Origin: a virus
Taxonomy: Duplodnaviria > Caudoviricetes
DNA: 25,937 bases
Strand: one strand, 5' to 3'
IMG/VR virus record: IMGVR_UViG_3300021197_001451
Coordinates: 1 to 25,937 of that record
Part shown: piece by piece, positions 1-25,937 of the stretch
Layout of the letters: every line of letters begins with the position of its first letter
Position numbering within the stretch: the first letter of the stretch is position 1
Program-made: the position numbers and the translations under genes
The notes under the pieces: model-generated
Seen by the model: the letters and a program-made list of their open reading frames with translations, nothing else
What the model was told of the DNA's origin: nothing
Database searches by the model: none

Positions 1-899
1 ACAACCAGTGTATCAAATAGCTTTCCTGATTCGGCGGCAGAAACACCAAGATTACTAAGGGCTGCTGCTTGTTCTATTAGCTTCCCTTTCATATCGTCCG
101 ATACAAGAGCGAACTGCCCAAAGCCATCGTTGAGTCCAGATAGTAATCTGGCTGTGGCTTCTGCGTCTAGTCCAAACTGATTTGTCGCAGCCACGTTGGC
201 ATATAACAATTGCTCGAAGTCTTGCAAGCCTGAGGACCTTATACCCTCTGCAAGTATACTTGACAACTTCATGGATGCGCCGATTAGTGCCGCCATTGCA
301 TCAAGCGCCAGATCAAGTGCAAATTCAAGGTAGTTTCCAGTGAGTACAGCCTCACCAAGACCCATGGCAAAGTCGGCAGCGCCCGAAACCATGCCGCCAA
401 TTTCTGAACCAAGTGAAGAAGCGATACCCTGAGCTTTATTGAAACCCCCTTGGACCTTATCCATTTTTTTCTTAAAGGCTTCTATTTCTTTTTTGCCTTG
501 TTCAAGTTCATGATTTTGTTTTCTGATCTCTTCTGTTACATCTTCGTGCTCTCGTCGGGTTTTGTCAAGTAAACTGGCTATGTCTCCATGCATATCTCTG
601 GCTACTCGGATACCTTCCAATTTATTTTGATATGATAATTCTTCGGCGGTACTTATCGTCAGACCCTGTTTCGCTAGTTCTCTTTTCTTCTCCTCAATTT
701 CAAAAGCCTCTTGTTGCAATAAGAGCGCCTCTTGCGCTGACGCTATGTCTGCGTCGTCAAGATTAGTAAGCAGTGCCTTCGCTGTCGCCATATCTTGCAT
801 GGCTTGCGCACTTTGTTTATTCTGCTCAAGTATTAGCTTATTTTGCTCTATCAGCTTTTCATTGCGAGCTAATTCTTCTTCTGTGGGGAACATAGCCAT
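1..899 (-). CDS. Tape measure protein, N-terminal part (runs off the left edge; not in ORF track)
   Basis: Manual translation from ATG at 899 (GAGGG SD upstream) gives MAMFPTEEELARNEKLIEQNKLILEQ... and stays open to base 1. It has an N-terminal coiled coil followed by Ala/Gly/Leu-rich helical segments (GGMVSGAADFAMGLGEAVL, AAALSNLGVSAAESGKLF). Its position downstream of tube and chaperone is canonical. Confidence 0.75.
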   Translation of the reverse strand, partial: MAMFPTEEELARNEKLIEQNKLILEQNKQSAQAMQDMATAKALLTNLDDADIASAQEALLLQQEAFEIEEKKRELAKQGLTISTAEELSYQNKLEGIRVARDMHGDIASLLDKTRREHEDVTEEIRKQNHELEQGKKEIEAFKKKMDKVQGGFNKAQGIASSLGSEIGGMVSGAADFAMGLGEAVLTGNYLEFALDLALDAMAALIGASMKLSSILAEGIRSSGLQDFEQLLYANVAATNQFGLDAEATARLLSGLNDGFGQFALVSDDMKGKLIEQAAALSNLGVSAAESGKLFDTLV

Positions 900-910
900 C
901 GACTAACCCT

Positions 911-1249
911 CTATCGCACTGGCCATTTCATGCCAGTCTCCTTCTCGAATAGTCTGATTGACTTCTCAAGTTTTGCACGGTTCTTAAATGTAAGTGGGCT
1001 GTCTAAGCCATACTTCTTTATGGCAGTCATGAAACGCTTCTCCGCAACCAAGGTATCTGTAAAGCGCATAACCTCAAGTCTGTTACCTCTCACTTTGACT
1101 GGGATCTTAGAGCCCATAAACATCTTCTCTAAAAGATATTGAACCCAAGCGGCAAATATACTAAGCACACTTTCATTTAAAGTTCCTCTTCTATTAGCGC
1201 CCAGATCCATCACTACTGTGGATAAATCTTTATCTTGATCTTCTTTCAT
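911..1249 (-). CDS. Hypothetical protein (112 aa) between tail chaperone and tape measure
   Basis: Clean ORF with GAGG SD and its own upstream CTATTTA motif; no recognised family. Confidence 0.8.
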   Translation of the reverse strand: MKEDQDKDLSTVVMDLGANRRGTLNESVLSIFAAWVQYLLEKMFMGSKIPVKVRGNRLEVMRFTDTLVAEKRFMTAIKKYGLDSPLTFKNRAKLEKSIRLFEKETGMKWPVR

Positions 1250-1265
1250 ATACAGAACCTCACTT

Positions 1266-1284
1266 CTATTTAGTAAATAGTTTG
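1266..1284 (-). promoter_or_regulatory. Putative late promoter motif (coding strand CAAACTATTTACTAA), here part of the palindrome CTATTTA-G-TAAATAG
   Basis: The 15-mer at 1270-1284 is identical to 8905-8919. It lies just after a terminator and about 25 nt before an ATG. Confidence 0.6.
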
Positions 1285-1290
1285 CGAAAG

Positions 1291-1320
1291 TAAAATAAAA
1301 GAGGGGCTTTAACCCCTCTT
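1291..1320 (-). terminator. Intrinsic terminator after the tail chaperone pair
   Basis: Minus strand AAGAGGGG-TTAAAG-CCCCTCTT followed by TTATTTTA; overlaps the stop codon at 1309. Confidence 0.75.
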
Positions 1321-1518
1321 CGATTTGCGCATTGCTGCCTTATGCGCCTCATTCTCTTTCTTTATTTCTTCCGCTAATCTCTCTAAAAACCACTTTCTCA
1401 ATCTAACTGGCAAGTTGTATGCTTCAGTAAAGCTCCACCCGCCATGGTACTTCATCAAGAAGAATTGCTCATAAATCTGTGTAGCGTGCTCAGGCGTCAG
1501 GCCAAAAGAACCCCGCAT
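1309..1518 (-). CDS. Small gp51-like tail/baseplate assembly protein, or the +1-frameshift extension of the upstream chaperone
   Basis: FGLTPEHATQIYEQFFLMKYHGGWSFTEAYNLPVRLRKWFLERL resembles the short proteins that follow gp26 in T4-like phages. It overlaps the upstream ORF in the +1 frame. The start is uncertain: ATG 1518, ATG 1455, or entry by frameshift. Confidence 0.65.
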   Translation of the reverse strand: MRGSFGLTPEHATQIYEQFFLMKYHGGWSFTEAYNLPVRLRKWFLERLAEEIKKENEAHKAAMRKSKRG

Positions 1519-2344
1519 TAAGCGGGACCTCCATCTCTGCGGAGTGACCGCAGTTGCCACAGTCAAAGTCTGTGCGTAGTTCCACGTTTGGAACAGCCTT
1601 GGTATAATTAATTCTTAGATGTCTCGCATCTCTTGCTGGCATGTTCTCAACAAAGTTATTGATCATAGCTCTATCTGAATTGCCATTAACTTTTACAACC
1701 ATTGTGCGAAGCATGGTCGTCAACTCATTGTTAGCCATACGATGCTTCTTCATCTGCTTTCTTCTCTGTGCATTAGCAGTCTCATCAGCGCCAGTCATCA
1801 AACGACAGCTTACTGTAGCTTTTGTCATTGGCAACTGGATATCGAAGGTGCCATCCTCATTCCAAACAACATCAGATGCATCAGGAGTCTTGACTGTCAT
1901 GATCTCGCTAACCATGTACTCTTCTTCTGAGTCTTCACTACAGGCTGGACAAGTAATCTTTACATTATATTCTTCTCCATAGCCCGTAACTCTCGCAGCT
2001 ATTAGAATAGCGTTTTTATCGCCGATTAGCAAAGCCTCTGATGTAATGCGCTTATCTACGATTACACTGTCTACTAAGCGATCTAGGACAATACCCTTGC
2101 GAATAAGTGCTTGTGAGGTGAGAATATCCTCTTCCTTAGCAGTCATGAATCGAATCTCTACTGCGTCTTGTCCGTGAAGTGGGTGACCTTCAGGATAATA
2201 CCTTCCACCAGATGGCAAATCCACAAACTCAGTTGGGTTTGACCAACTGAATTCTTGTGTCTGTGAAGTTGCTGCTGCTGGAGCAGGAGGCGTTGCGTCC
2301 TGCTCTACCTTAGGCGCACCAGTGCGACTATTATTGCGTGCCAT
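1490..2344 (-). CDS. T4 gp26-like baseplate hub assembly / tail assembly chaperone with two CxxC pairs
   Basis: Motifs VDLPSGGRYY, IRFMTAKEEDIL, LLIGDKNAILIAARVTGYG, CPAC and CGNC, with C-terminal FFWP; immediately downstream of the tail tube. Confidence 0.8.
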   Translation of the reverse strand: MARNNSRTGAPKVEQDATPPAPAAATSQTQEFSWSNPTEFVDLPSGGRYYPEGHPLHGQDAVEIRFMTAKEEDILTSQALIRKGIVLDRLVDSVIVDKRITSEALLIGDKNAILIAARVTGYGEEYNVKITCPACSEDSEEEYMVSEIMTVKTPDASDVVWNEDGTFDIQLPMTKATVSCRLMTGADETANAQRRKQMKKHRMANNELTTMLRTMVVKVNGNSDRAMINNFVENMPARDARHLRINYTKAVPNVELRTDFDCGNCGHSAEMEVPLNAGFFWPDA

Positions 2345-2418
2345 ATTTTGAAACCTTTCTTGTAGTAATTAGCTTACCACAACATCTTATTTTTGTTTAG
2401 CTCTTTATGATACTAGAC

Positions 2419-3000
2419 TTAGCTTCTGACAACGCCATCAGCGTCGGCTTGTTGTAGATCTGAATCTACGCTGTAACCGTTTGCTGGAGCGTGTGAGAGT
2501 TGAAGCTCTGCCCAGTCATAAGTGATCTCTAAAGTGATTTCACTCATGTCATCGGAGGTGTAATCCAAGTCGCCATATGTGACCTTAGATACAAATGCAT
2601 TTCTAAGGACCCATTCTTCGACTGGACTACCTTCACCATCAATCTGCTGGATGGCGACACGACCCAATGCCTTAGTAGCGTCTGCTTTGGTCATCGTTGT
2701 CTTAGCCTGGTTAGGATCTAGAGGATAACGATAGCCAGCATTACGGATCATATTCAGAGTTGTTCTGGCTAGATCTGGGTCAAGAGGATCGACCAAGGTA
2801 ACGCTGATTGGGGAATCCCAAGTCACACGTCCAGGGTACCTAAACTCGTGATTGAGATAGGTGTGAATCACAGGGTTCACAGTGACTGCTGGTTTCTGCA
2901 CAGTTTTGACAACCCACACAGGGATATTATCAACCAGCAATTGAAATCTAAACTTTCTTTTTGGATCAGAGTTTTGAGCACTCCAGAATATCTCAGCCAT
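2419..3000 (-). CDS. gp19: Tail tube protein (gp19-like)
   Basis: DPKRKFRF, YPGRVTW, EEWVLRNAF and YGDLDYTSDDMSEITLEITYDW are tube-family motifs; follows the sheath; GAGGAG SD. Confidence 0.9.
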   Translation of the reverse strand: MAEIFWSAQNSDPKRKFRFQLLVDNIPVWVVKTVQKPAVTVNPVIHTYLNHEFRYPGRVTWDSPISVTLVDPLDPDLARTTLNMIRNAGYRYPLDPNQAKTTMTKADATKALGRVAIQQIDGEGSPVEEWVLRNAFVSKVTYGDLDYTSDDMSEITLEITYDWAELQLSHAPANGYSVDSDLQQADADGVVRS

Positions 3001-3039
3001 TTATATTTTCTCCTCGTAATATATAGAACTCATCTTAGA

Positions 3040-6000
3040 TTAATCTGCAAACGATGCGCCAGATCTTGCGATACTGAAGTCGATTGCAAAGAACTCAGCA
3101 GTTCTGGTTGGTTTGAGAAGCACCTTAGCATAAATGATGTTTCTGTCAATCAGATCTGGAGTAGTTGTTGATTCATCCAAAATAAGTCTGAAGTCTTCTA
3201 GACCAAACTGTGCCTTGACGCTTCTAAGGATAGGCTCTGCTTCACCCAAGAATCTATTCCAAGTTTCTCTGGTGTTTTGTGCAAAGACTACTCTAGATGC
3301 TACACGGCTTATTTCACGCTTGATGAAGATCATTAGGCGACGGACGTTAACACGATCAAGTGCCGATGGGGTAGTTTGTAAAGTCTTCTGTCCGAAGATC
3401 ACAATACCCTCTGCTGGGAACTTAGCGATTGGGTTAATGCCTGCTGCGTATAGATCATCACGATCTTTCGAGGTAAGCTTCTTGGTAACGTCGATGATTG
3501 GTAGACCACCTGCGCCATCAGAAAGGCCGCCACGAGCTAGACCTGCTGGGGCAAACCATGGAGCACCAACTCGATCTGTAAAGGACATTGCGCCCAAAGC
3601 AGGAATCGAAGGTGGTAGCCATAGTAGCTTGCCAGTTAGGGTGTCACGGGCACGAACCCATGGGTAGTAAGCAGCACCGTAACTTGTGTTGATCTCACGG
3701 TTTGTTAGAGCGTCAACAGCAGTCTTCACGGTGTTACCAGCACGGGTCTGGTAGTTGCTTGTGTTTTCTGTTGAAGGTGTGAACACGCTTCCCAGATCAA
3801 CAACTGCTAACATGTCGCCACGATCTTCAGCTATTTCTAGCATCTTGTCAGTGACTATAGTTGAAGTGATACCTGGGACAGCAAGCAAGTTGCCTTCTAC
3901 ATCCTCTGGGTCTCGAACTAAGTCTAAAGCTCTAACCACGGAGTGGAGAGCATAGGCTGCCGTCTCATCAGTACCGATTCTGGTATTGTTGAAAGGTTCT
4001 GACTCTTTAATGTTTAAGCCGTCATGACCGCCATGTAGCAAGGTCGTGAAGTTGTTATAGCCCTGGTCCAAAATCTTTTGGTATGAACCTGTTGTGAACG
4101 TAGCTTCACGAGCACCTGTTGCGCCGTGGGCGGCACCTGCGGTGTATGAGAAGCCAGCCTTTCTTAGACCATACAAATGTTTTGCTTCACTAGACTTACC
4201 TGGAACTGGTCCGACGTTATCAAGCGAGAACACGAATGAGTGTTGTCTAGCAGTTGATGTTGCTGTGCTTACGTCTACCTGGCGAACTGGAATATCATCT
4301 GATGTTGCATTGACTTGTGCCAAATCCAACGATGCCTCCGCAGTATAATCCTTGAAGTTAACACTCAAGCTGCGAACAATGTCTGCAAGCTCTGGGTTGT
4401 AACGATTGTTTGCAATCGACTGCCCTGTGTACACGCCAAAGTGTGTTACTTCTTTAGAGTTAGGTGAACCATAAGATGAGCTAAGCACCAATGGAAGTTC
4501 TGGGAATCGGACACTGGCAGTCATATTAGCCAGACCCATGTCTAACAACATTGCCTTTGAGGCGTCTGGTACTTTGCCTACCAAGCCAAAGTTCATTAGG
4601 TCGCCGAAGCCAGTGCCGCCGCCGTCGATTAGACTATGGACGCCACCGCCGCCTGCTGCTCCACCTTGACCCTTACCATAAGAGTGAAGTGAGGTTGAGC
4701 CACTAACAATGTCAACATCACGATACTTAGTTGGACCGAAGAAGCCGAATGGTAGTAGGCGTGGATCAGTTGCGCCACGTTCTACATCGCCGTTCATCAC
4801 TACTCTGACGTAATCAGAGCGGTTAGCATACTCACCATATCGGCGATTGCGTTTCTCAGCCGAGTCATAAACTTCATGCTGATCACCAATTCTATTAGCG
4901 ACATAATCTGGGGATGCTGGGTTTAGGTTACAAGCTGTGAATCTTTCTAAGACTCTTTGCCTGTTGTCAGTATCACGTATGTCACGGACCACAACATCAA
5001 ACGTTCCGTATGGATCAGCGTTTGTAGTAGAAGCCTTGACGTTTTGAATCGATAGCTTAATAGTTTTTTGTACTTGCTCTCCAACGTCACGAGCTTCCAA
5101 ACGGAATAAACGTTGCTGGTTCTCTGCTGCATATGAGCCCGAGGAGTCTGTCATATCCTGAGATATGAAGTAGCCCGTAGTAGCCTTAGTAGCAGAGAAC
5201 TTGAAGTCACCGTGCTCTTCAGCAGGAGTAGCTGGGTTTTGCATGGGCATAATAGCACCGAACATTACGTCGCCTGTAAAGGCGGTAGCGTCAACAAATA
5301 GTTCTCTAAAAGGGCTGCCCTTAAGAACCTTTCTTTCAAATGTTTCACCAAGAACATAGCTGACACGATTGGTTCCATCTGCTAATGTAGCAGTAGAAAC
5401 ATCATCGTTAACCAACGTTGGGTTCGTGTTGAATACTTTTCTGATGAATCGATCACTGGCTGGATCGAAGTTGAACGTTACTCGTTCTGATGGATTGTGT
5501 GCATTCAAGTTAGCAGCACCGTGGATCTGAGCTACGAACTCACCATTAGCGTCTGACTTGAATAGCTGGCAACCAGAAGCGGTCATCTCGCCACGAGCAT
5601 TTGTACCACTGAGAATAACTCTGCCTTCTTCAACATAGAAGACGGCTGCTAGAGTACCAGAGATAGTGTAGCCGTTTGATGCAGCACTTCCTGATGGCCA
5701 TACAAAGAGACCGTATGCGCCTTGCGAGGAGTTGGTATCATCAATGCCATCAAATTCATAACCAGCAGCGCCTGCGTTAGCAGCGCCATCGCTGATGTCT
5801 GGGTGTTGTTGCCCTAAAAGACGGACGACTGTTACAGCGTTACTGTTCTTTAACCAAGCCTGTGCTGCAAAGCTAGCATAAGTTGGGGCAAGCTCGTTGC
5901 CATCACGCCAAACATCACCGCCTTTTCCGCCTGCAACGGGGTCGCCGAAGACTTGAATAAACTCTTCAAATGAGTTGACCGTGGTTGGTCTAAAGGCGGG

Positions 6001-6123
6001 ACCTTTGCGGGTTCGACCTACAATAACTGGACCGATTGGATCGGGTATCTTAGGGAGTTGGCTGTTATCTATCTCGCTAGTAAAGACTCCTGGCGAAATA
6101 AACTTGAATTTGCGTTCTGACAT
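3040..6123 (-). CDS. gp18: Tail sheath protein (gp18-like), 1027 aa with insertions
   Basis: N-terminal FISPGVFTSEIDNS and GRTRKGP. C-terminal YYPWV, PWFAPAGLARG, RDDLYAAGINPI, IFGQKTLQ and ALDRVNVRRL. Confidence 0.95.
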   Translation of the reverse strand: MSERKFKFISPGVFTSEIDNSQLPKIPDPIGPVIVGRTRKGPAFRPTTVNSFEEFIQVFGDPVAGGKGGDVWRDGNELAPTYASFAAQAWLKNSNAVTVVRLLGQQHPDISDGAANAGAAGYEFDGIDDTNSSQGAYGLFVWPSGSAASNGYTISGTLAAVFYVEEGRVILSGTNARGEMTASGCQLFKSDANGEFVAQIHGAANLNAHNPSERVTFNFDPASDRFIRKVFNTNPTLVNDDVSTATLADGTNRVSYVLGETFERKVLKGSPFRELFVDATAFTGDVMFGAIMPMQNPATPAEEHGDFKFSATKATTGYFISQDMTDSSGSYAAENQQRLFRLEARDVGEQVQKTIKLSIQNVKASTTNADPYGTFDVVVRDIRDTDNRQRVLERFTACNLNPASPDYVANRIGDQHEVYDSAEKRNRRYGEYANRSDYVRVVMNGDVERGATDPRLLPFGFFGPTKYRDVDIVSGSTSLHSYGKGQGGAAGGGGVHSLIDGGGTGFGDLMNFGLVGKVPDASKAMLLDMGLANMTASVRFPELPLVLSSSYGSPNSKEVTHFGVYTGQSIANNRYNPELADIVRSLSVNFKDYTAEASLDLAQVNATSDDIPVRQVDVSTATSTARQHSFVFSLDNVGPVPGKSSEAKHLYGLRKAGFSYTAGAAHGATGAREATFTTGSYQKILDQGYNNFTTLLHGGHDGLNIKESEPFNNTRIGTDETAAYALHSVVRALDLVRDPEDVEGNLLAVPGITSTIVTDKMLEIAEDRGDMLAVVDLGSVFTPSTENTSNYQTRAGNTVKTAVDALTNREINTSYGAAYYPWVRARDTLTGKLLWLPPSIPALGAMSFTDRVGAPWFAPAGLARGGLSDGAGGLPIIDVTKKLTSKDRDDLYAAGINPIAKFPAEGIVIFGQKTLQTTPSALDRVNVRRLMIFIKREISRVASRVVFAQNTRETWNRFLGEAEPILRSVKAQFGLEDFRLILDESTTTPDLIDRNIIYAKVLLKPTRTAEFFAIDFSIARSGASFAD

Positions 6124-6187
6124 TTATATCATTCTCCTCGTAGTTTCAACGTATAAGTTGTAATTGTAAATGCATTACAATACAATG

Positions 6188-6195
6188 TAAATAGT
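6188..6195 (-). promoter_or_regulatory. Putative late promoter motif ACTATTTA upstream of sheath
   Basis: Same motif as at 1274, 8909, 11879 and 20732; intergenic, about 65 nt before the ATG. Confidence 0.55.
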
Positions 6196-6230
6196 ATGGC
6201 GATATAGCAAAATGCTTAGGGTAGTATTTT

Positions 6231-7112
6231 TTATCTTCTGATCTTATTGTCTAGATCTAGATGAAAAGGTATTTCATCTGACAATACCGCTCGCTCTCGT
6301 CCGATAATAATCTCTGCGGGGCTTTGTGTAACTTTGATAGCTGACTCTATTTTCTCTTGGTCTAAAATGTAACCCAACACTTGAACTGTAATATTGCTAG
6401 TGAAAAGTCTTTCTTCGGTTCCTAAAGAAGCTGCGTTATTGTCTTGCGTAAAATCTGCTTGGACAAAAGCCTCGTAGCGGTGCCCCTCGTATTCAAGGAT
6501 AAAATAGTTTCTTGCACCGCCAGCAATCATAAAGTGGGAAGACATTTCGTTCATCTGTTGGATATACTCTGACCTCATACTGATCTGGTATCCTATATCA
6601 AGATAGATTGGTGCTGGAATGGTATAAACATCATACACTACTCTTGTGCTTTTTCTAGGGAATGTCTTTTTATTTGGGTCAGTTCCGCTCGCAGATCGTC
6701 GTACAGAGTCTGCGTTAGCCCTATCTCTAGTTTTGAGTTGGTTGACCGTTCTAGCTATCTCTATTCTTCCCATTGAGCCATCAGCATTTTGTGGTAAGGG
6801 AGAATAATATTTCCCTCTCCTTGTGACATCCTTATTGACTGATGTTCTCTCTATGGAGATCAGTGGGTATATCAATGAATCATGAGCACCAAAGCCAGCG
6901 TCTCGTACTTCGGGACTCTTCTTAACCATGACAGGTCGCTCTTGAGTCTGAAAGATTACAGGCACCCTCTTATATCCTTCGTTAGTCTCCACATGAACAT
7001 TGAGGTTGTCTTTGACATAATTGAATATAGCATAATCAATTGTCTCAAGAGTAGATGGTCGGATTGGTATTGAGGTTTTAGTTATCTCATTTGTTTTTGT
7101 TCTTTTAGGCAT
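6231..7112 (-). CDS. Tail terminator / sheath stabiliser (gp15-like)
   Basis: TLETIDYAI, VPVIF, YPLISIERTS and PIYLDIGYQISM motifs; sits between head closure and sheath. Confidence 0.65.
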   Translation of the reverse strand: MPKRTKTNEITKTSIPIRPSTLETIDYAIFNYVKDNLNVHVETNEGYKRVPVIFQTQERPVMVKKSPEVRDAGFGAHDSLIYPLISIERTSVNKDVTRRGKYYSPLPQNADGSMGRIEIARTVNQLKTRDRANADSVRRSASGTDPNKKTFPRKSTRVVYDVYTIPAPIYLDIGYQISMRSEYIQQMNEMSSHFMIAGGARNYFILEYEGHRYEAFVQADFTQDNNAASLGTEERLFTSNITVQVLGYILDQEKIESAIKVTQSPAEIIIGRERAVLSDEIPFHLDLDNKIRR

Positions 7113-7612
7113 TAGGGCATACCCTCGAATAAGCCACGTCTTGCTTTTCTGACTGAGGCTATAATTTCCACTTTGTGTCCATCTAAGCCAGCGTCTTGTC
7201 CGTATATGTATCGTGGCTCTGCTAGTTCTACAATCTCGTAGTTTTTATTATCATACTGTATATAGTCGCCCACACGAACGAATAAGTCCTGATCATCAGT
7301 CAGTCGTCTCCTATGGAAGTGTATCTTAGCTGTGTCTAGTCGATCTACACCGAATTGCTCAGAGGTTGTATTTGACCCCTCATATTCTACAAGCACATGA
7401 ACATGAACTGGTGGTAAGAATACCTTACTAATCGCTTCGCCATATAAAGGATGAAAGTTAGTGGACTCCATATCAATAGAAAAATATAATATTCTCTGTC
7501 CGATAATCTTTTCGACTATCTCATCGGTTATCTGCTTAGCGAAGTCCCTTTCTTTCTTACCAACGAATAGTGGTGCTGGGGGTGCTCCTGGTTGACTCCA
7601 TTCATTTGCCAT
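7112..7612 (-). CDS. Head closure / neck protein (gp14-like)
   Basis: IIGQRILYF, HPLYGEA and FVRVGDYIQY..YEIVE motifs; synteny after the gp13-like gene; TAATG overlap with the next gene. Confidence 0.7.
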   Translation of the reverse strand: MANEWSQPGAPPAPLFVGKKERDFAKQITDEIVEKIIGQRILYFSIDMESTNFHPLYGEAISKVFLPPVHVHVLVEYEGSNTTSEQFGVDRLDTAKIHFHRRRLTDDQDLFVRVGDYIQYDNKNYEIVELAEPRYIYGQDAGLDGHKVEIIASVRKARRGLFEGMP

Positions 7613-7617
7613 CTATA

Positions 7618-8871
7618 TCAACCCACATAGATCCCATAGGGAACCTTCTGAAGTGTTGTGTTGACATTATCCATAAGGGCAGTATCACCTTCGGCTAACT
7701 TACCGTAAGTCAATTCATCCAGCACAGTCTTGAGTTCATCTCGTAAGGCAGTTTGTTCTTCTTTGCCTTCAGAGATTAATGCACTACCATTCAATTGAAT
7801 ATCGTTGCCTGGTATTGGAATTGAGCCGAGCTTGGAACGTATTTGGCCTAGCGTCTCTTTACAGAGGGCTAATGCAAAACGTCTAATCCATTGCTTACCA
7901 ATACTATTGATGTTTATATAAGGTACGTTAGGGAAGGGCAATGTGTTTAGATTATTTATGCCTTCCGATCCATATTTGCGATCGCTCTCCTCATCGTATG
8001 CTTCGTTGTTAGAAACTCTAAACTTAACATAAAAGTTAGTGGGTGAGTCCGATGAAGGAATAGGAAATATTCTCAACCTATTATTTATAAGCTCATAAGA
8101 ATAATGCGATGATCTCATCTTTATATTATTTTCATAGGCACTAGCCTGTAACTCGTGTTGCCATACTGGTATCAACTCGAAAGTGCTATCATCTGCATAC
8201 ATGCCATAGGATGACAGATTGCCTACCATACCATGAGTGCCGCCGCCGAAGAAGCGCCATGATGATGCTGGTGACCTATAATATACTTTCTCTATTAGGA
8301 TTCTATCGTTACCAATTGCTCCTGAAAACGGAGAACCTGCTTCTAGTGACGAACTATAGATAAGAGCCTGTAGGTCGTAATCTTGTTGATCGTTGACACT
8401 AGCAAAGGATGCTGAATATATTCTTTCGTTTTGCCCTAAACCAATTTGTGAAGCCACTGATGACGCCACGTGGCGAGCATATTCTAAAGTTAGTTTAGTA
8501 AATCTTAAGTTTGGCTTCAACTCAGTATCAGATCTGTAAGCAGAAAATTCACCATCCTGATTGAATGATCCTGTTGCACCACCCATCATATCAGATAAGA
8601 CATTTTTTGCCTGATGTGTATTGACAATGTAAGAATATTCTAGGCACGCCTCTTCATAGGCTTTGTATATGTTTGTTGTTTCTAACTCGATATCTAAAAC
8701 ATTACCGCCGAGCTTTCCGTACACATAGGAAACTTGATCTACAGCACCACTAACAAAGGGTGCAGTACTATAGATGCCAAAAGCTAAAGAACTGGCAACA
8801 TCTGAATGTGTTCCAGTAGCTGGTAATATTAAAGCACTAGTAGTGCTAGCTGGGCTAAGGTCTGTTGGCAT
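7618..8871 (-). CDS. Neck / head-tail adaptor protein (gp13-like)
   Basis: KLGGNVLDIEL, WIRRFALALCKETLGQIRSK and IPGNDIQLNGSALISEG motifs. Start re-called to ATG 8871 (MPTDLSP), which has a GGAGG SD. Confidence 0.8.
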   Translation of the reverse strand: MPTDLSPASTTSALILPATGTHSDVASSLAFGIYSTAPFVSGAVDQVSYVYGKLGGNVLDIELETTNIYKAYEEACLEYSYIVNTHQAKNVLSDMMGGATGSFNQDGEFSAYRSDTELKPNLRFTKLTLEYARHVASSVASQIGLGQNERIYSASFASVNDQQDYDLQALIYSSSLEAGSPFSGAIGNDRILIEKVYYRSPASSWRFFGGGTHGMVGNLSSYGMYADDSTFELIPVWQHELQASAYENNIKMRSSHYSYELINNRLRIFPIPSSDSPTNFYVKFRVSNNEAYDEESDRKYGSEGINNLNTLPFPNVPYININSIGKQWIRRFALALCKETLGQIRSKLGSIPIPGNDIQLNGSALISEGKEEQTALRDELKTVLDELTYGKLAEGDTALMDNVNTTLQKVPYGIYVG

Positions 8872-8904
8872 TCGCAAATCCTCCAAATAAGACAAGAGCA
8901 ACCG

Positions 8905-8919
8905 TTAGTAAATAGTTTG
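8905..8919 (-). promoter_or_regulatory. Putative late promoter motif CAAACTATTTACTAA upstream of neck gene
   Basis: Identical to 1270-1284; lies right after the capsid terminator, where re-initiation is needed. Confidence 0.65.
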
Positions 8920-8941
8920 TTACTTTTGTCTTTGCCCAGAT

Positions 8942-8969
8942 AAAACAAAAGCCGCCCCGAAGGGCGGCT
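8942..8969 (-). terminator. Intrinsic terminator after major capsid gene
   Basis: Minus strand AGCCGCCC-TTCG-GGGCGGCT followed by TTTGTTTT: GC stem, UUCG tetraloop and U tract. Confidence 0.92.
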
Positions 8970-9000
8970 AATGCCGTATTAGCTATGCACTAAATGACTA

Positions 9001-10794
9001 TTAGTCAGTTAGGTGCAAGCAGACAACTAGACCATACATGTCTGGACGAACCATCTTCTTGGCATAGCGAGTCATCACGCCCTTGCGGGGCACGAAGTCT
9101 TCGGTACCAAAGATGGTAGGCGTGACTTGTAGTGGGACGTAAGGAGCATAAACATAGCCACTTTCGAGGAAGCTATTGCCCTTGCGACCAACGAGAACCA
9201 CGTTGCGTGGGAAGTATGGATCTACCATAACGTCCATCTTGCGACTGATGGTTCCAGCCTTGGAAGCACCCCAGTTACCACTGTTAGCTTCAGAATCGCC
9301 AGCAACGTCCGCACGGAACCCGCTGGTGAACTCAAGAATAGCAGCAACCTCTGGTGAGCAAACTACGAAGTTTGCGCCGCCACGGAGGGTCTTACGATGA
9401 ATGAGAGATGAAACATCATTGATATTCTCAAGGAGGGTTTCATACCATTCTGAAACAGTACCTGTGAAGTCAGGGGCAAGACTTGTCGTAATATCTTTGC
9501 CTGTTTCACGATTCAAGAATTGACCTGGGCGACGGCTCCAGTAACGAGTACCAGCAGTTGCGCCGTTGATGAGGTCCTTAAGGATCTCTTGGTCAATTTC
9601 CAAACCAATGTGCTCAGAAAGAACACTTGTAAGCTCGACTTCAGCGTCGAGGTTATGATAAGCATTCAAGTCCTGTGCAAGCTCTGGGCTCCACTTGGCT
9701 TTGAGCTTACGAGTCTGAGCCGTGACAGCCGTGGAATCAATCTTAAGATCGATTTCTGGGATGTTGGCTTCAGCTTCAAAGGGCAATCCGCTGCTAGCAG
9801 CTAGGACTGAACCTGCTTCACTGCCTTGACCAATTTGGTCAACGATAGCAAAGCTAGCTGCTGGAACACGGTTCTCAGCAACACCACGATCCATGCTGTC
9901 AATCTCAATATGAGTGGCAGCAACGTCAACCGCACCTGTAGCACGGGCGACGACGATAAGACCTGTCGAGCCACTAAGTGGGTCAAGCTGGGTCAAACGA
10001 CGGACAGGGGCACCATGATCAAATTGAAGATCAAGTGCTGTGAGGTTGTTTGTATCAAAGTTAGTCAAGTCAGAGACGAGAATCGATGAAATTGTAACAA
10101 CCGACCCTGAAAGATCAGGATCATAGCGGAGGAGCTTGTTGAAGTCCTCTGCGGTGGAACCGTATGCGGAATCGATGAATGCGATGTCCGTAGCTGCAAC
10201 GGTATCACTTGATGCGGTACCGACAGCAATAAGGGCACAATCGACTGATGCGAGTGTTCCTGTAGGTGCTGAGTAGCCACTGTTCAAGTTATAAAGACCA
10301 CGCTCTGCGAGCAATGGCTCGGTTGCACCGTCGCCATCAGCAAGCTGAATGCCTAAGCGAAGGTCTGAACCGACACGACCACCACCATAGATGGATTGGC
10401 CGTCAGCAGCGCCTGCGGCTGCTTTGTTGTCGCCAGTAATGGCGGCACCACGGTCTCCGCTATATACGAAGTCCATGAAGAATATGAGACCACTTGGTAG
10501 ACTCATTGGTTGCACTGAAACTAGGTCCTGTGCAAGTAACCCGCCGAATACACGACGTACGATTGGGAATGCAACTGCGGCAAATCCCTCAACATCTTGG
10601 GCACCCATGCTGCTTGACTCTTTGAGTAGTTGTGCAGCTTGGTTTTCCAACAAACGTGCCATGCCGTTACGGGCTTGTTCGTCTGCTAGGCCTTCTAGAA
10701 GACCAGTCTTTTCCCACTTGGTGAGAAGAGCTTCGCCTTCTGATGCTAAGGAACGTGCTCGAATGCCTTCTGTAAGCTTTTCTATTACGCTCAT
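9001..10794 (-). CDS. gp23: Major capsid protein (T4 gp23-like, HK97 fold)
   Basis: VSVQPMSLPSGLIF, TRKLKAKWSPELAQDLNAYHNLDAEVEL, EIDQEIL, YAPYVPL and GVMTRY motifs; AGGAG SD. Confidence 0.96.
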   Translation of the reverse strand: MSVIEKLTEGIRARSLASEGEALLTKWEKTGLLEGLADEQARNGMARLLENQAAQLLKESSSMGAQDVEGFAAVAFPIVRRVFGGLLAQDLVSVQPMSLPSGLIFFMDFVYSGDRGAAITGDNKAAAGAADGQSIYGGGRVGSDLRLGIQLADGDGATEPLLAERGLYNLNSGYSAPTGTLASVDCALIAVGTASSDTVAATDIAFIDSAYGSTAEDFNKLLRYDPDLSGSVVTISSILVSDLTNFDTNNLTALDLQFDHGAPVRRLTQLDPLSGSTGLIVVARATGAVDVAATHIEIDSMDRGVAENRVPAASFAIVDQIGQGSEAGSVLAASSGLPFEAEANIPEIDLKIDSTAVTAQTRKLKAKWSPELAQDLNAYHNLDAEVELTSVLSEHIGLEIDQEILKDLINGATAGTRYWSRRPGQFLNRETGKDITTSLAPDFTGTVSEWYETLLENINDVSSLIHRKTLRGGANFVVCSPEVAAILEFTSGFRADVAGDSEANSGNWGASKAGTISRKMDVMVDPYFPRNVVLVGRKGNSFLESGYVYAPYVPLQVTPTIFGTEDFVPRKGVMTRYAKKMVRPDMYGLVVCLHLTD

Positions 10795-10817
10795 TTTATT
10801 ATCTCCTAAATAAGTTA

Positions 10818-11831
10818 TTAGTCTCTATTGAGACCTGCTAAAACCGCCCAACGATCTAACGCTGGATTTTGTTTTGGTGACGAAACTTCTTCTCTACGTG
10901 AACTAATAATTGTAGATGACCGTCTTGTAACTGCCTCAGACAATGATTGTGAGGATGGACTTTTACGCCCAGACTCCATCGTCTTTAGAAGGGTCGAATA
11001 GACCGTCTTCGCTTCATCAACCGTTTGCGACTCAGAGATCATATCAGCAATTTTTTGTTTTTGCCGCTCATTCAGGGAGGTATCACTAAGCACCTTGTTA
11101 GTATAAAGCAGACGTGCGTTTGAAAGATTAAGTTTTTGTAATCCATCTCTAGCCTCTGCTAATATATTCTTTAATTTATTAATCGATTCGTTAAGGTCTA
11201 GAATCTTAGCATCTTTTTTAGCTAGCTCTTCCTTAACTTCATCTTGACCGTCTCTAGAGTTATCAGCCAGCTTAACTTCTTCGGCTGCCTCTTCATCGGC
11301 TTCTTGCTCATCTTTTGTAATTTCCTCAAGCGCAAACTCTGGGGCTGCAACTTCGAGGGATTCTTGCTTTACTATATCTCTTAGAGAGGAAAGCAGTTCT
11401 TCTTCATCTAATTCTAATTCTTCTTCGAGTTCTTCTGCTTCCTCGTCCTTCCTGTTCGCAGGGGCAGGCTCAGCAGAAACCTCTTCTTCGTCCGCTAGTT
11501 CTGGTATACCAACATCAAGATCTTCTCTATCAACCATATCATCTGCGTCTGATGTTTCCATCTCCGCTTGGGCTATCAATTGATCCAATGGGATTTCTAT
11601 CATTGCATCGTCATCTGTCATGTGTGACATCTCCACGTCTGCGAACTCTTCCTCTGTTTCATCTGTAGCACCCATTTCAAAGCCCATATCTTCTGGTTCT
11701 TCTAAAATCTGTTGTACAGCAGTCCTGACTTCATCAGAGTACTTCTCTACTATTTCTTGCTGTGCGCTTTTAAGGGCAGCTTCTCTTAGCTGCTCCGCAT
11801 CAACAATAGCTTGTTCTAGCATGTTTGACAT
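10818..11831 (-). CDS. Prohead core / scaffolding protein
   Basis: Very acidic with a coiled-coil C-terminal half (LNLSNARLLYTNK), ending RWAVLAGL; directly upstream of the MCP. Confidence 0.75.
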   Translation of the reverse strand: MSNMLEQAIVDAEQLREAALKSAQQEIVEKYSDEVRTAVQQILEEPEDMGFEMGATDETEEEFADVEMSHMTDDDAMIEIPLDQLIAQAEMETSDADDMVDREDLDVGIPELADEEEVSAEPAPANRKDEEAEELEEELELDEEELLSSLRDIVKQESLEVAAPEFALEEITKDEQEADEEAAEEVKLADNSRDGQDEVKEELAKKDAKILDLNESINKLKNILAEARDGLQKLNLSNARLLYTNKVLSDTSLNERQKQKIADMISESQTVDEAKTVYSTLLKTMESGRKSPSSQSLSEAVTRRSSTIISSRREEVSSPKQNPALDRWAVLAGLNRD

Positions 11832-11878
11832 ATATTTACTCCATTAAACGATTTGACATGACGAAAGCACATCAATAA

Positions 11879-11886
11879 TAAATAGT
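11879..11886 (-). promoter_or_regulatory. Putative late promoter motif ACTATTTA upstream of scaffold-MCP operon
   Basis: Intergenic copy of the shared motif, about 48 nt before ATG 11831. Confidence 0.6.
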
Positions 11887-11918
11887 TGCTAAATCAGTAA
11901 ACGCTATTTTTATATGTT

Positions 11919-12323
11919 TTATGGAGTGTTGATACCTGATCCCGTGAGATTAAACATCATCGCTGGTTCAATACCTGTAAGTGATGATGCCATCTGGAAT
12001 CCTGTCTGACCGCCAGCCGCAAGAAAGTGTATTGCTTTGCACTTTACATCTAGACTGATAGAACCACTAGGTCCACCCTGCAATGCGCCAGCGCCATAGA
12101 TCTCAAGAAAAGTTCCAAAAGCTAAAGTTTCGGTCCCATGGGTATCGAAGGCTACTCGGACTGGATTGGCACCTGTCACGAATACTTGAATGTTTCTAGT
12201 CACCGAGGGGAAGTTTACTGTCAGCACGTCGCCCTGATTCATTAACGATCTGGTCAAGTGTGGTAACCCTGATACCTGATATGATCCTACATTACCTATG
12301 CCTGGTCTTCTTTGGTCAGCCAT
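11919..12323 (-). CDS. Hypothetical beta-rich protein, possibly a virion component
   Basis: Gly-rich, beta-strand-patterned 134 aa protein (GNVGSYQVSG...NLTGSG) within the head module; TAATG-coupled to bS21. Confidence 0.7.
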   Translation of the reverse strand: MADQRRPGIGNVGSYQVSGLPHLTRSLMNQGDVLTVNFPSVTRNIQVFVTGANPVRVAFDTHGTETLAFGTFLEIYGAGALQGGPSGSISLDVKCKAIHFLAAGGQTGFQMASSLTGIEPAMMFNLTGSGINTP

Positions 12324-12616
12324 TAGTTCTTCCTCCTGCGTCGTACTTCATAAGTATTCCCCTTGGGGTTAAAAAGCTCGTCTCTTTTGCGATTTATTTT
12401 TTCTACGATCCTTCTTTTGGCTCGTTTACGTTCGGCAGTCTTAACACTGTTAGGCGTGAATTGCTTACGGTCTCGAACCTCATCGATGATCCCTTCTTTA
12501 CGGACTTTCTTATTGAACTTCCGAACCATTGAATCAATACTCTTAACACCATGATCTGTTATAGATACTTCTATTCTTCCACTTATTTTACGTGGGCTTC
12601 TGCGTCGTTGTCTCAT
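12323..12616 (-). CDS. rpsU: Phage-encoded ribosomal protein bS21
   Basis: Highly basic. SIDSMVRKFNKKVRKEGIIDEVRDRKQFTPNSVKTAERKRAKRR matches the bS21 pattern (IExALRRFK+xxxKxGILxExRxRxxYxKPSxxR++KxxA). Confidence 0.85.
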   Translation of the reverse strand: MRQRRRSPRKISGRIEVSITDHGVKSIDSMVRKFNKKVRKEGIIDEVRDRKQFTPNSVKTAERKRAKRRIVEKINRKRDELFNPKGNTYEVRRRRKN

Positions 12617-12988
12617 TTATCTACCTTTCTCTAATTTAGATAATACATTGCCCCACTGGGACATGCCTGGTATATTATTGATATCCAGGCCTGCTTCGCC
12701 CTCTGGGTTTTGGTTTTCACTTAATGGTTGTGTGTCTGCAAAGAATGGCATCTCTTTAAGCTTGCGCTCGACCTCTGTGGGCTGACGCTCAGGCTTTGGA
12801 CCTATCTCTCGCATGATACGCTCTCTAATTTTTGGATCTTTCTGCCTAGGGCTCACATGTTCAACAATAGGAGCAGCATGTGTCATGCCTTGGGCTACTT
12901 CAGCCACAATTTTAGTGAGAGCGCCCTCTTCAAAGACCACTTCTCTTACACATTCCTTAATAAGCTCTTTTAATTGCGACTTTTTCAT
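12617..12988 (-). CDS. Hypothetical protein with N-terminal amphipathic LKELIKECVREV motif
   Basis: ATGA overlap with the protease gene; head-module position. Confidence 0.8.
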   Translation of the reverse strand: MKKSQLKELIKECVREVVFEEGALTKIVAEVAQGMTHAAPIVEHVSPRQKDPKIRERIMREIGPKPERQPTEVERKLKEMPFFADTQPLSENQNPEGEAGLDINNIPGMSQWGNVLSKLEKGR

Positions 12989-13581
12989 TCATCCCCCAAA
13001 ATATCGTTCAATGCTCTATTAATTCTGTCTGCTTTGGTTATATTTGAGTTAATTTTACCCTCTGCTACCATATAAGCACCACTTGTGCTTGGTTCCGACA
13101 CTAAATCAAAACAAAGAAGCTGAAAATCGTCTTCTACCATCGTATATTTACCTTCTTGGCGAGTTGAGCCAAGACCTCTGCTTGAAATCCCCAAACAAAC
13201 GCCGCCTGTGACCAATTGCTTGGCAATTTGGCCTGCGGGGGTGTCTAAAATCTTTACTTTACCCATTACATCGTCGCCATCCCACCAAATTTCAGTAACA
13301 AGGTGGCTAACATTCTTAAGTTCCACTATTGAGTGGTCTGGGTGGTCTAACTCGCCTGTTGCTCGACGCTCACGGACCAGTTTTTCATAGTTTTTCATCT
13401 CTCTTTTCAGGAGAGCCTCGGAATAAACCCTCATGTTTCCGTTTGGCTTGTTAGCAGATTGAATTTTACCTGCCAAGATAAGGTGAGTGCCGTTTTTATT
13501 GCCCTCACGTTCTTCTTCAGTGAGTAGATCACCACTGTAATCCAGGTTCATAAACTCTTGTAAGACGTATTTCTTTGTCAT
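12985..13581 (-). CDS. gp21: Prohead protease (T4 gp21-like)
   Basis: NGNMRVYS, GELDHP (catalytic His), LGISSRGLGS (catalytic Ser) and FDLVSEPST motifs; AAGGAG SD. Confidence 0.95.
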   Translation of the reverse strand: MTKKYVLQEFMNLDYSGDLLTEEEREGNKNGTHLILAGKIQSANKPNGNMRVYSEALLKREMKNYEKLVRERRATGELDHPDHSIVELKNVSHLVTEIWWDGDDVMGKVKILDTPAGQIAKQLVTGGVCLGISSRGLGSTRQEGKYTMVEDDFQLLCFDLVSEPSTSGAYMVAEGKINSNITKADRINRALNDILGDE

Positions 13582-13591
13582 CGTTTTCTCC

Positions 13592-13696
13592 TTAAAGTGC
13601 GGGCGTTACCCGCACGGTACAACTACCCCTGCAACAATTGGTTACTGGTCTTAACATCCATTTTTGCGTCCACGTCCCTTTTCGTTCGGTGTTCAT
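13592..13696 (-). CDS. Hidden 34-aa Cys/Trp-rich peptide MNTERKGTWTQKWMLRPVTNCCRGSCTVRVTPAL
   Basis: GGAGG 8 nt before ATG 13696. It overlaps the 3' end of the 114-aa ORF in another frame, and its TAA is fused to the protease SD (TAAGGAG). Confidence 0.5.
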   Translation of the reverse strand: MNTERKGTWTQKWMLRPVTNCCRGSCTVRVTPAL

Positions 13697-13967
13697 ATTG
13701 AAATCCTCCATCTGATATCAGCATACACAACGCATACGAGGTTCCAGAAGATAAGCACCCCAAAAGAAATGCATTTACTGCTGTTACATCAAATGTAAAT
13801 AGTTCTGTGAATCCGTTTATACTAACTAAGAGGGCTCCTACCCAGAAGCCAATACACATTGGACAGTGAAAAAAATGATGTTTGGGTCGAAGAGTCGTTA
13901 AGATTGTCGAATAAACTAATATCTGTGTAAGCCCGTAGGCGACCAAAATAAAATATAAAAGCTGCAA
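13623..13967 (-). CDS. Small membrane protein with CPMCxGFW motif (DUF1360-like)
   Basis: Three hydrophobic segments and HCPMCIGFWVG; TTG start preceded by GGGGAG. Confidence 0.7.
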   Translation of the reverse strand: MQLLYFILVAYGLTQILVYSTILTTLRPKHHFFHCPMCIGFWVGALLVSINGFTELFTFDVTAVNAFLLGCLSSGTSYALCMLISDGGFQYEHRTKRDVDAKMDVKTSNQLLQG

Positions 13968-13975
13968 CGCTCCCC

Positions 13976-14569
13976 CTAATAGATGTAGCCGTAGCCAGCG
14001 TATGAATAGTAAGGTGTTTGAACATCATGTTTGCGCCGCTCTTCTTCAGGGTCGATCTCACCTGCGTCAGTGCTATCTTCATCAGTTGGGTTTACAAACC
14101 TGTCTTCAACAGCCTCTTCATATTCTTTCGCCAACTGGTTTTCCACACGATATTCTTTCATGTATCTTTCTGTTTCAAATAAAACTACTTGCACAGGGCT
14201 GACCTTTTCGCTTTCGCTTATTCTAGACTGGAGAGTTCCATATACCATTCCGCCTTCAATAGAGTTTGCTATTAAGGCTCCACGGCGCATGAGGGCGTCA
14301 AGGAAACTTTTCTGGTGCTGATATACACCTTCGCCCATACCCATCTTAGGAATGGTAACAATCCTGTTTTTTTCAGGTACTAAGAATATATCAAAGTAAT
14401 CATGATCTTTTATAACAAAACTACCGTCAACATTTTTTGACATCTTCAAGGATATCACAGCATCGGGCTCTGCGGGTGCTGTAGGATTATAAGAGACCTT
14501 TACTTCTGGCTCTTCTTTTACAGTCCCCTGATCTACTGAGGATGGCGTTACTTTAACTTTAATCGTCAT
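13976..14569 (-). CDS. Hypothetical protein, acidic C-terminus ending in a Tyr-rich tail
   Basis: ORF in track. Start re-called to ATG 14569 (MTIKVKV), which overlaps the upstream stop. Confidence 0.75.
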   Translation of the reverse strand: MTIKVKVTPSSVDQGTVKEEPEVKVSYNPTAPAEPDAVISLKMSKNVDGSFVIKDHDYFDIFLVPEKNRIVTIPKMGMGEGVYQHQKSFLDALMRRGALIANSIEGGMVYGTLQSRISESEKVSPVQVVLFETERYMKEYRVENQLAKEYEEAVEDRFVNPTDEDSTDAGEIDPEEERRKHDVQTPYYSYAGYGYIY

Positions 14570-15386
14570 TTTCGCATTCACTCGCCAGCTTCTGTAGCTT
14601 CATCAGCTTCATGAGATATTTATCATTTATCTCTAGTTCTCTCATCTCTTCTATGAGCGTAAGGACTCGCTTTGTGCCAGACATCATATCGCTATCCTGA
14701 GCCACCTCTTCCGTAGTAAGAGAGTTCTCAACGATTTGCTTTATGCGATGTAGTTCTTCATTGATAAAATATTTAAAGGTTGTCTGACCGTCGTTGACAG
14801 AGGTTACATAAAGTTGTAGCAAATTCCTCTGTTCATTTAATAAATCATCGTACTGCTGATTGAAATTCTTTACGAATGTTTTGACGACTAATGAATCGAT
14901 GTGCTTGAGTCCTTCATTTGACTCCACCATAAGATCCTTAGTAAGGTTACTCACCAACGTTGACTCCATAAGAACACGCTCTTTAGTTGGCGTCTTGACG
15001 CTAAACACTCTTGCTATCGTAGATAAATCCTTATAGTTGGGTACAAAGTTATTAAAAACGTCCTTAGATATGTTCTTGTTTATTCTAGACACTAAAGCGT
15101 TCTTTTCTTTTATTAGTTTAGCATTGTCGATATTTGTTCGATCTCGCTTTACCTCAAACACCAGCTTCTCAGCAGTTGGCTTGTCAAATGACTCGCTGCT
15201 AGCTAACGCTTTGTAGCAATCTAATTCTTTTCTTAATTCTGTTCCAGGAGCAAAAGATTCCTTTATTGTATTCACAACCTTGTTTCTTTTGGGCTCATCC
15301 TTAGCTAATATAGCTTTTGTGGCTTCACGGATCAAAGCCTCAAATACAAACCCTGTATTTCTTTTCTTATTGATTTTCGTCGCCAT
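14559..15386 (-). CDS. Hypothetical helical protein of the head module (275 aa)
   Basis: NKKRNTGFVFEALIRE N-terminus; directly follows and overlaps the portal gene. Confidence 0.8.
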   Translation of the reverse strand: MATKINKKRNTGFVFEALIREATKAILAKDEPKRNKVVNTIKESFAPGTELRKELDCYKALASSESFDKPTAEKLVFEVKRDRTNIDNAKLIKEKNALVSRINKNISKDVFNNFVPNYKDLSTIARVFSVKTPTKERVLMESTLVSNLTKDLMVESNEGLKHIDSLVVKTFVKNFNQQYDDLLNEQRNLLQLYVTSVNDGQTTFKYFINEELHRIKQIVENSLTTEEVAQDSDMMSGTKRVLTLIEEMRELEINDKYLMKLMKLQKLASECENDD

Positions 15387-17310
15387 CTTTGATCTCCAAC
15401 TGTTTTATTAAACGATCTATCTCAAAGGTCGTCTTTTTACTTTCAGTTAATAACGCCTCATCTTTATTTAGTCTCTCGGTTCTCTCAGTTACCCCGATGC
15501 CCAAAGTACTTAAGCCTTGTGCCCCTGGAAAGTTAGTTCTTTTGGTATTTGTTTCTTTACCACGGGCCTTTGCTTTGATTGATCTGGTACGAGGTCCGCT
15601 ATTTGATCTTCTATCTTTGCCAGCATTTTTAACAGGGTGATAAACTTTGCCTTTAGCTCCTGGGGTTAAGTAGCCATCGTCTCTCATGCCTGGTTCTGAA
15701 AGAAGATCACCAGTTTCTGGCTCTTCTTCTGCTGCATCGTCACCCGTATCAGCGTCATCACCGCCAAGGTCACCTCCGAGGTCTCCGCCGCCTAGGTCGT
15801 CGCCTCCACCGAGATCACCAACTTCTCCTGCCGTGCCACCTACGGCTGCTTCGTATTCTCCTACAGCAAGCTCTGCTGCTTTCTCAACGATAGCTTTTTG
15901 TTTGGCATCTTGAAATTGCTCTTCTTGGACTCTGCCAATTTCATAATCATCTAGCTTGAAGATATTCTTATACACCCAGCGTCTAGAAAAATAACTTTCT
16001 GTAGCATTGCCTGCAATATCAAACTTAGTTCTCATATGCTCTAGTTCTTGCAACTCAGCGATTCTAGATGGGTTATTGAGGAACAACTTAAAGGATGTTA
16101 GATCCTCGCCTCGATACCCAAGTGTGTAGAGGTGAACCACAATCATCTTCTCTAGCTCAGAGACGATTACTCGTTGAAGCCTTTGGATGGTTCTAGCAAA
16201 TCGGATATCCTTCTGAGCTAGCGTAGTCTTGTCTTCCATGCTATCCGACTGGGCTAAATAAGCTTTTGGGATCTTCAGTGCGGAAAACAGCTTGTCTCTA
16301 AGATATTGAACATCTTCAATAGCACTAGTAAATTGCCCGCCTGGTAGTGTCTCAATCCTTGACGACTGACCCCCACGACTTGGAATATAATAATCTTCAT
16401 CAATGCTCATGGCGTTATAGCGTAAATCTACTCGACCTGTATCCTCATCAACAATCTGTGCTCGCTTCATTTGTGTCTTGACAGACTCTATATATTGTTC
16501 TACTTCGTTGGGCGGCATATTGCCAATGTCAATATAGAAAACTCGACGCTCGGGTGAGCGCACAACACGATAGGCAATCATCGCATCTTCAAGTAAGCTA
16601 AGCTGTCTCCATATTCGGCGGGCTGGTTCTAGGACAGAGGTGCCGTAGGGTACGTATTTATCGTTACCTAGAACACGGAAATGGGCGACCTGCCAATTCT
16701 CAAAGGTTACACCTTCTTGACCGCCAGGCCAGAAGTACTGAACATAATTGGGATTAGTTGGATCTGTTCCCTCAATGCGCTCCAGTTCTTTAACTGGTAG
16801 CGGTATGACATTTGTAATACCTATCTGATCATCGATATCTAGGTAAAGGTAATAATCACCGTACTTGCATAGATTACGAGCCCAGCCAAACATATTGAAT
16901 TCTATGTTGAGGACATTATACAATAACGTGTTAATAATCATCTTTATTTCTTCGTTCATGCAATCTACTTGAACGATTGGAGAAATATCCGACGAGGTAC
17001 TTATTTCATCAGCATATACATCTAAAGTTGATGCAATCTCTGGAGTATATTCCATCTGCTCAAAATCGTTATACCTAAAGTCTCGCTGTTGAGAATTGAG
17101 TACTTTACTATAGATGCCGTCAAAAGGATTGTAATATTCCTTTTTCTTAAACTCTCTACCTGTTGATGTGGTAAAAGTGTATTTTTCATAATTCGGCGCA
17201 CGGTTTTTCTTAACTTGTCCAGTTCTGTACGTCACGATTGGACCACTAAAAAGTCGAGTCAAACGTTTAAAGAGCGGCGATTGCCTATTTCTTGGGTTAT
17301 TTTCAGCCAT
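15367..17310 (-). CDS. gp20: Portal protein (T4 gp20-like) with long low-complexity C-terminal extension
   Basis: MEYTPEIASTLDVYADE, EDAMIAYRVVRSPERRVFYIDIGNMP, EDYYIP, IETLPGG, LFSALKIPK and DIRFARTIQRLQ motifs. Confidence 0.95.
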   Translation of the reverse strand: MAENNPRNRQSPLFKRLTRLFSGPIVTYRTGQVKKNRAPNYEKYTFTTSTGREFKKKEYYNPFDGIYSKVLNSQQRDFRYNDFEQMEYTPEIASTLDVYADEISTSSDISPIVQVDCMNEEIKMIINTLLYNVLNIEFNMFGWARNLCKYGDYYLYLDIDDQIGITNVIPLPVKELERIEGTDPTNPNYVQYFWPGGQEGVTFENWQVAHFRVLGNDKYVPYGTSVLEPARRIWRQLSLLEDAMIAYRVVRSPERRVFYIDIGNMPPNEVEQYIESVKTQMKRAQIVDEDTGRVDLRYNAMSIDEDYYIPSRGGQSSRIETLPGGQFTSAIEDVQYLRDKLFSALKIPKAYLAQSDSMEDKTTLAQKDIRFARTIQRLQRVIVSELEKMIVVHLYTLGYRGEDLTSFKLFLNNPSRIAELQELEHMRTKFDIAGNATESYFSRRWVYKNIFKLDDYEIGRVQEEQFQDAKQKAIVEKAAELAVGEYEAAVGGTAGEVGDLGGGDDLGGGDLGGDLGGDDADTGDDAAEEEPETGDLLSEPGMRDDGYLTPGAKGKVYHPVKNAGKDRRSNSGPRTRSIKAKARGKETNTKRTNFPGAQGLSTLGIGVTERTERLNKDEALLTESKKTTFEIDRLIKQLEIKDGDENQ

Positions 17311-17312
17311 GT

Positions 17313-18884
17313 CTATCCTTTATATATCCACGAGATGTCATATTTTATACCATTATCGGTAGTTTGTGTAGAATTTAATCTTTGCCTATAACTAGTCATC
17401 CCTGGGATTGCTGTGTTCAGTTGCCTATTGCCTGTGCTGATCCCCGATAACATCGCTCTATTATATTCTATGTCTCTTTTGTTTACAGCCATAGCAACGT
17501 CTCTGACCCAGCAGCCGATCGCTAGTGCCATTACCAAGTCATCGTTATAGCCACGCATTGCCTGCGCTTTGCCGTTATGCCAAATAAATGTTTTTAGTTC
17601 CGAGGCGGTCCTAACAGAGTTGACGGTAAGCATATTATTTCTTACAAATTCTTCTAGCTTCGATACTACCAAGGGTCGGGTCTTCATCGACATCGTAAAT
17701 CCTGCTATACCACTATTCGCTTGCGCAGTAAGTTGATCCACATAGTCGTGGGTTGATTTTAGTGAATAGTAAATGTTATCGTATTCCAGATCTTCGATCC
17801 TTGAGAGTACGCCGTAATCCTTATTGTTTTCAATGACTAGAAGAGCCTTGTTGTAATCATTTGCAATTTCGGTTATCAAGGGCGCAAACATATCCCCAGT
17901 AAGCTTACCTTGATACTCTGCTACCTGCTGCATATCACTAGTTTTTATAACTTGCACTGTGCTATAGTCTTTGCCATCGCCACGGGCAACGTCGCCGACA
18001 CACAAGTATTCTTCGCCGTCAAGGGGTTCTTCCCATATCCAATAATTCCTGTCAAAGCCTGCTCTATGTATAGGGTCATTGCATCCGCTAAACATTCGCT
18101 CTAGCGAATCCCCAGAGACAACAGTTTCCCCTGAAGCGTTAAAACTACACTCAAGCTCTTGTGCAATCTCTCTCCGAGACATATTCCTGGTTTCTTTCTC
18201 AAACCATTTCATGTCTCTATCAGGATGAATTGACCAAGGCAAATTTATGAAATTGAAATCATTCTTACCTTCAACAGATTCCATGTATGTTTTGTGGAAC
18301 CAGTTACCAACGCCATTAGGTGTAGATAAAGTAATGGCTGCGCCACCAGTTGAAAGAGTAGGGTATAAGCCAGCCCACAGTTCCTCAAGCCCTTCAACGT
18401 GAGCAGCCTCATCGACCACTAGTAGGGATAGTGCTTCAGAACGACCTGCGTCGCCTGAGGTAGATGATGCCTTGACCTGTGATGCATTAGACAATTCAAA
18501 AGACGTTCTATTATTAATTGATATATCTGCAATCTTTAGCCATTCTGGCAAATTCCTATGTATCTGTTTTATTTTCTTTACTAAGTTAGTTGCACTCTGT
18601 AGCTTGGTTGCTACAACCAAAACATTCTTGCTTCTGTGAAATAATATCAGCCAACAAACATAACCTGCTACCGAAGTGGATAAACCTAACTGCCTTGCTT
18701 TCAATATGATATTGAAGCGATTCTCTCTAAACTCGTTTATAACATCCTTTTGGTAAGGATACAAATCAAACGGGATCAGGCCCCTCATGGGCTCTGTTAT
18801 CTTAGCATAGTTACAAAGGAAGTATGCGGGGTCTTTACCACACCGTATGACCTCTTTCATTACCTCACTTTTGGTGAGAGACAT
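17313..18884 (-). CDS. terL: Terminase large subunit (T4 gp17-like)
   Basis: Q motif LYPYQ, Walker A KARQLGLST, Walker B LLVVDEAAH, coupling motif STPNG, and nuclease motifs GDVARGDGKDYS and DDLVMALA. Confidence 0.96.
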   Translation of the reverse strand: MSLTKSEVMKEVIRCGKDPAYFLCNYAKITEPMRGLIPFDLYPYQKDVINEFRENRFNIILKARQLGLSTSVAGYVCWLILFHRSKNVLVVATKLQSATNLVKKIKQIHRNLPEWLKIADISINNRTSFELSNASQVKASSTSGDAGRSEALSLLVVDEAAHVEGLEELWAGLYPTLSTGGAAITLSTPNGVGNWFHKTYMESVEGKNDFNFINLPWSIHPDRDMKWFEKETRNMSRREIAQELECSFNASGETVVSGDSLERMFSGCNDPIHRAGFDRNYWIWEEPLDGEEYLCVGDVARGDGKDYSTVQVIKTSDMQQVAEYQGKLTGDMFAPLITEIANDYNKALLVIENNKDYGVLSRIEDLEYDNIYYSLKSTHDYVDQLTAQANSGIAGFTMSMKTRPLVVSKLEEFVRNNMLTVNSVRTASELKTFIWHNGKAQAMRGYNDDLVMALAIGCWVRDVAMAVNKRDIEYNRAMLSGISTGNRQLNTAIPGMTSYRQRLNSTQTTDNGIKYDISWIYKG

Positions 18885-19450
18885 TATGCACTCGGCGTAT
18901 CTGGGTTAGCGGGTGCCTTATCGTTTTCAGCCTTCTTGGGGCTCTTGAATTGATCCATAAACTTCTTAATATTGTCTTCAACTCTCTCGGAGGAGTACTC
19001 GCTAGATTCTGCGTTGACAGCATCGGTATCTTTCATCGATCCAATCTTATAAACTTTCTTAGCCACGACAAAGGTTCGCTGACGAGATAAGTTCTGAACG
19101 TTTATATCTGTTTCGCCTTCCGCTGTTAGAGCTACCGTATTTTTAGTAATTTCACGATAACGCTTCTTCAGACGCTTAACGATGTCGCCAAGGCGCTGCT
19201 CTATTTCATTTTGAAATTGCGCTTTAGGATGCACCTCTTTGAGCATCATTTCACTATGATAAGAAATGATAACCTTGTTGTGAGCAAATTTAACTCCAAA
19301 CCCATCAGCGGTGTATCTCTTGTATTGGTTTTTGTCTTCTCTGTTGAGACCTATCTCAATTGGATTTCCATCCTCGTCTAGGGCTCCATCATATGAATCA
19401 GCGGCAGCTTGTGCCAAACCTCTTAGTATTTCTAAATTTTCAGCAGCCAT
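18884..19450 (-). CDS. Hypothetical protein (188 aa) coupled to TerL
   Basis: AGGAG SD; TAATG overlap with terL. Confidence 0.8.
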   Translation of the reverse strand: MAAENLEILRGLAQAAADSYDGALDEDGNPIEIGLNREDKNQYKRYTADGFGVKFAHNKVIISYHSEMMLKEVHPKAQFQNEIEQRLGDIVKRLKKRYREITKNTVALTAEGETDINVQNLSRQRTFVVAKKVYKIGSMKDTDAVNAESSEYSSERVEDNIKKFMDQFKSPKKAENDKAPANPDTPSA

Positions 19451-19858
19451 TTATTTTCTCCTATACATAGCTTGTTCTATTCTGTCCTCATCAGGACGCC
19501 AGCCATCTTTCCATCGTTCTTCTCGATCAACCACAAAATCAATATAGCAATCATGGCAACAAGAAAATCTATTCATATATAGGTCGTCTTTCATGGAAAA
19601 CGAATATGTTTTGCACACTGGACATGTGTTATCTTGTTTGCGTTGTGTAGCTTTTGTGGATATGAATGTATTCTCCGCTATTTGAGTAGTCGTCTTTTTT
19701 TGCGTATGTGGCTTGTTAGCCATATGCTTAATCTGCTGTAGGTACTCTTTTTCCTTTTGCTCGGTCCAATCGCCACGAATATCTTGAGCAGCATCTTTAC
19801 CATACTTTTCAGATATCGCCTTCTCGACGGCGGCTATATGATCATAGTCTTTTTTCAT
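19451..19858 (-). CDS. Hypothetical Zn-finger protein (CPVC...CCHDC)
   Basis: Start re-called to ATG 19858 (MKKDYDHIAA), with an ATGA overlap to the upstream gene; C-terminal CxxC-x18-CxxC and RWKDGWRP. Confidence 0.75.
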   Translation of the reverse strand: MKKDYDHIAAVEKAISEKYGKDAAQDIRGDWTEQKEKEYLQQIKHMANKPHTQKKTTTQIAENTFISTKATQRKQDNTCPVCKTYSFSMKDDLYMNRFSCCHDCYIDFVVDREERWKDGWRPDEDRIEQAMYRRK

Positions 19859-20220
19859 TTTTGATATACTGCGTGGACTATCCCTACCGATAATCCAGCC
19901 CCCATAAGAAGCCCCGTTGCCATTCCTAGCGCCCCTCGGTTTCTCATAAACCAAGTGTCCCTCTTATTAATAACTTGCTTTAGTTCTTTGATTGACGTTT
20001 TATAGGTTTCTTGTATCTTGGTACAAACCCTCTTATCTACATTACACTCAGCGATTTTAGCATCGGTATCAATCTTGAGTTGCAAAAACTTTCTGTAGTT
20101 GTCTTCGCTTACTAAAATACCAACATGCTGCTTACCATCAACCTCTGTAACAACAGGCACATCACTGAAAGATGATACTGGTGCCATTAGAAGAGATACT
20201 AATAATAATCCTGTGATCAT
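19855..20220 (-). CDS. Exported/membrane protein with N-terminal signal, coiled coil and C-terminal TM helix; possible spanin component
   Basis: Hydrophobic N-terminus MITGLLLVSLLMA and C-terminal GALGMATGLLMGAGLSVGIVHAV; third gene of an overlapping membrane-protein trio. Confidence 0.55.
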   Translation of the reverse strand: MITGLLLVSLLMAPVSSFSDVPVVTEVDGKQHVGILVSEDNYRKFLQLKIDTDAKIAECNVDKRVCTKIQETYKTSIKELKQVINKRDTWFMRNRGALGMATGLLMGAGLSVGIVHAVYQK

Positions 20221-20534
20221 AGGTCTAAACTTTCTTTCAAACGAATCAAATCGTTTAGTCGTTCCTTAGTATCCTCTATTTCTTTATTTTTGTTAAGCTT
20301 TGTTTGGAATATTTTTTTGACTGCGCCAATCTTATCTTTTTCTAATTCACCTTTGATCGTTGCAATTTCAACTTGTACTTGTGCTTTTTCTATGATTTGG
20401 TCAGCTACTTGGGTAGCTTTATTTTCTGGCTTAACTAGCTTATAAAGGTATAAACAAATAGCGGCGGCTGTACAAGCCGCTAACACTATTTTCCATCCTG
20501 TTTTTAGAAACCAGTACTTTGCCTTATTTACCAT
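20217..20534 (-). CDS. Putative i-spanin-like protein (N-terminal TM + coiled coil)
   Basis: IVLAACTAAAICLYLY TM segment followed by a long Lys/Glu-rich helix; adjacent to the holin-like gene. Confidence 0.5.
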   Translation of the reverse strand: MVNKAKYWFLKTGWKIVLAACTAAAICLYLYKLVKPENKATQVADQIIEKAQVQVEIATIKGELEKDKIGAVKKIFQTKLNKNKEIEDTKERLNDLIRLKESLDL

Positions 20535-20709
20535 GCTTCCACTTGGACGCTATGTCGGCTGCACCTTGTAATCCAATATAGGCTAATGAGACAGCAACCC
20601 AATCATCACTGGCTAACATGCCAAATCCTAAAAAGGCAGTTGCTGTGCCCCAAACAATCAATTTACGTGAGGCCCATTTGCCCAACACTTTATCTAATTT
20701 CTCTTGCAT
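20524..20709 (-). CDS. Putative holin (61 aa, two TM helices)
   Basis: SRK motif before TM1, a second hydrophobic helix and a basic C-terminus; GGAGG SD; first gene after a CTATTTA motif. Confidence 0.55.
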   Translation of the reverse strand: MQEKLDKVLGKWASRKLIVWGTATAFLGFGMLASDDWVAVSLAYIGLQGAADIASKWKHGK

Positions 20710-20731
20710 CTTATTATGCCTCCTATAGGAA

Positions 20732-20739
20732 TAAATAGT
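20732..20739 (-). promoter_or_regulatory. Putative late promoter motif ACTATTTA at the start of the late module
   Basis: Copy of the shared motif exactly at the boundary between the small-ORF/glycosylase region and the lysis/virion genes. Confidence 0.6.
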
Positions 20740-20753
20740 GCAAGAGTAAAAGT

Positions 20754-21266
20754 TTAGACTACCTCGAAAGGTTCAGTGCGATAATCATATACCCACTCTG
20801 GGATCTTGTCAACTGGATAACGCAAGCGAGGCTTAGAAGCGTAGAACTTGCGATAAGATACTACTGGGTTGTCTGACCGAAACTCGTCAGGCATAGCTAG
20901 ACGGAGCGGTGTACACTCTAATGTTGGAAACAGTCCTGGGTCAAACATCTCAATGAGAGTCTGAAGAACTGATTGGCATTTGTGAGTTTTACTGAAGCGA
21001 TGTTCATACTCATCAATCATTGCCTGGCAGTGTAGAGCGAGGTTCATATAATTGCTTGCCGACTCAGCAGCCCACAGGCACGATGGGTGCTTGGGGTTAA
21101 ACGAACGGTAAGGAGCCTTGAGACCCTGCTCGTTGATGACTGTTGACATGATCTGACAAGACTCTAGGATCATCTTGACCACACGCAAGTTGTCTTGAGA
21201 CTGTGCTGACTTCTCCCAGTCAATCTCACCTGTTTCTTCATTGCCTTCAATAGCAAAAATATTCAT
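20754..21266 (-). CDS. Pyrimidine-dimer DNA glycosylase family (DenV/Pyr_excise-like) protein
   Basis: MNIF, VVKMILESCQIMST, HPSCLWAAESASNY, EYEHRFSKTHK and AMPDEFR...VVSYRKFY motifs. Start re-called to ATG 21266 (GGAG SD, ATGA overlap). Confidence 0.8.
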   Translation of the reverse strand: MNIFAIEGNEETGEIDWEKSAQSQDNLRVVKMILESCQIMSTVINEQGLKAPYRSFNPKHPSCLWAAESASNYMNLALHCQAMIDEYEHRFSKTHKCQSVLQTLIEMFDPGLFPTLECTPLRLAMPDEFRSDNPVVSYRKFYASKPRLRYPVDKIPEWVYDYRTEPFEVV

Positions 21267-21460
21267 AACGTCTCCACTAGTTTCAAGTCTTCTTGCCAAA
21301 CATATTCTTCAGTGTTACTGTCATTACACCACTGGACAAGAACCTGGACAGTACGCCAGGTGCGGTCGATCGACACAGACTTGACCAGCCCCAGGGTGGA
21401 GTTGGCAGGGTGGTCGAACTTTATGAGTTGCCCTGGCTTGAGCTTGGGTGTGATAGTCAT
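21263..21460 (-). CDS. Small SH3/KOW-like array protein (65 aa)
   Basis: KPGQLIKF...LGLVKS...VLVQW...LKLV; close paralog of 21460-21660. Confidence 0.8.
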   Translation of the reverse strand: MTITPKLKPGQLIKFDHPANSTLGLVKSVSIDRTWRTVQVLVQWCNDSNTEEYVWQEDLKLVETL

Positions 21461-21660
21461 TAGCTTTCTACCAATCTAAGTTTTGATTGTGGAACGTATT
21501 CTTCGACTTGTTCTTGCTCGCCACACCAGTGGACTAACACAAGTGCTGGTGCACCACGGCGTGGCGCTACGGAGGTTGACTTGACTAAGCCAAGCATAAT
21601 ACAATCACCGTTGACAAACTGAACAAGCTGACCTGGCTTGAACTTTGGCATGATAGCCAT
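21460..21660 (-). CDS. Small SH3/KOW-like array protein (66 aa)
   Basis: KPGQLVQF...LGLVKS...VLVHW...LRLV; GAGGAGG SD. Confidence 0.85.
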   Translation of the reverse strand: MAIMPKFKPGQLVQFVNGDCIMLGLVKSTSVAPRRGAPALVLVHWCGEQEQVEEYVPQSKLRLVES

Positions 21661-21679
21661 AAAACCTCCTCACACAATT

Positions 21680-21707
21680 AGTATACCACACTATTCTACA
21701 ATGTCAA
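21680..21707 (-). promoter_or_regulatory. Sigma70-type early promoter
   Basis: TTGACA-16 nt-TATACT with an extended -10 TG, followed by a GAGGAGG SD. Confidence 0.8.
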
Positions 21708-21708
21708 A

Positions 21709-21939
21709 TCAATTAGATACAACGTCCCAACAATTATGGGCATTGACTAAAAGCTCCTCAAATCGCTCACCAGTCGCACACCACTGCATCCTCACATAGC
21801 GGTGAGGGGGGTAGCCGTTAGTCGGCATTGGACCAGCATATGACTTTTCAAGAACCAGAGCTAGCTTCCCATCGTTAGAACCAAAACGGGCCCGCAGAAG
21901 AGTCCCAGGCTGTTGAACTTCCCACATCTTATCACGCAT
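21709..21939 (-). CDS. Small SH3/KOW-like array protein (76 aa)
   Basis: QPGTLLRA...LALVL...VRMQW...WDVVS. Confidence 0.75.
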   Translation of the reverse strand: MRDKMWEVQQPGTLLRARFGSNDGKLALVLEKSYAGPMPTNGYPPHRYVRMQWCATGERFEELLVNAHNCWDVVSN

Positions 21940-22168
21940 AACTAATCACGTCCCAGTTCAAAGGCATAAAAATACATCGGGTACCATTTGGGAATATAAC
22001 ATCATGTGTAATATATTTTCCATTGATGCTTGGTGCCAAAAGACCATACTCGCCGTTCTGGCGAATAGTAACATTATTCCGACAATGTTTTTTGACCCGA
22101 AGCAAGCTACCGATAGGAATGTTCTCAGGGTTCGATTTTAGTCGAGTATTGTAGGTTTCTTTTTTCAT
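21932..22168 (-). CDS. Small SH3/KOW-like array protein (78 aa)
   Basis: PIGSLLRV...YGLL...DVIFPNG...WDVIS. Confidence 0.75.
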   Translation of the reverse strand: MKKETYNTRLKSNPENIPIGSLLRVKKHCRNNVTIRQNGEYGLLAPSINGKYITHDVIFPNGTRCIFMPLNWDVISYA

Positions 22169-22356
22169 TACAACTCCACCAAATATCGAACTGGATATTG
22201 TCTGGAGACCGAGGAGCCGAACATTACATCGACAAACTCAAGCTCGTCTCCAAGATATTCGTCAAGGGCCCAGTAGTTTGAGCGAGTGATGATGCCGAGC
22301 ACTCGGTTGGAAGCAACTGCTACCAATTCTCCAACATTATATAATCTATGTTTCAT
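22168..22356 (-). CDS. Small SH3/KOW-like array protein (62 aa)
   Basis: NVGELVAV...LGII...VDVMF...YLVEL; TGATG overlap gives the likely start at 22356. Confidence 0.75.
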   Translation of the reverse strand: MKHRLYNVGELVAVASNRVLGIITRSNYWALDEYLGDELEFVDVMFGSSVSRQYPVRYLVEL

Positions 22357-22553
22357 CACCACATCCTCGTCGTTAGATTTCGTTCTTCAGCAAAAAAAGT
22401 GGTTCCATTGGGCTTCATCACTTTCCAATGGCTTTTGTTAAGTTTTTCCATTACAAGCAGTGGCGCTTTACGTTCTGCCAGATCAATAAACCACAACGTG
22501 GAATAAGGAGTGATCGCTGACTTCCTAACACGAACTAAATCACCTGGCTTCAC
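22356..22553 (-). CDS. Small SH3/KOW-like array protein (65 aa)
   Basis: MKPGDLVRV (GTG start, GGAGGTG SD). Confidence 0.8.
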   Translation of the reverse strand: MKPGDLVRVRKSAITPYSTLWFIDLAERKAPLLVMEKLNKSHWKVMKPNGTTFFAEERNLTTRMW

Positions 22554-22716
22554 TCAACACCTCCAACATCGTACAATTCTTGGGTACGAACTGGGGACCT
22601 AACTTTTCATTTGAGACCCACATATAATCTAACTTCTCATCATCGTGGCGAAGGACAATGCCAATGCCCAGCTTTACATTGTAAGCTGTGAACTGAACTA
22701 GTGTTCCGACCTTCAT
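22540..22716 (-). CDS. Small SH3/KOW-like array protein (58 aa; below ORF-track cutoff)
   Basis: Manual translation MKVGTLVQFTAYNVKLGIGIVLRHDDEKLDYMWVSNEKLGPQFVPKNCTMLEVLSEAR. Confidence 0.8.
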   Translation of the reverse strand: MKVGTLVQFTAYNVKLGIGIVLRHDDEKLDYMWVSNEKLGPQFVPKNCTMLEVLSEAR

Positions 22717-22877
22717 TATATCACTTCCAGTGAAGTAATAGGATGAGCAAAGCTACCATAGTCGTCAGACCACAAGACCTTGACAACTGCTCGGTCTACC
22801 CAGACTACAACTCCAAGTTGCTGTTTCTCCCAGCCCATCCATCCTTGTTGTCGTTTTACTAAATCACCTGGCTTCAT
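22716..22877 (-). CDS. Small SH3/KOW-like array protein (53 aa; below ORF-track cutoff)
   Basis: Manual translation MKPGDLVKRQQGWMGWEKQQLGVVVWVDRAVVKVLWSDDYGSFAHPITSLEVI. Confidence 0.8.
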   Translation of the reverse strand: MKPGDLVKRQQGWMGWEKQQLGVVVWVDRAVVKVLWSDDYGSFAHPITSLEVI

Positions 22878-23022
22878 TGATCAACTCCAACTCGCAGGTG
22901 TTCTGACCTCTGGTTTCCCCGTCGTCCCAGAGCACCTCTACAACATCCATGACACCCCAAGCGAGAACAATAATTCCCAATTGGTTATCCATAAGGTGCC
23001 GAACCAAATCACCTTGCTTCAC
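22864..23022 (-). CDS. Small SH3/KOW-like array protein (52 aa; below ORF-track cutoff)
   Basis: Manual translation (GTG start) MKQGDLVRHLMDNQLGIIVLAWGVMDVVEVLWDDGETRGQNTCELELINEAR. Confidence 0.8.
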   Translation of the reverse strand: MKQGDLVRHLMDNQLGIIVLAWGVMDVVEVLWDDGETRGQNTCELELINEAR

Positions 23023-23194
23023 TGACCACCTCTAAATCTTGTTCGAGAATGAGTAGATTCTCGCCAGTGTGGAGACGCTTAACAACCCAAAAGTATCCTT
23101 TGCTTTGACGCATAATCATACCCAACTCTTTGCGCATTTTCCAGTCAAAGTTGACTAGAGCACCGACACCGTGACCTGCTGATGATATCATCAT
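23009..23194 (-). CDS. Small SH3/KOW-like array protein (61 aa)
   Basis: GVGALVNF...LGMIM...WVVK...DLEVVSEAR. Confidence 0.75.
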   Translation of the reverse strand: MMISSAGHGVGALVNFDWKMRKELGMIMRQSKGYFWVVKRLHTGENLLILEQDLEVVSEAR

Positions 23195-23382
23195 TCCCCA
23201 CTATCTACTAGCCACACAATATTATGCGGGCTGTGTGCTCTTGGAACTTCTAAGTTATCCCACTTGATAACGAACTCGTGCATATCGCCACCAACAACTT
23301 TACCTTTTTGGTCTTGCAAAAGCGGGTGTTGACCTTTATATTTGACACGCTCGCCATGAAACATATTGAAATCACTCATCAC
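23191..23382 (-). CDS. Small SH3/KOW-like array protein (62-63 aa)
   Basis: HGERVKY...GKVV...VIKWD; AAGGAG SD from the promoter cassette. Confidence 0.75.
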   Translation of the reverse strand: MMSDFNMFHGERVKYKGQHPLLQDQKGKVVGGDMHEFVIKWDNLEVPRAHSPHNIVWLVDSGE

Positions 23383-23427
23383 TCTCTCCTTACAATTTAT
23401 AATACCATGGATAGAGTGTTTGTCAAG
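23383..23427 (-). promoter_or_regulatory. Sigma70-type promoter + RBS cassette, copy 1
   Basis: CTTGACA-AACACTCTATCCATGG-TATTAT-AAATTGT-AAGGAGAGA; 40/45 identical to 24447-24491. Confidence 0.85.
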
Positions 23428-23435
23428 AAAATATA

Positions 23436-23657
23436 TTATTTATTTGCAGAAGATAATAAAGTAATACGTGGCTCGGAAATCCAATATTGTTCATTTCCAA
23501 CTTGAATTTTATAAACGTTGTCTTTGGTTAGTCGATAACTCTGCTCAATAATTATTCCTATAACTTTTAGGAAATCTACATATTCTTCTGTTATACGATC
23601 TTTTTGGAATTCTACAAGATCACCAAGTTTGTAACGGTAATCAAATTTACGATCCAC
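23436..23657 (-). CDS. Small SH3/KOW-like array protein (73 aa)
   Basis: Start re-called to GTG 23657 (GGAG SD): MDRKFDYRYKLGDLVEF...IGIII...YKIQV...ITLLS. Confidence 0.75.
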   Translation of the reverse strand: MDRKFDYRYKLGDLVEFQKDRITEEYVDFLKVIGIIIEQSYRLTKDNVYKIQVGNEQYWISEPRITLLSSANK

Positions 23658-23841
23658 TGATAATCTCCAAATGATGAACAGAATAATATTCAGTATCGGG
23701 TGACTCAAGCCAGTCAACCAGCACACAGGTTGTGCCGTGGTTCTTCACTTCAGGATGAGACATAACAAGACCCATAGGGTTCCAGCCTCGGTTGGTTTCT
23801 GTGTCCCAGTCTGTGATTCTTACCAAGTCACCTGGCTTCAT
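23647..23841 (-). CDS. Small SH3/KOW-like array protein (64 aa)
   Basis: MKPGDLVRI...MGLVM...VLVDW...HLEIIS. Confidence 0.85.
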   Translation of the reverse strand: MKPGDLVRITDWDTETNRGWNPMGLVMSHPEVKNHGTTCVLVDWLESPDTEYYSVHHLEIISGS

Positions 23842-23992
23842 TGATCACCACCACATCATCTGGATAGAAGACTCTTTGCGGAGAGAAGGTATCCAGATGG
23901 AAATACCTCACCTCTCCTTTGATTTCTCGTACTGCTGATACGAGGTATAAATTTCCGTTGCGTCTGTATTTTACTAAATCACCGACTCGCAT
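23828..23992 (-). CDS. Small SH3/KOW-like array protein (54 aa; below ORF-track cutoff)
   Basis: Manual translation MRVGDLVKYRRNGNLYLVSAVREIKGEVRYFHLDTFSPQRVFYPDDVVVINEAR. Confidence 0.8.
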   Translation of the reverse strand: MRVGDLVKYRRNGNLYLVSAVREIKGEVRYFHLDTFSPQRVFYPDDVVVINEAR

Positions 23993-24188
23993 TGATCACC
24001 TCTTCTACTCGCCAGGAGCTACAACTGCCTGGTGTATTATCATCACAATAGATCATTTTGATGTGGGGGTAGGCTGGACCTGTTTCGGGGAACCGAAAGA
24101 ACACCTCGGTAAGGATAGCCATCCCGCCAGTCTTCATCATCACGAGGTCGCCGACCTTGAGTCCTTTGCGCCATTCGGTATCTTTCAC
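23979..24188 (-). CDS. Small SH3/KOW-like array protein (69 aa)
   Basis: LKVGDLVMMKTGG...IKMIY...VEEVINASR. Confidence 0.8.
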   Translation of the reverse strand: MKDTEWRKGLKVGDLVMMKTGGMAILTEVFFRFPETGPAYPHIKMIYCDDNTPGSCSSWRVEEVINASR

Positions 24189-24442
24189 CCTAGAACCTCC
24201 AGTTCAAAATCGGGGTCATCCCGAAAGCTGACCCAACGAACATGGAAGCCATGTGGTCCCTCATTCTCTTCCGACTCAAGCAGTAGGAATGGTCCTGGGG
24301 CTTTGGAGTTGAAGTGAACCTTTAAAGACTCACCAACAACACGCCACAGAGCGCCCTGTTCACGAACACGGTTTTTACCATGACGTGACTTACCTACAAG
24401 TTTAACTTTCTTCTTAAGCATACCCATACCATTTGATAACAC
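24185..24442 (-). CDS. Small hypothetical protein (85 aa), GKSRHGKNRV...RWV..DDPDFELEV type
   Basis: First gene after a promoter cassette; lacks the GDLV motif but ends in LEV like its neighbours. Confidence 0.75.
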   Translation of the reverse strand: MLSNGMGMLKKKVKLVGKSRHGKNRVREQGALWRVVGESLKVHFNSKAPGPFLLLESEENEGPHGFHVRWVSFRDDPDFELEVLG

Positions 24443-24446
24443 AACT

Positions 24447-24491
24447 TCTCTCCTTACATCTTATAATAGCACGGATAGAGTGTATGTCAAG
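24447..24491 (-). promoter_or_regulatory. Sigma70-type promoter + RBS cassette, copy 2
   Basis: CTTGACA-TACACTCTATCCGTGC-TATTAT-AAGATGT-AAGGAGAGA; its TTGACA also supplies the TGA stop of the upstream ORF. Confidence 0.85.
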
Positions 24492-24696
24492 TAAATTTCT
24501 TTTTTGTTTTTGCTCGCTGAACAAGCTGTACATCAGCGGCTCGAACTCGCACTAGGTCCCCATTAGGGTTTATTATTTCTGCGATCTTCATCAGCTTATC
24601 ATATTTTAAGAGCAGACCCATTTTCCAGTCAGTATACTTTTTAGGTTCGACATGCCAGGTACATACCCTGTACCTAATAAGATCACCGTCTCTCAA
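24487..24696 (-). CDS. Small SH3/KOW-like array protein (69 aa)
   Basis: MRDGDLIRY...MGLLL...AEII..NG...DVQLV; TTG start overlapping the upstream TGA. Confidence 0.75.
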   Translation of the reverse strand: MRDGDLIRYRVCTWHVEPKKYTDWKMGLLLKYDKLMKIAEIINPNGDLVRVRAADVQLVQRAKTKKKFT

Positions 24697-24902
24697 GAGC
24701 TAGACACCACTACTATATCTTTTTCGTGGACTTCGTAGATTCCCACTATCTGTTCACTTAGTTCCCAGTCGCTATCACACCACTTTATACTCCAGTATCC
24801 TGGTATACCGTATGGGCCCATCACAAGACCATAGGAGCCTGAGCCTTCTTTATTGAAAATATTGCTCTGCACTAAATCACCTGGCTTTACTTTATATTCC
24901 AT
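24693..24902 (-). CDS. Small SH3/KOW-like array protein (69 aa)
   Basis: VKPGDLVQ...YGLVM...WSIKW...DIVVVS. Confidence 0.8.
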   Translation of the reverse strand: MEYKVKPGDLVQSNIFNKEGSGSYGLVMGPYGIPGYWSIKWCDSDWELSEQIVGIYEVHEKDIVVVSSS

Positions 24903-24927
24903 TGATCACCCCAAAGATCTATATATT

Positions 24928-25937
24928 TTATTCTTCTATCTGACACTGAAAGCGCAAATCAACTCCTCGTAGAATTGGTGTGGCTTCTCGATCGGTAGAC
25001 ACTAAAAAGATTTCTATTTCTGCAAAACGGTGAGGAGGAAGAGCGTTCAAGTCTGCTGGCAATTCGTTTTGCCCATCAGCCGAACTTACCCAGGGACCAA
25101 AGACAGCGAGTGCTGGGTCAGCCAATTCATCTCTGGTCTCTGCTACCTTGATTCTGAATTCTACTCTGGTGTCTGGTGGTAAAGTTGTAGAAGCGTCTAG
25201 AGTCATCCAGTCGGTGTCAAGCTTCTCACATCCCTCAACAATCATTTTATATCCGCCACGAGGAGCCGTGAAGTTTCTTAATCCAAAACCTGTGAAGTCT
25301 GAATAGGTGTAAGGTCCTGAGCCGACTGTCACACGCCGCACATCGTTTGGATTATTGGGATCGATCCGACCCGTGTATCCGCCCGAGGCAACGCCCCAGA
25401 TGAAGCCATTGAAATCTACGCCAGCACCTGTTGTGCCGCCGCCGATGCTGAACTGACCGATGAGTTGCATCGTGTTAACTCTGTAGCCAATCATTCCTGT
25501 TGTGTTGTCGGCAAACCAGATACGCCCTTCAGCGTCAGCGCCTGCTCCTCGCATATAGCAGCGATTAACACCGCAAGATGAATGACGCCAAGCACCACCG
25601 CCAGCCAGTGGATCTTGGATAGGATTACCATTAGCATCACGATAGGGGTCATAGCGATTGACGCCACTATTTTGAGCGCCAACCCAGAGCCTGTTCTCTC
25701 CGTCCATCGTGAAGCCATAAGAACGGGCTGGAACTCCTTGGGGTCGGATTACACCTGATGCTCTGCCAGTTCGGGAGTCAAAACCAGCGATGGTGCCGCC
25801 GCTCAATGTCCCTGACCAAACATAGCCGTTAGAATCTACGACCGCACCATAAGGTGAGTGCCCAATGCTGATTGGGTTTTGAAGACCTGGGCGTCTGATA
25901 AGTGTGCCGTCAGTTCCCTGGATGCCGTAAAATTCTC
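24928..25937 (-). CDS. Beta-propeller (Vgb/NHL-like repeat) protein with C-terminal beta-sandwich-like domain; 5' end outside window
   Basis: The frame is open to the window edge. Repeats PYGAVVDSNGYVW, SYGFTMDGENRLWVG, MRGAGADAEGRIWFA and TTGAGVDFNGFIWGV are followed by GPYTYSDFTG and a C-terminal domain. Confidence 0.75.
   Translation of the reverse strand, partial: EFYGIQGTDGTLIRRPGLQNPISIGHSPYGAVVDSNGYVWSGTLSGGTIAGFDSRTGRASGVIRPQGVPARSYGFTMDGENRLWVGAQNSGVNRYDPYRDANGNPIQDPLAGGGAWRHSSCGVNRCYMRGAGADAEGRIWFADNTTGMIGYRVNTMQLIGQFSIGGGTTGAGVDFNGFIWGVASGGYTGRIDPNNPNDVRRVTVGSGPYTYSDFTGFGLRNFTAPRGGYKMIVEGCEKLDTDWMTLDASTTLPPDTRVEFRIKVAETRDELADPALAVFGPWVSSADGQNELPADLNALPPHRFAEIEIFLVSTDREATPILRGVDLRFQCQIEE

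Follow-up and report, generated by a model that had tools for sequence, protein, structure and literature searches.

The locus analysed here raises the question of what a long row of very small genes encodes in an uncultured, marine, T4-like phage, and how such a row is kept and rearranged. The window (the whole stretch of 25,937 nt that was analysed, from IMG/VR record IMGVR_UViG_3300021197_001451) carries the array on the minus strand of the contig. An earlier note had listed 18 consecutive minus-strand ORFs of 52–85 aa, and all of them could be located at the coordinates given in Table 1, including the four shorter than 60 aa (o05, o10, o11 and o12). Start codons were picked by script, and the likeliest start of o07 was the GTG at 23657. 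Neighbouring genes overlap at 14 of the 17 junctions, and the remaining three are gaps of 44, 56 and 48 nt. The pyrimidine-dimer DNA glycosylase-like gene downstream of the array served as the synteny anchor. The array is very probably a chain of small genes, the product of each being a predicted SH3-type barrel.

Table 1. Features of the array and its flanks in the window ("barrel" denotes a predicted SH3-type barrel; loci are those of close relatives).
Feature	Coordinates	Strand	Description
Upstream flank	24928..25937	-	3' part of Cys-rich beta-propeller lipoprotein-like gene; host marker
o01	24693..24902	-	69 aa barrel mini-gene, 5' of first promoter; orthologue in 1/14 loci
o02	24487..24696	-	69 aa barrel mini-gene, 5' of first promoter; 2/14 loci
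Promoter P1	24463..24490	-	sigma70 type, extended -10, 11/12 consensus; then AAGGAGAG ribosome site
o03	24185..24442	-	80-85 aa, sequence divergent, weak by HMM, predicted SH3-like barrel; 8/14 loci
o04	23979..24188	-	69 aa barrel mini-gene; HMM-supported; 11/14 loci
Joint o04/o05	23969..24002	-	14-nt overlap, repeat family D1
o05	23828..23992	-	54 aa barrel mini-gene; place differs among relatives; 9/14 loci
Joint o05/o06	23818..23851	-	14-nt overlap, repeat family D1
o06	23647..23841	-	64 aa, predicted SH3-like barrel; 12/14 loci
o07	23436..23657	-	73 aa barrel mini-gene, GTG start; 9/14 loci
Promoter P2	23399..23426	-	sigma70 type, extended -10
o08	23191..23382	-	62-63 aa, probable divergent member; weak by HMM; 4/14 loci
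o09	23009..23194	-	61 aa barrel mini-gene; 7/14 loci
Joint o09/o10	22999..23032	-	14-nt overlap; extra o18-like gene inserted here in L005
o10	22864..23022	-	52 aa barrel mini-gene, mobile among relatives; 8/14 loci
Joint o10/o11	22854..22887	-	14-nt overlap, D1 reference copy
o11	22716..22877	-	53 aa barrel mini-gene, mobile among relatives; 7/14 loci
o12	22540..22716	-	58 aa barrel mini-gene; 8/14 loci
Joint o12/o13	22530..22563	-	14-nt overlap, repeat family D1
o13	22356..22553	-	65 aa barrel mini-gene; 14/14 loci
o14	22168..22362	-	62-64 aa barrel mini-gene; 0/300 shuffles on distant profile; 11/14 loci
o15	21932..22168	-	78 aa, probable divergent member; weak by HMM (3/300 shuffles); 14/14 loci
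o16	21709..21939	-	76 aa barrel mini-gene; 14/14 loci
Promoter P3	21680..21707	-	sigma70 type, extended -10
o17	21460..21660	-	66 aa barrel mini-gene, o18 paralogue (48% identical); group in 13/14 loci
o18	21263..21460	-	65 aa barrel mini-gene; HMM-supported
Downstream flank	20754..21263	-	pyrimidine-dimer DNA glycosylase-like gene; PF03013 E 6e-5, phrog_624

With leave-one-out HMMs, 14 of the 18 ORFs outscored 200/200 shuffles as well as 176/176 of the other ORFs in the window; o03, o08, o14 and o15 were weak. HMMs built from one half of the set, the check named in the earlier note, recovered 7/9 of the other half in each direction, again 14/18. A profile of 128 members from 8 loci of distant phages, which matched none of the window ORFs by BLAST at E<1e-6 and had originally been located by a profile seeded on those ORFs, placed 15 of the 18 above 300/300 shuffles, o14 now included; the shuffle counts for o03 and o08 were 5/300 and 19/300, and o15 also fell short. 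Three orthologues of o08 scored 7.9–10.6 bits against this profile, and those of o15 1.2–10.2 bits. The skeleton ascribed earlier to 17 of the ORFs is shared by most of them, but the one ORF then left out, o03, is also SH3-like by prediction. The cross-recovery, together with multi-copy matches in relatives, bears out a paralogous expansion.

AlphaFold models, available for two of the 18 proteins, predicted five strands in antiparallel order, the last of them preceded by a short helical turn. The o06 model (pLDDT 89) aligned with the archaeal Spt5 KOW domain at a VIA Z of 7.9 (rmsd 1.8, 54 aligned residues), and the o03 model (pLDDT 77) aligned with NdhS and Spt5 KOW at a Z of 6.4 (rmsd 1.8–2.5). 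The neighbours of o06 listed by Foldseek and VIA were small SH3-type barrels, for example KOW, PWWP, Tudor, PsaE, NdhS, YorP and R67 DHFR, those of o03 were of a like kind, and the top PDB sequence matches of the family profile were PWWP (E 6e-4), MIB (9e-4), a designed SH3 (4e-3) and Spt5 KOW (8e-3). These fold matches are middling: Foldseek gave no match against the PDB at E≤0.001, and the VIA list fell from Z 7.9 to 5.8 across 50 rows with no match standing out. The single SH3/KOW/Tudor-type scaffold proposed before is upheld by the models, neighbours and profile matches. None of the families in Pfam, PHROG, NCBIfam and PADLOC covers the array proteins. Curated KOW models matched none of 140 members at E≤0.05, the match of o11 to KOWx_SPT5 being sub-threshold (E 0.077, 13 bits vs a cut-off of 20), and four single-member matches to PADLOC defence models (E 0.007–0.01) among the 140 were at chance level. 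An SH3-like fold alone shows no function; the available text of PMC12487901 describes small SH3/Tudor barrels as more common than any other phage-specific structural cluster.

A TTGACA-16-TGnTAnnAT site with 11/12 consensus was found in each of the three array gaps. These were three of the four best among 25 matches, with shuffles giving 8.9 ± 3.5, and the P1 and P2 regions share a 63-nt repeat (84% identical). The promoters claimed to stand ahead of the array are present as sigma70-type sites but cover 16 of the 18 genes only, because o01 and o02 lie 5' of the first promoter (24490-24463). RNA-library contigs were uninformative on array transcription, because they matched array and late genes equally.

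Among near-complete relatives (179–206 kb), 7/7 carried 14–25 family matches, and one 81%-complete relative had 2 only; copies per genome ranged from 14 to 36. In metagenomes there were 6757 representatives at E≤0.001, unrelated SH3-repeat proteins among them. The best capsid identity to the collection searched was 49–54%, and no cultured member of the phage group was present there. Among 14 relatives the o13–o18 block was nearly constant, and the 5' two thirds of the array varied freely in order and content. In relative G001, family copies also stand alone outside the array, and similar domains were seen as tandem repeats inside single proteins.

Many of the genes overlap by 14 nt and meet in a joint about 35 nt long, which holds the ribosome site, the start codon, the stop of the upstream gene and the first strand. 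The GGAGGT ribosome site doubles as the Glu-Val codons of the last strand, and the upstream stop lies within the Gly-Asp codons. The earlier note had overlooked this overlapping joint, where whole genes are exchanged. The 14-nt overlap accounted for 78/189 short overlaps among family genes vs 2/60 outside the array in G001 (p 1e-9). In pairwise comparisons, which are not mutually independent, the neighbour was retained in 143/430 at the 14-nt joint (33%), 715/1129 at other overlaps (63%) and 90/300 at promoter gaps (30%); counted as distinct neighbour pairs, the values were 35/62 vs 45/125 (p 0.012). Where only the upstream gene was in common, similarity held to +24 and then dropped to background; where only the downstream gene was in common, it started at -12. 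Such a switch of DNA identity inside the joint fits homologous recombination, and whole genes are probably gained, lost and reordered by recombination at the shared joint.

Breakpoints near gene ends would also be expected if selection retained only whole-gene swaps, and the joint could be a passive by-product of compact packing, in which GGT-GA for Gly-Asp gives a stop 14 nt in and whole-gene swaps survive from other routes of rearrangement. By construction the stop falls in the conserved Gly-Asp codons, where Gly is most often GGT even without stop use (66/148), and promoter gaps swap neighbours equally often. However, other overlaps between family genes retain neighbours about twice as often as the joint, similarity to the upstream partner reaches ten bases beyond the stop, and in locus L005 the o18-like gene inserted within the o09/o10 joint opens with the codons of the resident joint. 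We consider a passive joint fairly improbable.

Identity between paralogue groups was 32% in strands and 9% in loops, and inside orthologue groups 70% and 51%. The dN/dS was 0.06–0.45 across all 19 orthologue groups (1049 pairs). By region, loops gave 0.21 over all pairs and 0.25 in 156 unsaturated pairs, and strands 0.18–0.22 (0.22 in the unsaturated pairs), values that are region-wide rather than single-site; most pairs have synonymous sites close to saturation. The fast diversification implied by the earlier term hypervariable loops is contradicted by these loop values and by the conservation of loops within groups. A diversifying binder library is likewise unsupported at the level of whole loops, their dN/dS inside orthologue groups lying far under 1. 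The array is made up of fixed specialists, kept by purifying selection (dN/dS about 0.2), with turnover in membership and order, and the paralogues are ancient and distinct rather than recently copied.

Two markers bear on the host, with labels drawn from MAG records in which misbinned phage DNA is possible: the organism-labelled matches were of Myxococcota type in 6/6 cases among 34 matches for the upstream lipoprotein-like gene and in 4/4 cases among the 120 matches listed for a ferredoxin of G001. A GTDB scan of this ferredoxin was less clear-cut: a 'Pseudomonadota' MAG and a Myxococcales MAG shared first place (69%), followed by an actinobacterium (65%). We infer a marine Myxococcota bacterium as the host.

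The reading we prefer is a chain of barrel genes shuffled by homologous recombination at the joint, in which each gene encodes an early binder of its own conserved host target, for takeover or anti-defence; the chance of this whole is close to even. Host-takeover or anti-defence binding by the array proteins is itself a tentative assignment, a little under an even chance. Host RNA polymerase would transcribe the array early from the three sigma70-type promoters, and translation would be coupled from gene to gene through overlapping stop/start sites. Group-specific loops on the shared barrel strands would set the target, itself conserved, and crossovers between joints would add, remove or relocate entire genes, with frame, ribosome site and coupling left intact.

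Other functions can be weighed against the same data. Spt5/NusG KOW domains and ribosomal proteins are among the highest-ranking structural neighbours, as would suit KOW, LSm or ProQ-Tudor-like modulators that bind RNA or act on transcription elongation and tune the stability, termination or translation of the phage's own mRNA. However, net charge shows no basic bias (median 0, 5–95% range -7 to +7), the Pfam KOW model is unmatched by the 140 members at E≤0.05, and self-regulation poorly explains 14–36 copies turning over among close relatives; we regard such modulators as unlikely. Subunits of one mixed oligomer (an Sm/Hfq-like ring) or minor virion parts, held at a fixed ratio by translational coupling, would agree with the tight coupling of neighbours, the near-constant o13–o18 block and the tandem domains, but not with the freedom of the 5' two thirds, the lone copies in G001 or the position of the genes behind sigma70-type promoters away from the structural module, and are highly improbable. 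The array might also be nearly neutral, the joint easing duplication so that cassettes spread and the proteins do little. Members are freely lost (o01, o02 and o08, the rarest, occur in 1, 2 and 4 of 14 loci) and the 81%-complete relative holds few, yet all 19 groups show dN/dS well under 1, in loops too, which largely refutes this reading, and the paralogues are old and distinct; we find it extremely improbable.

The host-takeover cluster of Bacillus phage SPO1 resembles the array in its many small genes with strong host-type promoters and strong ribosome sites; unlike those of the array, its genes are not known to be related to one another or to have a dual-coding joint. A literature search found no paper on the array, and the closest published mechanism was the shuffling by promoter-early stem-loops (PeSLs), promoter-terminator cassettes that lie between genes and exchange unrelated ones in modular fashion within hyperplastic regions of T4-type phages (PMC2839356, PMC4122927). 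As far as the available text of those papers goes, the likeness lies in T4-like phages in which strong sigma70-like promoters precede a region of small, non-core genes and in indels or replacements at a short repeat credited to homologous recombination; gene neighbours in the array change at the promoter repeats too (30% retained). In contrast, the main repeat of the array sits in two coding sequences at once, its cargo is one fold family, and a simple scan placed none of 9 terminator-like matches at P1, P2 or P3.

Among small barrels, the KOW of NusG/Spt5, PWWP, Tudor, PsaE, NdhS, R67 DHFR and Bacillus YorP share with the modelled proteins a predicted five-strand barrel whose last strand follows a short helical turn, and a Gly-Asp-x-Val strand at the N terminus, but the array proteins stand alone and have no curated family match. 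The predicted LSm-like early proteins GoF and MotB.1 as well as Frd.2 of T4, described in the available part of PMC12152347 as dispensable in the laboratory and of unclear function, are early phage proteins that likewise diverge in sequence and share one predicted small beta-barrel; they are three genes with extra C-terminal parts vs 14–36 coupled single-domain genes, and PHROG and Pfam searches gave no link. CarS of Myxococcus xanthus, an antirepressor of SH3 topology that sequesters a regulator (PMC2926617, available part), shows that such a small protein can neutralise a regulator in the phylum of the inferred host. CarS is cellular and single-copy with an acidic pocket, whereas the array family is not generally acidic: its net charge is centred on 0, so no common acidic DNA-mimic signature is present, single acidic members being possible. 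The CarS Pfam model matched none of the 140 members at E≤0.05.

A bolder proposal, which we hold to be somewhat unlikely, is a promoterless, recombinase-free cassette system with the recombination site written into the fold (last strand, ribosome site, start, first strand), through which a clade of marine Myxococcota phages would trade SH3 binders of one domain from a pool numbering thousands, every binder acting against a host defence or regulator of its own. Early phage genes are mostly unexplained, and anti-defence proteins are usually discovered singly. One scaffold with 14–36 separately selected variants per genome is a defined library for host-target screens, and the array would show in nature how loops can encode specificity on a 60-residue barrel. 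From the host markers, Myxococcus xanthus would be a tractable test host for the phage group. The dual-coding joint would allow simple gene shuffling without breaking frame or translation, and would carry the PeSL idea over from intergenic repeats to repeats in coding sequence.

The array was tiled by 18 minus-strand ORFs of 52–85 aa (o01–o18, numbered from the upstream end), and overlaps could be observed at 14 of its 17 joints, five of them being 14 nt long. Each of the three intergenic gaps contained one sigma70-type promoter (P1–P3) with an 11/12 match to the consensus and a TG before the -10 box. P1 and P2 had 63 nt in common with 84% identity, and o01 and o02 were located upstream of P1. 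The same promoter type was found again in relatives. The related locus L037 is a cleaner example of the array than the window, as its family genes were mostly linked by the 14-nt overlap and near-consensus extended -10 promoters separated the gene blocks. More divergent candidate members (orthologue groups k8, k17, and k21) also occurred within the arrays of relatives. In three near-complete relatives the array lay at or across contig ends, which may reflect assemblies broken at joint repeats or a terminal place in the virion DNA. In two RNA-library runs, short contigs covered the array and late genes alike; contigs cannot reveal transcription. In the near-complete relative G001, one of the two larger genes behind the array-type promoter probably encodes an AAA ATPase, and the other its partner, which resembles a metallopeptidase.

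Coordinates of the features in the window and in related loci (L) and near-complete relative genomes (G)
Sequence	Position	Strand	Feature
Window	12323–12616	-	Ribosomal protein S21-like gene (phrog_21469, E 4e-4)
Window	20754–21263	-	Pyrimidine-dimer DNA glycosylase-like gene (PF03013), next gene downstream of the array
Window	20784–20812	-	Fourth 11/12 sigma70-type site, at the glycosylase-like gene end, pointing into small membrane-protein and terminase genes
Window	21263–24902	-	Array, o01–o18
Window	21680–21707	-	P3
Window	23399–23426	-	P2
Window	24463–24490	-	P1
Window	24928–25937	-	Propeller gene, upstream of the array
L005	573–2618		Propeller gene, full length (~680 aa)
L037	6978–15391		~33 family genes in 8.4 kb
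L001	7828–8046		Non-family small genes (k15, k25) immediately behind promoters
L003	7938–8093		As L001
L008	9431–9595		As L001
G003	174050–185927; 54–1625		Array at or across contig ends
G312	181009–184686; 102–1511		Array at or across contig ends
G310	192172–200477		Array at or across contig ends
G001	86956–91195; 102653–104085		Array promoter type ahead of two larger genes; more single family members
G001	95847–100294; 120295–140796; 185457–185891		Host-like stretches

Pairwise similarity among the 18 ORFs was low, and E<1e-4 was reached only by o17/o18 (48%), o10/o11, and o06/o18. The proposal of the earlier note that 17 of the ORFs share one scaffold was supported by a half-against-half profile test, in which 7/9 were recovered each way. 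With leave-one-out profiles, 14 of the 18 outscored every one of 200 shuffles and of the 176 other ORFs in the window, and a profile of 128 members from eight distant loci placed 15/18 above all 300 shuffles. On the latter profile o03, o08, and o15 were still weak, and orthologues of o08 and o15 attained approximately 10 bits. Profile-profile comparison of the o03 orthologues with the family gave a probability of 1%, so o03 is placed in the family by its structure model. None of the 18 reached the Pfam cut-off or PHROG E<0.01, and 140 family members compared with Pfam, PADLOC, and NCBIfam produced scattered single matches and no family assignment.

The family profile found its best matches among PDB sequences in PWWP, MIB, designed SH3, and KOW domains. 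The model of o06, built from an alignment of 140 rows (pLDDT 89), revealed barrel strands and a short helix preceding the last strand. Its Foldseek matches had a probability near 1, yet E above 0.03, while VIA gave Z 7.9 and rmsd 1.8 over 54 residues to an archaeal Spt5 KOW, with many SH3-type barrels close after. The o03 model (five strands, pLDDT 77) had NdhS, KOW, eL21, and Tudor barrels as neighbours (Z up to 6.4). The top match in a viral structure library had TM 0.85, and many matches were unnamed proteins with runs of adjacent accession numbers. In the ESM Atlas, o06 matched unnamed viral clusters (0.93–0.94), and o03 received scores under 0.9 only. The predicted fold class, a small SH3-type barrel, is well supported, and no one known family emerges above the others. 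SH3/Tudor folds are described as the largest phage-specific structural clusters (PMC12487901); therefore the array fold alone is ordinary. The available text of a jumbo-phage survey (PMC7824862) describes a single small protein of SH3 type, located next to a polymerase.

Orthologues of the window genes were present in 1–14 of 14 close loci. The dN/dS ratio was 0.06–0.45 in all 19 orthologue groups tested (1049 pairs), with overlap codons excluded, the small groups k15, k19, and k21–k53 outside the set, and pairs taken without an amino-acid identity filter, which biases the ratio down. The glycosylase-like neighbour had a ratio of 0.06. In 156 pairs with pS under 0.45, strands had 0.22 and loops 0.25. 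Across 165 sequences in 16 groups, strand identity was 70% within groups and 32% between them, and loop identity was 51% and 9%, respectively. The low ratios, together with the identity within groups, indicate that the array genes are real and maintained, and a neutral expansion was rejected on the same ratios. The loops are signatures of their groups rather than rapidly changing segments, and it is chiefly here that the first reading, which had described them as hypervariable, needs correcting.

A 34-nt repeat with 65–100% identity was present at six gene starts in the window. The consensus of 80 distinct 14-nt overlaps spanned -12 to about +20 and consisted of T-GGAG-GT-x-x-T-x-A, the start codon, AA-x, three variable bases, and GGTGA-T-x-T-x-GT, which reads Leu-Glu-Val-x-Asn/Ser-Glu-x-Arg-stop in the upstream frame and Met-Lys-x-Gly-Asp-Leu-Val in the downstream frame. 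Such overlaps made up 78 of the 189 overlaps of ≤30 nt between family genes, a count that leaves out longer apparent overlaps (probably start-call errors). In the rest of G001, away from the array, they made up 2 of 60.

Whole genes are probably exchanged by homologous recombination between these joints. Across 15 close arrays, the neighbour was retained in 33% of comparisons at 14-nt joints, 63% at other overlaps, and 30% at promoter gaps, these comparisons not being independent; a distinct-pair test of the first two gave p 0.012. Coding in two frames forces part of the conservation of the joint, and some of the recombination signal could be mimicked if only whole-gene swaps survive. BLAST segments between relatives were often bounded by joints at both ends, as for o10 against L003 and o11 against L001, and identity profiles switched between -12 and +24. 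In the related locus L005, an o18-like gene lay in the o09/o10 joint; it matched the window exactly as far as +20 and resembled o18 thereafter, so that the insert begins with the codons of the resident joint. A DNA-run contig joint (22878–23969) fits the o04-to-o11 order of L001 and L003, but with 25 letters on its short side this match is too weak to serve as evidence. The array itself is real. The closest published mechanism to exchange between joints, as far as the sources describe it, is PeSL shuffling (PMC2839356, PMC4122927), from which the array differs in that its repeat lies within two coding frames and its cargo comes from one fold family.

The window is, from its gene content, part of a large T4-like myophage. 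The major head protein, portal, terminase, sheath, tube, head protease, and ribosomal S21 genes all had PHROG matches, and complete relatives were 179–206 kb. The top capsid matches among GenBank phages were an uncultured phage (54%) and Microcystis phage Mel-JY01 and Flavobacterium immuto phages (48–49%). The S21-like gene is flanked by the genes for the head protease and the major capsid protein, and in Mel-JY01 it is likewise directly upstream of the capsid gene, a layout reminiscent of the bS21 phages as described (PMC9723584). The array-bearing sequencing runs were seawater, marine, or aquatic viral metagenomes.

Among 80 loci around the glycosylase-like gene, 38 had at least one match and 24 had 7–36, all on the anchor's strand, although several loci stop near the anchor and an occasional overlapping frame may be counted. 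Distant relatives, too, had family genes next to the glycosylase homologue; in some these lay upstream of it, and in others on both its flanks. When whole records were scanned, the three near-complete genomes contributing to the profile had 17, 14, and 25 matches (E≤0.01), four outside it had 15, 22, 16, and 16 (E≤0.001), and an 81%-complete record had only 2. In G001, approximately 27 ORFs exceeded 10 bits, of which 16 were in the array and several more lay close to a promoter of the array type. The profile matched 6757 representatives at E≤0.001, which is an upper bound because the 56 long or multi-match representatives scanned, of 150 listed, were mostly tandem repeats of similar barrels, and two were Mind-bomb-like. 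Eight proteins (P0040, P0043, P0047, P0050, P0070, P0071, P0078, and P0159) had 2–5 similar barrels in tandem, P0047, P0070, and P0071 each resembling a pair of array units within a single reading frame.

No match to o11 was obtained by tblastn against 50,697 GenBank phage records, and the array was absent from the five nearest GenBank capsid relatives (0, 0, 1, 0, and 1 weak family matches). The putative host phylum, to which a Myxococcales MAG belongs, was sampled with 301 genomes; one had a match, on a 1.8-kb contig, and 300 were without the array; none of four candidate host MAGs had a match. The array thus does not appear as a cellular feature among the cellular genomes searched. In the open-access literature, supplements excluded, no description of the array or the joint was found.

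The host is likely a member of Myxococcota, as suggested by gene homology. The propeller gene had 34 long homologues, and all six with organism labels were Myxococcota or Myxococcales (identity up to 72%). For the G001 ferredoxin, the four labelled among 120 matches listed were Myxococcales, Myxococcota, Polyangia, and Bradymonadia; a GTDB scan gave a mixed picture, with one MAG labelled 'Pseudomonadota' and one from Myxococcales tied at 69%. This 4Fe-4S ferredoxin is one of the host-like genes of G001, which presumably also include a cluster of three genes similar to YeaH/SpoVR/PrkA and a long cluster for sugar modification. The propeller protein is a Cys-rich beta-propeller with a lipoprotein-like N-terminus, and many of its homologues have PF11617; it is possibly a host surface protein acquired by the phage.

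Precedents for small barrels include CarS, an SH3 barrel able to sequester a regulator in myxobacteria (PMC2926617), and the T4 GoF family of divergent early barrel paralogues, linked to RNA stability (PMC12152347). Compared to CarS, the array family is without shared acidic character, and a DNA-mimic reading was rejected on this ground. The array proteins would fit a role in binding host proteins, for instance for takeover or anti-defence, because of the host-type promoters, the non-core position, the many separately selected variants, and the turnover between close relatives.
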